A DNA stretch of 64,000 bases from Escherichia phage EP335. The translations under genes and the position numbers were made by a program. Location: sequence record MG748548; one strand, written 5' to 3'. A model generated the notes under the pieces. That model was given only the letters and a program-made list of their open reading frames with translations, had not been told where the DNA came from and did not search any database. Below, in pieces: positions 1-64,000 of the stretch (position 1 is the first letter of the stretch; each line of letters begins with the position of its first letter).

Positions 1-144
1 ATAACCCTTAAGACTTACCACAGAGTTCACAGTGGGGTTCCTTCTTTTGCTAGTAATGAAAAAGAAGGGGTTGTTGATGGAGAACCTGTTGACATTCCAG
101 AGGGCCGTTGGGTAGATCTTCGTGTAGAGATGCCAACCGAGTAA
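1..144 (+). CDS. 3' end of an upstream gene (partial, product unknown)
   Basis: Frame 1 is open from the window edge to TAA at 142-144; a hairpin follows immediately. Confidence 0.35.
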   Translation: MTLKTYHRVHSGVPSFASNEKEGVVDGEPVDIPEGRWVDLRVEMPTE

Positions 145-153
145 ATAATATAT

Positions 154-174
154 GCTCCCTTCGGGGAGCTTTAA
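154..174 (+). terminator. Hairpin terminator (GCTCCC-TTCG-GGGAGC then TTTAA)
   Basis: Perfect 6-bp stem with TTCG tetraloop directly after the upstream stop codon; T-run is weak. Confidence 0.45.
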
Positions 175-184
175 GGAGATTTTA

Positions 185-2374
185 ATGTCTAGAGAATTAA
201 TGCCCAAATCTGGCATAATGATGCCTCATGTTGTTATTAACCGAGATGCTGCGGTGGTGGGTGTCTCAACTGTTGATGGTGTTGCTGGTGCGGTTAATCT
301 GACTGATAAATATTTACAGAAAACAGATGCAGCTTCTACTTATTTAACTAGAGCCGAAGGTGCTACTAAAACTTTTGTAACAGATGCAATTGGACCTATC
401 ATGTCTGGTGCACTGTTTAAAGATGACCCTGTTGTTGCAAATGATGTAGCTTTCCGTTCAGGTGGAGCTAATGGTGTAGAATCTGTGGATATGATTAAAG
501 TCACTCCAGAGAATACTATCAAACTTGGTAGTTATGCATCTTCTGTTCAGGGAGTAGAGATTCACTCAGCTGGTCGTCTTCAGGTTGTTGATCAGAATGA
601 CAGTGGTGTAGAAACTAAATACCCTGTTTATTCTAAACGGTATCGTCCTGAGATTGAAGATTTACCTTTTGCTGCAATTGGGTCTTATGTTAAGGATTCT
701 AAAGGTCGTACTATTGGTGTTACTCGTACTGGTATCAACTCTGATATCAAACAGCTTACACAGAAAGTCACATTTACTCAGCCTGTAACTGTAGCAGATG
801 GTGTTGGGGACTACGATGCTGTAACAATGAGGCAGCTGCGTAATAGTGGTGGTGGCTCTGGTGGTCCTACCATGAGTGGTATTTCTAACTTTGGTATTGG
901 TGATTTTCACCTACGTGACAGTCGTGCTTTCATCCCCGCTTTTGAGGTAGTCTCTGACGGGCAGCTTTTGAATCGCGCTGACTACCCTGATTTATGGGCT
1001 TATGCTCAACTCTTAACTCCAATCAGTGACGCTGCTTGGTTGGCGGATGCACAGCAGAGAGGTAAATACTCTACTGGTGATGGTACAACCACTTTCAGGG
1101 TTCCGGATAGAAACGGCGTACAAGCAGGATCTCTTAAAGAACTGTTTGCCCGTGGTGACGGTGGTAATTCTTCTAATAACGGTATGATGTATGATGCAGC
1201 TCTTCCTAATATCGTGGGCTATACCGCACATACTCTGCTAACAGCGTCTAGCTCTCAAGGACAGGTGGCAACTGATGGAGCTTTCACTTCAACCACATCA
1301 ACCCAAGGTGTATGGCCTGTTAGTGGGGGGGGTGGTCTTTATACTAACATTCGTTTTGATGCTAATCAATCTGATCCTACCTATGGTAGATATGGAATTA
1401 CATCAAACGTAATACCTCGTAACTTTATAGGTGTTTGGACTATTCGTGCGCATGGTGGTTTTACTGCTGCTAATACTTCTTGGTCTGTTATTGATAGTGA
1501 CTCGACAGAGCCTGCATCCGGAACAGTTGTTAGGGGCGGTAGTGTCAAATCTGAATACAAGATTGGTACAAGCCCAAAATATCAAGCATATCTTCAGGCA
1601 TATGGGAAAATTGGTGGGTTAGCAATTGACCGAGGTGCAGTTCTATCAAACGGGGTACAGGAGTGGTTCTTTAATCAAGATGGGACTTTGTATTTCCCAG
1701 ACGCAGAGACGCAAATTGGTACATTAAGGTCTGATGGCGCGTTACATATTAGCGCATACGTCAGGCCAAAGGATGTCGTTGTAAATCCATTAAACTCTGT
1801 TGGGGTTGCAGCTTCAGAAAGAAACGCCGTCAGAATGATCAACTACGCAAATGTACCAGAAGGGGGTTATATTAACTCAGTTGGTGGCGACTGGTATGAT
1901 GGGAATTGGATGCTCGGCGGAGTCAGAAGTGGCACAACAGCATTGGACCGTGCGCAACTTAACATTTTGAATGGCATTGGCAGCAGCGCCTCGTATATAT
2001 TTGGCTCTGATGGTATAGCAAGATGTCAAGAATGGAGAAGTACATCTGATGAACGGATTAAAAGCAATATTGAGCGTATCAGTGATCCACTCTCCAAGAT
2101 GAAAAACATCAAGGGGGTTACGTGGGTTCTGGAAACCAACGGCTCGGTAGGGTACGGATTCATCGCACAGGACGTAGAGAAGGATTTTCCTGAAGCTGTA
2201 TCAGAAATAAAGGCTTCACCAGTCACTCTGCGAGACGGGTCTGTGTTGGACAATGTAAAGTCAGTTAACACCTCGGGAGTTGCTGCTGCGTTGCACCATG
2301 AAGCTATTCTTGAACTTATGAAGCAGGTTGAAGATCTTAAGAAAGAGGTGTCAGAGCTTAAGTCTAGTAAGTAA
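185..2374 (+). CDS. Tail fibre protein with phage tail-collar domain and C-terminal intramolecular chaperone (peptidase S74-like) domain
   Basis: AAGGAG at 174-179 then ATG at 185 (the track start at 152 lies inside the hairpin). Collar-like motif DYPDLWAYAQ...GDGTTTFRVPDRNG; C-terminal TSDERIKSNIERI...GVTWVLETNG...GFIAQDVEKDFPEAV typical of self-cleaving tail-fibre chaperone domains. Confidence 0.85.
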   Translation: MSRELMPKSGIMMPHVVINRDAAVVGVSTVDGVAGAVNLTDKYLQKTDAASTYLTRAEGATKTFVTDAIGPIMSGALFKDDPVVANDVAFRSGGANGVESVDMIKVTPENTIKLGSYASSVQGVEIHSAGRLQVVDQNDSGVETKYPVYSKRYRPEIEDLPFAAIGSYVKDSKGRTIGVTRTGINSDIKQLTQKVTFTQPVTVADGVGDYDAVTMRQLRNSGGGSGGPTMSGISNFGIGDFHLRDSRAFIPAFEVVSDGQLLNRADYPDLWAYAQLLTPISDAAWLADAQQRGKYSTGDGTTTFRVPDRNGVQAGSLKELFARGDGGNSSNNGMMYDAALPNIVGYTAHTLLTASSSQGQVATDGAFTSTTSTQGVWPVSGGGGLYTNIRFDANQSDPTYGRYGITSNVIPRNFIGVWTIRAHGGFTAANTSWSVIDSDSTEPASGTVVRGGSVKSEYKIGTSPKYQAYLQAYGKIGGLAIDRGAVLSNGVQEWFFNQDGTLYFPDAETQIGTLRSDGALHISAYVRPKDVVVNPLNSVGVAASERNAVRMINYANVPEGGYINSVGGDWYDGNWMLGGVRSGTTALDRAQLNILNGIGSSASYIFGSDGIARCQEWRSTSDERIKSNIERISDPLSKMKNIKGVTWVLETNGSVGYGFIAQDVEKDFPEAVSEIKASPVTLRDGSVLDNVKSVNTSGVAAALHHEAILELMKQVEDLKKEVSELKSSK
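2048..2371 (+). other. Intramolecular chaperone / autoproteolytic domain of the tail fibre (predicted cleavage before DERIK)
   Basis: Last ~108 codons carry the S/DERxK motif and conserved downstream block seen in T5 pb1 and K1F endosialidase C-terminal chaperone domains. Confidence 0.65.
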
Positions 2375-2380
2375 TCTAGT

Positions 2381-2400
2381 AGCCCCTTCGGGGGCTTTAG
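2381..2400 (+). terminator. Hairpin terminator (AGCCCC-TTCG-GGGGCT)
   Basis: Perfect stem with TTCG tetraloop 7 nt after the tail-fibre stop; short T tract. Confidence 0.5.
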
Positions 2401-2468
2401 TAGTAAGTATGTTCAAGAAGTAATGAAACTACTATATCACAAAAGGAATACACATAGGAGATACGAAG

Positions 2469-2687
2469 ATGAAAATGATGAAACAAATCAGTTATGGGTT
2501 AGCTTGTGTTGCTACCGGTTTTGCTGTGTCAGTGGCTGTTCCTGTTAACGCAGTGCATCCTCTGGTAACACACCCTGCACCAATTGAGAAGTTAAGTGCA
2601 TCTTGTAAGCAGCGTACAATTCAGAATAATCTTGTGGTTATTTGTCCAGACTCTGATTCTAGTGCTCTGAGAAACATGCTTCAGTAA
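2469..2687 (+). CDS. Small protein with N-terminal signal peptide / TM segment (possible holin, antiholin or lipoprotein)
   Basis: AGGAGA RBS; 20-residue hydrophobic N-terminus with L-A-C lipobox-like triplet; sits immediately upstream of the endolysin. Confidence 0.5.
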   Translation: MKMMKQISYGLACVATGFAVSVAVPVNAVHPLVTHPAPIEKLSASCKQRTIQNNLVVICPDSDSSALRNMLQ

Positions 2688-2718
2688 TTTAGGGCTAACT
2701 GGGAAGGGAGGTGAAAAA

Positions 2719-3210
2719 ATGGATAATGTCGCATTGCCACCGATACAGCTGAGCTTAAGCCCAGACGGGATGGAATTCATCATGAAGCATGAAGGTATGA
2801 GAACTCGTGCTTACCAAGATTCCGCAGGTATCTGGACGATATGTGTTGGGGCTACGCGCGATATGAATGGGTATCCAGTTAGACAGGGATTAACGTATTC
2901 TATAGAGGATTGTCTAGCTCTGCTAGATAGAGACACACAAGACTCTGTTCGTGCCACTCAGAAAAATATTAGGGTTCCTTTGTTAACCCACGAGTTTGAT
3001 GCTCTCACCTCTTTCAACTTCAACGTTGGTGGTGGGGCTTTATCAACTTCTAAACTTAGGAAAGTTATTAACGGAGATGTAAAGGGTGATGTTTATTCTG
3101 AGTTCCTCCGTTGGGATAAAATTACAGTTAAAGGTAAGAAGATTAGCAGTCCGGGATTGAAGAATCGTAGAACTGCTGAAGCTGACCTTTACACTGAAGG
3201 TAAATACTAA
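2719..3210 (+). CDS. Endolysin, glycoside hydrolase family 24 lysozyme
   Basis: GGAGG RBS; motif HEGMRTRAYQDSAGIWTICVGAT matches the E-x8-D-x5-T catalytic region of P22 gp19 / lambda R-type lysozymes. Confidence 0.85.
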   Translation: MDNVALPPIQLSLSPDGMEFIMKHEGMRTRAYQDSAGIWTICVGATRDMNGYPVRQGLTYSIEDCLALLDRDTQDSVRATQKNIRVPLLTHEFDALTSFNFNVGGGALSTSKLRKVINGDVKGDVYSEFLRWDKITVKGKKISSPGLKNRRTAEADLYTEGKY

Positions 3211-3221
3211 AAGGAGTTGTC

Positions 3222-4025
3222 ATGGCAGTAGAAACTAATGCTAACACAATTAATGACCTCAACCCCCTGTACCCTCGTGACAGGGATTATCTTTACGAAG
3301 GGGCGGCTCAGATTCGCCTCGTTAAACAAGTATTGCAGAACACTTTTCCAAACGTAACAGAACCAGTTCAATTGGACTCAGACTCTCTCAATATTCTGGC
3401 TAGCAAAGTTACTTTTACTGGTGACTCTATGGATGTTGGTGGGTTGATGATCAAGAATGCAACTCCGGGTACAGGTGATAGAGATGTTGTCACTAAAGGC
3501 CAGATGGAAGCTTTCATGCAGAACTGGATGGCTAACAAAGTATTCAGGATTGGTTCTTACTATATCACTGAAGAAGATATTAACCCCGGTGATAGTTCTT
3601 CTCTTGGTTTTGGCTCTTGGGCTAAAGTGACTGGTGTTATTATGGGTTCTGGTGTAGTAAACCCTGACGGTTCTGTTCCTAATGCTCAGCGTGTTGAATT
3701 CCAAGCAGGTGGTACAGGTGGTCGTGTGTTTAACACTATCCGTGCTGATAACCTACCTCTTGTAACTATCAATGGCTCAAGCTTCTCTGTATCTAGTAAC
3801 ACTCACGGTCACAACATGGTGTTTGGTCGTGGTGACGCAAGTGGTCATAACAGCTCCCCTAACTGGTATAGTCCGGGTGGTGGTTATAGTCAGAGAACTG
3901 AAAATGATACACACTCTCACACAATCTCTGGTTCTGTATCTTTTGGTCGTGATGATGTTTCTCGTCAGCCAATTAATACTTTACCACCTTTCCGATCTGC
4001 ACACATCTGGAGACGTATTAGCTAA
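3222..4025 (+). CDS. Tail fibre / receptor-binding-like protein with His-x-His motifs
   Basis: Position in the tail module; C-terminal THGHN, SGHN, THSHT motifs resemble metal-binding HxH repeats of fibre tips. Confidence 0.55.
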   Translation: MAVETNANTINDLNPLYPRDRDYLYEGAAQIRLVKQVLQNTFPNVTEPVQLDSDSLNILASKVTFTGDSMDVGGLMIKNATPGTGDRDVVTKGQMEAFMQNWMANKVFRIGSYYITEEDINPGDSSSLGFGSWAKVTGVIMGSGVVNPDGSVPNAQRVEFQAGGTGGRVFNTIRADNLPLVTINGSSFSVSSNTHGHNMVFGRGDASGHNSSPNWYSPGGGYSQRTENDTHSHTISGSVSFGRDDVSRQPINTLPPFRSAHIWRRIS

Positions 4026-4034
4026 GGAGGAATT

Positions 4035-7000
4035 ATGGCGTTATACCCTATAAAATCACTTGGGGCTGTCGGTGTTATCGCTGATCAGGCACCAACTGAT
4101 TTAGCACCTAACGCTTTCACCAACGCTATGAACGCTCGGTTTGTTGAGCAGAGAGTTTTTAAGACGGGGGGCAATGCCCCTCTTTCTTACGTGGAAGAAG
4201 ACAAAGATCTGACTCCACTCTCTTTTGTCTCCATGCCTTTCGATTATTATAGCGCAGGAAATAGCTTCCTTGTAGTAGGTACAGATAAGAAGTTATATAA
4301 ACTGACAGATGAAAGCTTAACTGATATCAGTCGTAAAGTTGCTACGGTAACTAAGAAAGCTTCTGCTATCATAAAGATTTATCCAGTGGTCTCAAGGATT
4401 GTTCCTAAAGAGAGTACTATCACAATGAACTTTAACCAGACAAAAGAGTTAGAAGTTCAGGTTTTTCCAGAGGATGCTAATAATGCTAATCTGACTTGGG
4501 AAGTAAGTAACCCTTCTTATGCCAGTATTGCAGTAAATCCTACAGATTCTAAAAAAGCCACCCTCACTACATTATCTACAGAAGGAACACTGTCCATTAC
4601 TGTTTCCATTGAAGATGAATCTGTGACAGCTCAAATCTCCGTTAACATTGTTGATGGGGATACGGGTATCTTCTTGAGTCAAGACACAATCACAATTCGA
4701 AGAGGTGGTACAACAACTCTTACTGCTATCTCAGGTAAGACTCCTATCACTTGGATTAGTAGCAATGGTGGTGCTTTGTCTGTGACACCCAATGCCAATA
4801 CACTAACTGCTGTTCTCAATGCCATGGGAGAAGGAACTTTTACTGTTACAGCTGATAATGGCTCTAAGTCTGCTACCTGTACAGTTAATGTGATACCTCA
4901 GATTGATTCTATTTCTCTGAGTCAGACAGATGTTCAGATGGATAGAGGGACTCAGTATGTTCTAACTGCAACAGTCAACCCTGCTGATGCTCCTAATAAA
5001 GCAATCACTTGGACTTCTTCCAATCCTAATATTGCTACAGTATCAGGGACAAGCACAGAGGCTACAATTACTGGACTTCTGGCTGGGTTTACAGAGATTA
5101 CAGCAGTAACAGAGGAAGGTAGTCGTTCAGCTGTTTGTACTGTTCGTGTCAACCTAGCAGGTAGAATGCTAAATACCAGAAGCCTAGCGATGGCTGCTAG
5201 TGCACCTCTAGTGGAAGAGTTCAAAGAGGAAGAAGAACCAGTTGTGCAGAATGAAGAAGTTGTTTACTTCATGTCTGACTCTATGGGAATTGATACCTCT
5301 GGCATGGCTGAAGGCAATAACTTCTTTGACTACTCTAACGTATTTGATATGGAAGGTTTTGCTCGTGCTGCGGAGAACTCAAGAGCTGCTCCTCTGACAA
5401 ATGTGACACTAGATATTGTTGAAGCTTCTCTAGATGTAGGTGAAGAAATTGTCATAACTGCTACAGCAGCTCCAGAAGGGGATTACTCCTATCAGTGGGT
5501 TGTTGACAAGAGTGGTTATGTTTCTACTACCTCAACAACTGGAAGATCTTTGAAACTTACAGCTGTTCGTAAAGGCGAGATTAAAGTTACATGTACGGCG
5601 AGTCAGATGACTCAAAGAGACTACGATGCTTTTGATGATTACCCTTGGTATCATGCAGTAATCTCTAACTGTGCAGTAGCGACAACTCACTATGAAACTC
5701 CTCAGGTTAAAGAATTCGAATCTGAATACTTTACAGACCTTCCGGGCTGGGGTGAACAAACAATTGTTGATGGTGATGGGAACCCTTCTGTTCGTAAGTT
5801 TAACTGGAAGTGCGAAAGGGTTAGAGCTTTTAACAACAGATTGTTTGCTCTGAATATGAGGGAATCTAATGCCTCTGGTGTTACCACTCACTATCCTTTA
5901 CGTCTTCGCTGGTCTAACTTTGCGAACGAGAACAAGGCTCCTACTTTGTGGGATGATTATGCTTACGATCGACTGACAACTTCTGATCTTTCAGCGAACA
6001 TTGTTGGGCAGACTGAAGCTCTTGAGAATGGTTATGCAGGGTATATTGATCTGGCTGACTCTAACGGTAGTTTGATTGATGTTCTCCCTTTGAAAGATTA
6101 CTTATTTGTTTACACCGAGTTTGAAACCTACATCGGTTCTCCTACTAACAACACATACCAGCCTCTGATGTTTAAGAAGCTGTTTAACGATTCAGGTATT
6201 CTTGCTCCTGAGTGTGTGGTTGAAGTAGAGGGTGGTCACTTTGTTGTAACACAGAACGATGTGATTCTTCATAACGGTGCATCTAAGAAATCTATTGCAT
6301 CTAACCGTGTCAAGAACATGCTTATTAATGAAGTGTGTTTGGTAAACCCTCTAGCTACTAGAGTTCACTTGCACCAAGATAAGAAAGAAGTTTGGGTCAT
6401 GTATGTTGGGCCGGGAGAGCCGAAAGAAAGTTTTGCTTGTACGAAGGCTGCGGTCTGGAATTACGAGTTTGATACTTGGTCTTTCCGTACTATCCCGTAT
6501 GCTCAATGTATTGGTCTTGTTGATCCTCCTGTTCTCGAAAGAGGTCCAGTGTGGACTGACTTCCAAACTATCACTTGGGACGACCCTGCTATTGATAAAC
6601 TGGTGTGGAGAAAGGATGCAACTAACTTCCGTCAGAGAATTACTATCGTAGGCTCTTTCTTAAGGGGTTTCTATCAAGTAGATGTTGGTGCTTTGGATTA
6701 TTTCTATGACAGAGCGAATGACAAAATAATAGAGCGCCCTCTGGAAATGAGGTTAGAGAGAACAGGGATTGATTTTGATAACGTCACTAACGAATGGAAT
6801 CAAAAACACATCAACCGGTTCAGACCTCAGACTACAGGTTCTGGTACGTATATCTTTGAAGCTGGAGGTAGTCAATTCTCTAACGAGTATGGTCACAACC
6901 ACACAACTAAGAGTTATACGATTGGAGTTGATAGGCACGTAGCTGTGAGACTGAACCATCCATACCTATTCTATAATGTTATAGATAATGATGTTAACAG

Positions 7001-7055
7001 TAACGCAGCCATAAATGGGCTGACAATAGAGTTTAATGTTGGCGGTCGAAGATAA
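4035..7055 (+). CDS. Large virion protein with tandem bacterial Ig-like (Big_2) domains
   Basis: Several ~80-aa repeats of the form ITWxSSNxxxATV...TxTxxxxG (Big_2-like) in the N-terminal half; 1006 aa; RBS AAGGAGG. Confidence 0.7.
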   Translation: MALYPIKSLGAVGVIADQAPTDLAPNAFTNAMNARFVEQRVFKTGGNAPLSYVEEDKDLTPLSFVSMPFDYYSAGNSFLVVGTDKKLYKLTDESLTDISRKVATVTKKASAIIKIYPVVSRIVPKESTITMNFNQTKELEVQVFPEDANNANLTWEVSNPSYASIAVNPTDSKKATLTTLSTEGTLSITVSIEDESVTAQISVNIVDGDTGIFLSQDTITIRRGGTTTLTAISGKTPITWISSNGGALSVTPNANTLTAVLNAMGEGTFTVTADNGSKSATCTVNVIPQIDSISLSQTDVQMDRGTQYVLTATVNPADAPNKAITWTSSNPNIATVSGTSTEATITGLLAGFTEITAVTEEGSRSAVCTVRVNLAGRMLNTRSLAMAASAPLVEEFKEEEEPVVQNEEVVYFMSDSMGIDTSGMAEGNNFFDYSNVFDMEGFARAAENSRAAPLTNVTLDIVEASLDVGEEIVITATAAPEGDYSYQWVVDKSGYVSTTSTTGRSLKLTAVRKGEIKVTCTASQMTQRDYDAFDDYPWYHAVISNCAVATTHYETPQVKEFESEYFTDLPGWGEQTIVDGDGNPSVRKFNWKCERVRAFNNRLFALNMRESNASGVTTHYPLRLRWSNFANENKAPTLWDDYAYDRLTTSDLSANIVGQTEALENGYAGYIDLADSNGSLIDVLPLKDYLFVYTEFETYIGSPTNNTYQPLMFKKLFNDSGILAPECVVEVEGGHFVVTQNDVILHNGASKKSIASNRVKNMLINEVCLVNPLATRVHLHQDKKEVWVMYVGPGEPKESFACTKAAVWNYEFDTWSFRTIPYAQCIGLVDPPVLERGPVWTDFQTITWDDPAIDKLVWRKDATNFRQRITIVGSFLRGFYQVDVGALDYFYDRANDKIIERPLEMRLERTGIDFDNVTNEWNQKHINRFRPQTTGSGTYIFEAGGSQFSNEYGHNHTTKSYTIGVDRHVAVRLNHPYLFYNVIDNDVNSNAAINGLTIEFNVGGRR

Positions 7056-7060
7056 CAACT

Positions 7061-7090
7061 AAGGGGCTTCGGCCCCTTTTCTTGTTTTTA
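7061..7090 (+). terminator. Rho-independent terminator (AAGGGGC-TTCG-GCCCCTT then T-run)
   Basis: GC-rich 7-bp stem, TTCG loop, TTTTCTTGTTTTT tail directly after the 1006-aa gene stop. Confidence 0.65.
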
Positions 7091-7106
7091 AACTTTGGAG
7101 GTACTT

Positions 7107-8117
7107 ATGGGTGCTGGAGGTTTTCGTAAGAATACTGGACGTAACAACACCACACTTCCCTACAACGTTGGGTTTCTCAACAGGGTAGAGGATACAGAAA
7201 CGTATAACACTGCTGTCTATGATGAATTACAGAAAGTCAGTACAGCGACTAACCAAATGTTCCAAGCAATCGACGAGATTCATGATGAGATTGATGTTCG
7301 TATCAAAGCTCTTAACGCAATGAATCTCCAGTTCGATGAGCTTGAGAATCGAATTACTACAGAGATTGAAACAGCTATTGCAGACATTCAAACTCAAATG
7401 GGCAATCTATCTACGGATGATATTTGGGATAACTCAACGAATCCTCCTACTAAATTGAACGGTACGGTAGCTGGTATTAAAACTAGCATTGAAGGTAATG
7501 ATTTAAAGATTCAAACTGTTCAAGGCATTGTGAATGAGCAAGGACAAGAGATTGCTTTAGTTCAAACAGAACTTACAACTCAAGGTCAGAAGATTGTGGA
7601 TGTTGATGGAAGGGTTACAACTGTACAGAACTCTCTTTCTCAATATATGAAGCTTACCGAATATGAAGCTACTTGGGGTGTGAACTCAAGTGTTAACGGT
7701 CGGTATGCAGGAGTTAAGTTAACTAACAACGGAACGAACAGTGCTTTCCAAGTAACTGCTCAGAAGTTTATTGTCGGTGATGGTAGCTCTGGTAACACCC
7801 CTTTCGTCTTTGAGAATGGTAGGGCTAGAATGGAGTTCGCTGATATAAAGAATGTCAACATCACAACTGCCATGATTGCTAATGCTCGTATCCAGTTTGC
7901 TCAGATTGATAATGTATGGATTCAAGATGGTCAGATTGCTAACCTAACAGCTAACAAGATTACTGCTGGTAGTATGTCCGGCTCTAACTGGAGACTTACA
8001 GTAGGTGGGGATTTTGTAATGGGCGGAACAGGTGGGGCACAGCTTTGGATGAATGGAAACAGAATTGATTTCTATGATGGGAGTGGTGCTTTGAGAATTA
8101 GAATAGGGAGTTGGTGA
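7107..8117 (+). CDS. Coiled-coil tail fibre-like structural protein
   Basis: GGAGG RBS then ATG at 7107 (track start at 7095 is TTG); heptad-rich central region; Gly-rich C-terminus. Confidence 0.55.
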   Translation: MGAGGFRKNTGRNNTTLPYNVGFLNRVEDTETYNTAVYDELQKVSTATNQMFQAIDEIHDEIDVRIKALNAMNLQFDELENRITTEIETAIADIQTQMGNLSTDDIWDNSTNPPTKLNGTVAGIKTSIEGNDLKIQTVQGIVNEQGQEIALVQTELTTQGQKIVDVDGRVTTVQNSLSQYMKLTEYEATWGVNSSVNGRYAGVKLTNNGTNSAFQVTAQKFIVGDGSSGNTPFVFENGRARMEFADIKNVNITTAMIANARIQFAQIDNVWIQDGQIANLTANKITAGSMSGSNWRLTVGGDFVMGGTGGAQLWMNGNRIDFYDGSGALRIRIGSW

Positions 8118-8118
8118 T

Positions 8119-9150
8119 ATGGCATATGGAATTTGGGCACAACCTGTAGGGCCGGGGCCAGCTGCCCCTGCTCCTCTCTTTATAGATAGCGGGAGTACTT
8201 TCCCTCAGATAAAGAATACCATAAGTGGTAGTTTCAACTTTAACGGCGGTGGGAGATCTTTCCCTATTAGTGGGTGGGATGGTTCAGGTCAGATTGTTAT
8301 TGTCCCAACAGGATCTCTTTGTTGGCAATGGGAAGTCCCACCTAACCTAGTACCAGATGTTTATTGTGTAAACAATATCTACGTAGAGAACACCACATCA
8401 TTTCGTGTCAACCTTAACCAGAACCCCGGAAGCAACCCTCTTTTCGATTGTGGTTTTAACGTTTACCAAATCTGGCCCAGAGCTGATAGGAACTACGGTA
8501 TAACCTTTTCTAACACAGCGGATTACTTCTCTATCTCTGATGCTGGAGTTGTTGGTCAGTGTGTTTGGGCTTGGCAAGGAACAATAAACAATGCTTTACA
8601 AATTCCAGATATCGGTGGATTCTACATGCCTAACGCTGTGGTTTTTGCTAACTGGTCTGATGGTGGTTTAGGTCTATCTTACACTTCTGGTGACAGGGTT
8701 ATACGTGTTTATCAAAACCGTCCATATATTAATGGAAACACTAACGAAGGTGGTTCTGTCTTTGCTAGGGTTGCTGTGTTTTGTAATGGTGCTGGAGTTC
8801 CTGAGCACAATGGTGGTTTGAATATTTACTCACCGGGAACTGCACAGTGTGTATTCTCGACAAATAGGACACCTTTTACCATCGACAATTTTATAGGCTC
8901 TGGTGGGGGTAACACTGGAATGGCTTACCCTATGATACCTCTTTCCTCTGGTATTGGGGCTATAAAGGGTCAAGGAAGTGGTTGGAGATATCAGCAGATG
9001 AGATCTCATACAATGTCCGGTTCTAGTGTAGGAACGGGTTATGGGAGATATCTTTTCCAGTGGGATCAGAATTATGATTTAGGGTCTGATACTGTGGTCA
9101 ATTTATCTATACCTGTAATTAATGCAGCTAAAGTTTTTGCTGGTTTATAA
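8119..9150 (+). CDS. Virion structural protein (function unknown)
   Basis: Start tightly coupled to the upstream stop; 343-aa Gly/Asn-rich protein within the structural operon. Confidence 0.5.
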   Translation: MAYGIWAQPVGPGPAAPAPLFIDSGSTFPQIKNTISGSFNFNGGGRSFPISGWDGSGQIVIVPTGSLCWQWEVPPNLVPDVYCVNNIYVENTTSFRVNLNQNPGSNPLFDCGFNVYQIWPRADRNYGITFSNTADYFSISDAGVVGQCVWAWQGTINNALQIPDIGGFYMPNAVVFANWSDGGLGLSYTSGDRVIRVYQNRPYINGNTNEGGSVFARVAVFCNGAGVPEHNGGLNIYSPGTAQCVFSTNRTPFTIDNFIGSGGGNTGMAYPMIPLSSGIGAIKGQGSGWRYQQMRSHTMSGSSVGTGYGRYLFQWDQNYDLGSDTVVNLSIPVINAAKVFAGL

Positions 9151-9162
9151 CAAGGAGAGATT

Positions 9163-9957
9163 ATGGATAGGATTTTAGGAGTTTCAGAACTAGACCCACT
9201 GGTTCAACAAGCTGCTAAGAAGTATGGTATTCCTGCTGCTCTTGTTCATGCGGTCATTCAGAGGGAATCTAGTGGTAAGCCCTCTGCCGCTTCAGGAACA
9301 GGGCCAGTAGGGCTAATGCAGATTAGTAAAAGTTTGGCTAAAGATTATGGTTACAAACTAGAAGACCGTCTAGACCCAGCTAAGAATATTGACATGGGTG
9401 CTAGATATATCAAGGACAACTTAAAAGCATTTAATGGTGATGTAAGAAAGGCAATGGTAGGTTATTCAGAAGGGACTGGTGGTGCTAAGCAAATGTTTGC
9501 TGGTAAGAAAGGGTTCACCCCTCAAGCACTAGACTCCATGAACAACAAACACTTCCTCCCTTTCTTCAACCCTAATGATGCAGCAAGACAGACAGCAAAC
9601 CCTGTAGGAGCTTTACAGGAGGCTCAAGTTGTAGATCAATACAATCCATCAACACTAACTCGTGAGGGTGCTGCAAACGCTCCTACACAGGCTGAGGTGA
9701 TGGCTAGTAAGACAGGCGCTCTTGGTGGGAAACCTGCCGAGTTCTACGCTGAAGAAGTACAAGGTCAAGATCAACAAAGACCTCAGAACTTTGGGAATGC
9801 TGCACTTGCTGCTGCTGCAATGTTGGCTGGTAAAGTTCCTAACTCACAGACTGTTCAAAGAGCACATGCACCTACTGGAGCTTCCTCTAATTACAGTTCT
9901 CAAACTCAAGCGGTGCTCAGACGTTTAGCAAGCATCGGTACAGACATTTACAGGTAA
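9163..9957 (+). CDS. Lytic transglycosylase (SLT domain), probably virion-associated
   Basis: Motif VIQRESSGKPSAASGTGPVGLMQIS (catalytic Glu in the E-S motif plus GLMQ) typical of soluble lytic transglycosylases; RBS AAGGAGAG. Confidence 0.8.
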   Translation: MDRILGVSELDPLVQQAAKKYGIPAALVHAVIQRESSGKPSAASGTGPVGLMQISKSLAKDYGYKLEDRLDPAKNIDMGARYIKDNLKAFNGDVRKAMVGYSEGTGGAKQMFAGKKGFTPQALDSMNNKHFLPFFNPNDAARQTANPVGALQEAQVVDQYNPSTLTREGAANAPTQAEVMASKTGALGGKPAEFYAEEVQGQDQQRPQNFGNAALAAAAMLAGKVPNSQTVQRAHAPTGASSNYSSQTQAVLRRLASIGTDIYR

Positions 9958-9966
9958 GGAGGTTCT

Positions 9967-11013
9967 ATGTCTCTCTTCGGTTCTTCGGCTAAATCTAAAG
10001 TTACAGTATCGCCTTCTTCTCAAGTGGATGCTCTGTTACGTCAGATTGTTTCCAACGCTCAAGGAATGAATAAAGGTCAATTTGTTGGTCGTGAAATGGC
10101 AGGATTCAATCAGAATCAAAGTGCTGCTCTCTCAGGTTTGGCTAACTCTGATGTACAGAAACAATTGGCTGCTCTTTATACGCCTCGTACTCAGCAAGGC
10201 TTAGACCAGATGAATACTCTGGCCCAGCGATATCAGAGTATGGCAAACGGTGGTGGTGTTACTGGTCAAGCTGTTAATGATTATAGCAAATCCCTGAATA
10301 ACTCGGCTCTTGCACAAGCCACAGGTAAAGCAGCTTCTAATGTATCTCTTGGCAATGGCTCTGATTCTGGTTCACTCCGTCGTGCTAGTGCTCAAGGTGC
10401 TGCTCTGGCTAGTGCAAACACTAACCTCTCTCGTAGTATAGATGGTAAGAACATGGGGATTAATAACCTCCAGAACAATGAAGCTTTCCAACGTGGTATC
10501 CTAGGTGCTCAGACAGGTCTGGCTGGTCAGAATCTTAACTTGGGTGCACAAGGTGTTCAGGCTACTCAGCAAGCCATTCAGAATCAGCTCTTGGCTGGTA
10601 ATCTGCAACAGCAGCAAGATCAGACTCAGGCTAACCTTAATTGGGAGAATGCTATTGGTAATCAACAGTTCGGTTGGAATCAACTCAACAACCAGCTTAA
10701 TGTACTTAACTCAGTAAGTCCTATGGCTGGGTACACAATCAAGAATGCACAACCCGGTGTTAGTCAAGGGCAGCAACTGCTTGGTGCAGGTATGACTGGA
10801 CTAGGTATTGCAGGTCGCTTAGGTGCTTTCACTCCTAATGCTCAGACTCAGAATGCTTGGAACTCTTACAACGCTTCTGGTGGACAATCCGGTATGGCTG
10901 GTCCTATGATTGGTGGGTCTAACCTTTCTAATCAACAGAGTCAAAACAACTGGCTATCTACCGCAGGTAATAATATTTTAGGTGGTGTTCTTGGAGCATT
11001 CGGGGCTAACTAA
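9967..11013 (+). CDS. Gln/Asn/Gly-rich virion protein
   Basis: RBS AAGGAGG; low-complexity Q/N/G-rich composition; adjacent to the transglycosylase. Confidence 0.5.
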   Translation: MSLFGSSAKSKVTVSPSSQVDALLRQIVSNAQGMNKGQFVGREMAGFNQNQSAALSGLANSDVQKQLAALYTPRTQQGLDQMNTLAQRYQSMANGGGVTGQAVNDYSKSLNNSALAQATGKAASNVSLGNGSDSGSLRRASAQGAALASANTNLSRSIDGKNMGINNLQNNEAFQRGILGAQTGLAGQNLNLGAQGVQATQQAIQNQLLAGNLQQQQDQTQANLNWENAIGNQQFGWNQLNNQLNVLNSVSPMAGYTIKNAQPGVSQGQQLLGAGMTGLGIAGRLGAFTPNAQTQNAWNSYNASGGQSGMAGPMIGGSNLSNQQSQNNWLSTAGNNILGGVLGAFGAN

Positions 11014-11025
11014 GGAGAAAACTTT

Positions 11026-11994
11026 ATGGCTTTATTCGGTGGTGGGGGTGGTTCTACTACCTCCAAAATGACAAGACCTGACTATATTCAGAGTTACATT
11101 GATCAATTAGTTAATCAAGTAAACAACACAAGTTCAGGCGATTATGTTTATCGAGAGAATGTAGGGTTTAATAATAACCAGAACCAAGCTCTTAACGATC
11201 TTGCTCAATCTGGTGCCCTAGGTGCTCTCTCTTCTCAATATATGGATGCAGCTGGTCAAGGGTTAGGTTATATGGATAATGCCTACCAAGGCTTTAATAA
11301 CCTCTCCGGACAGGGGCCTATCTCAGCAGAACAGATTGGTGCTCTTGCTGGTGAACTCTACGACGATTCTGCTGTACAAGCAGCTATTACTGCTAACAAC
11401 GAACAAACTCAACAGAGTCTGGCACGTAATGCTCTTCCTCAACTGGCTCAGCAATATGCTGGTCAACAAGGTTCTGGTGCTCGTATGGCTAAATCTTTTG
11501 CTCAGGGTGATGCTCTGAATCAGATGCAGAATACAGCAACCAACATTACTAACAGTGCTTATGACTCTGCTTTAGGACAAGCTCAGAACATCCTCTCTGG
11601 AAACAGACAGAACCAAGCAGCTGCTCTTAGTGGACTCTCTAACATTGGTGGTAACTTGGCAGGCCTTGGTCAGCAAGGTGCTCAGTTGTCACAACAGCAA
11701 TTAACTAATCAATGGGGTGCTGGTTTGCAGCAACAGCAACAGCAACAAGCCGGTTTGGATAATGCTTATCAGAATGCTCAGAACGCAGCTAATTGGGGAT
11801 GGCAAGATATTAATAATCAACTAGGTGCAGCAGGCGTCCTTAATGGTGCTCTCGGAACGACTACAACTACTAAAACAACTGGTGGCGGCGGTGGTTTCCT
11901 TGGTGGGGCAGCAAGTGGTGCAGCAGCTGGTTCAGCGTTTGGACCTTGGGGTGCATTAGCTGGTGGTGTTATTGGTGGCTTATCCTCTACCTAA
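11026..11994 (+). CDS. Gln/Gly-rich virion protein with C-terminal glycine-zipper hydrophobic segment
   Basis: RBS AAGGAGA; C-terminus GGGGGFLGGAASGAAAGSAFGPWGALAGGVIGG resembles a membrane-inserting glycine zipper. Confidence 0.5.
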   Translation: MALFGGGGGSTTSKMTRPDYIQSYIDQLVNQVNNTSSGDYVYRENVGFNNNQNQALNDLAQSGALGALSSQYMDAAGQGLGYMDNAYQGFNNLSGQGPISAEQIGALAGELYDDSAVQAAITANNEQTQQSLARNALPQLAQQYAGQQGSGARMAKSFAQGDALNQMQNTATNITNSAYDSALGQAQNILSGNRQNQAAALSGLSNIGGNLAGLGQQGAQLSQQQLTNQWGAGLQQQQQQQAGLDNAYQNAQNAANWGWQDINNQLGAAGVLNGALGTTTTTKTTGGGGGFLGGAASGAAAGSAFGPWGALAGGVIGGLSST

Positions 11995-12008
11995 CTAGGA
12001 GATTAATT

Positions 12009-13673
12009 ATGCAACAAACTTCATATGCGTACCTCCGTAGTCGAGACCCACGCAATCAGATTTATGGTGTAAGTCAGGGAGGGGCACAAGCCTCTCCTTA
12101 TGTTCCTCGTCCTGCTTACCCACAAGCAGATATGTCTGTTTATACCCGTCCTAATATGGCTCCTGCTGGATTAGCTGGATTGGTTTCTCAGGCTAATGAA
12201 GATCAAGAAGCAATGCTTGGTCCAAACAAACAAGTTGTTCAGGGTGCTAATATCCAACCTGATATTCCTAACGAAACTCCTGTAGCAGCCTCTCAGTCAG
12301 CTTCTCCGTTTGCTAACGATGAAAGCATGGTTGCTGCTGGCCTTTCTCCAGAAACTGCTTCTCAAGAGTTCTCAGACCCTCTACCGGTAAGTGTTCCTCC
12401 TAAACCGTTGGAACCTACTGATACAGAGTTTACTCAAGACCAAGTTAAACAGGCACAACAGGTTATGTCAACCCTTTCTTCCGGCTTACCTGAAGCTGAA
12501 GGTATGGCAGGTGCTTCTCGTAGCGCTGATCAAGAACGTGTTAACAAGGATTTAATGGAAGTGGCTAAGGCTAAGAACCCGATGGAAGAGTGGGGTAAGT
12601 TACAGAAACAACCTTTCTATCAGAACTCTAGCTTCTATACAGGTTTGATGGGTGTAGGTCTTTCTATTATGTCAGGTAAGTCTCCTATTGAAGCTTTCCA
12701 GATTGGTTCTGGTATGGCTGCACAGGATGAGACTAAGAACCAACTTGAAGCTAACCGCGAATCTCTTATTGAACAGGGTTACTCTCCAGACTCAGTTGCT
12801 GCTGCAATTGCTACTGGTGACCCTTCTGCTCTGAAGATGCGTCAGATTAGTCCTCAAGAGAAACTTGCTTTGTCTGCTATCGAAGATGAGAGAGCTAACC
12901 GTGAATGGGACAGACGCCAACAGGTTAGTGAGCAGTCTATGAGTCGTAGGATGGATGCAACTCGCCAAGCTGCTGAACAACGTGCACAAGAACAGTTTGC
13001 TCGTCAGAAAGAGTTGATTGGGTATCGTGATCAAGTGAAAGCTGATCGTGCTGAACAAGCTGCTAAGAGTTTTAATTTTAACCCGAAAGAAGTTCGTCTT
13101 GCTCAGAACACAGCTGAAGGTACAGTTGCTAAGCAGTGGGCAGAGAAAGGTGGTCTGTTTAACCAGTCCCATAAAGACTTGGACTTGGCAGATCAGGCAG
13201 TTAAAGATAAAGACTACCAGACAGCTCGTTCTGCTTACATGCAGGCTATCATGAACTCCGCAAGGGCTGAAATCGGTGCTACTCGTTCTCTGACTGAAGA
13301 AGACTTACGTCACTTTGCAGAAGACCCCTCAATCTTTGTTAAGGTTGGTAATACTTGGTCTCTGAAAGGTGGGTATCGTCCTACTGATGCTGCTCTTGCT
13401 TATGCTCGTAAGCAGGCAACCGTTGGTGCTACTTCAGCAATGAAGGGTGTTAAGGATGCTAAGAAAGCAACCATTGAAGCTTACGTTGGTTCTGGTATGG
13501 ATAAGAAACGTGCTACTGCACTTGTTAACCGTGCGATACCTTCTGGTGGTTTCTATGACCCGTTAGGTACTTTTGAATCACAGGCTGAGGAAGAGGTTGG
13601 TGGTGCTGCTACTAATCCACGCCTGAATGGTGCTCTTTCAGCTTCTGAAGATACTAGCTGGTTCACTCAATAA
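12009..13673 (+). CDS. Virion protein (function unknown)
   Basis: AGGAG RBS then ATG at 12009 (track start at 11946 lies inside the upstream gene); 554 aa. Confidence 0.5.
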   Translation: MQQTSYAYLRSRDPRNQIYGVSQGGAQASPYVPRPAYPQADMSVYTRPNMAPAGLAGLVSQANEDQEAMLGPNKQVVQGANIQPDIPNETPVAASQSASPFANDESMVAAGLSPETASQEFSDPLPVSVPPKPLEPTDTEFTQDQVKQAQQVMSTLSSGLPEAEGMAGASRSADQERVNKDLMEVAKAKNPMEEWGKLQKQPFYQNSSFYTGLMGVGLSIMSGKSPIEAFQIGSGMAAQDETKNQLEANRESLIEQGYSPDSVAAAIATGDPSALKMRQISPQEKLALSAIEDERANREWDRRQQVSEQSMSRRMDATRQAAEQRAQEQFARQKELIGYRDQVKADRAEQAAKSFNFNPKEVRLAQNTAEGTVAKQWAEKGGLFNQSHKDLDLADQAVKDKDYQTARSAYMQAIMNSARAEIGATRSLTEEDLRHFAEDPSIFVKVGNTWSLKGGYRPTDAALAYARKQATVGATSAMKGVKDAKKATIEAYVGSGMDKKRATALVNRAIPSGGFYDPLGTFESQAEEEVGGAATNPRLNGALSASEDTSWFTQ

Positions 13674-13693
13674 GACCTAAGTCCTGCCTTCTA

Positions 13694-13702
13694 TAATGTA
13701 TA
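13694..13702 (+). promoter_or_regulatory. TAATGTATA promoter-like element upstream of the 1473-aa gene
   Basis: Exact TAATGTATA about 37 nt before ATG 13739, in the loop of a hairpin (13681-13716); the same 9-mer recurs upstream of other genes. Confidence 0.4.
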
Positions 13703-13738
13703 TAGGGGGTAGGACATTTTTATTTATAAGGAGACGTT

Positions 13739-16700
13739 ATGGCTAACATTAAATCTTGGGAAGAAGCATCGAAAAGCCCCAAGTATATGAACGCAACTCC
13801 TGAGCAACAAGCTCAGTTGAGAGAGCAATACAAAGCGGCAGGTGGTACAATCCCTGAAGATAAGCCAGTACAACCACAACAAGAAGAGCGTGGCTTAGTT
13901 GGTGAGTTCGCTCAGGGCGTATCTAATGCTATCGAATCTGGTGGAGCTAATATTGCAGCTAGTACCGCTCGTGGTTTAGGTGGTCTGGTTGAAATGGGTG
14001 AGAACGTTCTCGGTTCCCAAACAAGTTATGGTAAAAGAATTCAAGATAACGCAAAACAAGTATTAGAAAAGCGTATGGCTGGTATCGAGGATGGCTTTGG
14101 TAAGACTGCTGGGCAGTATGCTGGAGTGGCTGCTGATATTGGTTTGACGGTTGCTAACCCAGCTTTGGCTGCTGGTGTTATTGCGGGACGTGAAGCAGGT
14201 CGAGCTTATGCAGACCAGACCCCAGAAGAGGGAGAAGACAAGTCAGTGTTAGATGCTGCTCTTGTTGGTGGTGCTAACTTTGCAGCTCAGAAGATTCTTC
14301 CGGGTTTTACAGGAACAGCTGAATCTACTTTAGGTCGTATTGGTCAGAGTGCTGCTTCTAACGCCGTGGCTGGCGCTAAGGGTGGTGCTCTCGTAGGTGC
14401 TGCTGAAGCTCAGAATAAGTATGGTGATGACACTACACTTGCCAATGTACTAGAAGGTGCAATTGATGAAGGTGTTGCTGGTGCTGCTTATGGTGGAGCT
14501 ATCGGTGGTGTTCATGGTGCAATTAGTCGCCCTAGTCCTCAAGTGTTTGATAAGACTCCTGAGAATGTTAAGACTGATATCTCCGCTGAAGATGAAGCAA
14601 TTCGTAGTGCGAAGAATGCTGATGAACTCCGTGAAGCTTACTCTCAAGCCGATACTGCTAACACAGCTTCCGCTCTTAACCTGCTAGACCAGAACGATTT
14701 CCGTATTACAGATGCTGTGGCTATGGATTCTCCTGCTGCCCAACGTATCCTTAATACTGACCAGACTCGTGCTGAGAAAGCTGCTTCCTCTCTTACAGAG
14801 CGTTCTAATATTCCGGGTCTTAATCCTCTTGTTTCTCCAAGTAAGGTCAAGGGTAAAGCTTTTGCGGATAACGAACATAACCAGAAGCAAGCCGTAGCAA
14901 TGAAAGATGCAATGGCTGACTACACTAAAGACAACACCAAGGCTCTTAATGATGTTCTTGATAACCTAGACCGAGAGTTGAACGACCTTCGTGTTCGTGG
15001 TGACTTTACTGGTAGTGCTATTGACATTAAGAATCAGACTCGTAACGATCGTGATTTCATTGATGCTTACAAGAACTTCTATACTGAAGCAAACAGATTC
15101 AAAGCTCGTGATGGCGAAGACTTTAATAACTTTGTAGAGAAAGCTACTGAACTACAGAAACTTGCTGACAATGTTTCTCCAGAGATGAAGCAAGCTATTG
15201 GCGGTTTGAAGAAACTCAAAGGTATGCCTGAAGGTTTCAACCCTATCCAAGATGCCTTTACTCTGAACAACACAGCTAAACTAATGAGTAATCAAGACCG
15301 TGGTTGGACGACACTGACAGATGATGGTTTCCGTGAAGCCTCTTCTCCAAGCTTTGTTATGAACACCCTAGGTGCTGCTAAGTATGCTCTGAACCGCTTC
15401 TCTTCAGAGAGGGCTAGATCTCAACGTGCTCGACAGCAGGACTCAAACAGTGAAGCAATTCGCTCTTTGGCTCGTGGTGATTTAGAGGTTGCTCGTGCTC
15501 GAAGAGCAGCAGCAAAAGCACGCGAAGAAATGGAAGCCGAACCGGTTGTTGATGACGTCCAATTTAAGACGCAAGCTGATGACCAAAATCAGGCTGGTTC
15601 TGAACCTTCTTCTCCAGCTACTGTGACGGAAGATTTCTCTCCTTCTCCAGCTCCTTTAACTGCTCGTGATTTGGTTGCTCAAAGACGTGCCATCCGACAG
15701 GCGGAACAACGCCGTGCAGAGGAAGAAGCGCAAGCTGCTCAGAATGCTCCAGTTGAACCAGAAGCTCCAGCAGAAACTTTACCTACGCGTAACCCTCTTG
15801 AGGAACGTAGAGTGCAAGAAGCTGAGATGGAACAACAGCGTGCAGCAGAAGAGGCTGCTAAAGCTCCTGAGACGCCCGTAGAAGAGTCTACAGCTAAAGC
15901 TGAGCCATTACCTGCTCGTGCTCCTAAAGCTCCTAAGGAAGCTGCTCCTGAGGTTAAACCGGCTACTGGTGTAGAACGTCTTGCTGCTATGTCAACAGCT
16001 GCTCGTCAGGCTACTAAAAACCGTGCTGAACGTTTTGCTCGTTCTCTGTATACTGCTGGTGCTAAAGCTAAAGCTACTGCGGAAAACTTCTTGGCTTACA
16101 AAGGGGACCCGAAAGAGTTAATGCGTCGTATCCGTCAGGAAGACCAAGCGAACAATGCTGCTCGTCATGAAGAGATGGCTCGCAACCAATTAACTTCTCA
16201 GCAAGGTATTGCAGCTGCTAAGTCTAACCGAGTTCGTTCTGCATTCTCCGATTGGGTTAAAGAACGTGGACTACCTTCTGAAATCGCCTCTAAAGCCCTG
16301 CGTGCTGAAGAACGTGGATTGGATGGTAACGTGTCAAGTCTAGACTCTCTGAAGCGTAGAGCTGAGCGTATGTATCAGAAAGAACGTGATGATGAGTTTG
16401 ATAGAATGTATCGTGAAGCTCTGGAAGAAAACAAAGCTTTCGATAAGAACGATGCACCTAAGCTGAAAGACCAGAAGGCTGAGTTCCAGTCAGAGATTGA
16501 TTCTCTGCTTGAGAGCGAACCTCTTCGTCCTGCTCAGAAAGATGCAATGCGTAAGATGATGAGTGATTTTGTTGATGGGAAGTTTAAAGCGGCTGAGAAA
16601 GCTGGAAGGGAAGAAGCTTTAGAGGTTGGTCAAATGAAGGATTTGTGGGATGGGTTTATTAATACCTACAATCGTGAAGTTGGCATGTTCAATAAAGCTA

Positions 16701-18160
16701 ACAAGAACTCTCAGTATGAAGCAGCAGCTAAACATCTACAGGCTCGTGAAGAACGTCTTACCTCTTTACGTAACAGAGCAGAAGCTCGTGCTCAAGCGAA
16801 AGCTACAGCAGAAGCTGAACGTCAGTCACTCGAAGCGATTGCTGGTCAGAAGACTGAGATAGAGAAGATGTTTGATGAGTTACCTAAACCTGTCCGCGAG
16901 GCTCAGGAAAGTCGTACTCTGAAACAGCTTGCAGCTCACCATGATAAGAACTCCCCTGTTCCTCCAGAACGTTTCCGTAGTATTATCGAACGTATCCATA
17001 ACGCAGAGTCAGACTACCTTGATCGTAAGCGTCGTCTCACTGATGCAGAGGAAGATGCTCGTGAAGCTAAGTGGAACAAGATGTATGAACAAGCAGAGGA
17101 GATGAACCGTAAGTTCGATATAGATGCTCGTGTATCCCGTGATAAGAGCCTCAAAGAAGCTCAGGAGCGACAGAATGATCTCATGGCAGTACAACGCCAA
17201 CGTGATGACATTCATAGCCGTCTGGTGCGTTCTATCGAAGATAAGGGCATCCCTAAAGCTGATGCTGAAGCATTTGCTGGTTCTTATATGGATAACCGTT
17301 ATGCTCTTCTTGAAAAACCTATGACCCCTACCGAACACCAGAATGCTCGTGCACGTATTGAGTCCGATGTAGAGAAGTTTGCTAAGAAGTATGAAAGCTT
17401 GTCTCCTATTGAGAAAGACGTGGTTAAGATTACTGGTGATGTGGAAGGTAAACTGGATGGGTTGGATGCTGAGACTGTGAAGGCAGTTGAGGAAGCTAGG
17501 AAGGTTGACTCTGATATTAAGAAACTTCAGGACGAAGAGTTGGAAATGGAGAAAATCCGTTCAGCTTTACCTGATGATGAAAAGTCTCAGGCAAATTCCG
17601 ACATTCTGGAAAGCATCAAAAAGCAAGAAGATGAGTTTGCAGGGAAGGTTGAGAAGGCATTCTTGGAAGGCAAGGACTTGAAGGAACTGGCTAGTGTTGC
17701 AGAGGTTCTGGATAGGGTTCATGGTGCTGACAAGGCTGGGAACAACCGTAGATTTGTTCGTGCTCTACAGACTGCTGCTGACAACAAGAAGAAGTATGGG
17801 GATAATCCGGTAGCTTGGTTTAGTGCTGATGATTACTCTGCTATTGCTAAACTTGGTGCTGCATCAGCGGGCGGTAACAAATCGAGAGCGTTGGAGAAGA
17901 TCTTTGGTTCTACAGCAGATCAAGCTAAGGCTAAGCTTTTGGGGAGAGATGATGTAGCGAAGATGAGACGTGTGATTGAAGCGAATCCTGAAGTCAAGAT
18001 TCCTTCTTACAAGACTACTACTCGTCAAGAGTATTTACAGTTCTTGGAGAAGTATAATGATGAGGGAGTGTTGAAAGTCAAACGTGGTTCTCTGTCTGAC
18101 AAATTAGAAAGGAATAAGCGTCAAGCTAAACTCCGTGTTAGAGTTCGCTCGAAAGAGTAA
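13739..18160 (+). CDS. Very large coiled-coil/charged virion protein (candidate internal ejection protein)
   Basis: RBS AAGGAGA; 1473 aa; Gly/Ala-rich hydrophobic N-terminal segments followed by an A/E/K/R-rich helical region; last gene of the + block. Confidence 0.6.
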   Translation: MANIKSWEEASKSPKYMNATPEQQAQLREQYKAAGGTIPEDKPVQPQQEERGLVGEFAQGVSNAIESGGANIAASTARGLGGLVEMGENVLGSQTSYGKRIQDNAKQVLEKRMAGIEDGFGKTAGQYAGVAADIGLTVANPALAAGVIAGREAGRAYADQTPEEGEDKSVLDAALVGGANFAAQKILPGFTGTAESTLGRIGQSAASNAVAGAKGGALVGAAEAQNKYGDDTTLANVLEGAIDEGVAGAAYGGAIGGVHGAISRPSPQVFDKTPENVKTDISAEDEAIRSAKNADELREAYSQADTANTASALNLLDQNDFRITDAVAMDSPAAQRILNTDQTRAEKAASSLTERSNIPGLNPLVSPSKVKGKAFADNEHNQKQAVAMKDAMADYTKDNTKALNDVLDNLDRELNDLRVRGDFTGSAIDIKNQTRNDRDFIDAYKNFYTEANRFKARDGEDFNNFVEKATELQKLADNVSPEMKQAIGGLKKLKGMPEGFNPIQDAFTLNNTAKLMSNQDRGWTTLTDDGFREASSPSFVMNTLGAAKYALNRFSSERARSQRARQQDSNSEAIRSLARGDLEVARARRAAAKAREEMEAEPVVDDVQFKTQADDQNQAGSEPSSPATVTEDFSPSPAPLTARDLVAQRRAIRQAEQRRAEEEAQAAQNAPVEPEAPAETLPTRNPLEERRVQEAEMEQQRAAEEAAKAPETPVEESTAKAEPLPARAPKAPKEAAPEVKPATGVERLAAMSTAARQATKNRAERFARSLYTAGAKAKATAENFLAYKGDPKELMRRIRQEDQANNAARHEEMARNQLTSQQGIAAAKSNRVRSAFSDWVKERGLPSEIASKALRAEERGLDGNVSSLDSLKRRAERMYQKERDDEFDRMYREALEENKAFDKNDAPKLKDQKAEFQSEIDSLLESEPLRPAQKDAMRKMMSDFVDGKFKAAEKAGREEALEVGQMKDLWDGFINTYNREVGMFNKANKNSQYEAAAKHLQAREERLTSLRNRAEARAQAKATAEAERQSLEAIAGQKTEIEKMFDELPKPVREAQESRTLKQLAAHHDKNSPVPPERFRSIIERIHNAESDYLDRKRRLTDAEEDAREAKWNKMYEQAEEMNRKFDIDARVSRDKSLKEAQERQNDLMAVQRQRDDIHSRLVRSIEDKGIPKADAEAFAGSYMDNRYALLEKPMTPTEHQNARARIESDVEKFAKKYESLSPIEKDVVKITGDVEGKLDGLDAETVKAVEEARKVDSDIKKLQDEELEMEKIRSALPDDEKSQANSDILESIKKQEDEFAGKVEKAFLEGKDLKELASVAEVLDRVHGADKAGNNRRFVRALQTAADNKKKYGDNPVAWFSADDYSAIAKLGAASAGGNKSRALEKIFGSTADQAKAKLLGRDDVAKMRRVIEANPEVKIPSYKTTTRQEYLQFLEKYNDEGVLKVKRGSLSDKLERNKRQAKLRVRVRSKE

Positions 18161-18165
18161 ACAAG

Positions 18166-18202
18166 AAAAGCCCCAACCGAAAGGAAGGGGCTTTATTTTT
18201 AT
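18166..18202 (+). terminator. Rho-independent terminator (AAAGCCCC ... GGGGCTTT then T-run)
   Basis: 8-bp stem followed by ATTTTTA, 6 nt after the stop; lies in the convergent junction between the + and - blocks. Confidence 0.65.
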
Positions 18203-18263
18203 CTAAATTTTAGAAACCATCAAATTCGTCATACATCCCAATTTTCTTCATTCATACAACCTC

Positions 18264-18518
18264 CTAGATTAAGTCGTAATATTGAATAATATCTTTCAGA
18301 GCAAAGTCACGAATCTGATCTTTCTCTGTATCATAGGCTGTCATAATCCAGCAAGGATTCCCGTCATTGTGATAAACGGAAACACCAACTGAAGTTCGGA
18401 TAGGAATAACGGCGCGGTCTGCAACCTCACCTCTCCAATTACGATAGCGAAAGCGAAGAATTTGTTTCGTAGAGACTGGAGCATCAGTTGTTTCCTTTTT
18501 TAAATTGTTTTCTAGCAT
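18264..18518 (-). CDS. Hypothetical protein (start uncertain; overlaps 3' end of the HNH gene)
   Basis: Track ORF 18264..18632 overlaps the HNH gene by 149 nt; the most internal Met gives 18518, still overlapping by 35 nt. Confidence 0.35.
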   Translation of the reverse strand: MLENNLKKETTDAPVSTKQILRFRYRNWRGEVADRAVIPIRTSVGVSVYHNDGNPCWIMTAYDTEKDQIRDFALKDIIQYYDLI

Positions 18519-18885
18519 TATTTTCTTCTTGAGTTTTAGTCTTGTGACAAGGTTCTTTACAAAGCACTTGGAATCCGTGTTTCTCAACAAGTGCTCTCTG
18601 AATAATTTCATCCCAAGTAGCTTCATGGTCAATAGGGACCAGAGGTTCTATATGGTCAATAGCCATTTCTTTAACAGGGTGATCGTTGCCACACATAGCA
18701 CATTGATAGTGCATTGCCAGCTTCCCTGTCTTGGGGTTTATCTTGCGTTCTGTTTGAGCATCTTTAAGAGCATCGAACATAGGCTTCCACTTCCTAGTCA
18801 GAGAACGAATCCCTGACTTGATGAAGGAATTGTATCGAGCTTCTGTCCAAGTGCCACTACAGCGAGTCTTCTCAACCTTCGCCAT
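18484..18885 (-). CDS. HNH endonuclease
   Basis: Cys/His motif CAMCGNDHPVKEMAIDHIEPL...LCKEPCHKTK matches the HNH zinc-binding nuclease core. Confidence 0.75.
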   Translation of the reverse strand: MAKVEKTRCSGTWTEARYNSFIKSGIRSLTRKWKPMFDALKDAQTERKINPKTGKLAMHYQCAMCGNDHPVKEMAIDHIEPLVPIDHEATWDEIIQRALVEKHGFQVLCKEPCHKTKTQEENNARKQFKKGNN

Positions 18886-19066
18886 AACCTACATCCATAT
18901 CATCCTCCTGCCAGACTCGTTTGTTAACACGGTGACTAACCTTGTCAGCTTTAGGGATACGACCAGTACGTTGATCAAACAGTTGGTGTTTAATCTTCTG
19001 ATCTTTACGAGTTTCACGGTTAGGTGAAGTTTCATCATAAGTACGGTAGTTGAATTTATTACCCAT
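18872..19066 (-). CDS. Small basic protein
   Basis: AAGGA RBS before internal ATG at 19066; Lys/Arg-rich 64 aa. Confidence 0.4.
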   Translation of the reverse strand: MGNKFNYRTYDETSPNRETRKDQKIKHQLFDQRTGRIPKADKVSHRVNKRVWQEDDMDVGYGEG

Positions 19067-19898
19067 TATCAATATCCTTATTCCAAATTTTATCAAGCCA
19101 TGACCACTCGAAGAGGTCTTCTGGTGTTTGACCTACGAATAGGAGACGAGCATTCTCAAGCATCTTCTCTTCCCATTCTGTATCAAACTTCTTATAATAT
19201 TCCATTCGCACTATATGATAAAGAGTCCACTTATCACTTACACCTTGTAAAAGGTTGATAGCGGCTTTCTTTCCAACCCCTTGACGACGGAGTTGTAACT
19301 TACCTCCCCACATAACTTCCTCACGTTCGCCACAACCGGGAATGTTATCTGTTCCATCACCAATGAGCATTTGATAAAAGAAGTTTTGCCAAGCAACCTC
19401 ATCTGATACATAGTGAGGAGGAACCTCTTTCTGCCTTTCTCCACATGCCCACCGATAATGCCAACCGGGAGTTATCAGTAAATCTTTGTCTCGTGTACAG
19501 ATGATGGTGTTCTTGTCAGTTCGCTGCCTTTCTGCTAATGCGTCATCAGCCTCTCTTCCGTAAACATCTATATACTCATAATTGTTTTTAATGTAATCAC
19601 CAACGTTCTGCCAGTGGAAAGGTCTTTCTCCCGGAGGTCGGTTGGCTTTGTATCCTTGCTGCTTTGCTACATCAAAACGGAAGTTACCGCCTTCACTGAA
19701 ATAGAAGACTGTCTTTCGACAGCCAGCGCGAGCAATGATTGTATCAAGTTTGTTTTGAAGTCGTTCAATTAGAAATCCATAATCTACTGGTGTACGTCCT
19801 GTATCTAGGAAAGGATGCTCCTGAGTCAGAGCACCCACTTCGTATCGGAGAACATCAGCATCCACTAAAGCTACTTCAGGATACTTAACGTCTTCCAT
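19059..19898 (-). CDS. 5'-3' exonuclease / flap endonuclease (FEN family)
   Basis: Motifs GYKANR, GREADDALA, CTRDKDLL and GDGTDNIPG match the metal-binding motifs of T5 D15 / Pol I 5' nuclease family; RBS GGGGAG. Confidence 0.85.
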   Translation of the reverse strand: MEDVKYPEVALVDADVLRYEVGALTQEHPFLDTGRTPVDYGFLIERLQNKLDTIIARAGCRKTVFYFSEGGNFRFDVAKQQGYKANRPPGERPFHWQNVGDYIKNNYEYIDVYGREADDALAERQRTDKNTIICTRDKDLLITPGWHYRWACGERQKEVPPHYVSDEVAWQNFFYQMLIGDGTDNIPGCGEREEVMWGGKLQLRRQGVGKKAAINLLQGVSDKWTLYHIVRMEYYKKFDTEWEEKMLENARLLFVGQTPEDLFEWSWLDKIWNKDIDNG

Positions 19899-19899
19899 A

Positions 19900-20491
19900 T
19901 TACTCCCCTAAAAGTTTACGAACTTCTTTCTTGAATGTTTCATACTCTTCAGGGTATTCAAACCCACACTCTAGCATTGCGTAGTGAACAACCTTAAGCA
20001 AGTCTTGAACCTTGTTCTTATCTTTGTGACGATAAGCATACTTAATCATGTTGCATTGCTGGAAATTGAGCTGAGGGTTATTTGCATAGAACATACTTAA
20101 TCATGTTGCATTGCTGGAAATTGAGCTGAGGGTTATTTGCATAGAACTCAATAGGTTGAATTTTCTTAGAGTCAGGGTCGTAGTGAGCACCACCAACCAT
20201 AACATCTAGTGCTGGACTTCTTTTGCTGGTTTGTTCAGTTGTATTCTTAAAACTGACCACAGGAACAGAAGAGTAAACTATATACTCTTCCCCTACTGGT
20301 GGTTTTACTCTTAGTCCACGCATGGCATATTCAATCTTTATGTCAGCGGAACCTGAAGCGACCTCTTCAATAGATTTTCGATAGCTGTCAATAACTGCTC
20401 TTAGCATAGAGATTGTTTTGGTCATATCTTTTACTTTCTCATTCAGTACAACAATCTCTGATTCTTTGAAATCGAACAAATTCATTTCCAC
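19900..20491 (-). pseudogene. DUF3310-like gene interrupted by a 55-bp tandem duplication (two ORFs 19900..20094 and 20078..20491)
   Basis: Both ORFs contain FYANNPQLNFQQCNMIKY; removing one repeat copy restores a single ~178-aa frame with an HY...NxIKY...R..K DUF3310-like core. Confidence 0.6.
20037..20146. repeat. Perfect 55-bp direct tandem duplication (2 copies)
   Basis: 20037-20091 and 20092-20146 are identical: catacttaatcatgttgcattgctggaaattgagctgagggttatttgcatagaa. Confidence 0.9.
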
Positions 20492-20874
20492 TCTCCAATG
20501 ATTTCCATATCAAATTTATCTCCTTTCTTCGTAAGGAGTATTGCCGGTTTATCTTTACTTTTCATGTACTCAAACATATGCAGAGAGCCTCTTGACTCTC
20601 CATCCCAGAAGACTATCGCTGAGTCAGCATACTCTCCCATGTCTACGTTTCGAAGGATACCAGCTTTCTTTCCTAAGGTTGTCCAAGAAGGGATAAACCT
20701 TTTAATACCAAGGCCGTTATGCTTAGCAATAACCTCTCCATGAGAGTCTGGCCCTTTTGCTCCCCCTGATACAACTTCAGTGAAGAGCTTAGGTATCTCT
20801 TTCGGGAGTAAATCCCACATCTGAATAAAAGAAGGCCAGTCAATAGACCGGCTTCCTGCTATAATCACTTTCAT
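20482..20874 (-). CDS. DUF2493 / SLOG-family protein
   Basis: Pattern IIAGSR...VVSGGAKGPDSHGE...GKKAGILRN...IVFWDGESRGS matches the DUF2493 (LOG/Smf-like Rossmann) family. Confidence 0.65.
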   Translation of the reverse strand: MKVIIAGSRSIDWPSFIQMWDLLPKEIPKLFTEVVSGGAKGPDSHGEVIAKHNGLGIKRFIPSWTTLGKKAGILRNVDMGEYADSAIVFWDGESRGSLHMFEYMKSKDKPAILLTKKGDKFDMEIIGEWK

Positions 20875-20875
20875 A

Positions 20876-21517
20876 TTAAGACCCTTGGAATTCTTCCTTG
20901 TCGAAGTGCTTCTCTACCACATACTCATACAGATCTTTATACTCTGCATAACGCCGATAGAAAGTCCCGTGTGAGATGCCTAGCTCTTTCTGAATAGAAT
21001 CATGAGGGATACCTAAGAAGAGCATTGAGAACATGCTTGCGAGCTTCTGTGTGTCCATTGTATCACTCAAATCTTGGAAGAAGTAGAAGATACGAGATTC
21101 CATGAAAGGGTCCCCAACTGAATCATGCTTATTAACTGCATATTCCAGAGGACCTTCTGAGTAAATGTCAGGGTTGTTAAACATATCTGCTTCTGGAATA
21201 GCATAGATACGTCGATCACCAACTGTCTGTCGATTAGAACGGATAGACCAGATGATATTCTTCACACGATAGGTCATGTGCTCAATCTCTACTTCACCTT
21301 CCAGTAGAAGCTCTTCTTGCTTGGAATAGATAAAACGCCAAACATTAAGCAACACCTCTTGAGCTACATCCTCTGCTTCATGATAGTCACGAATGTCATA
21401 CATAAAGAATTTGTGAACCACTTTCCAGTTCACCTTATAGAACTCATCGAAGGTTGGGAAGTATTTGATTGGAATACCGTGAATACGATATCGAGTAGGT
21501 GTTGTTTTCTTAGCCAC
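20876..21517 (-). CDS. Phage sigma factor (ECF-like, sigma-70 regions 2 and 4)
   Basis: Region-2-like [15 protein letters not shown] and C-terminal [19 protein letters not shown]; no phage RNA polymerase gene is seen in the window. Confidence 0.6.
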
Positions 21518-21547
21518 AAGTTATCCTTAACTTTGTTGGTTTTAAAT

Positions 21548-21754
21548 TTATACGCTGATCAAGTAAATAGCTGTTTCTGGGTTTGGTGTGTGTTGTTGTG
21601 GTGTTCCGGGGATACGAATCCACTCATCGTTTTCTGGTTCGTAATACAACCAAGCATCTGTGAATTTGAAAGTTCTTCCAAACACTTTATTATCATGTTC
21701 CCAAATTACGTGAACATTCCTAGTATCAGGTAATACTGTTTGCGCTCTAATCAT
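21548..21754 (-). CDS. Hypothetical protein
   Basis: 68-aa ORF in the - strand gene chain. Confidence 0.4.
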   Translation of the reverse strand: MIRAQTVLPDTRNVHVIWEHDNKVFGRTFKFTDAWLYYEPENDEWIRIPGTPQQHTPNPETAIYLISV

Positions 21755-22011
21755 TGGATACCTCTTTCTTTTAGAGCCTCTATTAACCCGTTGTGGTTAG
21801 CAGCACACTCTGTATATTGGTCTTGATACCACTCTAGTGTCGTTGATAGTGCAACACCTTGTGGGCCTTCTAGCATCGGTAAATCTACCCTACACTCAGC
21901 TTTTAGGTTTGCTGGTAAGGGCATTAATTGCCTGCTGTTGTCGCTCATTGAACAGCTTGACGTACTTATCACTAGCGCAAACATTATAAAAAACTGGCTT
22001 AGTCTTTTCAT
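21751..22011 (-). CDS. o-spanin-like outer-membrane lipoprotein (Rz1-like)
   Basis: Signal peptide plus lipobox-like ISTSSC, Pro-rich mature region; overlaps the 3' end of the i-spanin-like gene in another frame. Confidence 0.55.
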   Translation of the reverse strand: MKRLSQFFIMFALVISTSSCSMSDNSRQLMPLPANLKAECRVDLPMLEGPQGVALSTTLEWYQDQYTECAANHNGLIEALKERGIQ

Positions 22012-22246
22012 AGTGCATCTCTTTGTAAACTGTCTCAGTGTTCTTCTTCCAATCTGATAGACCGTTGAGAACTCTCATAGCAACCTCATCAGCTGCTTTG
22101 TTTCTCTCTATCTCTAATTCTTGCTGATGTTTCTCTTTGTCCAGATTATTACTATCTGTTTGATATTCGTTAAACTTCATACCACCAAAGAACACAAGAG
22201 CTGAAAAGACGATGAACCCTAAGTTATCACTTAACGTGTTTTGCAT
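21896..22246 (-). CDS. i-spanin-like protein (Rz-like; N-terminal TM, periplasmic coiled coil)
   Basis: ATG at 22246 with GGAGATAAT RBS; N-terminal TM LGFIVFSALVFFGG then charged helical region. Confidence 0.55.
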   Translation of the reverse strand: MQNTLSDNLGFIVFSALVFFGGMKFNEYQTDSNNLDKEKHQQELEIERNKAADEVAMRVLNGLSDWKKNTETVYKEMHYEKTKPVFYNVCASDKYVKLFNERQQQAINALTSKPKS

Positions 22247-22257
22247 ATTATCTCCAA

Positions 22258-22282
22258 CGAAAAAAGCCACCCGAAGGTGGCT
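22258..22282 (-). terminator. Rho-independent terminator (AGCCACC-UUCG-GGUGGCU then U-run) downstream of the SSB-like gene
   Basis: Perfect 7-bp stem with tetraloop; A6 on the + strand gives a U-tract on the - strand transcript. Confidence 0.6.
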
Positions 22283-22304
22283 AAACTATTACAAGGAGAG
22301 ATAC

Positions 22305-23045
22305 TTAGAATGGAGATTCGTCTTCTTCAAAAGTAGACTCAGGCTCACGATCGATAGTAGGGATAGAAGCAACCGGCTCTTTCTGCTCGTTCTCAGAAGC
22401 CTTAGTGACTTCACGACCAGCGAGAGGAATGTTCTTAGCGTCATTAGCTTGGGTAAGCAGGTTACGCTGGAATGGGAAGATTACCTGATAAGCAGCTACG
22501 TTATCATCTGTTTCAGCATACGGTTCGAAGAAGACCAGAGGACTGCGAGCAGCAGCAACAGCTTCACGATACTTGGTAGGAATCGGAGTAATCTGTTTGA
22601 TAGAGTTCTTAACTTCACCAGCTTTGTTGGTGTAAGAGTTGATTAGAACGTTTACAGGCTGACCTAACAGCATTTCTTTAAACCAAGCCAAATCACCTTT
22701 CAGTGCTTGGATGCTAGGGTCAACCATCTTAATTAGGTTGAGAATACCAGAGTTCTTAGCTCGTGGGTTTACATCGAAGCTCTTAAACTGACATGCAGGG
22801 CGCGGGTCAAGAGCATTGCCTTCAGAGTCCTTACCGGTTGCATCAACACCAATCAGCTCAAACGCCAAGTCCATACGGAAAGCTGGGTTCTTAGGAGTAA
22901 CTGCTTTAGTCTTAGGGTCAACCCAAGGGTCACGATTGTGAACACCAAGACCAACAACACGAACGATACGAGCTTCGTACTCACCATCAGGGATTACGTC
23001 GTAGTTGGATTTACGGGAAACGGACATAGTTGGGATAGAAGACAT
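22305..23045 (-). CDS. Putative single-stranded DNA-binding protein
   Basis: 246-aa protein ending in acidic tail EEDESPF (terminal Phe, as in SSB C-termini); weakly supported. Confidence 0.45.
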   Translation of the reverse strand: MSSIPTMSVSRKSNYDVIPDGEYEARIVRVVGLGVHNRDPWVDPKTKAVTPKNPAFRMDLAFELIGVDATGKDSEGNALDPRPACQFKSFDVNPRAKNSGILNLIKMVDPSIQALKGDLAWFKEMLLGQPVNVLINSYTNKAGEVKNSIKQITPIPTKYREAVAAARSPLVFFEPYAETDDNVAAYQVIFPFQRNLLTQANDAKNIPLAGREVTKASENEQKEPVASIPTIDREPESTFEEDESPF

Positions 23046-23102
23046 ATTTTAATTTCCTTATTTAATTTAAGATTGTTGCTCACTTTGAGCGGTTATGTAT
23101 AG

Positions 23103-23111
23103 TATACATTA
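23103..23111 (-). promoter_or_regulatory. TAATGTATA promoter-like element upstream of the SSB-like gene
   Basis: Reverse complement of 23103-23111 is TAATGTATA, about 60 nt upstream of the start at 23045; a second copy in + orientation lies at 23175-23183. Confidence 0.4.
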
Positions 23112-23590
23112 CACCTATACCGATAAGGGTGCTATATAGTATAAGCAGTAGTGGTAGTAGATATTGACTACTAGTAATGTATATATTGTATAGATGATAA
23201 TTCTATTGCAGGCTTGTATATTGGGCAATTCTCAGAATCCCTTGCAAGTACCGAAGGGCAGGAGACACCTGCGAGATAAAAATAGAGAATTAAGGAATCC
23301 TTGATTTAGGTTGTAGGGACTCCTAGGGACTTTGATTCTCTATTTAAAAGAAATATTAATTACTTACTACCTAAATAGTTAACTAACTTACTTAAAACCT
23401 TTTCAATAAGAATTGCTAAAAGGATAATTCCTAAGAAAGCTAATAAGAGAAAGGCATAAGTTACCATTCCATCATTCCTTTTAATCTAGATTCTTCTACT
23501 ATTCGCTGATAGAGTAAGTTAGACTCAGCTTGATCTTTTAACATTTTACTGTATTGATCTCTGAGACTATCTTTATAAACAACAGGTGGT

Positions 23591-24097
23591 TTAAATAGTG
23601 ATGATACTTTGTTCTTTTCTTCTTTCATCAAAAGTCTTCCTAATCTCTTGCAGAGATACAGCTTTAAAGTTGATTTGTTCCATCGAGGTACAGAAGTATC
23701 TCCAATCATCAATCACATGATTGTGAGTATGAGCATAGATGTTGAACTTCCCTCTCATTTCATCAGCGTGAATGGGAATGTGAGTCACCCAAAACTCTTT
23801 GTACTTGAAGTCACCTGATACAGTTCTGAACACTTTCATAATCTGTGGTAACAAATCCAGTCTGTCATGATTCCCTAAGACAAGATGCTTCTCGCCTTTA
23901 ATCTCATAGATGATATCCAGTGCATATGGTTCAAACACCCAATCACCAGTGAAGAAAGTCTTATCTCGTTTAGTCACATGGTCAAACGCTGAAAGAACTG
24001 CTTTATCGTGCTCTTCAATACTACCAAACTGTTTACGAAACTTGCAGATATTACGATGACCTAAGTGACCATCTCCTGCGAAATATACTTCAGCCAT
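23591..24097 (-). CDS. Metallophosphoesterase (calcineurin-like phosphatase)
   Basis: Motifs GDGHLGH, GDWVF, GNHD and HTH match the MPP signature D-x-H...GD...GNH[DE]. Confidence 0.8.
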   Translation of the reverse strand: MAEVYFAGDGHLGHRNICKFRKQFGSIEEHDKAVLSAFDHVTKRDKTFFTGDWVFEPYALDIIYEIKGEKHLVLGNHDRLDLLPQIMKVFRTVSGDFKYKEFWVTHIPIHADEMRGKFNIYAHTHNHVIDDWRYFCTSMEQINFKAVSLQEIRKTFDERRKEQSIITI

Positions 24098-24106
24098 AAA
24101 GACCTC

Positions 24107-24328
24107 TTAGATTGTGCAACCATCACACACGAAATCCCCACTCAGGGATTCTTGTAATAAACGACTTTGTTCATCAGAGACTAACTGATTAACAACTTTC
24201 TGTAACTCTAACAGTTGATCAAAATCTATATATCCCCCTTCCTCAAGAACGTTAGTTTCAATCCCCCATAAAGGTGATGGCATGTTTCTGCTTGCATTAA
24301 AAATCATCGTATGTTTCCTTATGTCCAA
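24107..24328 (-). CDS. Hypothetical protein
   Basis: 73-aa ORF directly downstream of the phosphatase gene. Confidence 0.4.
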   Translation of the reverse strand: MDIRKHTMIFNASRNMPSPLWGIETNVLEEGGYIDFDQLLELQKVVNQLVSDEQSRLLQESLSGDFVCDGCTI

Positions 24329-24458
24329 GATTTAGCTTTTACTTCAACGTAGGTTTTAACTTCACCTTTCAGAACCTCTTGAGAAGCGATAGCGCTTTCT
24401 TCAGAGTGGTGTACAACAGTAATTACTTTCTTCCCAATCTTATAAGTATGAACCCAAA

Positions 24459-24665
24459 TCATTTAACTTCCTCAATATCAACTAGTTCAAAACTTCCTAT
24501 TTCTTCAAGCTGGATAATCTCTTTAACCTTCTCAACAGCTTTAATAGGGTTTTCTTCTTCTACAACTTTACACCCTGACACTTCGAGACTGCCTGTTCCA
24601 CGAAGGTATAGATTTAACTTATAGATCACTTTGTAATATTTCATCGTATTCCCAATTTCTTTCAT
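24459..24665 (-). CDS. Hypothetical protein
   Basis: 68-aa ORF; start uncertain. Confidence 0.35.
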   Translation of the reverse strand: MKEIGNTMKYYKVIYKLNLYLRGTGSLEVSGCKVVEEENPIKAVEKVKEIIQLEEIGSFELVDIEEVK

Positions 24666-24798
24666 AATATCCAGAGTTGTAGTTTAGGGCGCATTTCTCA
24701 GCCTCTTCTATGTCATCTGTGTTTAGGATATTAACCCAACCACCAACTTCATCAAAACCCTCTTCTTCTTCATTAAACCATACGCTGTATTTCTTCAT
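24619..24798 (-). CDS. Hypothetical acidic protein
   Basis: Internal Met of track ORF 24619..24819, coupled to the stop of an upstream small gene. Confidence 0.35.
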   Translation of the reverse strand: MKKYSVWFNEEEEGFDEVGGWVNILNTDDIEEAEKCALNYNSGYYERNWEYDEILQSDL

Positions 24799-24974
24799 CT
24801 TGATAAGACTCTTCCCCAATCCTTGATGTAACAGCGACCATCAACCCACTTGGTCTCTGATTTAAACTCTTGAGAGATTCTTGTTTCACAGTCTTCTTTA
24901 CTGTAATCACCAAGCATCTCCATCACACAAATAAACAGAGCTATACCAATGGCCCACAGAATTAATTTCTTCAT
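24798..24974 (-). CDS. Small membrane protein (59 aa, not in ORF track)
   Basis: My own translation MKKLILWAIGIALFICVMEML...; stop overlaps the next start (ATGA). Confidence 0.35.
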
Positions 24975-25363
24975 CGAATCACCAAAGGCTCATCAGAATA
25001 CACAGGAGCTGCTATTTCTACAGGAGGTGCTGCTCTGAGGTCATTAAGTCTTACACCTTTTAGCATTCCATCTAGATGGTCCATTTTAGGAATTCCAACA
25101 GGGAAGTCGTCAATCCAAATATCTACAAAGAAACCAAGCTGACGACACACATCATCCTTCTGTACGCCGTTACAAAAGATAATAGGAATCTGCAAGCACT
25201 CTGCATCAATCTTAATGTCGTGGTTGTCGTACCCATTAGGCTCTGCAAAGCGATAAGTTACGAATCGTACATCATAACCCTTCGACTGCATTAATGCTAC
25301 CACAGAACGCCACAACTCTTTATCAGAGGTGTAGGTATCATCGTAATCTAAACCAATGTTCAT
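24971..25363 (-). CDS. HAD-like hydrolase (possible nucleotidase)
   Basis: N-terminal IGLDYDDTYT resembles HAD motif I (DxDxT); later IWIDDFP resembles motif IV. Confidence 0.5.
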   Translation of the reverse strand: MNIGLDYDDTYTSDKELWRSVVALMQSKGYDVRFVTYRFAEPNGYDNHDIKIDAECLQIPIIFCNGVQKDDVCRQLGFFVDIWIDDFPVGIPKMDHLDGMLKGVRLNDLRAAPPVEIAAPVYSDEPLVIR

Positions 25364-25379
25364 ATCTAATCCTTAGACA

Positions 25380-25406
25380 AGAAAAGCCGCCCGAAGGCAG
25401 CTTTTT
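25380..25406 (-). terminator. Terminator-like hairpin (AGCCGCC-CGAA-GGCAGCT) with flanking A/T runs
   Basis: 6/7-bp stem, tetraloop, T5 on one side and A4 on the other. Confidence 0.45.
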
Positions 25407-25409
25407 AGT

Positions 25410-25607
25410 TTATGCTTCTTGTTCTTCTGGCTCTTCAGCATTCAGCTGTTCCAGCCGATCATTCTCAATACTCAGATCGATAACTACACCAGTAAGCTCT
25501 ACTACAGCCTGACGCAGTGCATCTTTACCCATCGAGTTAACTTGGGTCAGGAAGAATGCTTTACCTTCTTCGGTGGATAGGGTTTCTTTAAGTTCAATAG
25601 GGGTCAT
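25410..25607 (-). CDS. Hypothetical acidic protein
   Basis: 65-aa ORF; start coupled to the stop of an upstream small ORF. Confidence 0.4.
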   Translation of the reverse strand: MTPIELKETLSTEEGKAFFLTQVNSMGKDALRQAVVELTGVVIDLSIENDRLEQLNAEEPEEQEA

Positions 25608-25954
25608 TTATTATCTCTCATAAATTCGGGTTACTGTACCACCCGCAGCTTCTACTTGAGCTACGAATGAATCACGCTCTTCGTCTGTATAAACCAGCTC
25701 ATTCAGGAACGTCCCTTCAGAGTCTTGGTACAGGATGTTCCACTTAGGCAGGGGCTTACGAATCAAGTCCATCATTCTTTATCCTCCCGTTCTTTCCACA
25801 GTTGGGCTAGTTCTAAATAATACTCAGCTTCTTCAGTGCGTCCTTGTTCTTTACAGACACTGTACTGACGGAAGCACCAATCTGAAGGTTGCTCTTCCAC
25901 TTCCTTGTCTCCTTGAGAAGTAATCAATAAGACTACTTCATTTGTTTTTCCAAT

Positions 25955-26146
25955 TCACTCTGCCATTTGAGGAATCTCTAGATGCTTTATAGAGAAACTT
26001 TTATTTGGGAAAGTCTTTATTAGCCAAGCTGCTTCTTGGATAGCTTTGTTTTCTTTCTCGTAAATACAAAGCCTAGCATCCAAGGAAACAATTCTCCCGG
26101 TTTCACTGACGACTACCCATGTTTTATATGTGTAAGTAGGTGTCAT
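25955..26146 (-). CDS. Hypothetical protein
   Basis: 63-aa ORF. Confidence 0.4.
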   Translation of the reverse strand: MTPTYTYKTWVVVSETGRIVSLDARLCIYEKENKAIQEAAWLIKTFPNKSFSIKHLEIPQMAE

Positions 26147-26518
26147 TTATTTCTCCAACACTGAGATACTGTACCAATTGTGTAAGGTTTTTCTAACCCA
26201 AGCAATGCGTTTAGGGTTTTTGTGATGAGAGCCTGTGTAACGTTCTCTGTGGTATGTGTCACAACCGAAAGGGTATACCGGGTCCTCAAACCCTTCGTGT
26301 TCAAACATATACGTCAGGTCATTAAAGTCTATATGTTTTGTGAAGAAGTAATAGCTTTTATAACAACGGTAGTTGAAACACAAACCGTGCTCAGGACTGA
26401 ACCATTTTGGGTATTCGTCTGTCTGAGAGATGTTATAATACTGGAGGAGGAAATCCTCCATCCCCCTTTCTTTGGCAATACATCTTAGTGTTCGGTACAT
26501 AATGTTACTCTGCTTCAT
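26147..26518 (-). CDS. Hypothetical protein
   Basis: 123-aa ORF immediately downstream of the polymerase gene. Confidence 0.45.
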   Translation of the reverse strand: MKQSNIMYRTLRCIAKERGMEDFLLQYYNISQTDEYPKWFSPEHGLCFNYRCYKSYYFFTKHIDFNDLTYMFEHEGFEDPVYPFGCDTYHRERYTGSHHKNPKRIAWVRKTLHNWYSISVLEK

Positions 26519-26527
26519 TGTGAATTC

Positions 26528-28375
26528 TCAGTGTGTGTGATTCCAGTTTAATCCAATCTGACAATCAGATGCCAGAGGGCATTCCATCTTGAGATACTCA
26601 CCAGCTTTCTTAACACAAAGCTCTGTAAGTTCTTTTAGTTTTTGTGCATCATTACGGTGAACAGAGAACTGCCCTTCATCGTGCATGTCAATAACCTTCG
26701 CACAACGAACACTATCACGCTCAATCCACTTGTTAAGGAAAAGCATGGCATACTTCATAACAATCGCACCAGCACTCTGTAAGAGTGTATTCAGTGCTTT
26801 ATGAACCATAACCTTACCTGTTGCGTCACGTCTCATTGTAATACGACGACCATCAACACCCAAGATATAACCTTGAGCTGCTTTCTCTGTCATACGCTCA
26901 ATAAGAATTGCAATACAAGGATTCTCTGCCAAGAAACGTGTTCTCATTACTGAACCTTCTTCAGAGCCTCCACCAACAATAGAACCAAGCTTAGCATCAC
27001 CTGCTCCGTAGTTGAACGCATAGATAAACGTCTTAGCGTTGTCACGAGTAGGAAGACCAGCAAGTCTCTGGTTGTGGGAGTGGATATCACCTTCTAATAG
27101 AATGTCACGATACATAACAGCAGAAGCTAAACCACGTTCAGCTAATGCTTTCTTACCAGCGTTACCTTCTGCAATTGCTTCAGCAAGCATGTCTCTACAC
27201 TCTTTAATGAGGTAGTGAGCAAGCATACGAAGTTCTAATCCAGAACCATCATAACCTAGGAAGAGTTCTCTACCAGCTGGTACATAATACTTATACAGCC
27301 CTACTGGTTTGTCTTTCTTTCCGGGTTTTCCACGTTCGTAGATAACGTTTGTATTTTTTCGTAAGTAACACCCATCAGGGATATTGTTGGTAATGATGAA
27401 AGGATAGTTATGACTATCATCTGTGGAGTAGTTAGATTGAAATAAACTCCTACACTCGTGACCAAACAGACCGCGAGAAGGAATATTAACAACAATGCGA
27501 TGTTTAAAACGAAATGTCGGAGTAGCGCAGCTATTAGCTTCCGCTGAGAGTTTACCATCTGGACGTTCCTTATCAATCAGTCCATTAATCAAGCCTAGTC
27601 TGTGAGCCGCTACAACACGTCTCTTAAGCAGACTTCCCACTTTACCTAGATCACCCTCAAGACCTTCTTCAAGAGTCTCTTCGAGGTTTGTAGGAGCTGT
27701 GGGCCACTTGTTCGAAGTAGCTAATGCTCTCTTAATTTCATCAAAGGTTACAGGTTTCTTCCTGTTAGGGTTTAAACCTAAACCAAAGACATAAGCCTTC
27801 ATGTAGTTGACAGTTTTGTGACGAAAGTGCTTATCCAAGAACTTCTTGATATCAGCATCAACCATCTGAGCTGTCTGTCGCTCTTTCTCATTGCCACGCA
27901 TCCAAGAGTTGTACCATTCTTGATACGTTCCACACTTACGCATGGCTCGCTTAATCTCAAATGTGTTCCAAGGCTTCTTAGATGTATTAAATTCTGGAGG
28001 AAGAAAACCTTCATCCATCAGTGCTTCTTTAACTCGTGCATCCTTTGATGGGTCAAAGTCAACATACTCAACACAAGTAAAAGCTCCACCAATATCTTCT
28101 CTCTTTAACCCCACTCTGTCGCAATATAATTGAGGCCACTTCTGAAGAGCACCAGTCTTCTTAAAGGGTTTCATGTAAGTAGAACCATCAACCCTCATCT
28201 TAGGTAACAGAGGAATCAGCTCTCTGTCGATGTTAACGATAATCTCTCTGAGAAGGTGAACATACCACCGTGCATTCCTCCGATTAAAGTTGACACCACT
28301 CTTCGCTTGCTTTGAAATTATATCAGCGACAGTCATCTCCGTTAAGAACGGAAGTACATCAGGGTTCTCCATCAC
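26528..28375 (-). CDS. DNA polymerase, family A (T7 gp5-like), polymerase domain only
   Basis: Motif A DGSGLELRMLAHY, motif B RDNAKTFIYAFNYGAG, motif C VIDMHDE; C-terminal half aligns by eye with the T7 gp5 C-terminus; no 3'-5' exonuclease motifs in this ORF. Confidence 0.9.
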   Translation of the reverse strand: MMENPDVLPFLTEMTVADIISKQAKSGVNFNRRNARWYVHLLREIIVNIDRELIPLLPKMRVDGSTYMKPFKKTGALQKWPQLYCDRVGLKREDIGGAFTCVEYVDFDPSKDARVKEALMDEGFLPPEFNTSKKPWNTFEIKRAMRKCGTYQEWYNSWMRGNEKERQTAQMVDADIKKFLDKHFRHKTVNYMKAYVFGLGLNPNRKKPVTFDEIKRALATSNKWPTAPTNLEETLEEGLEGDLGKVGSLLKRRVVAAHRLGLINGLIDKERPDGKLSAEANSCATPTFRFKHRIVVNIPSRGLFGHECRSLFQSNYSTDDSHNYPFIITNNIPDGCYLRKNTNVIYERGKPGKKDKPVGLYKYYVPAGRELFLGYDGSGLELRMLAHYLIKECRDMLAEAIAEGNAGKKALAERGLASAVMYRDILLEGDIHSHNQRLAGLPTRDNAKTFIYAFNYGAGDAKLGSIVGGGSEEGSVMRTRFLAENPCIAILIERMTEKAAQGYILGVDGRRITMRRDATGKVMVHKALNTLLQSAGAIVMKYAMLFLNKWIERDSVRCAKVIDMHDEGQFSVHRNDAQKLKELTELCVKKAGEYLKMECPLASDCQIGLNWNHTH

Positions 28376-28387
28376 CCTCTCCTTTTA

Positions 28388-28765
28388 TTATCGGTATAGT
28401 AAATCTGTAAACGCTTGGTTGTCTGCTATTACGTCCAAAGCCTCATCCGTGCTAGGAACTTCAGTTTCTTCCACTTGGTACGCAACCTCACGTACACGGA
28501 AAGCTCTTGCAGGAACCCTAAAGCCAGCATGTCTCTCCATAACATCTTTCTGAACCTGTGCAAGCTTCATACCCCACACTTCTTCATAAAGCTCTGGATG
28601 TTTATTACTAATAACTACATACTGACGATGTACGGACTTCGACTCTCTGACCTTAGCTAATAACTCATTAAACAAGTCTAACTCTTCTTCAGAGAGCGCA
28701 TCTACAACGTCTTCCCACTTCTCTACACAGAAGCGGTGGGCATGTCTGATAGGAAGTGACATCAT
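28388..28765 (-). CDS. Hypothetical protein
   Basis: 125-aa ORF immediately upstream of the polymerase-domain gene. Confidence 0.45.
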   Translation of the reverse strand: MMSLPIRHAHRFCVEKWEDVVDALSEEELDLFNELLAKVRESKSVHRQYVVISNKHPELYEEVWGMKLAQVQKDVMERHAGFRVPARAFRVREVAYQVEETEVPSTDEALDVIADNQAFTDLLYR

Positions 28766-29020
28766 TTACCCCTTAGGAAAAGGAAGAAGATTCTCTACTG
28801 CAACACGATAAACCTTTTCTACGTTTTTGTTTTTATAGGAGATGAACTTGCCATCAGCACCACGAAGGATTACATTAGTGCGAGCAGTCTTCGGGTTCTG
28901 GGAAATCTGACCAGCAATGATAGATGCATTAAGTGCGTTCTCAGCGTAGTTAGTAAACTTCCACTTAACAAGTTTATTGGCAATTGAATCGATAATGGTT
29001 ACAGTTTTTACGATAGACAT
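28766..29020 (-). CDS. Hypothetical protein
   Basis: 84-aa ORF. Confidence 0.45.
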   Translation of the reverse strand: MSIVKTVTIIDSIANKLVKWKFTNYAENALNASIIAGQISQNPKTARTNVILRGADGKFISYKNKNVEKVYRVAVENLLPFPKG

Positions 29021-29049
29021 AATTTCTTACCTAAGAAGTTTAATTTGGT

Positions 29050-29085
29050 TTATATAAAAGAAAAGGCCACCCAAACGGGTAGCCT
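29050..29085 (-). terminator. Rho-independent terminator (AGGCUACCC-GUUU-GGGUGGCCU then U-run)
   Basis: 9-bp stem with one G-U pair followed by UUUCUUUUAU on the - strand, just downstream of the stop at 29090. Confidence 0.6.
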
Positions 29086-29089
29086 CTGA

Positions 29090-29404
29090 TTAACTAGAGC
29101 TTAAAGCTCCTTTGCGACCGCCAGCTGATTTTCCAGCGCGATCTCCACTTTTGCCGCCAGCTGAACGATTTCCGCTGACTGTCTCAACACGTAAATTGCT
29201 TGACGCATTAGAGCCTCCTGATTTAATGGCTCGTTTGTGTCCGACATCTTTACCTTTGAGTGCAGATTTTCCAACGCGTTTTTCAACGATGCGACGTGCA
29301 CGGTGGCGCTGAGCATCTCCGCTCTTACTTCCAATTCCCGTTTCACCTCTTGCGATGGCTGTACGTCTTTCTTGTGCATAATCTCTTTTAGCCTTATCAG
29401 TCAT
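29090..29404 (-). CDS. Highly basic Gly/Ser/Arg/Lys-rich protein
   Basis: Strong RBS AAGGAG 7 nt before ATG 29404 and an upstream TAATGTATA motif; an alternative-frame ORF (29101..29379) is embedded. Confidence 0.45.
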   Translation of the reverse strand: MTDKAKRDYAQERRTAIARGETGIGSKSGDAQRHRARRIVEKRVGKSALKGKDVGHKRAIKSGGSNASSNLRVETVSGNRSAGGKSGDRAGKSAGGRKGALSSS

Positions 29405-29440
29405 TTACAACTCCTTAATATATCAGTGTACACTAAGGAG

Positions 29441-29449
29441 TATACATTA
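29441..29449 (-). promoter_or_regulatory. TAATGTATA promoter-like element upstream of the basic-protein gene
   Basis: Reverse complement of 29441-29449 is TAATGTATA, about 40 nt upstream of ATG 29404. Confidence 0.4.
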
Positions 29450-29462
29450 TGAGAGGGTAGCT

Positions 29463-30203
29463 TTAGTTGCCATCCTTCTCCATAGCTTTAACGATTGCTT
29501 TACAGAAACCAGAACGAACAATATCATCCGAGTCACCATCAACAATATCAGCGAACTCATACAGATCGTGCTCGTCAATGAACTCGGTAGCCCAAGTAAG
29601 ACCACTCTCTCGACCTTTCATATCGTGCTGGTTAGTGTCACCCATGCAGAACAGCTGGGATGTTTCACCCAAGCGAGTCATAATAGAGAATGCTTCATCT
29701 TTGGTTGTATTCTGGAACTCATCCACAATAACAATGGCATCATTGAAAGAGCGACCACGGAGATATTCCAGAGGTACGAACTCAATATTACCGTTACCAA
29801 GCTGGCATTCATAGAAACCTTTACCATACCGCTGAGTGATTACATCAACAATAGGCATTAGGTACGGTTCGAACTTATCACGAAGCCCACCCGGAAGTAG
29901 TCCAAGAGAGTTACCCATGCCAACAGAAGGTCGGCTAATGATAATCTTTTGAATCTTACCGCTCTTCAGTGCATCAATGACAGTAGAGGTGATGACGAAC
30001 GTCTTACCACAGCCCGCAGGAGCGTCTGTGAACACCACTTGTTTAGTCTTGATAGCATTGAGCAGCTCAGATTGAAACTGATTCTGAGGGACCACTGGCT
30101 TCGCTAAAACAACCTCTTCATATTCACGCTTACCCTTCTTGGTGACTAAGGCTTCACGACGTAAATCTTTACGAGACTCTCTACGGGACTGTCTACGGCT
30201 CAT
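29463..30203 (-). CDS. phoH: PhoH-like ATPase
   Basis: Walker A DAPAGCGKTF, Walker B IVIVDEFQN and overall PhoH-like layout. Confidence 0.8.
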   Translation of the reverse strand: MSRRQSRRESRKDLRREALVTKKGKREYEEVVLAKPVVPQNQFQSELLNAIKTKQVVFTDAPAGCGKTFVITSTVIDALKSGKIQKIIISRPSVGMGNSLGLLPGGLRDKFEPYLMPIVDVITQRYGKGFYECQLGNGNIEFVPLEYLRGRSFNDAIVIVDEFQNTTKDEAFSIMTRLGETSQLFCMGDTNQHDMKGRESGLTWATEFIDEHDLYEFADIVDGDSDDIVRSGFCKAIVKAMEKDGN

Positions 30204-30385
30204 TTGCGCTCTCCTAGCTCTTCGTAATTAAATACAGAGGTTCGACAATCTTTACATGTTGTTGTATAGACCCGAACATTAATGAACTTCTTGTTCTTCC
30301 CTTTGGTGGGTGAGCCTTTAGCAAGCTCACTAATAACCTTAGAACTCAGGTTTAGGTTTGTGCCCTCGCATTTAGAGCACTTCAC
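30200..30385 (-). CDS. Small zinc-ribbon protein
   Basis: Two CxxC pairs (CSKC...CKDC); GTG start overlapping the upstream stop (GTGA). Confidence 0.45.
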   Translation of the reverse strand: MKCSKCEGTNLNLSSKVISELAKGSPTKGKNKKFINVRVYTTTCKDCRTSVFNYEELGERK

Positions 30386-30548
30386 TCAGGCTCACCAACA
30401 GTAACTTCCCATACAACTTGAGAGATGATATTGTTGATCTGTTTGATTTGCTCGTGAGTCAGTTGCATGCCTTTCATTTTCCGAGAGGCATTACTTCGTG
30501 CTCTTCGCTGACGGTAGAAGTTATTCTTCTTAACAGAGTGTAAGCTAC

Positions 30549-30794
30549 TCATTTCACAAGCTCCACTTCTTCAATGCTGTACCCTTCATAATCCCACTCA
30601 TCTCCCCAATAACTCTCCTTACCTTCGAGAAGTGATTCAATAACTCGCTCACGGTGTTTATCTGGAATAGGAAGACTTTCTAAATCCTTGCGTTCAGGGG
30701 GTGATAGAAAAACTTTGACAGCATAGGAGTAATCAGAACTCCCTTCCATCTCTCCTGCAAGTTTTGTTAAGACGAAACATTTAGATGCAGTCAT
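30549..30794 (-). CDS. Hypothetical acidic protein
   Basis: 81-aa ORF. Confidence 0.4.
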   Translation of the reverse strand: MTASKCFVLTKLAGEMEGSSDYSYAVKVFLSPPERKDLESLPIPDKHRERVIESLLEGKESYWGDEWDYEGYSIEEVELVK

Positions 30795-30976
30795 TTCACA
30801 ACCTTAAACTTAAATGTTGTTGGGTGGTAGTAGTGTAACCTGTTTATTGTATGCTTAGTCTCATGATACAGGATACAAGAGTGGCACATTGAATGGTGCA
30901 AACAGGTTACTGGATTACGTTTGAAATTGGCAATAAGCTTCCGCTTGTTACAGAAGCTACATGTTTTGTGTAAGTC
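30791..30976 (-). CDS. Cys/His-rich small protein (zinc-finger-like)
   Basis: Internal ATG immediately after the ThyX-like stop; CSFC...CLHHSMCHSC. Confidence 0.4.
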   Translation of the reverse strand, partial: DLHKTCSFCNKRKLIANFKRNPVTCLHHSMCHSCILYHETKHTINRLHYYHPTTFKFKVVK

Positions 30977-30978
30977 CA

Positions 30979-31635
30979 TTAACTCTCCAGAGTTTTCCTT
31001 AGAGCTGACCAAGAAATTGGGTAGAGTTTAGCCATCTCTTCATCTAATGACTGAGCAAACAGTCGAACTTCATACTGAGCATGGGATGATAGTCGTTGAC
31101 GACACAATTCAAACCAGCCATACAAACTACCAGTCCATACCCACTCAGTAATCATCCCCTGAGGAAGAACAAAGCGAGCTTGCTCTGGTGCAACAAATTC
31201 AATTAATTTGTCATAGGCTGCCAGTGAAGCCTCATACGCATTATTGATTAGCATTAATGCTTCGGCTCGTTCTCCGTTGACAAGCTGTGTCCCTGAACCT
31301 GCATGGAGGTCCGAAGGTCTCGCAAAAATCTCTTTAGGGATGAAGACTTCAACTGCTCCATCTTTATACCGCCGGGACATTTCGTTCCACGAGAATCCAA
31401 CCTGATGTTTTTGTAGTTGACGAGCTATTGCAATTGGAGCTTTACATCGAAAAGATACTTGAGGGTGTCTGAACGGAGTACAGTGTTTCTCTCTGGCAAG
31501 AAAGTTGATTAATCGAGTATCACGATCATTCAAATCACCCTCTCGCACAACACCGAAAGAAACTCTTGCAGCATTAACAACTGTTTTATCACTACCCATA
31601 GCTTCAATCAATGTTGCCTTCAATTGTTCATTCAT
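30979..31635 (-). CDS. thyX: ThyX-like protein (flavin-dependent thymidylate synthase family; RHR motif replaced by KHQ)
   Basis: FRHPQVSFRC and QLQKHQVGFSWNEMSRRY align with ThyX FEHVSF and QLVRHRxxSxxxxSxRY blocks. Confidence 0.65.
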   Translation of the reverse strand: MNEQLKATLIEAMGSDKTVVNAARVSFGVVREGDLNDRDTRLINFLAREKHCTPFRHPQVSFRCKAPIAIARQLQKHQVGFSWNEMSRRYKDGAVEVFIPKEIFARPSDLHAGSGTQLVNGERAEALMLINNAYEASLAAYDKLIEFVAPEQARFVLPQGMITEWVWTGSLYGWFELCRQRLSSHAQYEVRLFAQSLDEEMAKLYPISWSALRKTLES

Positions 31636-32110
31636 ACTTCAACTTCTCCTTGTTATAAGCAATCTCTGCTTCCTCTGGAGTGTGGAAAGTTCCCAAATGT
31701 TTAGTCTTTCCGCCAACTCCGATGATAGCTCTGAATTTTGTACCACTCGCCGTCTCTCTGATATAGACACCCATTGGGAGCTTTCCAGCTTTTCCGGCTC
31801 TGTTATATTGTTTCCTGTTATGACAGTTTGTAGATGGGTCAACATCTCTTAGGTTTTTAAGAGAGTCATCCAGTTTAATCTGGTTGATATGATCAATCTC
31901 AAACTCAGGCATCTTTCCATAAGAGAAAAACCAAGCTAAACGACAAGCTCTGTAAGATTTTCCTTCGTAATAAATATACCTGTAACCTAGTGTAGAGATA
32001 CACCCAGCAATATTCCCAGCCACCCGTCTACCTTTGGTATTCTTCCACCGAAAGATTCCAGTTTCAGGGTCATAAGACAGGTCTTCTTTTATCTTGTCAG
32101 TTAATATCAA
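31628..32110 (-). CDS. HNH homing endonuclease with AP2-type DNA-binding domain
   Basis: HNH core EIDHINQIKLDDSLKNLR plus AP2-like GVYIRETASGTKFRAIIGVGGKTKHLGTFHTPEEAEIAYN. Confidence 0.75.
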   Translation of the reverse strand: MILTDKIKEDLSYDPETGIFRWKNTKGRRVAGNIAGCISTLGYRYIYYEGKSYRACRLAWFFSYGKMPEFEIDHINQIKLDDSLKNLRDVDPSTNCHNRKQYNRAGKAGKLPMGVYIRETASGTKFRAIIGVGGKTKHLGTFHTPEEAEIAYNKEKLKYE

Positions 32111-32372
32111 AAGCTGTTACCAAGAAAGATTTCAGGTTTGCTTCAGTCTGCATACCAGATAAGCTATAATGTGCACCGCTGTTACGGTTAGGTACGATGA
32201 AAGCAGGAATACTTCGTACACCGTATTCGATAGCTCGATCACGACCATTGCCTTCGAGGATGTTAACCTCTTCAACTTCTAGGTTAAGCTCTTCAGCTAA
32301 TTTGTTGAGGGTAGGGGCCATTGCTTTGCAAGGAGCACACTGATTACTATAAAACTTAATAACTTTATTCAT
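32097..32372 (-). CDS. Thioredoxin
   Basis: Active-site CAPC in the expected position of an ~90-aa thioredoxin fold. Confidence 0.7.
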   Translation of the reverse strand: MNKVIKFYSNQCAPCKAMAPTLNKLAEELNLEVEEVNILEGNGRDRAIEYGVRSIPAFIVPNRNSGAHYSLSGMQTEANLKSFLVTAFDIN

Positions 32373-32552
32373 TCACTCTTCCCATTTACAAACAGCTCAA
32401 GATGTCGCTTGGTAGTGGGGACTACGATATAGTCCTTGTAGCCATGAGACTTAGCAAGCTCTTCTGCTATCTTTTTGGTAGCACCTAATGCTACTACACA
32501 TCGGCACACGATGATTGTGTGCGCTTTGTATTCATCTTTGTTCATAAAAACC

Positions 32553-32738
32553 TTAAGCAGTGATCAGGTGGAGGATAAACGGGATGACTACAGAGATGAT
32601 AACCCAAGCAACAGATGCGATTTGAATTTCAGCTTTCTTGTCAGGAGTTTCTTCAATAAGTTTCTTGCTACCATAATAAACACCTCCGCCAATGAGAAGT
32701 GCCCAAATACTCCAAATGATTGCTGATAACATATTCAA
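32553..32738 (-). CDS. Small membrane protein with two TM segments (holin-like topology)
   Basis: Two hydrophobic helices separated by a charged loop. Confidence 0.4.
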   Translation of the reverse strand: MNMLSAIIWSIWALLIGGGVYYGSKKLIEETPDKKAEIQIASVAWVIISVVIPFILHLITA

Positions 32739-32790
32739 TTCCTTATAAATAAGTTCGCCCTACCTCGGATTAGGAGACAGGGCGGAGGTT

Positions 32791-33378
32791 TTAGTATGAG
32801 ACGTCACTAGAGTGTGACATGTTACTTTTAACGAAGTAGCAATACTTGCCTAACCCTTCGTTGATTTCTTGGAGCATGCTCTGGTCAACTGGATACTCGC
32901 TCAAACATCCATCGAACTCATCCATTTTGTCAATCATGCACATTAAAGACATGCACATATCAGAGAGCATACCATCCATATCTAGGTCTGCATTTCCTTC
33001 AGAGAACCAAGAGTGTGATAGGTAGTTAGAAGCAGTTGCATCCACCTTAATACAGTGGAAACGCATACGTTCAGCTATCCGATCACCTGTCTCACGAGCA
33101 TAATCTTCAAGCTCATCAAACATTCCATGAACACCCTGAAATCCTGCACCAGATACGTTCCAGTGATAATTCTTAGCTTTGATATGCAAGAGTTCTAAAT
33201 TAGCTTGAATACCGCATAGAATGTGTTCTAGGCTGTTTCCACTAATCATCCCTTGCATACGCTCTAAACGGGAGATAGAAGAGTCTGTTTCACGTAATAC
33301 ATCACGGAAAGAAGTCTCTTTTGTTAGAGTTGGTAGGTCGAAAACATTGTGATTAGGCATTAGGATTCTCTCCATCAA
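32791..33378 (-). CDS. Dps/ferritin-like protein
   Basis: NYHWNVSGAGFQGVHGMFDELEDYARETGDRIAERM matches the Dps ferroxidase-centre region (HWN..G..F...H..F.E...........AER). Confidence 0.6.
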   Translation of the reverse strand: MMERILMPNHNVFDLPTLTKETSFRDVLRETDSSISRLERMQGMISGNSLEHILCGIQANLELLHIKAKNYHWNVSGAGFQGVHGMFDELEDYARETGDRIAERMRFHCIKVDATASNYLSHSWFSEGNADLDMDGMLSDMCMSLMCMIDKMDEFDGCLSEYPVDQSMLQEINEGLGKYCYFVKSNMSHSSDVSY

Positions 33379-33682
33379 GTTCTACTGAGTTCGCAACATT
33401 GCGTGTAATGTTATCCATTACCTGTTGGGTGATAACGATGCAGTTCTGTGGGTCAACCGACTTAGAACGTCCCATCTCAGGGTCATACACTTTAACGCGC
33501 TTTGCTGTAGAACCAGTTACCTGTAACACCTTGAGAAGATAACCCTGATTCCCGATAGACCATGCAACAACATCACGATTCTTGATGAATCGACCAAGCA
33601 TATCACGATGATAGAACTGCTGCATAACCTTTGATTTATTAATCTCTTCGGCTGGCGGAGCCACTTTACTCAAATCTAACAT
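33353..33682 (-). CDS. Hypothetical protein
   Basis: 109-aa ORF; AAATGTATATA motif 40 nt upstream. Confidence 0.45.
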   Translation of the reverse strand: MLDLSKVAPPAEEINKSKVMQQFYHRDMLGRFIKNRDVVAWSIGNQGYLLKVLQVTGSTAKRVKVYDPEMGRSKSVDPQNCIVITQQVMDNITRNVANSVELDGENPNA

Positions 33683-33754
33683 TTCACTCTCTCCTGTTCA
33701 ATACAATATTCTTATACTGTATATACATTTGAGAGTGATCATATCTACTACCAA

Positions 33755-33961
33755 CTAGTAGAAAACTGCTTTGGATATAAAAGAGCCAGTATTAGGGTCC
33801 TCATGCCATCGATGCATAGTGACTTTTGAGATAACCTTGCAAGCTTTCAAGTTTTTCTTGGTGAGACGAGCTTCTTCTCTGGTGTTGAATAACTTGATGG
33901 TATCTTTACCCACACGCTCTTCTACTCTCCACACTATTCGTATAGCCCACATCTTTTTCAT
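33755..33961 (-). CDS. Small protein, member 1 of a tandem paralog triplet
   Basis: MKKMWAIRIVWRVEE..., similar in length and pattern to the next two genes. Confidence 0.45.
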   Translation of the reverse strand: MKKMWAIRIVWRVEERVGKDTIKLFNTREEARLTKKNLKACKVISKVTMHRWHEDPNTGSFISKAVFY

Positions 33962-34176
33962 TAGTAATGTACCTTTCCGCTGATATAAATACGGCCTGAG
34001 GTATACTCATAGCCCTTGAGGATTTTGACAGAGGAAACACTATTCATCCCACTGAGAGATTTCTTAAGATTACGTGAACCCTCTCGTGTTTTCTGATAGG
34101 TCATGGTTGTATTACCATTATCCCACTCTATCTTAACTATCCAAATTCTTTTCATAAGACCTGCTCTCTTTACCAT
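33961..34176 (-). CDS. Small protein, member 2 of the tandem paralog triplet
   Basis: MVKRAGLMKRIWIVKIEWDNG...; stop/start coupled to neighbours. Confidence 0.45.
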   Translation of the reverse strand: MVKRAGLMKRIWIVKIEWDNGNTTMTYQKTREGSRNLKKSLSGMNSVSSVKILKGYEYTSGRIYISGKVHY

Positions 34177-34373
34177 TAGTAGTACACCTTGCTATTGGCG
34201 AAAAAAGCACCTTCGCTATTCACAATAGCTTTTCCTAATGTAACCTTGTTAAGTCTAAAAGTAGACTTGTATTGATTTTTGACCCTACGTGCGTGATCTC
34301 GAGTCTTAACAAAATCTACAGCTACCAAGTCTCCAGTCATGTTATCATGTACACGAACAATCCACTTTTTCAT
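34176..34373 (-). CDS. Small protein, member 3 of the tandem paralog triplet
   Basis: MKKWIVRVHDNMTGDLVAVDF...; ends in YY like member 1. Confidence 0.45.
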   Translation of the reverse strand: MKKWIVRVHDNMTGDLVAVDFVKTRDHARRVKNQYKSTFRLNKVTLGKAIVNSEGAFFANSKVYY

Positions 34374-34907
34374 TTACACACCCTTAGAAGCAACAACACC
34401 TTCGCTACCATTGTAGCGACCTTTAACTGCATAGGAATGCTCACCAGCATGTGAATGCTCAAACATCACCATCTGACCGACACGCATACCAGCACGAACC
34501 CGTAAGCTGTGGTGCTTGGTTACGTTATGGAACTCAAATGTCAGCTTGCTATTGTTAAACCCAGCGTCTGCCCAACCAGCGTGCAAGTGGTTCAAGCCAC
34601 AACGAGCCATTGAAGATCGTAGAACAAACAAGCTGGAGATGTTATCTGGGAGGTTGAACTCTTCCATTGAGTGAGCCAAGAAGAATTGTCCCGGAGTGAT
34701 GATAATGCCATCTTCAGGGATTTTTACTTCTTTCCACTTGAGGTTTTCTTTCGCATCAATGTCAACAATCCCATCAGCCTGTTCTTCAATAAGGATAGTA
34801 TCACCAACACGGATATCCACACTAGCAGCGTTAACATACTTATGCTCCGCATCCAGAAAACCGTTGTCGATAACGTCGTGTAATTCCATGCTTCCTAATA
34901 AACTCAT
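34374..34907 (-). CDS. dcd: dCTP deaminase (dUTPase-fold)
   Basis: SVDIRVGD, PGQFFLAHSMEEFNLPDN, RSSMARCGL and AGWADAGF align with E. coli Dcd TVDVRLG, PGELALAVTLESVTLPAD, RSSLARLGL, PGWSG. Confidence 0.8.
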   Translation of the reverse strand: MSLLGSMELHDVIDNGFLDAEHKYVNAASVDIRVGDTILIEEQADGIVDIDAKENLKWKEVKIPEDGIIITPGQFFLAHSMEEFNLPDNISSLFVLRSSMARCGLNHLHAGWADAGFNNSKLTFEFHNVTKHHSLRVRAGMRVGQMVMFEHSHAGEHSYAVKGRYNGSEGVVASKGV

Positions 34908-34921
34908 TCTTATTCCTTATG

Positions 34922-36202
34922 TTAATCTGCGATACTGTCGCTTTCGTCCATCCAGACTGGACTGTTAACCTGTCCTAGACGACGAGCTGATGTTTCGTTA
35001 ATAGAGTTAACCCCTGCTGTGCGAGGGTTTGTGTACCACGGTCGAGCTATGGTGCCCTCTCGAATCACTTGGTTCGTTTCGACATGCCATCTGTTTGATA
35101 CCGTGTTGGCTCCGAAGTTACCACCCGCCCCACCACTAACAGGTACAGCTTGAGCTGGTTGGTTTACTCGGTTAGTTCCTGCCCCAAAGGCTGCTGCAAA
35201 TTCAGACACACGTGCATCAAATGAAGAACGAACACGCTGAGTAGGTGATATATCATTTCGTGTATCTACTGCACGAGGCATAGCCCAAGTATCATCTGTT
35301 GAGATATCAGGGGTAGGCTCTTGCTCTAGAGGTTGAAGATTAGCTGTCCATTGACTATTCAGTATACGATAGAAATCTGCACCATAACCACTTCGGATAA
35401 CATCCTCTCTGACACCAAAGAAGCGACTGATATCCCCACCGATTCGGGCTAGTTTGTCATTGTATGCAGGTATGATTATTCCACCCTCTGTCACTAAATC
35501 AGAGACACGACTTGTTGTAAGTGGTGAAGTGATCCAACAATAATAATCAGTAATGTGACCATCGTATCCGAAGAATGCAATCTCTGCATCAGGCCATTTC
35601 TTGTGGACATATGCCACTTCACGGTTAGAACAAACAGGGATTGCACCTGTTTCAGTCATTGCATAGAAGCCGTCAGAAGAGAACCAAAGTGAATCTAGTG
35701 CTAAGAATCCACGACACACGCTCGGGAAAGTAGCAGCCAGCGCCCCAAGTGAGGTAGGTTCATTGAACATTAACTGAATCTTTGCACCCTGATAATTAAT
35801 CTCTAGGATATCTACAAAATTCAAAGAAGACCCAGGGGCATATTGATTATTACTTCGTCCAATATCCTGCTCAATGAGAAGAGATCTTGTTTCAACACCA
35901 TGAGCCTCTGCCCACTCTTTGAAATCTTCAAGGAACAAGCGAGCCTTAGCTCGCCACATCGACCGATCAATTACAGACTGTCTCGGCAATCCACCCTCTG
36001 TAGTGATGAGAAAGATATCAATGTCGTGAGGTTCACGCGTCTGAAAGATTGCATCCCTAACAGCACCACCTGCAATGATAGGGTACACACCATCAGGGAT
36101 TAAACGGTTTGCAATCAACTCGTTAATTAACGTAAGACCAGACACAAGCTGCGGACTATCATCAATCCGTCGACGAATTAGTGCATTAGGGATATTATAC
36201 AT
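34922..36202 (-). CDS. Pol-beta superfamily nucleotidyltransferase (CCA-adding-enzyme-like head domain) with long Gly/Asn-rich C-terminal region
   Basis: IIAGGAVRDAIFQTREPHDIDIFLI matches the GG-x-R-D ... D-x-D nucleotidyltransferase motif of class II CCA-adding / poly(A) polymerase enzymes. Confidence 0.55.
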   Translation of the reverse strand: MYNIPNALIRRRIDDSPQLVSGLTLINELIANRLIPDGVYPIIAGGAVRDAIFQTREPHDIDIFLITTEGGLPRQSVIDRSMWRAKARLFLEDFKEWAEAHGVETRSLLIEQDIGRSNNQYAPGSSLNFVDILEINYQGAKIQLMFNEPTSLGALAATFPSVCRGFLALDSLWFSSDGFYAMTETGAIPVCSNREVAYVHKKWPDAEIAFFGYDGHITDYYCWITSPLTTSRVSDLVTEGGIIIPAYNDKLARIGGDISRFFGVREDVIRSGYGADFYRILNSQWTANLQPLEQEPTPDISTDDTWAMPRAVDTRNDISPTQRVRSSFDARVSEFAAAFGAGTNRVNQPAQAVPVSGGAGGNFGANTVSNRWHVETNQVIREGTIARPWYTNPRTAGVNSINETSARRLGQVNSPVWMDESDSIAD

Positions 36203-36751
36203 TTACATTTTCCAATATAAAGATGGGGGGTCATTTGGGTCAAAGTTTGCAATATGACAAAGATATTTATAAACCTTAACCGTTAAGTTTACGTCCTGTT
36301 CACAATAAGTAAACATGTCCTCTGTAAAGGCATCCCATGCTTCTTCCTGTTCACCGTAATCGCCCTTAAGCTCTTCTAAGAACTCACCCCATTGCTTTAA
36401 GCCATGACCTCTTGGGCCATGTCTAGGGTCGCCTTTCGGATACTCAGGACTGTCACCAATACGGTCAGGTTTAAGATACCGACTCAGACATAAAGTGTCT
36501 AGGACGTTGAATTTGTATTTGATTAATTTCGGATATACTTTCTTCAGAGCTGGAAGGTCGAAGTCAATAATATTATGACCTACAACAATATCAGCCTCTG
36601 TAAGTTTCTTGATACCCTCTTCAATCTGGTGAGGACGAAATCCCCACCGTTCACCAGTTGCTATATCGAAGATAAAGATACACCATACGTTTGTGATATT
36701 GTCGTACAGTGCATCACTCTCAATATCAAATGCGTAGACTTTCTTTACCAC
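36203..36751 (-). CDS. DNA polymerase family A, 3'-5' exonuclease domain (T7 gp5 N-terminal-like), separate gene
   Basis: Exo I AFDIESD, Exo [13 protein letters not shown], Exo [12 protein letters not shown]; [11 protein letters not shown] and [19 protein letters not shown] resemble T7 gp5 N-terminal blocks; stop after ~182 aa. Confidence 0.85.
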
Positions 36752-38535
36752 GGGCTTTTCTCTCCATCTTGAGCAAGAAGTGATGCTGCATCCTCTCCAT
36801 TTGTCAGCGAGAATGGATTTTCTTCATCAATTTCATGATCTTCACGCTCAAGCAACCGTCCCGTCTCTCCTACATACTTCGTATAGCACACCCCTGTTTG
36901 TCCATAGTTACGCTCTTTGAGGAGTCGTATAATGGATAGGTTCTTAGCCAGACCATCTGCTTGTTTGTCACGTTCAAAACCGATGATACATTGACACCAA
37001 CGCATAAGAGAACGAGAACCAGTAAACTGTACCTCTCGAACCTGACCACCTTCTTCATGAGGTGCACCACCTGCCGGAGCATTAAGATGAGATAGCACGA
37101 ATGCTGTGAAGTTTAATTCTTGACACATACCAGCAAGCTCTGAAGCAATCTTACTGATTTCAGTGTTAATCTCTGAAGGTGTTAAATGGGATACCAGAGC
37201 GGTAATGTTATCAAGGATGATAAACTTACACTGGTTTTCAACAACCCAGAAACGGATACACTGTTTAATGTCGGCCCATTCATTCTGACCAAAGTTATCA
37301 TAGAGGAAGAATTTATCTGCATATCGAAGAGCTTCGTTACGCAATGTATCTTCATCATACTCAACATCAGGTCTGTGGAAAGGAATAGATGCTGACTTAC
37401 CTGCAATATTCTTAACGGACATTCCGACCTTCTCTTCCAAGAAGAATCCACCACCATTAAAACCATGCTCAAGACAAAGCCAAGCAACCAGTTCATGTGC
37501 AATCAATGTTTTACCAGAGCCTACACCTCCACCAATTGCTACCATCTCTCCCCAACGAATACCGTAGGTCATCTCATTAAGAGTCTTCCACGGATATGGG
37601 ATACCCCACTCTGCTTTCTTCAGAGCATCATCTAAGCAATCAAAAACAGTTACAGCACCAGCTGGGGATTCCCGCTTCGCTGAATATTTAAGAATGTTAA
37701 ACAACTCCTGACCACGACCAGAGAGGAGCATATCATTCGCATCTTTAAGCTCTTTCTCAACACCGTTGTACTGGAAAGAACCTTTAGGAATACGAGCAAA
37801 CTTCACATGGGGGAACAGAGCACGCCCTTTGGTAAGAGCAATCTCACCAGCATCATCGTTGTCCATACAGAGAACAACCTCTTCAAAACCATTCAAGAAC
37901 TCACGGTTGCGAGATAAAACGGAAGAGATTGACCCTGCACCGAAGGGTAAAGAGACGCACGCTGGTTTAATATTTGTTGCATTTGTAAAAGCTGTAAGAA
38001 CATGGAAACCAGACATGCAAGACAAAGGGTCTTCAAAGATGAAGAGCTTCTTATTGTACACATCTCCACGTTTAGCCTGTGCCATACCAAACAAATCAGC
38101 TTCTTTCACACTACCGATGTAATAAAACTTTTTACTATCAAGTAGTTTAACCTCATAACCAACAATGTTTCCATCACGTTCACGAGGGAAGAAGTAACTG
38201 TCTGGTGTCTGACCATCAGTTTGACTGAGACCGATACGACATTCAAAACGCTCTGATACAGCTTTAGGGATTAATCGACGAGTGAGTTCTCCTTGAGGTA
38301 ACTCCAAGCAATCATCCAAGACTTCTCGAAGTTCTTCAGGGGACAGCTCTTTCTTTTCGTTTGGTGTAGGTGTCGTGCCTTTCTCAAAGACTTCGTAATT
38401 ACCACACCGGTTACAACTACCCCACTCTTCACCGGATTCCTCATTACGGAAGAGAATCATGTGATTGTGGGTTTTATCACGACCATGAGAGATGCACTCT
38501 TTACAGCCTGTATCTCCCAAAATGATCTTTGACAT
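36745..38535 (-). CDS. Primase-helicase (T7 gp4-like)
   Basis: N-terminal zinc-binding Cys cluster, [15 protein letters not shown], DnaB-family Walker [10 protein letters not shown]. Confidence 0.9.
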
Positions 38536-38572
38536 GCTCTATCCTCCTTGGATTCTCCTTGAGCAAACTACC

Positions 38573-38782
38573 TTACTTATAAAAACTTCGAATCATGTCC
38601 CAGATTTCTTCCTGCTGGACCCTAAAGAAAGCTAAACGTGTCGATGTACGTTCAATAAATTCTTCACTATGCTTTTCTCTATCTAGCATACTGACAAGCT
38701 TTTCATATTTATTGATCTTCCATCGCATTTTTAAATAGTCTGATTCCAGTGTCCTTAACCTCTGACACTCAATCAAACCCAT
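38573..38782 (-). CDS. Hypothetical protein
   Basis: 69-aa ORF. Confidence 0.4.
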   Translation of the reverse strand: MGLIECQRLRTLESDYLKMRWKINKYEKLVSMLDREKHSEEFIERTSTRLAFFRVQQEEIWDMIRSFYK

Positions 38783-39201
38783 TAGTTATCCTCTGACAGA
38801 TAAAGAGACCAGTCACCAGATTCAACCAGCTCATCCTGCTCTTCATCGATGTGATAAATCCAAGCAGTGATAGTTTCACCACTATCCATTACAACTTCGA
38901 TAGGAGTACGCTTATAGAAAGTGTGTGGGTTGTCATTACCGCGATGCCCTTCCAGCATATCATAAGCACCCTCAACACCATCCATATCCGTCTTAAATAC
39001 TTCAACACGAACAGGTTTACCGTTGCTGTTGTGTTCCAGAGAAACACTTGGGAAGTATGAACCACCGTAGCGGTACAAGTTGTAGTTTTCTTTAGTGAAG
39101 CCTTCACCAATTGATTCAGCACCTGCACGAGCATTCACTCGGAAGTTGGCCTGACCAGTGCGAAGAGAACCGTAAGTTGCTACATAAATTACTTCTGACA
39201 T
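38782..39201 (-). CDS. Gamma-glutamyl cyclotransferase-like (AIG2/GGCT family) protein
   Basis: N-terminal VATYGSLRTGQ (YGSL motif) and downstream AYDMLEG with conserved Glu. Confidence 0.6.
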   Translation of the reverse strand: MSEVIYVATYGSLRTGQANFRVNARAGAESIGEGFTKENYNLYRYGGSYFPSVSLEHNSNGKPVRVEVFKTDMDGVEGAYDMLEGHRGNDNPHTFYKRTPIEVVMDSGETITAWIYHIDEEQDELVESGDWSLYLSEDN

Positions 39202-39202
39202 T

Positions 39203-39412
39203 TTAAATACCTTTCCAATCGTTCATGATTTTTTCAATATAAGCACACTGTTGATCAGTGGCACCTGTTACAAATATTTCACACCCTAACTGTTCACAGA
39301 AAGGATTGAGTATTAAGATTTGAGATTTACCATATGAGTGATGCTCTCTGTAAATAACACAACCAGCATCCCAAACTGAATCTAATGCCTTACTTAACCT
39401 TTTGTGTTTCAT
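39203..39412 (-). CDS. Hypothetical protein
   Basis: 69-aa ORF. Confidence 0.4.
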   Translation of the reverse strand: MKHKRLSKALDSVWDAGCVIYREHHSYGKSQILILNPFCEQLGCEIFVTGATDQQCAYIEKIMNDWKGI

Positions 39413-39468
39413 ACAGTCTCCAGTTAATCCGAACTAGCCTCCTCTTTCGAAGAAGCTAGAGCAGATTG

Positions 39469-39651
39469 CTATGCTGTGAAGTTTTTGATTACACCGCAAA
39501 TAACATCTGTTTCAAACGTACCCACCAGAACATCGTCTCGGTAGAAATTAATCGCTTTACCATCTCGGTTAAAGTGATCTGCTTCAATGAGCATAGATTG
39601 TACCTGACCATCTGGGGTGGAGGTTCGAAAGATGACGTTATACTGACTCAT
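39469..39651 (-). CDS. Hypothetical protein
   Basis: 60-aa ORF. Confidence 0.35.
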   Translation of the reverse strand: MSQYNVIFRTSTPDGQVQSMLIEADHFNRDGKAINFYRDDVLVGTFETDVICGVIKNFTA

Positions 39652-39890
39652 AAAGAAGTTACTCCCTTATCTTCTTGAGCGATAGAGATGATACGACTCA
39701 CACACTGCATTGAGTACTCATCACCACGCTTTAGGAACGTTACGATAGCAGAGAATTGATTACCAATCATCCGCTCATTTGTAATACCGAACTCTTTGCA
39801 GAGTTCTTTCAGTTTGCTACGAGAACCAATAATCAGAGGTTCTTTTTCTTCAGTCATTCCACGACTAATCAAATCTTCAATAGACAACAT
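39648..39890 (-). CDS. Hypothetical protein
   Basis: 80-aa ORF; start coupled to neighbours. Confidence 0.4.
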   Translation of the reverse strand: MLSIEDLISRGMTEEKEPLIIGSRSKLKELCKEFGITNERMIGNQFSAIVTFLKRGDEYSMQCVSRIISIAQEDKGVTSL

Positions 39891-39913
39891 AATTCCATTC
39901 CTTGGGGGTTTAA

Positions 39914-41131
39914 TTAAAAGTTTACTGCTTCACCATCAACGGTAGTTACTGATGCAAGACGACGAACACGGCCAATCTGTTCACGACTGATTGGAGTATT
40001 CCAACCAGAGCGATAGAAGTTGCGACCACAGAAGAACACAACAACATTAGAAGCAATCCGTCCGTAGTTACGATCAGGGTGATTGATGTTAGCAAGATAA
40101 TAACCACGGGTCAAGTTTGCATTTTCGTTGATATGCCGAGCATTTGGTGCAGTTGTTTCAGCTTGCATCATTTCAGGAACATCTTCTACGATAGGCTCAA
40201 CCGTAGGTTCATCACCAGCTAAAGCAAAGTTCTCATCAGCAGCCTCTTCTGCATCATCTTCCAGCTCCACAGTTTCCTGAATAACTGGCAGAGGGTATGC
40301 TACACGATACTCAGGGTTTTGACCACGGAGAGATTCAACATACTGCAAGAAGTTGTGCTGGTAAGTTTCCAGAGTTGTACCAGTCAGGCCCGGAGCGGTA
40401 TTAACTTCTAACACCCACGCTTCCTCACCTTTACTGATAAGATCAACAGCACCAAAGTTAAGACCGAGTGCTTGTACTGCTTTGTGCGCTTGAATTAGAA
40501 CCTGATCAGGTGGTGAATCATTAAAAGAGTTGGAATAAACCCAACCAGTGTGGTGATTACGAACATCTTCACGATAGTCAGGGTTATCACGATACCCATT
40601 ACGACGAATCTTCTTCTGGACGTAAGTAATAACACCTTCAAAAACATGCACACGCCATTCACGACGTGGACCAGTGATTGCTTTTGTATACAGAGGAGCC
40701 TCAGCAACACCCTCACGAGGAAGACGAACAGTGATGCCTTCACCAGAGTGACCATTAAGTACACCACGTTCGTAAACAATACTGTTTTGGTTCCAGTTAA
40801 GTGCTTCATCTCGGTTAGTGGTATACTCAACAGTCTTGACTTCCGCAAGACGCATGGCATTGAAAGCTGCAACCTTGTTAGCCGCACGATTCAATGCTGC
40901 TACGTTGTTCAGAACCGTTGCACCTTCGAAGAAGGATTCTTGATAACGACGGTTTCCATAGTTGATAATCACGTCACCAGAACGAGCACGGAATCGGCTG
41001 GTTCCATCAGACAGAAGAGCCATTGCGTTGGCATTGATTCGGTTGTCACGGAGATGTTGATTCAAGCTGGATACCAGAGCATTAACAGAATCAGAAGGGC
41101 CATAAGGGAGAACACGGATACGAGTAGTCAT
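39914..41131 (-). CDS. ATP-grasp domain ligase
   Basis: WVLEVNTAPGL matches the ATP-grasp E-x-N-x-x-PG loop; 405 aa. Confidence 0.7.
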   Translation of the reverse strand: MTTRIRVLPYGPSDSVNALVSSLNQHLRDNRINANAMALLSDGTSRFRARSGDVIINYGNRRYQESFFEGATVLNNVAALNRAANKVAAFNAMRLAEVKTVEYTTNRDEALNWNQNSIVYERGVLNGHSGEGITVRLPREGVAEAPLYTKAITGPRREWRVHVFEGVITYVQKKIRRNGYRDNPDYREDVRNHHTGWVYSNSFNDSPPDQVLIQAHKAVQALGLNFGAVDLISKGEEAWVLEVNTAPGLTGTTLETYQHNFLQYVESLRGQNPEYRVAYPLPVIQETVELEDDAEEAADENFALAGDEPTVEPIVEDVPEMMQAETTAPNARHINENANLTRGYYLANINHPDRNYGRIASNVVVFFCGRNFYRSGWNTPISREQIGRVRRLASVTTVDGEAVNF

Positions 41132-41133
41132 TT

Positions 41134-41367
41134 TTAGATACCTTTAAGTTTAAGAATTTCGTTGCGAGTACGTTGGATACGTTCTTCAAGAGTATGATAA
41201 TCAAAGATGCACATCTCTTCTGCTTCATCAGAAGGTGCATCCATTAAACCCATAGCAATCGGATACACCTTTCGCTGTTCCGTTGTCATGTCCTGTAGCC
41301 GGAGTCGTTGATACTCCAGCAGGGTAATTTTCGGCTTGTTAGTTTCCTTGCTTGACATGAGGCTCAA
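41134..41367 (-). CDS. Hypothetical protein
   Basis: 77-aa ORF. Confidence 0.4.
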   Translation of the reverse strand: MSLMSSKETNKPKITLLEYQRLRLQDMTTEQRKVYPIAMGLMDAPSDEAEEMCIFDYHTLEERIQRTRNEILKLKGI

Positions 41368-41572
41368 CCTTGATACCTTTCAGTTTCACATAGTCAGCCA
41401 GCACGTTGTTAATAACTGTTGGGAAAGGAATCTCAACAGGTGCATTAACTAACCCACCAATACCCTCTTGCATCCACTTCTGGATTGCACGAAGGTTATC
41501 ACATCCTGTGCTTGTCATTGGAATACGGCGAGTGGTTACAACGTTATCCAACATCATCTTACGAATTTCCAT
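41339..41572 (-). CDS. Hypothetical protein
   Basis: 77-aa ORF. Confidence 0.4.
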   Translation of the reverse strand: MEIRKMMLDNVVTTRRIPMTSTGCDNLRAIQKWMQEGIGGLVNAPVEIPFPTVINNVLADYVKLKGIKVEPHVKQGN

Positions 41573-41582
41573 AATACACCTC

Positions 41583-43601
41583 TTAATTATGACCTTTACA
41601 GTGCACTGAATCGCACACCACTTGATTGGTATTGTTTAGTGTGCAGAGTTCTGCATCACGCCACGGAATCTTTTTAAAACAGACTGCACAAAACCCAAGA
41701 GTAGACCAGAGGGCTTTTGTGAAGGTTGCTGATCGGTTTCCATCGAAGGACGCAACTGTTCTGGTAATTGAGACTTTTGACTCACGAAAGGTTTCCGCTG
41801 CTGGAGCGGGTTCCTCCTTTGGGGTAGTCACTGCAATAGCATAAACACCACCCCAACGCTTCTCAATGTAAGCACCGAACACATCTTCCAGAGTGATTTC
41901 ACTCTTACGTTTGGTTGAGGATTCCATGACAATCATGTTGTCCAGAATCTTTTGATCAACACGAAGAGCTACTTCAGGACGTCGAGCACTTGTTGTATCA
42001 ACATACTTGGTCCAAACATAACCCTCTTTCAGAGTGACTTGAGTTGCTTGCTTCTTTGCTTTATTAGCACAGATTTTACAAACATCGTCACCACGAAGTT
42101 TACTGAACTCTTCATCAAATTCAAAGTCAGACTTCACTTCGCCGCACACTGAACAAACGCCGATAGGAATCTCATCCTCTTCAACGTCTTCCACTTGCTT
42201 CTGGATAGAATCAAAACAAGCTTTATGCCAATATGCTTGGTATGCGAAGATCGCACTTGGTGCTTCTTTCCAGTCAATGTGCTTATCACATCCACCACAA
42301 TCACCGTGGGAATGGGCTTCCCAGAACTTACGAGTGATAGTCACCCCATTCTTGCTGACAAAACTATCCTCTGCATCAAAAGGGATATCATCATCGAAAT
42401 CAGCTGTAGTGCTTTCCGGCTCCTTTTTCGACAAGTCAAAGAAGTGACCAGAGATCAACACCAAACGAATCATGCTATTAACTTCAGAGATACAGCCAAC
42501 CGTACCACGGTAAACCATATGCTTGTTCTTAAGAGCAGCTTCGTAATCAGTTTGCAGGATGTTATGAACATCACCCTCAATATACTCTTGAGCTTTGTCA
42601 TCATAAATATAACCAACCATCTTACCGCGATCGGTATCTTTATAACAAACAAACTCGTGAGGAATAATATCAACCTGCATATCACGACGGACATCAACAC
42701 CTTTGTCAGAGGCGATCTTGTTTTGTTTCAAGATTGCTTCACGACGACGTACATCACCTGCGGTTACGCCGGGCTTTCTTTGCTCGTCGCTGTTCCCGTT
42801 TACGTAACTTTTTGTCACGCTTGAGTGATTGTTGCTGTAGCTGTTCGAGTAATAACTTCCCCAACGCGTTGCTACCGTAAAAACCGGGAGTTCATGTACG
42901 ACCTCCTCTACCAAAGTCATCTTGTTGTCAGAAACATCAAAGATGTACTCTGTACCGACTTTACACTCAAAGTGCTCATCAATTCGGTTCTTGTGGCTCT
43001 TAGAACGCTGAAGAATCCACATTAGCATCGCTTCTTCTGAAGCACCAAACCATGAAGTTCCCAGACGGGCCAGATGGAAAGGACGTTCATCGTTACGAAT
43101 GATGTGAAGACGGTTATCACTTGCATCATGCCAGATTAGAGTGAATGCACCATCCAACTTCTGAATAGTCTCTGCTGCACCAATCTTGTTAATAGAGTGG
43201 CAGATGTTCTCACTATCAACCTCAAAAGCCTTACTGTCAGGCAGAAGGTCTTGATCAACTAAGGTTCCGTTATGAACCAGAGTAATATTTCCGTGAGAGA
43301 ATGGGTGAGCGTTACGTGAGTTAATAGCGCCTTTCGTAGCATGTCGGCTGTGACCAACAATCCATGAAGGAGGCACTGTGTAATTAGTAAGGCCAGTTGT
43401 CAGCTCGGTGTACTCTTTCTGTAACATGAAAGCATAGGAAGGCAGTGCTTCTTTGTAAGAGAACACAGATCTTTCGCTTTTACGCTGACCGAAAATACCA
43501 GTTGAGTGTTGACCACGAAATACACCAGCATAAAGAAGCTGGTTGTAAATATCTAAGTCATAACTTGAGAGGCTTCCACCTGCTAATACGATACCACAAA
43601 T
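41583..43601 (-). CDS. Class II (Ntn-hydrolase) glutamine amidotransferase domain protein with Cys-rich C-terminal extension; probable non-canonical ATT start
   Basis: Frame stays open 45 codons above the track start; first codons after the in-frame TAG are AAA ATT TGT GGT ATC (K-I-CGIV..., classic Ntn Cys1 context); AGGTGG sits 8 nt upstream of ATT; GHSRHATKG...NAHPF...LVHNG follows. Confidence 0.65.
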   Translation of the reverse strand: MCGIVLAGGSLSSYDLDIYNQLLYAGVFRGQHSTGIFGQRKSERSVFSYKEALPSYAFMLQKEYTELTTGLTNYTVPPSWIVGHSRHATKGAINSRNAHPFSHGNITLVHNGTLVDQDLLPDSKAFEVDSENICHSINKIGAAETIQKLDGAFTLIWHDASDNRLHIIRNDERPFHLARLGTSWFGASEEAMLMWILQRSKSHKNRIDEHFECKVGTEYIFDVSDNKMTLVEEVVHELPVFTVATRWGSYYSNSYSNNHSSVTKSYVNGNSDEQRKPGVTAGDVRRREAILKQNKIASDKGVDVRRDMQVDIIPHEFVCYKDTDRGKMVGYIYDDKAQEYIEGDVHNILQTDYEAALKNKHMVYRGTVGCISEVNSMIRLVLISGHFFDLSKKEPESTTADFDDDIPFDAEDSFVSKNGVTITRKFWEAHSHGDCGGCDKHIDWKEAPSAIFAYQAYWHKACFDSIQKQVEDVEEDEIPIGVCSVCGEVKSDFEFDEEFSKLRGDDVCKICANKAKKQATQVTLKEGYVWTKYVDTTSARRPEVALRVDQKILDNMIVMESSTKRKSEITLEDVFGAYIEKRWGGVYAIAVTTPKEEPAPAAETFRESKVSITRTVASFDGNRSATFTKALWSTLGFCAVCFKKIPWRDAELCTLNNTNQVVCDSVHCKGHN

Positions 43602-43675
43602 TTTCTAATCCACCTGAAGGGTAAACCCTTTCATCTAATTAACCTTTAGTTGTGCCCCTTTCGAGGCACCCATTG

Positions 43676-44776
43676 TTACAGCAGTCGTTCTAACTGAATT
43701 TCCAAGTGATCTGGAATATATTCAGTGACGTTGTTATCGGAGACGCCAGATTCACGCATCATGTTGAGCATGCTACGAATCTGTCCTTCTGTTGCTTCAC
43801 GAGTTTCACTAATCTCTGTTTCATACAGAGCCATGATCTCGTTATGAACATCTTGAGCATTACCACGGACATATCCGAGGAAGCCATAGAAGTCAGACAT
43901 ATCACGAAGGGATACAACTACCGACCCACTATTATCAAGAGTTTGTAAACGAATACGCCCAACCTGACGGACAGAACGATTACGACAGAACAGGATATCA
44001 CGAGCCAGACGATAACCACTATCAAGATCTTCGTGTCTTGGGGTGTAGTCTAGAGGTAGGTGAGGGAGCATAGGGTCAAAACGAACCCTGTTAAGCATCT
44101 CAACAAACTCTTCATTGTCCATCTCTGCATTTTCAACTGCTAATTTCTTAAGAACCAAGAAGCGGTTTACCAGATTTAACAGCTGACCTTTCTTCCACTT
44201 AGGCTCTGAGATACGGAACTCAACAGAACCGAACTGAGCCAGAGGAAGTAGGTTAAGTGATGTGTACTTATCCCAACGATCAACAATGTGTCGGAAGAAG
44301 TTCTCACCTTCGTAGTTAAATGCTTCAGAAGCATTCATTACTTGAGCCTGCACTACCGCAAAAGCAGGACAGAAATTACTACGGTAACGGTGATAACCAG
44401 AGCACTTAAACATCAATGCTTCATAGAAAGTCCACCCAAGGATAACTTTCTTAACGATATTGCTATCAGCATCTCGCATATCCATATGAACGTGAGTGGA
44501 ACAGCGCCAAGTCCCTTCTGCTTCGGACTCCATCACTGCCTCACTCAGATTGTTGATAGCGTCAAACAGTTCTACACCATTGTAAGGGCGAGAACAGACC
44601 ATTTCACATCCGTTGCGAAGCGAGCCATCCTCTGTACATTCCCACATATCTGCTTCGATATGATCGTCACCTTCAAGCTCCAGCTCAATACCAATACCGC
44701 ATTGGAATGCGATACTCGGATGTGCTTCACTCAGACGATTACTACGGTATCCAAAAGCTTGCGCTACAGTTGTCAT
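43676..44776 (-). CDS. Amidoligase (GCS2/YbdK-like carboxylate-amine ligase family)
   Basis: N-terminal GIGIELELEG and later STHVHMD resemble GCS2-type amidoligase blocks. Confidence 0.55.
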   Translation of the reverse strand: MTTVAQAFGYRSNRLSEAHPSIAFQCGIGIELELEGDDHIEADMWECTEDGSLRNGCEMVCSRPYNGVELFDAINNLSEAVMESEAEGTWRCSTHVHMDMRDADSNIVKKVILGWTFYEALMFKCSGYHRYRSNFCPAFAVVQAQVMNASEAFNYEGENFFRHIVDRWDKYTSLNLLPLAQFGSVEFRISEPKWKKGQLLNLVNRFLVLKKLAVENAEMDNEEFVEMLNRVRFDPMLPHLPLDYTPRHEDLDSGYRLARDILFCRNRSVRQVGRIRLQTLDNSGSVVVSLRDMSDFYGFLGYVRGNAQDVHNEIMALYETEISETREATEGQIRSMLNMMRESGVSDNNVTEYIPDHLEIQLERLL

Positions 44777-45387
44777 AACGACTCCACTAACTCCACAGTG
44801 TATTGGTTAAAATCACTTTGAATATGCTTGAACACATCAAGCAGTTGTACGGTCTGACGACCACGGCTGTCATGTCCAGCACCGAGAAGCACGCGACCAA
44901 CGTGTGCTCCTTTATAATAAACAAGACCATCGGAAGGGTTGATGAAGATAAAGCGAGTCAACAAACCTTCAAAAGATGGATTAAACAGGTTATAAACCAT
45001 CTCACCGGAGATGTTACGACCAAGAGAAGTTACGCCACGGAGTTTGTTACCCATCAACCCCTTAGCTCGCTGACGAACTGGATTGATATGGGTCCAACTT
45101 ACCATGTTACGACCATGTTGAAGATAACCAACATCAGGGGATTCCAGAATCAGGTTAGGGTTGAACACTCCAATCTGAACTGTTGTACGGTTAAACCCTG
45201 AGTCTGTTTTAACCCAACGCTCTGCTTCGAACATCAAAGCCATCTCTGCTTCGTGAGAGAAGTCATCACGAGAGAACTCGCCTTGTTGGAATACGTTCAT
45301 AACAAACAATGGGATGTTTAAGTTCCCACGTCTTTCAGCAATCCATGTCCCACAATAGTAATGAGAGAAGTCAGTTACTAAGCTCAC
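44773..45387 (-). CDS. Hypothetical protein inside the amidoligase cluster
   Basis: 204-aa ORF coupled to both neighbours. Confidence 0.45.
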   Translation of the reverse strand: MSLVTDFSHYYCGTWIAERRGNLNIPLFVMNVFQQGEFSRDDFSHEAEMALMFEAERWVKTDSGFNRTTVQIGVFNPNLILESPDVGYLQHGRNMVSWTHINPVRQRAKGLMGNKLRGVTSLGRNISGEMVYNLFNPSFEGLLTRFIFINPSDGLVYYKGAHVGRVLLGAGHDSRGRQTVQLLDVFKHIQSDFNQYTVELVESL

Positions 45388-45396
45388 GATAACCCC

Positions 45397-46284
45397 TTAC
45401 GCTACCTGTAAACGTTTCAAGAACACATCTGCTTCACGAACATCGTTGGTGTTGATGATCTGGTGCAGCTTTTCAATCGGAAGGCGAGAGTGGAGGCCCA
45501 TCAAGAACTCCATGTCGCTGTTTTGTACAACCTTGTCAACTTGATCATACACAAATTGACGATCTTCTTTCTTGCCAATCCAGAAGTTTGACAGAGAGCG
45601 ATACTCAATGCCATAAGGTTTGTAACGGATTGCGGATGCTTTACCGTATAGCTCTTTACGACGAGCATCACCGTCCATCAGAACAGCAGGCAATGACAGG
45701 AAGTAATCACACAGAACGCCCAGCATCATCTGAACCTTCTTATTCACATCCAGAGAGCCAGTGACACCGATATGCACATGACCGCCTGCTGTACGCAAGC
45801 CCTTGTTCTCTGAAGTTGGGGAAGCATTCTTTTGACCAGTGAATGCGTTGAAGTCTGGAGTACAACCAAACACGAAAGCGGACGGATGGAATGATTCCAA
45901 TTCTTCTTTAGAGAAGATATGAGAACTTACACCCAGAGCCGCTTCCATGTCCTGTTTCTTCAGAACTTCGTTGGTAAGATCAATACCACGCTGAACGTTG
46001 TCATTAAACGCTTCAAAACCTTGTTGTGGGTTGATATCAAATTCAGCAAGAACGTTGTCTTCTTGGAGACGAACATCCTTAGCCAGATCGATTTTATTTT
46101 CTTTAGAACAGCCCAGCTTTCCAGCAACAGAGGTGATGATGCCAGAAGAAGTACGAACAAACATTTCAGGGTCAGTGCCGATTAAAAAGATGCGCTTAGT
46201 CATTGTAGTATTCCACCAATTCTTTAAAGAGGGATGTGATTGTTTCTTTGTTGCTCTCTGTACTAGAGTCACAACGACTTTCAA
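45397..46284 (-). CDS. Second amidoligase-like protein (GCS2-like)
   Basis: IGTDPEMFV and GGHVHIGV in positions analogous to the first amidoligase. Confidence 0.5.
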   Translation of the reverse strand: MKVVVTLVQRATKKQSHPSLKNWWNTTMTKRIFLIGTDPEMFVRTSSGIITSVAGKLGCSKENKIDLAKDVRLQEDNVLAEFDINPQQGFEAFNDNVQRGIDLTNEVLKKQDMEAALGVSSHIFSKEELESFHPSAFVFGCTPDFNAFTGQKNASPTSENKGLRTAGGHVHIGVTGSLDVNKKVQMMLGVLCDYFLSLPAVLMDGDARRKELYGKASAIRYKPYGIEYRSLSNFWIGKKEDRQFVYDQVDKVVQNSDMEFLMGLHSRLPIEKLHQIINTNDVREADVFLKRLQVA

Positions 46285-47125
46285 TACGTTCTAAGAAACC
46301 ATTTACACTGATGTTAGAAATCTTTTCATCAAGAGATGAACGTTTCCAACCAGTGCTCATAGACCAAACTCTCAAAAAGGTACTCATTGAAGAGTACATC
46401 TCTGCGTTTTGGTTTCGACGACGAGCAATACGACGAAGGGCTGCACGGTCATGGTTTCGGATATACCCTGATGTGTTATCACCTTCTCCAACTTTGTTTT
46501 GCAACCAAACATCGGTTGAAAACTCATCTGTATTGCAAATGATCGGAAGAAATGCAAATGCTGGTAAGTCGTGCGGTAAGTAGATAGATGTTGATTCATC
46601 AGTGGAATCATTAACTCTATCAAAGTTAAGCTCCCCAAAGAAATCCTTACTTACCCCAGCAAGAGCTAGAGCTAATCCAACACGACGACGGAATAGCCAT
46701 TCTTCTCTATCATCAACTCCCTCTGAAAGAAAATCCATAGATTCATACTCGCAATCGAGATAACTACGGAAAGTCATTAGTCCTGTAAAAACTTTATCTG
46801 CTGCGTGTTCACGAAGATCAACCTCTACACTATTAGCAGAAGTGATTGTGAACATATCTTTGTACATAGAACAGGAGTTTAGTACATCAGCAGTATCCAA
46901 CAAATGAGACTCAATCTCATCCATGTTGCAGTGAGGCCAGTAGTTAATCTTACCCATGTGTGCTGTGAAGTTATCTAAGCTGGTTCGATTACTCAGGCCA
47001 TTAATATCACGAGTGCTGAAGTTGTGCATAGAGTTGTGGATACCGAAACAGACTCGGCTCGTAAAACTCTGCTCACCCACCATATCACTAACTTCTACAG
47101 GAGCTAATGTTGTGGAAATTGCCAT
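46196..47125 (-). CDS. Hypothetical protein
   Basis: 309-aa ORF; 5' end overlaps the preceding gene, start uncertain. Confidence 0.45.
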   Translation of the reverse strand: MAISTTLAPVEVSDMVGEQSFTSRVCFGIHNSMHNFSTRDINGLSNRTSLDNFTAHMGKINYWPHCNMDEIESHLLDTADVLNSCSMYKDMFTITSANSVEVDLREHAADKVFTGLMTFRSYLDCEYESMDFLSEGVDDREEWLFRRRVGLALALAGVSKDFFGELNFDRVNDSTDESTSIYLPHDLPAFAFLPIICNTDEFSTDVWLQNKVGEGDNTSGYIRNHDRAALRRIARRRNQNAEMYSSMSTFLRVWSMSTGWKRSSLDEKISNISVNGFLERIESRCDSSTESNKETITSLFKELVEYYND

Positions 47126-47137
47126 TGTCTTTAACCT

Positions 47138-48331
47138 TTAATTTCCTAAGAAAAGTTTCGTGAGAATTGAATCCCACTCCGTACTAGGCAGTACATCAAA
47201 ACTGCTATTATTTGACAGATTCGACTGTTGAAAGTGGCGAATCATTGTGTAAGTATTAACACGGTCATTGCCAAATCGAGTATACAACAACTCATTTCGA
47301 GTCTTGTCTGATAGGGAAATAGCTTTGGCAAAAGCTACAATCAGCATAGGCTCTTTGAGGGCACGATCTTGAAGGGCTTCCGGTTGAAGAATAGGTAAGA
47401 ACATTGAGTTGTTTACATACAGCTCATGCTCTTCGTGTCCGGGAACGTCATACCAAACACTCGAATAGTCTTCATCACGGAAATGTCCTTCACCAGCCAT
47501 ATATGACGGTTGACGCCACGCAGTCTGGCGAGGTTCTGCCATATTAGCTCCGATGCCCACTGTGTACAGTGTTACAGGGAACAGGCAGTTATCGTATTCA
47601 TTACCAGTAAAGGCAACTCGTACTTCGCCAAACAGATTCTCTTTTGCGTTAATCAATCGAGAATAGGCAAGAGCTTGTAACGGAGACCAATCGTCCATAA
47701 AGAGCTTATCAAGGAAAGTCCACACATTTGCTTGCTCATCTTCTTGATAAAACAGACGATTAACCATAAGATAGAACAGGCAACGATCAGCAGGCACTGG
47801 TTCAGATACATCTTCTGTTACCACACCCATAAAACCTTTTTCATGCCAAACAAGACATGAAGGACGATCTTTATCCATGAAAGCTTCAAGTGCTTCCATA
47901 ACTGACTTGACAGTTACATCAGGTCGTTCACGATATTCAGCCCAAAGCTCAACTGCGTTCTTAGGCTTTTCATCCCCTACATCAGCGTGATAGAAAGCAT
48001 ATTGGAAGGAGATGATGTTGTTGCTCCCATCCTTTCCACGCATAGGGATATGGGTTCCAGAGTTCCAGATAATACGAATATCTTCCATTGACATTAAACT
48101 GCTTAGGAGTTCATCGCTGCCAGAGCTTTGCATCAAGCTATAGCTGCTATCCCAAACATGGACATACTGCGTCCAGCCTTCATTGGCTTCGTAGGTAATG
48201 GGGTCGTAATAATCACTATCTTCGTCACAATCATCACCACCGTGGTAGTTGCTGTGCTGAAGAAAGCCATAGCAAGGAGGCCAGACTGTTACTACATTGT
48301 CCTGCTTATCCTGCAATGTTACTGGAAACAT
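47138..48331 (-). CDS. Hypothetical protein
   Basis: 397-aa ORF. Confidence 0.5.
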   Translation of the reverse strand: MFPVTLQDKQDNVVTVWPPCYGFLQHSNYHGGDDCDEDSDYYDPITYEANEGWTQYVHVWDSSYSLMQSSGSDELLSSLMSMEDIRIIWNSGTHIPMRGKDGSNNIISFQYAFYHADVGDEKPKNAVELWAEYRERPDVTVKSVMEALEAFMDKDRPSCLVWHEKGFMGVVTEDVSEPVPADRCLFYLMVNRLFYQEDEQANVWTFLDKLFMDDWSPLQALAYSRLINAKENLFGEVRVAFTGNEYDNCLFPVTLYTVGIGANMAEPRQTAWRQPSYMAGEGHFRDEDYSSVWYDVPGHEEHELYVNNSMFLPILQPEALQDRALKEPMLIVAFAKAISLSDKTRNELLYTRFGNDRVNTYTMIRHFQQSNLSNNSSFDVLPSTEWDSILTKLFLGN

Positions 48332-48342
48332 TTTGAAACCTC

Positions 48343-48705
48343 TTATTGTTGTTTGATCAACTCAACGGACTTACGGATGTAAAGAATATCACGGAAGTTA
48401 CGGTAGTTGTTCATGAATTGATGCTTCTGGAACTCCGCTTCAAGCAGAGATTCTTTGGCACTTTCATAACTCTTACGGGCAAGATACACAACCCGCTCTG
48501 GTAATACGTTTGCACGACGGATGATATACTTGTGAGCTTTCATATTGCTCTGCTCACGAGATATCTTACTTTTCGCTACCGTAATGCCATTTGCAAGCCA
48601 AACAAGCTCTTGCTCAAGCTCTTCGTTGGACATTCCACCGAGGTTTGATGCAACCTTGTTCAGAGTTTCAATGTTAACGTTGCCCTTGATGGGACGTGTA
48701 TTCAT
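48343..48705 (-). CDS. Hypothetical protein
   Basis: 120-aa ORF. Confidence 0.45.
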   Translation of the reverse strand: MNTRPIKGNVNIETLNKVASNLGGMSNEELEQELVWLANGITVAKSKISREQSNMKAHKYIIRRANVLPERVVYLARKSYESAKESLLEAEFQKHQFMNNYRNFRDILYIRKSVELIKQQ

Positions 48706-49096
48706 ACCTACTCCTGTTGTTTACACTCACCAATAACCCACTGATAAGAAGTGGATTGACCTGAAAAGAAACACTGAATAAATCCAGACGTTCTCTGCGT
48801 TACCAGTGCTAGTGCACATATCACTACCGCTGCTGCTAGCAGTTTCATATCTAATTTAGACATATTTCCTCTCTTTGAATTTAAAAAAGGACTCTCCGAA
48901 AAGAGCCAAGCTTTAAATACAAAAAGATATTACCCAATATCTGTGGATAACCTGCTCTTAAAATATCTATCCGACGGATGTTCGAGGATTGTTCCTCTCC
49001 CTAGCATCGGCCCCATACGGGAAATATATTAAGATTAGGTTAGTTGAGTCAGAATGACTCACATAGCCCTCCGAAGGGAAGGCTATAAATGTCACT

Positions 49097-49339
49097 CTAT
49101 TTATCCCCACCAAAGGCGAGGTAGGCATCTCTGATTTCAGTAACCTGTGAATCAGGTTTGAATGCAGACAAATGTCCTGTGTTCAGGTTAACTGCGTTGG
49201 CAGGGATGATGCAACCCTCTACTTTAGTATCAGGGATTTTCATGTAGTAACTTGAAAAGTGCTCTGCTGAGAAAACTTCTCCAACAGTGATATCACTAAT
49301 CTTCGCTAGAACATCCTTAGCTGGTTGCCCTATTTTCAT
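49097..49339 (-). CDS. Small-paralog-family protein A
   Basis: Family motif ISDITVGEVF...YYMKI...AVNLNTG shared with ten other small genes. Confidence 0.55.
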   Translation of the reverse strand: MKIGQPAKDVLAKISDITVGEVFSAEHFSSYYMKIPDTKVEGCIIPANAVNLNTGHLSAFKPDSQVTEIRDAYLAFGGDK

Positions 49340-49572
49340 TACTCACCTTTCTTAGCACGGTCTTTGGCAGTTTTACCAGTGCGGATACGATGGGAAACGT
49401 TAACCAGAGTGCCACCTTCAATAATGGTAACGCTCTTGTTCTTGGCAATGTCAAACACAGACTTCTCTGTGCCACCCAAGCGAATCTGCTTAGGCTCGCT
49501 GAAGGTTTGAGTGGACTTGGATTGGATGTTGAACGGCTGACGGATTGCATCGATTGCGCTTACTTTACTCAT
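49339..49572 (-). CDS. Hypothetical basic protein
   Basis: Internal ATG at 49572 with AGGAG upstream; alternative-frame ORF 49317..49550 considered less likely. Confidence 0.4.
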   Translation of the reverse strand: MSKVSAIDAIRQPFNIQSKSTQTFSEPKQIRLGGTEKSVFDIAKNKSVTIIEGGTLVNVSHRIRTGKTAKDRAKKGE

Positions 49573-49805
49573 AGGGGAATAGCTCCTAAAAATCATGACT
49601 GCGCAGAGGGAATTCCCTACGCAAAAACGACGCTAAAAGAAGCGTCACAGTAGTTGAAAAGAGGTACAGAAACAGGGGTTATTTAGCTACCTTTTTCTGA
49701 CCGTTTACGAACCAGATAATTGAACCGTCAGGCTGTCGTTGACCGAAGCCTTTCATGGTTAGCATGTCTTCCGAAAACTCTTTAAAAGTAATCACTTACT
49801 TACCC

Positions 49806-50051
49806 TTACATTGGAGTTAATATAATCTCTGCTTTGGCATACTTAACACCGACTTCAAGATTGTCAGCAACAGGACGAGGTTTGCCTGTACCCAAATTAA
49901 CTGCTCTGCGATATCCTCCGGATACAGTCATCATCAAATAGATGGTGCTGCTGTCATCTTCTTTTAAAGTGAAGATATCAGCGGTTGACAGATCTTTAAC
50001 AAAGAGTTTCTTTTCTTCTTCGTGACGAACCTTGATATGTATTGTGCTCAT
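49806..50051 (-). CDS. Small-paralog-family protein B
   Basis: VKDLSTADIF...YLMMTV...AVNLGTG. Confidence 0.5.
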   Translation of the reverse strand: MSTIHIKVRHEEEKKLFVKDLSTADIFTLKEDDSSTIYLMMTVSGGYRRAVNLGTGKPRPVADNLEVGVKYAKAEIILTPM

Positions 50052-50053
50052 AC

Positions 50054-50305
50054 CTACTCCTGAACCACGGACATACGAATCATTTCTACCGGAGTGTCAC
50101 CCTTCATAACACCCAGCACGCCAGTCAGAAGGTTAACTGTAGTAATCCAGTCTTTTTCTACAGAGATTTTGCTGGATACATTGGCAACACGCATATGATA
50201 CTGAGGTGATGCTGAACCTCGCTGAATTACGAAAGGGTTTCCGGGGATGATAGTATCCAGTGGATAAGTGTTATCTTTAACCTTGGGGATAATTTTCATT
50301 AGCAA
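50054..50305 (-). CDS. Small-paralog-family protein C (divergent)
   Basis: PLDTIIPGNPF...YHMRV...TVNLLTG. Confidence 0.45.
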   Translation of the reverse strand: MLMKIIPKVKDNTYPLDTIIPGNPFVIQRGSASPQYHMRVANVSSKISVEKDWITTVNLLTGVLGVMKGDTPVEMIRMSVVQE

Positions 50306-50568
50306 CCACTCACTAAAAGTTCAGCTGATACAGGGACAACATGGCACGTAGAATCTGGTGCTGTTACCAATCCATCACACAGACGAAGGGCTAAGGTACG
50401 TCCACTTTTTACGGACACATTAGGAGTATTGTGAACAAAGCCTTTAACATAGAGGGTGTCGCTGTCTGGGTGCTTGAACACCGCTCCATTTTCTAAGGAC
50501 TCGAGTCGGACACGATCTGTTCTGTTGGTAATTTTCACATTAACCCTTAACAACCTTAGCTTCAACAT
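50299..50568 (-). CDS. Small-paralog-family protein D
   Basis: LESLENGAVF...LYVKG...NVSVKSG. Confidence 0.5.
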   Translation of the reverse strand: MLKLRLLRVNVKITNRTDRVRLESLENGAVFKHPDSDTLYVKGFVHNTPNVSVKSGRTLALRLCDGLVTAPDSTCHVVPVSAELLVSGC

Positions 50569-50785
50569 TGACAGGATAAACCTTCATGCCATCAACAGGG
50601 GCACTCAGTTCGCCATTTTCCAGTTTAACACACACAATACGACCGAGAGGTGGCTCAATCCAAGACGTCTTATCTGTTGTACATACCATGTGAATAGGTC
50701 CACATGACTCTTTTCTGAAGGTGTCTCCGCTTTTTAACTCGGACAGCTTTACAGTTTTAGTAGGACTAACATCATTAACTTTCAT
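50540..50785 (-). CDS. Small-paralog-family protein E
   Basis: Internal start MKVNDV...; LSELKSGDTF...IHMVCT...VKLENG. Confidence 0.5.
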   Translation of the reverse strand: MKVNDVSPTKTVKLSELKSGDTFRKESCGPIHMVCTTDKTSWIEPPLGRIVCVKLENGELSAPVDGMKVYPVNVEAKVVKG

Positions 50786-50786
50786 A

Positions 50787-51017
50787 TTATTTACCCTGAA
50801 TAATAAGTTTAGACTCGAACATCTCAACAGTATTGGATTGAGGGACTGGATAGAAAATTTCTTTGGAGTTCTGAACACCCATTGCAGAGTGGTCTCCTAT
50901 TTTCATCCAGAACTTAGGGGCTATGCTGTCACCAGTAAAACGGAAAACATCTCCATTCTCTAAGTCAGAGAAGGTCTTGGAGGGTTCTTTGCTTTTTGGT
51001 ACTTGCTCAAAGTTCAT
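50787..51017 (-). CDS. Small-paralog-family protein F
   Basis: FSDLENGDVF...FWMKI...GVQNSKE. Confidence 0.55.
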   Translation of the reverse strand: MNFEQVPKSKEPSKTFSDLENGDVFRFTGDSIAPKFWMKIGDHSAMGVQNSKEIFYPVPQSNTVEMFESKLIIQGK

Positions 51018-51025
51018 CTTGATTC

Positions 51026-51349
51026 CTATTTAAGTTTAAGGCTGATATTAAGGTGCATACACGCCCTGTTCTGTACAGCGGCATAACTTCTACCGAGCAT
51101 GTCTGCCATTCTCTGAATAGGCATGAATCCAGCATTACGAATAACAAACTGATCTTCTTCTTCCGTCCACTTGACACGTAGAGTAGCTCTGGAAATTTTG
51201 AATTTAGTACAAGCTGTGTTAACAGCATTCTCTGTAACATTCATAATCAAAGCTATCTCAGGGATAGAGTATTCTTTGATCAACCGTCTAAGATTCTCGA
51301 TTTGCATCGGAGTCCATATGGTTCTTCTGGCTTTCATCTCACCACCCAT
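51026..51349 (-). CDS. DNA-binding protein with two Myb/SANT-like helix-turn-helix repeats
   Basis: Two ~45-aa repeats each beginning W-T and containing a basic recognition-helix-like segment. Confidence 0.45.
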   Translation of the reverse strand: MGGEMKARRTIWTPMQIENLRRLIKEYSIPEIALIMNVTENAVNTACTKFKISRATLRVKWTEEEDQFVIRNAGFMPIQRMADMLGRSYAAVQNRACMHLNISLKLK

Positions 51350-51560
51350 GTCTACTTTTAACTAGGATGCCATCAATTATTAGATAGTGGGAATGGTTAA
51401 TCATATCCGAAGACAAATCTCCGTGAGAGCTATTCCATTTAAGGAAGTTCATATTTTCCCAATCGGTGTAGTGCTTCTTGGCCTCTTCCTCTACCTGACT
51501 AAGAGTTACCCTTCTGAAAGGATAAGGACTGTACTTGATAAGCATTTCACATTTTGTCAT
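51339..51560 (-). CDS. Hypothetical protein
   Basis: Internal ATG with GGAGGA RBS; the track start at 51641 lies in a hairpin. Confidence 0.4.
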   Translation of the reverse strand: MTKCEMLIKYSPYPFRRVTLSQVEEEAKKHYTDWENMNFLKWNSSHGDLSSDMINHSHYLIIDGILVKSRHGW

Positions 51561-51989
51561 ACATCCTCCAATTAAACATTTATGTAAGACTTGCTTAGAT
51601 AAAGATTCAATAAAATAGGGGGAGGGGACGAATCCTCCCATATCCTATTAATTAATTTTGCATGTAAGATCTAACAATCGGCTGCCTTTGTAGGATAAGC
51701 GTTATGCTTTTCCAGCACTAAACTCCCGCCCCCTTAGTGGGCTGGGTTATTAAAGGGTAACGCCCTTGTAGGCTAGTTACGTGAATGTTAGTTTGATAGG
51801 AGATCTGAAGTCCTATCTCAAAGGACTCTCGTAAGAATCCTTCACGATATTACTTATTCATTTTTCGTCGGCTATCTCTCCAAGCCAACCAAGTGTAGGT
51901 TTTCAACTCTTCAAAATCTTCTGGAGAGAATAGATATTCTTTGAAGGTGTCACCAAACCACTCTAAAAACTCTTTAGTCATAAATACCC

Positions 51990-52238
51990 CTACTCCTTTT
52001 TAGGGAGAATGAAACCCCACAGCCCTGCCCACAAGCAAAGGGATATAAACATCACAGCAACAATGGGCCATAGAAAAACCATAATTGCTATCTTTGATAG
52101 GTTTGGTTCGTTACCCCATCCTCTGAACTCGACACTACCTTTTACGTCAAGGATTTTTATCAGGGCTGAAGATAACACCATACCTATCAGATAAACGATT
52201 AACACACTAACAAGACTCATCGCAAGGTTGGTCTCCAC
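51990..52238 (-). CDS. Small membrane protein (two TM segments)
   Basis: Two hydrophobic helices; start uncertain. Confidence 0.4.
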   Translation of the reverse strand: METNLAMSLVSVLIVYLIGMVLSSALIKILDVKGSVEFRGWGNEPNLSKIAIMVFLWPIVAVMFISLCLWAGLWGFILPKKE

Positions 52239-52389
52239 ATGTTTTACAAATCACTGGCGAATAACTACAGGCAGGATATACTGACACACCATCCCACGTC
52301 TCACATCCACAGTCAGGGCATTCACCGTTGGATTCCATGTCATCATCGTCACACACTTCACCGCCACCATAACAGCTCATGTGAACTCC

Positions 52390-52611
52390 TTAGTAAACTA
52401 AACCTACAACCTTTGCATCAGGCTGAGGTACTACTTGTGCATTAGGGCGATAACCATCTACTGAACCATTCCAAATATTGATGCAGGTTATATACCCGTC
52501 ATTTACAGTATCTGTTTTAATCCAGAAATGTTTATCGTGCCCAAAAACATCCCCGTTAGAGAGGGAGGACAGTTCAACAGTTTTAAGGCACTGTTTAGAA
52601 TTCAGTTTCAT
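52390..52611 (-). CDS. Small-paralog-family protein G
   Basis: LSSLSNGDVF...FWIKT...CINIWNG. Confidence 0.55.
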   Translation of the reverse strand: MKLNSKQCLKTVELSSLSNGDVFGHDKHFWIKTDTVNDGYITCINIWNGSVDGYRPNAQVVPQPDAKVVGLVY

Positions 52612-52623
52612 GATAACCTCTGA

Positions 52624-52845
52624 TTAATAAGTGACACCAGTTAATGTAGCTTCAGGCATATGGACCACTTTAACTCCTGCTGCGAACCCATCCATATCAC
52701 CGTTGTGCAGGTTGACTGCTTTATAGTAACCGGACAAGAAACTAGAGGTCTTTACCCAAAAGCCATTATTCCATTTGAATACAGACCCACCTTTGAGAGT
52801 GGAAATCTCAACTGTAGTCTCACTGTTTGTTGCATCAATAATCAT
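52624..52845 (-). CDS. Small-paralog-family protein H
   Basis: ISTLKGGSVF...FWVKT...AVNLHNG; internal start assumed. Confidence 0.5.
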   Translation of the reverse strand: MIIDATNSETTVEISTLKGGSVFKWNNGFWVKTSSFLSGYYKAVNLHNGDMDGFAAGVKVVHMPEATLTGVTY

Positions 52846-53080
52846 AATCAGTGTTCCAATGTTCGTAGTTAATATGACTTCTAGGACGACCATACATAAT
52901 GAAGTGGGTCTTATTAATCCTTTCTTTCAAGGTATAATAAAGATCGCTATCGAAATTACCAATCTTTACTTGCCATCTAAGAGAGCGGGCATCCATTCGA
53001 AGCATTGATATCATCTGATTATGACTCTGACTACTCATTGCTTCCAGAAGCTTCTTCGTATTCCAATAATGAGTTGTCAT
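52835..53080 (-). CDS. Hypothetical protein
   Basis: 81-aa ORF. Confidence 0.4.
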   Translation of the reverse strand: MTTHYWNTKKLLEAMSSQSHNQMISMLRMDARSLRWQVKIGNFDSDLYYTLKERINKTHFIMYGRPRSHINYEHWNTDYDY

Positions 53081-53081
53081 A

Positions 53082-53369
53082 TTACCACTCCTTACCAGAT
53101 GTTGTTACAGAACCACTGCACCACTGTGCATTCGACAGTGTTTTAGTTTCTTCATCAACAGATGCACCATTAAGGCAAGAGATTCCATTATAGCGCATAT
53201 CAATCTCACCACTAGGAACCTTGTTCCCTGAATGCCAGCGAGATACGCACACACCTTCAACAGACACTGCACACCATCCATCAGGACGGCTCTGTACACA
53301 GCCTGTAAGGACCACACAAGCGATGAAGATACAGATTAAGGATATTACACCACCCCAACTCATAGGCAC
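53082..53369 (-). CDS. Cys-rich lipoprotein
   Basis: Signal peptide with lipobox VLTGC and five further Cys in the mature part. Confidence 0.5.
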   Translation of the reverse strand: MPMSWGGVISLICIFIACVVLTGCVQSRPDGWCAVSVEGVCVSRWHSGNKVPSGEIDMRYNGISCLNGASVDEETKTLSNAQWCSGSVTTSGKEW

Positions 53370-53503
53370 CTCCTAATTAAAGTGGTGGACTATCTGGAAT
53401 CGAACCAGAAGCTCACTAAGAAAGCAATTCCCACTGTTATAAAAGCACTTGCCTCAACAGGGATACACTAACTTTGGTGCCGTACCCATACTAGCCCTAA
53501 ATG

Positions 53504-53579
53504 TGGTGCGCCCTACAGGATTCGAACCTGTAACCAATAGCTTAGAAGGCTACTGCTCTATCCGTTGAGCTAAGAGCGC
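53504..53579 (-). tRNA. tRNA-Arg (anticodon UCU), CCA encoded
   Basis: Reverse complement folds as a canonical cloverleaf: acceptor GCGCTCT/AGGGCGC, D-arm GCTC-AACGGATA-GAGC, anticodon arm GTAGC-CTTCTAA-GCTAT, T-arm ACAGG-TTCGAAT-CCTGT, then A-CCA. Confidence 0.9.
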
Positions 53580-53938
53580 AGAATTATTTAAATCATGTCA
53601 CGCTTGGTAACATGACCACACACTTTACACTGCATAACATAGCGAAGACCTTTGTGCTTTGTCTCACCGTAATCGTCAGTAATCCTCAGTGTATATTTTT
53701 CAAGGATTACCCAATCATGCAGATGCACAAGACGTTTAAACCATTTGAACATAGTCAGGAACCTTTAACAGAAAAGGATATAGCTTCATTTAGAGAACGA
53801 AACCGTCCAACATACTGACCTGCGGCAGAAGTTACAACAAACCACTGACCTACAAAAGAGATTCCAGCAATCCGTCGGTTGTCATCATCAGCTACTCTCC
53901 AGTAGTCTTTATGAATTTGTTTTACTTTCACATCAACC

Positions 53939-54190
53939 TCAAGCACATGCAGGGAGTGTAACGATCTCAGGTTTACCTTCGAACTCTTCAAACAAACCCA
54001 AGAACGTCGGGCTATACGTACCAGTACAAACAAACTCATCAAAGAGTTCATTGTACGAAGGCTTAATCTTCCAAGCCCACACATAGCCCATCTTATCAAT
54101 CGCAATGTGACGAGTGTTCAGAGGAACAGCCATCATCACATCACCTACTGCAATAACTTTGGTTATCGGTGCAGCTTGGAAGTTTTTCAT
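53939..54190 (-). CDS. Hypothetical protein (possible distant member of the small-paralog family)
   Basis: 83-aa ORF; VIAVGDVMM...YVWAWKIK loosely resembles the family motif. Confidence 0.4.
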   Translation of the reverse strand: MKNFQAAPITKVIAVGDVMMAVPLNTRHIAIDKMGYVWAWKIKPSYNELFDEFVCTGTYSPTFLGLFEEFEGKPEIVTLPACA

Positions 54191-54362
54191 ACTTTACCTT
54201 TGATTCGCACGTTGTTGATGTAACAGGAAGGACAAGGACGAACAACTTCCCCGCCTTCTTTGATTATCTTAATCTCACTACGAGTGATATTCACACGAGC
54301 ACCACAACAAGGAGAATTAACGTAAGAGTAACCAGATTGGGTATGTTTGATGATTTGCTTGT

Positions 54363-54626
54363 TCATATTACACCTCTTTCGGAGATTTCAGCAACAAACC
54401 AGACTTGTGGAGTGTGTTGATAAACTTCATACGACTTGACTACGGATAAGCAGTATTCTAAGAAACCTTTCACAAGAATTGTTGTTTTCTCTACAGGGAT
54501 TTCTGAAATGTCAACACCAAAGATTTCCATAACAACCTCACCCTTTTGGATGATGCGAACATTCATATCAGTACCTCTTGTTAGTTTAAGTAAGAGTTGG
54601 CCCTTAATTAAAACAACAAAGGCCAC
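54363..54626 (-). CDS. Hypothetical protein
   Basis: 87-aa track ORF; start uncertain. Confidence 0.35.
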   Translation of the reverse strand: MAFVVLIKGQLLLKLTRGTDMNVRIIQKGEVVMEIFGVDISEIPVEKTTILVKGFLEYCLSVVKSYEVYQHTPQVWFVAEISERGVI

Positions 54627-54639
54627 CCGAAGGTAGCCT
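54605..54639 (-). terminator. Rho-independent terminator (AGGCUACC-UUCG-GGUGGCCU then U-run)
   Basis: 8-bp stem, UUCG tetraloop, then UUUGUUGUUUUAAUU on the - strand just downstream of the stop at 54647. Confidence 0.65.
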
Positions 54640-54646
54640 TATTTGA

Positions 54647-54868
54647 TCAGTTTTGCTTTAAGCCGAGCAGTCTGTTCTGTAAGAACTCATCCTCTGCATT
54701 GTACAGGAAAGCGAACAACAACTCTTTAGCCATATCTCGTGAGCAGTTAAGGCACTTAGAGATTTGAGTCAGTTGGAGATTTCGATCATCGTGTTCAACT
54801 ACAGCAATGCGAATGATCTCTCGCATACCGAACACATGAGTTGACTTAGCCGCCATAAGACCAATCAC
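54647..54868 (-). CDS. Hypothetical protein
   Basis: 73-aa ORF followed by a strong terminator. Confidence 0.45.
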   Translation of the reverse strand: MIGLMAAKSTHVFGMREIIRIAVVEHDDRNLQLTQISKCLNCSRDMAKELLFAFLYNAEDEFLQNRLLGLKQN

Positions 54869-55344
54869 CTTGACGTTTACGGATGTTACCAGTCAGACGC
54901 AGCATGGCAGACTCAATCTTCAGAGCACCATTTGCTACTGCATCCATACGCTCAGGACGGTTCATACGCTTGGTTGACTTCTTCATAACGTTCTCTCTTT
55001 GTTAGTGGAGGCATTATTGCCAGTTGATATAAGGGATAGCCCTAGTCAGGAGGCTAATTCTGACCGCGTACTCATTGCCGACCTTCTCTGCCTAAGAGTT
55101 CAGGTTCTAGAGCTATCTCTTATTCCAACTGGTGAAGACCTCCTACCCCTAGGAGATCTCCCAAATCCCAAACCAATACGTACCCCTACGTAGTGGAAAG
55201 TCTACCGAAATTGAACAGGTTTTAGTCTAACACCGGATGTTCGAGCAAGCTCTCCCTAGCGGTGCGGCATATGCCTGATTGATATATTTAATGAGGAACA
55301 CCCTCACATAGCCCTCTGATAAACACAAGGGCTATAAGTCGGTG

Positions 55345-55563
55345 TTACTTTTGGGATAAACACAGATCAGGACGTGGCATAACAGTGGTTGATAGACCGA
55401 AGACTTCAACAGAACCGCTGTTCAGATCGGCGGCCTTACACAAACCATCAGGAGTTTTATCTTCTAACATCAGCCAGAAACGTCTATCGTAAGAGAAAAC
55501 ATCACCACCTTTAACATCTTCTGCATTTGCATATTTAGGATAATCCACTACTTTAATTTCCAT
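55345..55563 (-). CDS. Small-paralog-family protein I
   Basis: AEDVKGGDVF...FWLML...AADLNSG. Confidence 0.55.
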   Translation of the reverse strand: MEIKVVDYPKYANAEDVKGGDVFSYDRRFWLMLEDKTPDGLCKAADLNSGSVEVFGLSTTVMPRPDLCLSQK

Positions 55564-55818
55564 CTACTTACCTTTATTAGTAACTACTGCATCAGGAATA
55601 AGGACTACAGGAATATCTGAAGCGAGCTTCATGACCTGATTGATGTTTAAATTGATCACCACACAACCCGCACTAGGCTTAACTTCGGCTACGTGTGGAG
55701 TGAAGAGTTGAACAACCATGTAATAACTTATACCGGTGTTTTTAACTTGGAACACATCGCCTAGTTTCAGATCACTCAACTTAAGTTCTGGATTCTTCCA
55801 CTCAAGATCAATCTTCAT
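55564..55818 (-). CDS. Small-paralog-family protein J
   Basis: LSDLKLGDVF...YYMVV...VINLNIN. Confidence 0.55.
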   Translation of the reverse strand: MKIDLEWKNPELKLSDLKLGDVFQVKNTGISYYMVVQLFTPHVAEVKPSAGCVVINLNINQVMKLASDIPVVLIPDAVVTNKGK

Positions 55819-56065
55819 CTTTAACCTCTATATTGGTTATGTGGAGATCATTGCGCACTTGGCAGATTTCATTTCTACTGATAGCGACAAGCACCCCTGA
55901 TACTACACTAACACAGTTTACGTGATAGTCAGTTGTTGAACCTGTTCTGATAAAAAGTTTATCTCGGAAAGAAAATAAAACCCCTGGCTTCATATTGCCC
56001 AAACGGAGTATCGTACCATCAGATTTAATATTAACCTTCACTGTTGATCTCCTGTTGCTTGGCAA
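55808..56065 (-). CDS. Small-paralog-family protein K (divergent)
   Basis: ILRLGNMKPGVLF...LFIRTG...VSVVSG. Confidence 0.45.
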   Translation of the reverse strand: MPSNRRSTVKVNIKSDGTILRLGNMKPGVLFSFRDKLFIRTGSTTDYHVNCVSVVSGVLVAISRNEICQVRNDLHITNIEVKDED

Positions 56066-56336
56066 TAGCTACTCGCAAGTCTTCATTAGCACGAGCAAGG
56101 CGTTTAACTTCATGATCAAGGCTGATAAGGCGCTTATTTCTATCTTCAACCTGTTCAACCAGATCAAAAAGCTCAACTCTCACCTTTTCTGTATACATCT
56201 CCTCTACTTTAACCAGACTGTTATAGCGACGTTCCCAGCTGGCTGCTTTATTGCGTAGCATAATAAAACCTAACACAGCAACAGTTAACAGCAATACAAG
56301 TAAGAATTTATATACTTCAATACTCATCTTATTCAC
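56031..56336 (-). CDS. Membrane-anchored coiled-coil protein
   Basis: N-terminal TM FLLVLLLTVAVLGFIM followed by a charged heptad region. Confidence 0.45.
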   Translation of the reverse strand: MNKMSIEVYKFLLVLLLTVAVLGFIMLRNKAASWERRYNSLVKVEEMYTEKVRVELFDLVEQVEDRNKRLISLDHEVKRLARANEDLRVAIAKQQEINSEG

Positions 56337-56525
56337 CTTTAAAGTAAGTTATTATAAGAAATATTATTTAGAATTATTATTTTCTAAACATAATTTCTAT
56401 AATCTTTTTCAGAGGTCTATATACAGTCATTACCCCTAGTTCCAAATTGCTTCCACTTTTCAGCGACTATTTTCTAAGTGGTTGGTTTATAAGGGAATTT
56501 AGTTTGTCAATTCTGGCACCTATGA

Positions 56526-56912
56526 TTATTCATGAGCATCATTATTGAACACTAAATCACCACAATACATCGGATTGGTATACCACTTTGGCACCCCCTC
56601 GCTCTTACTCTGAAAGTAGGTTCCACTATACAGAGGAACATAATTCTTCTTGAGAGCACGTCTAGCAAGCTGTTCGCTTTCCCTTATGGCTTGTTTAGTC
56701 ATAGGATTATCATCACGAATCAACTTTACATAACGCTTAAAAGGTTTCTCCTTTCTAAGTAATACAGGAATCCACTCAAACTGGTTCTTTTGTCTTATCA
56801 CCTGTTCAGCGGTCAGTTTTCGTTGTGACATTCTGTTTATTACGGTATCCGCAACTAGTGCTTTACATGCGGTTGGCTGATTCCCTGCCTCATAATAAAT
56901 AGTCAATGTCAA
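56526..56912 (-). CDS. Cell-wall hydrolase (SleB-like, Hydrolase_2 family)
   Basis: TIYYEAGNQP...ACKALVADTVINRM resembles the SleB-type motif AR.IYAEARGE...AVA.VVLNRV. Confidence 0.55.
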   Translation of the reverse strand: MTLTIYYEAGNQPTACKALVADTVINRMSQRKLTAEQVIRQKNQFEWIPVLLRKEKPFKRYVKLIRDDNPMTKQAIRESEQLARRALKKNYVPLYSGTYFQSKSEGVPKWYTNPMYCGDLVFNNDAHE

Positions 56913-57301
56913 AAGTAGCTGGGCCGTTGTTATCAGAACTTACTACCCCCTATTCTATGGGTACAAAAAAGCCCCAGCCGTAGCCGGGGCAAACCTGAAA
57001 GCAATACATGACTATTGCAGTAAATGCACTCGTAAATGCGCTTACGGCAACGACAAAAGCCGCTCAAAGGCGGCTATGTGGAAGCTTCAAATGGGGAGAG
57101 GGCACGACGCTACAGAAAGAGCGTCATAGTACTAAAAAGAGAGGCTATTGGAGAGGTTACTTATTGCCTTCCTTAATGCCTTGTTTTCTTGTTTAACCAA
57201 TTCGTTTTCTTCTTGCAAGGATGCTACCAGATGGACCAGAACATCAACTACTGCATCACCTTGCCGCATCTCTCTGACTTTATTTAGAATCTCTGAATAA
57301 A

Positions 57302-57745
57302 TCATTTTACCCTCGCCTCTTTGATGGGGTCAATGTATTTTTCAACTCCCCATTTGTGTTTACTATCTGCGTAGAAAACATCAGGTGCACACTGGCTTGT
57401 CTTAGGAAAGGCTTGCGGGTCTTTTGTGCTACCTTTAAACTTCTGCTTACCGCGAGTGCGACCGTTACAAAAGATTTCTAACTTCTTCTCGTCTTCTGTT
57501 TTAGCGCCCCCGCTCTGTAACAAAGAACGCTTATGATCAGCTAACAGCAAGGCATCAGCACGATGGGTACGATGGCCTACACGCTTAGGCACACTAGAAG
57601 GAATATGAGATTCAGCTTCAGCCTTTGCAGCACGACGTTTTAAACTACGCTTGCTGACGTGATTGGTTGCTTTTGGTTTCTCTTTTTCCAGTTCAGAGAT
57701 AGAGAAACAGCGCCCGCCCTTCATGCTGATTTTAGATTTAGCCAT
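57302..57745 (-). CDS. Basic protein (function unknown)
   Basis: 147-aa Lys/Arg-rich ORF. Confidence 0.45.
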   Translation of the reverse strand: MAKSKISMKGGRCFSISELEKEKPKATNHVSKRSLKRRAAKAEAESHIPSSVPKRVGHRTHRADALLLADHKRSLLQSGGAKTEDEKKLEIFCNGRTRGKQKFKGSTKDPQAFPKTSQCAPDVFYADSKHKWGVEKYIDPIKEARVK

Positions 57746-58020
57746 TATCTTATTCCTTTCAGTGATAAGTTATATCGGGCAAGCCCATCAAGGTGACAGG
57801 CTTGAACAAACAACTCAATCAAGTAAACTAAATGATTTCCAACTACGCAACAAAACTGTTCCGTCATCCATCGCTACGCTTAACTGTAGTAGCTTCTTAT
57901 TAATACTACTTACCGTTAAAATCCGTCCAGTTGTAGCTTTACCTTTATTACTATAAAGATACACTACACGACGACTCAATAAACGAGATGGCGCTTTCTT
58001 AAATTCAGATATATTAGTTA

Positions 58021-58245
58021 TCATGATGCTTGATACCTTTGAATATGTTCGATACGGGTGGATTGAGCAAAAGACGCTTTAACAGCCATTTCTTTAACTT
58101 CTTCTTTACGCTGATTAGCGTGTACAGTATCCCAATGTTTATGGTCACGACGTCGCTGTAATATCTTACTACATTTGCGATGGTTTCCACTGCTTCGATG
58201 TTTCTCACAAATAGGACACTTACCAAAATTACTACTAAAGATCAT
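58021..58245 (-). CDS. Small Cys/His-rich basic protein
   Basis: CPICEKHRSSGNHRKC...H...H; zinc-binding-like. Confidence 0.4.
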   Translation of the reverse strand: MIFSSNFGKCPICEKHRSSGNHRKCSKILQRRRDHKHWDTVHANQRKEEVKEMAVKASFAQSTRIEHIQRYQAS

Positions 58246-58469
58246 TTTCTCAATCCCAGCTTGCGTAATACACGGCCTAACATTGTTTCTTGTGTTATGG
58301 TGTAGCTAATTGCTTCACGTTCTAGCATCTCAATTTTCATTGGCGACGGATACCATTCACCGGTAAGCATACATTTGCACTCGACACCATATTTTTTAGA
58401 TAGGCGGTAATGTTGACCGTTGCGAAGGTTTCTATAAACCGTGGTATGTGTAGTTAACATAATCGTCAC
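58242..58469 (-). CDS. Hypothetical protein
   Basis: 75-aa ORF coupled to the downstream gene. Confidence 0.4.
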   Translation of the reverse strand: MTIMLTTHTTVYRNLRNGQHYRLSKKYGVECKCMLTGEWYPSPMKIEMLEREAISYTITQETMLGRVLRKLGLRK

Positions 58470-58569
58470 CTTTGATTAGATTCTTTGATTAGCACACTGA
58501 ATCAATGCACTGATAAAAGAAAAGGCGCTACCCGTTAAGATAGCGCCTTATGTTGTTTATATTGTGGTG

Positions 58570-59481
58570 TTATGCTGCATTTTGACGTGCTGCCATAATC
58601 TCAGCCGCTTTCCGCAAGATCTCTTCTTGCTCAGCCGCCGCCGCTTGTTCTGTACGGATTGCAACCGTTGAAGAGATACGACCGCGCAGATTATCTAACT
58701 TCTCCTGCATTTTTGTGATGGTTGATTCCATTTCATCGGCATAAGAATCCAGTGATTCCAATTCCTTGCTTGATGCGTTCATCAAGTAGTCATCAGAGAT
58801 CGCTACGGTTGAAGCCGTTACTTTCTTAATCAGTGAATCGAAGGACTTCTTAACCTTGCCCACTTCTTCACTAAGGGCAATAGTGTTATCACTGGTAGCG
58901 CCGTTACGTTCATCAGCCAATAATTTGGCTTCAATACGGATTGCATTTAAGCGTTCTACCAGATTGTAAATATCCTGATTAAAATCTTCTTTAACTTTCG
59001 CCGGGATTTGCAGGTGTGCCGCTACGTTATCGTTACAACCTTTGAAGAAGTTAGGATTATCTACTTCGATTTCATCACCTTTGGCGAATTTTTCGAAAGA
59101 GTTAGACCAACGAGCGCGGTTTTGTTCCATTTTCGCCTTAATTTGCGCTTCTTTCGCATCTTCTTTCGCTTTCGCTTCACCTTCCAGATTAATCCACTTT
59201 TTACGACCATTTGCCGCATCAGTGTTATATTTGATAGGAGTTAAGAAAGTAATTGCAGTGGCGATCACATCCATATCGCGGAAACGTTCGGTTAACAGGA
59301 AGTCAACCGCCGCCTGCAATACGTCCAACTTCTTACCGTTGCTACGGAAGTGCTGCAAATGTCCTAACAGGAAGTTAGAAACATCTTGTTTGATCGCCGC
59401 GTTGTTGCTACGAATGTTGTTAGCCAGTGCATTAAAACCAGATTCGTTAACCAGATTAAAGATTTTAGCCATGATATTCAC
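58570..59481 (-). CDS. Hypothetical protein (first gene leftward of the long non-coding region)
   Basis: 303-aa helical, Ala/Lys/Glu-rich ORF; its 5' third (GCCGCCGCCGC) is more GC-rich than the surroundings. Confidence 0.5.
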   Translation of the reverse strand: MNIMAKIFNLVNESGFNALANNIRSNNAAIKQDVSNFLLGHLQHFRSNGKKLDVLQAAVDFLLTERFRDMDVIATAITFLTPIKYNTDAANGRKKWINLEGEAKAKEDAKEAQIKAKMEQNRARWSNSFEKFAKGDEIEVDNPNFFKGCNDNVAAHLQIPAKVKEDFNQDIYNLVERLNAIRIEAKLLADERNGATSDNTIALSEEVGKVKKSFDSLIKKVTASTVAISDDYLMNASSKELESLDSYADEMESTITKMQEKLDNLRGRISSTVAIRTEQAAAAEQEEILRKAAEIMAARQNAA

Positions 59482-60391
59482 CTTTCAATTGTAAGGGCGC
59501 TATTGCCCCGCTCTCTATGAGCTTTTTTAAGTCACTATTGACTTATCGATAACCACTCATTTTTAAGTAGTTATTGATAAGTAAGGGAGTCTTATCAGGA
59601 ATTAACCTTGCTCCCTTATTATCTGCGATGTTTCATCCGGTATCTTTAATTAGTCGCTATAAACTAAGCCGACCTGATAGCGATGATCAATCATCACAAT
59701 AAGGCAGTGTGCCCGACTCTAATTAGTTACTTTATTGTAACCGTCGGTAATATCGTTTACTCTGTTTTCGCTCCCGCCTATCCTTTTGTACCGACTCTTA
59801 ATCGCTAACCATCGCCCACTACGGGAGGTTATTACGAGAAAGTCATCAGCCGTCTAATACATTGACGTTTTATATCTTTCAGCAGGTTTACTACATAAAC
59901 TGACTATGTACGCCATCAATAGTGACCTCAAATCATTCACTTCGTAAACGTTCACACTAAACCTTATTGTTAAATAGCAATTTGCTACTCTTTAACCACT
60001 CCCCGCCGCTCGCAATTGAGCTTGTATTCGTCGGAATTGCCTACCCTGATTAACTTCTTTCACCGTAGCGCCTTGTTAGCGATGACCGCCGCTACCCTTA
60101 ACCGTGGGCGATTAGCTTAAGTCTTTGCGTGCACTCGATGAATCTGCTTATCAGTGGTGACGTTTCCAGTAAGGGATTGTAAGATTGTTTACTCTGATAA
60201 CTTAGAGAATCTTACACCGTTTTATCTGGTATGCTATCCGATGGTTATTATCATCTAGCATATTCAACCGATATAGGAGAATGTTTAAATTGTTAAAGAG
60301 CGGTAAATCTATCAGTGTGCTTTCTCACACTATGCAACTGTTAGCCGTTGTTACGCTGTTCACTTCGCGGTGATTTGCTTAGTGAGTGCTC

Positions 60392-60420
60392 ATTATGAAT
60401 CATGTTGTTTTAGCTGTCAA
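60392..60420 (-). promoter_or_regulatory. Sigma-70-like promoter candidate (TTGACA-17 bp-CATAAT) directing leftward transcription
   Basis: Reverse complement of 60415-60420 is TTGACA and of 60392-60397 is CATAAT, with exactly 17 bp between. Confidence 0.4.
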
Positions 60421-61347
60421 CCGCTTTTTAATCTTTTTCGTCGTTCCCTTTATTGGGAGGAGATATCAATCAGCTATATTTGATTGAAGATTAAGCGGTA
60501 ATGCTTAACTTATGATTCATATTTTTAAAGAGCGGTTACTACACTTTCAGCTTAACACATCGTGTTAGCTTGTCAACCTCTTTTTTATCATCTTCTTTTA
60601 ATTCCGTTCCCTTATCTCGCGTGAATCTTTGCGAAAGGGCAAGACGATAAGTCTGATTTGTCTTTTAGGAATCTAGTGCGCTTTCAAGCATCGACCATTT
60701 GAAAGTATCGAACAAATGAGGCTTATTTTGTTGCTCATCGTCCGCCTGTTTCACGTATGAATCAGGAATCAATTCTAGCGGTCAACTAAGCGCCTTATAG
60801 TAATGACGTTACCGCCACCTGTAAGACAAATCATATTTTTAAAGAGCGTAGCACTTCGTTGTGCGTCTTACCATCGGTATTCCTACCGCTCCCCCGTTGA
60901 AGCCTTTTACCGTGATGCTAATCACCTATCAGGGAGTCTTGTTGCTTGTTGCTTACTGCTTACTACGGGATTCATATTAATATACAGGAAAATTATGTCA
61001 ATACCCTTTTTTCAAATTATTTTACATCTCATTGATTTATAAAGGTTTTTATTTTACTTCACTCTGGAACTAGCAACGATTTATAGGCTGGCAGTGTTAT
61101 AAAGTAACATAAAAAGTATCATAATCGTGACGTAATAGACCACGCGCGGGATAACATACGCAAAACAGGCTGTAAAGCAGTTTCTAACGTCCTGTAAGCC
61201 ATTCTAACGAGCTAAAAGGGGGCAAGGCATACAATCACCCTATAAATGAAAAAAGCCTCATAGAGAGGCTTATAGGAAGGATTTAAAGTATTAGATAGAT
61301 TATGACCATAGGCATGACTACGGCACAATACAGGAGAAAGATTAATC

Positions 61348-61725
61348 CTATGGATTTACACATTGACCGTTACCGGATGCCACTTCATTCATAGACTCAT
61401 CGAACAAGGTTAGGGATGAGCGTAACAGGTGATCAATCATGATTTGCTTGCCAGTGGTTTCATTTACCAGTTGAATAGTTTTATCGAATGATAATACCTG
61501 ATCGAAATCACCAACGTGTAAAATAATAACCTTCGGTGATTGTTTACCAGTATCATAATTTTCTATGAGATAGGTACATTGCAAGCCTTCGATAGTCTTA
61601 GGTGTGAATGTTGCAGCCTTAACACTACCCATAGACGATAGGAGAACACCCAGCAGGAGAACAACCAGAAAGAAGCCTACGAACACTTTTACCACAAATT
61701 TGATAATACCCATGATGATAATCAC
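61348..61725 (-). CDS. Membrane-anchored protein
   Basis: Strongly hydrophobic N-terminus FVVKVFVGFFLVVLLLGVLL followed by a soluble domain. Confidence 0.45.
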   Translation of the reverse strand: MIIIMGIIKFVVKVFVGFFLVVLLLGVLLSSMGSVKAATFTPKTIEGLQCTYLIENYDTGKQSPKVIILHVGDFDQVLSFDKTIQLVNETTGKQIMIDHLLRSSLTLFDESMNEVASGNGQCVNP

Positions 61726-61807
61726 CTATAGTTAGAGAATGTAAGAATAAAGCATATCAGCGACGAATAACGCCACTGTAGCAACGAACAAGCAACGCCA
61801 AAAATAA

Positions 61808-62089
61808 TCATGAATCATCGTTGCCATCCTCGCCAAAAAAGGATATACTGATTTGTTCCACTTCTTCCAGCGACAACAAAATCCCACGTTGGGCTAAATA
61901 CTTCCCAACAGTCAGATAGTCCTGCACTAAACAGACAACAGGAAAGCGGATAGTCTGTATCTCACCTTTAGAAAGAAAAGACAAATAACCAACGTCACTT
62001 GACTCATCAAAGGATAAAGTAACGCCACCGTAATTATGCGTATCAATTAACGCGATAGTTTCATTTCCCATAATGTTTCCAATCCTCAT
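61808..62089 (-). CDS. Hypothetical protein
   Basis: 93-aa ORF coupled to the upstream gene. Confidence 0.45.
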   Translation of the reverse strand: MRIGNIMGNETIALIDTHNYGGVTLSFDESSDVGYLSFLSKGEIQTIRFPVVCLVQDYLTVGKYLAQRGILLSLEEVEQISISFFGEDGNDDS

Positions 62090-62961
62090 TATTGTTTAGC
62101 ACTGATACAATCAGCCAGATTAAAATGAATGGTGTACATCGCATTATTTTCGCTATTGTAAACCGTGGTAGCGAGCATTGATTCATTCATCGGGCCATAG
62201 CTGACCAGATTAGTGACAGCTTTCGCATGGCTGTAACGTTGTACAGTACCAAATGTGACTAGTTCGGGATCATTATCAGTACGCTTTAATAACAGATCTT
62301 CATTGCCCTGATTATCTAGTGTTTTGGTACTAACGACCAGACCATCACGGGAAACATTACTAAATTTAACCTTTAAAACGACCTGATTGGTGTCACTATC
62401 CGCACCATTACAGACTAGCCATTGCTTAGGTGCAACCTTAACGAATAGATTAGCGGCATCACTAGCAACAGGAGCAGGACTAGCAATAGCGTTATCAGAG
62501 ATAGCACCAACGACAGCACTGACACCGATAGCTGCAACCAGTGCATAACTTGCAAGGTTGACAGACTTCATAATCTTACCTGCAATAGAAGGCTTGCTAT
62601 CTTTCTTCTTCATGTTCTGGATAGCTTCAACCATAGCAGACAAGCGGGATAATAATGCGTTAACATCACGGCAAGATTCAGGCCAATCGTTTTGAGTCCA
62701 ACTATCTAAGTTAGCCTGAATGTAACAGTTAATAGCGTCCTGCATATCGGTAAAACCATTCTCTTTGAATGACTCACTATCTTCACACTGTAAAGCGTTC
62801 GCAGCAGAATCGATGATAAGACAAGCCAGAATAATAGAGTTTTTAAAGCTGGTACGGGCTTGCTGGTTATCCATCCATTGAGTAGGCACACCAACGGAAA
62901 GACCTAACGGGGAAAGTTTTTCATTTGCTTGATTCAGATGTTTGATTGCTAACTTTGACAT
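62089..62961 (-). CDS. Hypothetical protein (most upstream gene of the leftward block in this window)
   Basis: 290-aa ORF directly left of the non-coding region 62962-63830. Confidence 0.5.
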   Translation of the reverse strand: MSKLAIKHLNQANEKLSPLGLSVGVPTQWMDNQQARTSFKNSIILACLIIDSAANALQCEDSESFKENGFTDMQDAINCYIQANLDSWTQNDWPESCRDVNALLSRLSAMVEAIQNMKKKDSKPSIAGKIMKSVNLASYALVAAIGVSAVVGAISDNAIASPAPVASDAANLFVKVAPKQWLVCNGADSDTNQVVLKVKFSNVSRDGLVVSTKTLDNQGNEDLLLKRTDNDPELVTFGTVQRYSHAKAVTNLVSYGPMNESMLATTVYNSENNAMYTIHFNLADCISAKQ

Positions 62962-63165
62962 TTTCGCTAATCCTTTCGGTTGATGTGAACTACAAACTAC
63001 ACTCGCAACTATATATTAAAGGAAAAAACTGTCAACTATTTATTTTCTAACTTTCTTATAACTCACTGAATCATAAAGGAATTTAATTTACTAAACTTTC
63101 TCATTCAGGGCATAGCTTACTACTCTTATTGTTACTTTATAACATAACGCCAGACCAACGGGGAG

Positions 63166-63236
63166 AACGTGCCGCATAAACAGATCTACGGGGCAACGGT
63201 ACAACGCAACCAGCACGGGGGAGTATAAACGGGTAA
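63166..63236. repeat. Cluster of four ACGGGG-type short repeats
   Basis: caACGGGGag, ctACGGGGca, gcACGGGGga, aaACGGGtaa at ~20-27-bp spacing. Confidence 0.5.
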
Positions 63237-63600
63237 CATATAATGTATGTTGTTACATGATGCTATTGTTAGCGGCTTGCGGAAGTAATATACCAATCAA
63301 ATATTTCGCTACTGACGTAGCTCATATGCTTCACTCATCAAACTATCACGCACTGCGTGCAACGCTGAAAAAGAAAAGATTAAAAGAATAACATAAAGAA
63401 ACAATTAAAAGAATAATAATAACATCAATTATTAAATCCAATCTAATTAATACATACATCATTAATCCACTCATAATCATCACACTAATCATTATTTACA
63501 TTCAAACTATGGGGCGATGTGATTGTTACTATCCGGTATTATTAGTCATGAAATGGTGTGCCCTGTACAGTGCTGGCCTCTCATACCCTCCCAATTAATG

Positions 63601-63707
63601 AATGAAATAAACGGGGCAAAAGTAATGGGTACTATATTACACGGGGTAATGATTGCACGGGATAGGACACGGGGGGAGGTTAGGCATTCAGGCACGTTCA
63701 CGGGGAA
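63601..63707. repeat. Cluster of five (C)ACGGGG-type short repeats
   Basis: ACGGGGc, acACGGGGt, gcACGGGat, acACGGGGgg, tcACGGGGaa at ~13-30-bp spacing. Confidence 0.5.
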
Positions 63708-63830
63708 GTAAGGAAGTGAGGGAATAGCCATAAAATAAATGAGGACTCCCCCTTTTTGGGAAACGCGCGCGAGGCGGCTAGGCACACTCGGTCAAATCAG
63801 AATTTTAAACTGTTATATATAAGGTTGAAT

Positions 63831-63977
63831 ATGAATCTCGATACTAAAGAGTTTATTAAAATTGCAATAGAAGATAACTTAAAGAAGATTGGTGATATTT
63901 CTTTATCAGATAGAGAACGGGTGGAATCAGCTCAGATGCTAGTGTTACTAACCAAAGCTTTACGGGAGGTGGAATGA
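63831..63977 (+). CDS. Small protein, first rightward gene after the strand switch (49 aa)
   Basis: Internal ATG of track ORF 63756..63977 (MNLDTKEF...); the stop overlaps the next start (GGAATGA). Confidence 0.4.
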   Translation: MNLDTKEFIKIAIEDNLKKIGDISLSDRERVESAQMLVLLTKALREVE

Positions 63978-64000
63978 ATCTAGTTAAAGTGTTTAGACGG

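What the first reader, a model, noticed from the sequence alone, without database searches (positions are those of the whole stretch)
63160..63720. Two clusters of ACGGGG iterons flanking a G-depleted A/T-rich spacer
Nine ACGGGG-type repeats fall in two groups (63166-63236 and 63601-63707) separated by a ~200-bp stretch (about 63330-63520) almost devoid of G and composed of A/T/C words such as AAAGAATAA and CATTAATCC. The arrangement sits in the non-coding region at the switch from leftward to rightward genes and resembles an origin or packaging-site organisation (protein-binding iterons around an easily melted spacer).
Basis: seen in the sequence. Interest (0 to 1): 0.55.

Follow-up and report, generated by a model that had tools for sequence, protein, structure and literature searches.

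The report
Repeat boxes marking phage genome ends
The ACGGGG repeats are real and sit at the junction where a phiEco32-like coliphage genome is cut and packaged, so they are most likely landing sites for the packaging enzyme, an undescribed detail of a known kind of signal.

Summary
There are seven exact ACGGGG and two ACGGG(T/A) boxes, all on the + strand, in two clusters: 63158-63234 and 63611-63705. Between them lies the longest G-free run of the window (63412-63510).

The window is a Kuravirus (phiEco32-like) coliphage. By homology to phages with mapped ends, 63575-63779 is the roughly 205-bp direct terminal repeat (DTR). Cluster B lies inside it, with its first box exactly 36 bp from the left boundary, as in phiEco32, SU10, YF01 and 4E8. 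Cluster A lies in unique DNA 346-417 bp upstream.

The layout recurs in every Kuravirus-type genome examined, although the sequence between boxes diverges. The +36 box also persists in relatives whose small terminase is only 62-86% identical. Box spacing is quantised at about 15 bp. T7's concatemer junction has the same design, built from CCTAAAG boxes.

Best reading (about 0.55): these are recognition sites for an oligomeric protein, probably the small terminase, that positions cutting at both DTR boundaries. The spacer is sequence-conserved and follows a phage-sigma promoter-like motif, so a T7-style origin or promoter role remains open.

The DTR is already known; I found no description of the box arrays. 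I class this as a new member of a known kind, of moderate interest.

The parts
63008..63035 (-). Leftward sigma-70 early promoter (TTGACA-16-TATAGT) driving the leftward early genes
   Evidence: Matches 11 of 12 consensus positions. A promoter is annotated at the homologous place in 4E8. The block is conserved in part of the alignment.
63158..63234 (+). Cluster A: four boxes (ACGGGG at 63158, 63188, 63215; ACGGGT at 63229) in unique DNA 346-417 bp left of the terminal repeat
   Evidence: Two to four copies occur at the equivalent place in 11 of the 12 Kuravirus-type genomes checked; Bas92 keeps one. The flanks diverge while the boxes are kept.
63240..63250 (+). ATAATGTATGT, an 8/9 match to the phiEco32 gp36-sigma promoter element tAATGTAtA, pointing rightward into the spacer
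   Evidence: The arrangement ACGGGK-N5/6-ATAATGTAT is kept exactly in Bas89 and in metagenomic relatives L023-L025 (4E8 has ATAATGTAA), but it is missing from phiEco32-type genomes. The consensus is taken from PMC4281155. This is a candidate only.
63278..63303 (+). Conserved block TGCGGAAGTAATATACCAATCAAATA of unknown role
   Evidence: Nearly invariant in the 10-genome alignment and recognisable in L022-L025.
63362..63391 (+). Conserved purine-rich start of the spacer (ACGCTGAAAAAGAAAAG...)
   Evidence: ACGCTGAAAAAGAAA is invariant or nearly so in 10 genomes. CTGAAAGAAAAG-type tracts are kept in L022-L026 and L028.
63412..63510 (+). G-free, A/T-rich run containing the conserved block TAATTAATACATACATCATTAATCCACTCATAATCATCAC (63444-63483)
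   Evidence: Longest G-free run of the window and second least stable stretch. The block is conserved across 10 genomes. The global cumulative G-C minimum is at 63507.
63506..63521 (+). Conserved ACTATGGGG(CGATGTG) block that ends the spacer
   Evidence: ACTATGGGG is invariant in all Kuravirus genomes checked.
63575..63779 (+). Predicted direct terminal repeat (205 bp). Left boundary ...CTGTACAGTGCT|GGCCTCTCAT and right boundary ...GAGGCGGCT|AGGCACAC; both share CT|RG(C/G)C.
   Evidence: Homology to the phiEco32 ends (record 1-193 and the right end), the DTRs annotated in 4E8 and YF01, the SU10 ends, and the Paul record, which ends exactly at CAGTGCT. These ends were mapped experimentally according to PMC4281155 and PMC9965538.
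63611..63705 (+). Cluster B: five boxes (ACGGGG at 63611, 63641, 63669, 63700; ACGGGA at 63657) inside the terminal repeat, at +36, +66, +82, +94 and +125 from its left boundary
   Evidence: The first box is at +36 in phiEco32, SU10, YF01, 4E8 and the window. AAATAAACGGGT is kept at a similar offset from a similar boundary-like sequence in L022-L027.
63737..63769 (+). Most conserved block of the repeat, AAATGAGGACTCCCCCTTTTTGGGAAACGCGCG. On the - strand it contains an inverted near-copy (AAGGGGGAGT) of the extended box ACGGGGGAGT.
   Evidence: pair I8. GAGGACTCCCC is kept in L022-L027. PMC9965538 notes that nt ~130-170 of the DTR is conserved.
63780..63824 (+). Invariant sequence just right of the repeat (AGGCACACTCGGTCAAATCAGAATTTTAAACTGTTATATATAAGG), holding the rightward early promoter
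   Evidence: Invariant in 10 genomes. A promoter is annotated at the homologous place in 4E8. The first rightward gene starts at 63831.

Best explanation
The region is the concatemer junction (terminal region) of a Kuravirus/phiEco32-like podophage whose virion DNA carries short direct terminal repeats. Positions 63575-63779 are the repeat. The ACGGG(G) boxes are same-orientation recognition sites for an oligomeric DNA-binding protein. The most likely candidate is the phage's small terminase (TerS), whose gene starts about 1.3 kb downstream, next to the large terminase. The protein would load on cluster B (inside the repeat, first box fixed 36 bp from the left boundary) and on cluster A (unique DNA about 350-420 bp upstream). 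That would mark the junction on replicated concatemers and position the nuclease for the two sequence-related cuts (CT|RGSC) at the repeat boundaries, after which packaging starts. This works like T7 pacB/pacC. What is shown: the boxes, their non-random clustering and conservation, their fixed position relative to mapped ends, and the roughly 15-bp lattice. What is inferred: which protein binds them, and that binding directs cutting and packaging. The A/T-rich, G-free spacer is a sequence-conserved linker between the two arrays. It may additionally serve promoter or origin functions.
For: (1) Location. The region aligns with the experimentally mapped ends of phiEco32 (193-bp repeat) and with the annotated or mapped repeats of 4E8, YF01 and SU10. 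The Paul record ends exactly at the left boundary.
(2) The first box of cluster B is at +36 from the left boundary in all five genomes with defined ends. In more distant relatives (L022-L027), AAATAAACGGGT sits at a similar offset from a similar boundary-like sequence (read by eye, not measured).
(3) The two-cluster, single-orientation layout is present in 12 of 12 Kuravirus-type genomes examined, with no reverse-strand copies. Box positions are more conserved than the bases between them: 0.80 against 0.58, reached by 10 of 5000 permutations.
(4) The clustering is far beyond chance.
(5) Neighbour spacings fall into classes of 12-16, 27-31, 42-48 and 59-64 bp. The periodicity score peaks at about 15 bp (0.71) and is absent at 10.5 bp. 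This fits a multimeric or ring protein rather than independent monomers.
(6) T7's junction, read directly, has the same design: CCTAAAG boxes in one orientation to the left of, inside and to the right of its 160-bp repeat, on a 13-bp lattice. In T7, TerS gp18 recognises PacB and gp19 cuts at PacC (PMC9860248).
(7) The phage encodes a TerS candidate next to TerL. A profile of this family weakly matches two solved small terminases (7joq E=0.0056, 6w7t E=0.094). This agrees with the PaP3-like TerS assignment in PMC9965538.
(8) Both boundaries share CT|RG(C/G)C.
Against: No binding or packaging data exist for any Kuravirus, and I could not read Savalia 2008 or Pavlova 2012.
Box number does not track TerS divergence. 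L028 (TerS 51% identical) has 12 or more boxes. L026 and L027 (62-65%) have one or two and carry GGGTAGGGTA repeats instead. Grimontviridae with similarly distant TerS lack the boxes altogether.
The TerS assignment rests on weak profile hits. The monomer model was poor (pLDDT 64) and gave no fold match.
Cluster A lies at a variable distance from the boundary (-284 to -417 nt). It also lies 120-200 bp upstream of an early promoter, so a different role for it is possible.
The genomes used for the lattice are related to one another, so the periodicity is not based on independent samples.
Confidence: 0.55

Rival explanations
1. The region is a replication origin. In one version the ACGGGG boxes are iterons for an initiator, and the adjacent G-free A/T-rich stretch is the unwinding element. 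In the other, T7-style version, a phage-specific promoter (ATAATGTAT at 63240) fires into a purine-rich and then A/T-rich stretch and primes or activates replication, like T7 phiOR next to the right terminal repeat.
For: The spacer is the second least stable stretch of the window, and the global cumulative G-C minimum is at 63507. A motif matching the gp36-sigma promoter, followed by a conserved polypurine tract, precedes the A/T-rich run. It is conserved in several lineages. T7 places a promoter-type origin (phiOR) upstream of its right repeat. The relative GAP52 has three perfect DnaA boxes in its equivalent non-coding region.
Against: The boxes are a 6-9 bp core on a lattice of about 15 bp, unlike 17-22 bp iterons set in helical phase. 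No DnaA or IHF consensus site is present. No initiator gene was identified nearby. The skew minimum coincides with the switch in gene orientation and with the physical genome ends, so it is not diagnostic. Cluster B's fixed +36 offset from the cut site is unexplained by an origin. The promoter-like motif is absent from phiEco32-type genomes and, as a one-mismatch hit, is no more frequent than chance in the window. Other equally A/T-rich regions exist at 56283-56432 and about 23100-23640.
Confidence: 0.2
2. The boxes are binding sites for a phage (or host) transcription regulator that controls the two divergent early promoters; each cluster lies about 120-215 bp upstream of one of them.
For: Cluster A is about 125-200 bp upstream of the leftward sigma-70 promoter at 63035-63008. 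Cluster B is about 120-215 bp upstream of the rightward promoter region at 63780-63824.
Against: Both clusters have the same absolute orientation, so they face their promoters in opposite senses. They do not overlap the promoters. The offset that is conserved is to the repeat boundary, not to the promoters. L025 has boxes on both sides of its inferred repeat boundary.
Confidence: 0.12
3. The G-tracts act through DNA or RNA structure (G-quadruplex or R-loop) rather than as protein sites, or they are a non-functional compositional relic.
For: There are strong, opposite strand asymmetries: G-rich clusters and a G-free spacer. In phiEco32, three GGGG tracts lie 13-14 nt apart.
Against: Loops of 9-25 nt are too long for stable intramolecular quadruplexes, and cluster A has spacings of about 24 nt. 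The AC preceding the G-run is as conserved as the Gs, which argues for base-specific recognition. Conservation across diverged flanks argues against a relic.
Confidence: 0.05

Closest known systems
Direct terminal repeat region of phiEco32 and other Kuravirus phages (193-bp DTR; Savalia 2008 as cited in PMC4281155 and PMC9965538)
   Same: The sequence is homologous. It has the same boundary sequences, the same +36 first box, the same conserved GAGGACTCCCCCTTTTT block and the same flanking early promoters.
   Different: The repeat here is predicted to be 205 bp, like 4E8's 206 bp, with five boxes instead of four and different sequence between them. The papers I could read describe the DTR and its conserved nt 130-170, but not the ACGGGG arrays, cluster A or the spacer.
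Phage T7 concatemer junction (pacB/pacC, CCTAAAG short-repeat arrays, phiOR)
   Same: Both have a short DTR flanked by, and containing, same-orientation 6-7 bp boxes on a non-helical lattice (13 bp in T7, about 15 bp here). In T7 the boxes lie at -106 and -77, at +17, +41 and +60, and at +175 to +332. T7 also has a phage-specific promoter upstream of its right repeat. In T7, TerS recognises PacB and TerL cuts at PacC.
   Different: There is no sequence similarity. T7's largest array lies to the right of the repeat, whereas here the arrays are to the left of and inside it. Kuravirus has no phage RNA polymerase, only a phage sigma factor. From my own knowledge, the role of the T7 boxes themselves is not firmly established.
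Multi-site terminase recognition regions: lambda cosB R-sites, SPP1 pacL/pacR, P1 pac hexamers (from my own knowledge, not tested here)
   Same: All are several short repeated elements near the cleavage site, bound by the small terminase or pacase, sometimes as two groups that flank the cut.
   Different: Those phages make cohesive ends or package by headful, not short blunt DTRs. The motifs are unrelated. No IHF site was found here.
Iteron-type origins (lambda ori, plasmid oriV)
   Same: Direct repeats lie next to an A/T-rich, easily melted stretch.
   Different: The box core is 6-9 bp on a 15-bp lattice rather than about 19-22 bp iterons in helical phase. There are no DnaA or IHF sites and no adjacent initiator gene, and one array lies inside the terminal repeat.

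Membership tests
Kuravirus (phiEco32-type) direct terminal repeat | Sequence homology to a physically mapped terminal repeat, including both boundary sequences | tested here: met
   The alignment to the phiEco32, SU10, YF01 and 4E8 ends keeps the boundaries CAGTGCT|RGCCTYTC and GCGGCT|AGGC.
Kuravirus (phiEco32-type) direct terminal repeat | The segment is physically present at both ends of this phage's virion DNA | not testable with these tools
   The window and its identical source contig (Logan SRR8505896_131, 76,597 bp) hold one internal copy, as expected for a collapsed assembly. Read-level data are needed.
Terminase recognition (pac/cos-type) site | Lies at or next to the sites where mature genome ends are made | tested here: met
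   Cluster B begins 36 bp inside the left boundary in every genome with defined ends.
Terminase recognition (pac/cos-type) site | Bound specifically by the small terminase subunit | not testable with these tools
   A TerS candidate exists, with weak profile hits to the solved small terminases 7joq and 6w7t and an assignment in PMC9965538. There are no binding data. The test for co-variation with TerS divergence was inconclusive.
Terminase recognition (pac/cos-type) site | Needed in cis for packaging | not testable with these tools
   This needs a plasmid-transduction or deletion assay.
T7-like concatemer-junction short-repeat arrays | Same-orientation short boxes around and inside a short DTR, with quantised spacing | tested here: met
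   T7: CCTAAAG boxes with spacings of 13, 25 and 26 bp. Here: ACGGGG boxes with spacings of about 15, 30, 45 and 60 bp.
Iteron-type replication origin | Iterons of about 17-22 bp repeated in helical phase | tested here: not met
   Only a 6-9 bp core is conserved. The periodicity is about 15 bp, with no signal at 10.5 bp.
Iteron-type replication origin | Adjacent A/T-rich unwinding element | tested here: met
   63361-63510 is the second least stable 150 bp of the window.
Iteron-type replication origin | Host-factor sites (DnaA, IHF) or an adjacent initiator gene | tested here: not met
   There are no 0-mismatch IHF sites and only one 1-mismatch DnaA-like 9-mer. Neighbouring ORFs give no replication-initiator hit.
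T7-type transcription-activated origin | Phage-specific promoter firing into an A/T-rich region | tested here: inconclusive
   ATAATGTATGT at 63240 matches the gp36 element at 8 of 9 positions and is conserved in six lineages (one of them, 4E8, in a one-base variant). It is absent from phiEco32-type genomes and is not statistically enriched.

The most novel reading that the evidence does not exclude
The two ACGGGG arrays are the in-cis code for a ring-shaped small terminase in a short-DTR phage, and their roughly 15-bp lattice reports the register in which DNA wraps the ring. Cluster A and cluster B would be looped together across a conserved spacer that is transcribed by host RNA polymerase carrying the phage sigma factor. 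Late transcription or replication would thereby be coupled to concatemer cutting without a phage RNA polymerase. This would be a host-polymerase version of the T7 mechanism, and a natural substrate for testing the disputed 'nucleosome' model of TerS-DNA recognition.
Probability: 0.15. Interest if true: 0.6.

Novelty: new member of a known kind. Interest (0 to 1): 0.4.

Why it matters
How phiEco32-like (C3-morphotype) phages replicate and package their DNA is described in the literature as unknown (PMC4281155). They have T7-like short terminal repeats but no phage RNA polymerase.

Three features found here turn 'there is a 193-bp repeat' into a set of testable cis elements:
- a conserved, oriented, lattice-spaced box array fixed 36 bp from the mapped cut site;
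- a second array upstream in unique DNA;
- a shared cut-site motif at both repeat boundaries.

These phages are candidates for phage therapy. The elements would help in building transducing or biocontained derivatives, and in setting genome start coordinates correctly during annotation. The result is not surprising in kind: it is the expected type of signal for a phage with terminal repeats.

Tried and rejected
- Coding explanation: ORFs overlapping cluster B (63523-63711 +, 63546-63785 -) change frame, length and start among relatives, so they are not genes.
- RNA element: no Rfam match at E<=1.
- Host-factor sites: no DnaA, IHF or Fis consensus enrichment.
- TerS fold confirmation: the AlphaFold monomer model had pLDDT 64 and pTM 0.29. 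Foldseek against the PDB returned nothing below E=1. Single-sequence PDB and Pfam searches were empty. Only the family profile gave weak small-terminase hits.
- Small 'terminase' genes in the leftward early block (window 61348-61725, phrog_13168): the protein has a signal- or membrane-like N-terminus and no supporting domain, so the label is probably wrong and I did not use it.
- Co-variation of the box motif with TerS divergence: inconclusive.
- Extra ACGGG copies right of the repeat: they lie in homologous small genes and were not counted as sites.
- Contig-end evidence for the termini of this exact phage: the only contig found carries the junction internally.
- Primary papers on phiEco32 (Savalia 2008, Pavlova 2012) are not in the library. 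A search for literature on T7 CCTAAAG returned only noise.
- G-quadruplex reading: rejected on loop lengths and on conservation of the AC dinucleotide.

Full report
**1. What is in the sequence**

Exact ACGGGG occurs 12 times in the 64-kb window on both strands, close to the 9.3 expected. Seven of the twelve lie between 63158 and 63705, all on the + strand. Adding ACGGGT (63229) and ACGGGA (63657) gives nine boxes in two clusters:
- Cluster A: 63158, 63188, 63215, 63229.
- Cluster B: 63611, 63641, 63657, 63669, 63700.

There is no reverse-strand copy in the region. In 300 Markov simulations of the window, no 100-bp stretch held more than 2 ACGGGG or 3 ACGGG; the observed values are 4 and 5.

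Between the clusters, 63366-63510 has 6 G in 145 nt. The run 63412-63510 is G-free for 99 nt, against 56 nt for the next longest G-free run in the window. This stretch is the second least stable of the window. The observation therefore stands; only the left limit is a few bases off.

**2. Where this is**

The window is a Kuravirus-like (phiEco32-like, Gordonclarkvirinae) coliphage, closest overall to Bas89 and KBNP1711. It is identical over the 1,670 bp compared (62331-64000) to a 76.6-kb Logan contig.

The non-coding region aligns at about 85% identity with Bas89 and 4E8. In 4E8 the matching segment is annotated as the 206-bp direct terminal repeat at both genome ends. phiEco32's ends were mapped experimentally (193-bp repeat). 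SU10's read ends showed blunt termini at the same sequences, and YF01's repeat was read on whole-genome nanopore reads (PMC4281155; PMC9965538).

Transferring those boundaries gives a 205-bp repeat at 63575-63779:
- Left boundary: ...CTGTACAGTGCT|GGCCTCTCAT.
- Right boundary...GAGGCGGCT|AGGCACAC.

The Paul record ends exactly at CAGTGCT.

Cluster B is therefore inside the terminal repeat. Cluster A and the spacer are unique DNA at the right end of the mature genome. In a concatemer, or in a collapsed assembly, they sit just upstream of the junction. The region is framed by a strong leftward sigma-70 promoter (63035-63008, 11/12 match) and by an invariant rightward promoter segment just after the repeat.

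**3. Conservation**

I compared 12 Kuravirus-type genomes: the window, Bas89, 4E8, phiEco32, Bas90, Bas92, Bas94, NJ01, SGF2, O18-011, YF01 and SU10. All have a left cluster (1-4 boxes) and a right cluster (4-5 boxes), always on the same strand, while the bases between boxes differ.

In a 10-genome alignment, box positions are more conserved than the interspersed positions: 0.80 against 0.58, a value reached by 10 of 5000 random placements. In every genome with defined ends, the first box of cluster B starts 36 nt inside the left boundary.

I also looked at metagenomic relatives found through the small-terminase candidate (62-86% identical to the 4E8 protein; loci L022-L027). They keep three elements: the GAGGACTCCCCCTTTT block, an AAATAAACGGGT box at a similar offset from a boundary-like gcCTYTCAT sequence, and a purine-rich CTGAAAGAAAAG tract. 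The number of additional boxes varies among them, and GGGTAGGGTA repeats partly replace the boxes in some.

L028 (TerS 51% identical) lacks the GAGGACTCCCC block and has no identifiable boundary, but it carries 12 or more ACGGG(G) boxes on one strand downstream of a CTGAAAAGAAAAG tract. Grimontviridae (7-11, GAP52, Privateer) lack the boxes and carry TATGACCTCCCATC repeats instead.

**4. Anatomy beyond the boxes**

The spacer is not just low-complexity DNA. The blocks ACGCTGAAAAAGAAA, TTAATTAATACATACATCAT...CACTCATAAT and ACTATGGGG are nearly invariant.

Directly after the last box of cluster A comes ATAATGTATGT. This is an 8/9 match to the tAATGTAtA element of promoters used by the phage sigma factor gp36 (consensus quoted in PMC4281155), and it points rightward. 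The arrangement ACGGGK-N5/6-ATAATGTAT recurs in Bas89 and L023-L025, and in a one-base variant in 4E8, but it is deleted in phiEco32-type genomes. One-mismatch hits to this element are no more frequent in the window than chance. I therefore treat it as a candidate promoter only.

Both repeat boundaries share CT|RG(C/G)C. The most conserved block of the repeat contains, on the opposite strand, a near-copy of the extended box, AAGGGGGAGT against ACGGGGGAGT.

No ORF is conserved across the region, no RNA family matches, and there are no DnaA or IHF sites.

**5. Spacing**

Neighbouring boxes are 12-16, 27-31, 42-48 or 59-64 bp apart in eight genomes of different lineages. A periodicity score peaks at about 15 bp (0.71) and shows nothing at 10.5 bp. 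The genomes are related to one another, so these are not independent samples. However, the arrangements differ between lineages: 30/16/12/31 here, 29/14/13 in phiEco32, and other patterns in L025 and L028. A quantised lattice out of helical phase fits contacts with successive subunits of an oligomer better than it fits independent binding sites.

**6. Comparison made with tools**

I assembled the T7 junction from its two ends. CCTAAAG boxes, all in one orientation, lie at -106 and -77, inside the 160-bp repeat at +17, +41 and +60, and at +175 to +332. Their spacings are 13, 25 and 26 bp. The phiOR promoter lies upstream of the right repeat. In T7, the small terminase gp18 recognises PacB and gp19 cuts at PacC (PMC9860248).

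The Kuravirus region has the same design, built from unrelated sequence.

**7. The likely binder**

The gene upstream of the large terminase is the only TerS candidate. It is a 155-157 aa protein, 92-98% identical across Kuravirus, and in this phage it starts about 1.33 kb right of the repeat.

Single-sequence searches found nothing. A 41-member family profile weakly hits two solved small terminases (7joq E=0.0056, 6w7t E=0.094). This is in line with the PaP3-like assignment in PMC9965538. The family has an invariant basic G-R-P-K-G-x-R...T-Q segment. The structure model was too poor to use.

**8. Mechanism, and how sure**

- That this is the terminal-repeat junction of a DTR phage: about 0.9.
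- That the boxes are protein recognition sites under selection: about 0.8.
- That the protein is the small terminase and that binding positions the boundary cuts and starts packaging: about 0.55. This is inferred from location, the fixed +36 offset, the lattice and the T7 parallel.

Rivals:
- A replication origin, either iteron type or T7-like promoter plus A/T-rich type, especially for cluster A and the spacer (0.2). The A/T-rich stretch, the skew minimum at 63507 and the promoter-like motif fit this reading. Box size and phase, the lack of host-factor sites and the +36 rule do not.
- Regulator sites upstream of the two divergent early promoters (0.12).
- A structural or relic reading (0.05).

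The packaging and origin roles are not mutually exclusive; in T7 they are adjacent.

**9. Novelty**

The DTR of these phages is known, and a conserved nt 130-170 segment has been noted. In the papers I could read I found no description of:
- the ACGGGG arrays;
- the upstream cluster;
- the +36 rule;
- the lattice;
- the shared boundary motif.

In kind this is a terminase-recognition or junction repeat array, so I class it as a new member of a known kind, of moderate interest.

Noticed in passing
window 61348-61725 (-): A 125-aa ORF matches phrog_13168, labelled 'terminase' (the same label appears on 4E8 g120c and Bas89_0118). It has a hydrophobic signal- or membrane-like N-terminus and no Pfam support. 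The label is probably a propagated mis-annotation.
   Followed up: partly
window 56283-56432 and 23045-23643: The first stretch is the least stable, most A/T-rich 150 bp of the window. The second is also A/T-rich and holds divergent exact TAATGTATA motifs at 23103 (-) and 23175 (+). Both are alternative candidates for promoter clusters or an origin.
   Followed up: no
window 63916 and 63961; homologous places in relatives: ACGGG(T/A/G) copies continue, on the + strand only, inside the first small rightward genes of all relatives (for example CTTACGGGGATG and TTTACGGGTAGG). They lie in homologous coding sequence, so it is unclear whether they are extra sites.
   Followed up: partly
L014 (Cronobacter phage GAP52) 462-633; L012, L014, L016 upstream of TerS: GAP52 has three copies of ACTTATCCACAGG, two exact and one with a single mismatch; all three contain a perfect DnaA box. 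The Grimontviridae 7-11, GAP52 and Privateer carry TATGACCTCCCATC repeats upstream of TerS, in two clusters in Privateer. This is a different box family in the equivalent region.
   Followed up: partly
L023, L024, L026, L027 (metagenomic relatives), repeat-equivalent regions: These have longer repeat-equivalents (about 410 bp in L023 and L024), with GGGTAGGGTA-type repeats in place of the additional ACGGGG boxes. Only the AAATAAACGGGT box is kept.
   Followed up: no
window 63304-63329: A 26-bp insertion unique to this phage relative to Bas89 and 4E8, containing a small palindrome (GCTAC-TGAC-GTAGC). Just downstream lies a 13-bp palindrome CACGCACTGCGTG (63347-63359), shared with Bas89 and 4E8.
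   Followed up: no
window 63745-63754 versus 63215-63224: The most conserved block of the terminal repeat carries an inverted near-copy (AAGGGGGAGT on the - strand) of the extended box ACGGGGGAGT. It lies 25 nt from the right boundary, whereas the first direct box lies 36 nt from the left boundary.
   Followed up: partly
L029 (Logan SRR8505896_131, 76,597 bp): This contig is identical to the window over the 1,670 bp compared and is probably the source genome or an identical isolate. Its reads could be used to map the termini.
   Followed up: partly
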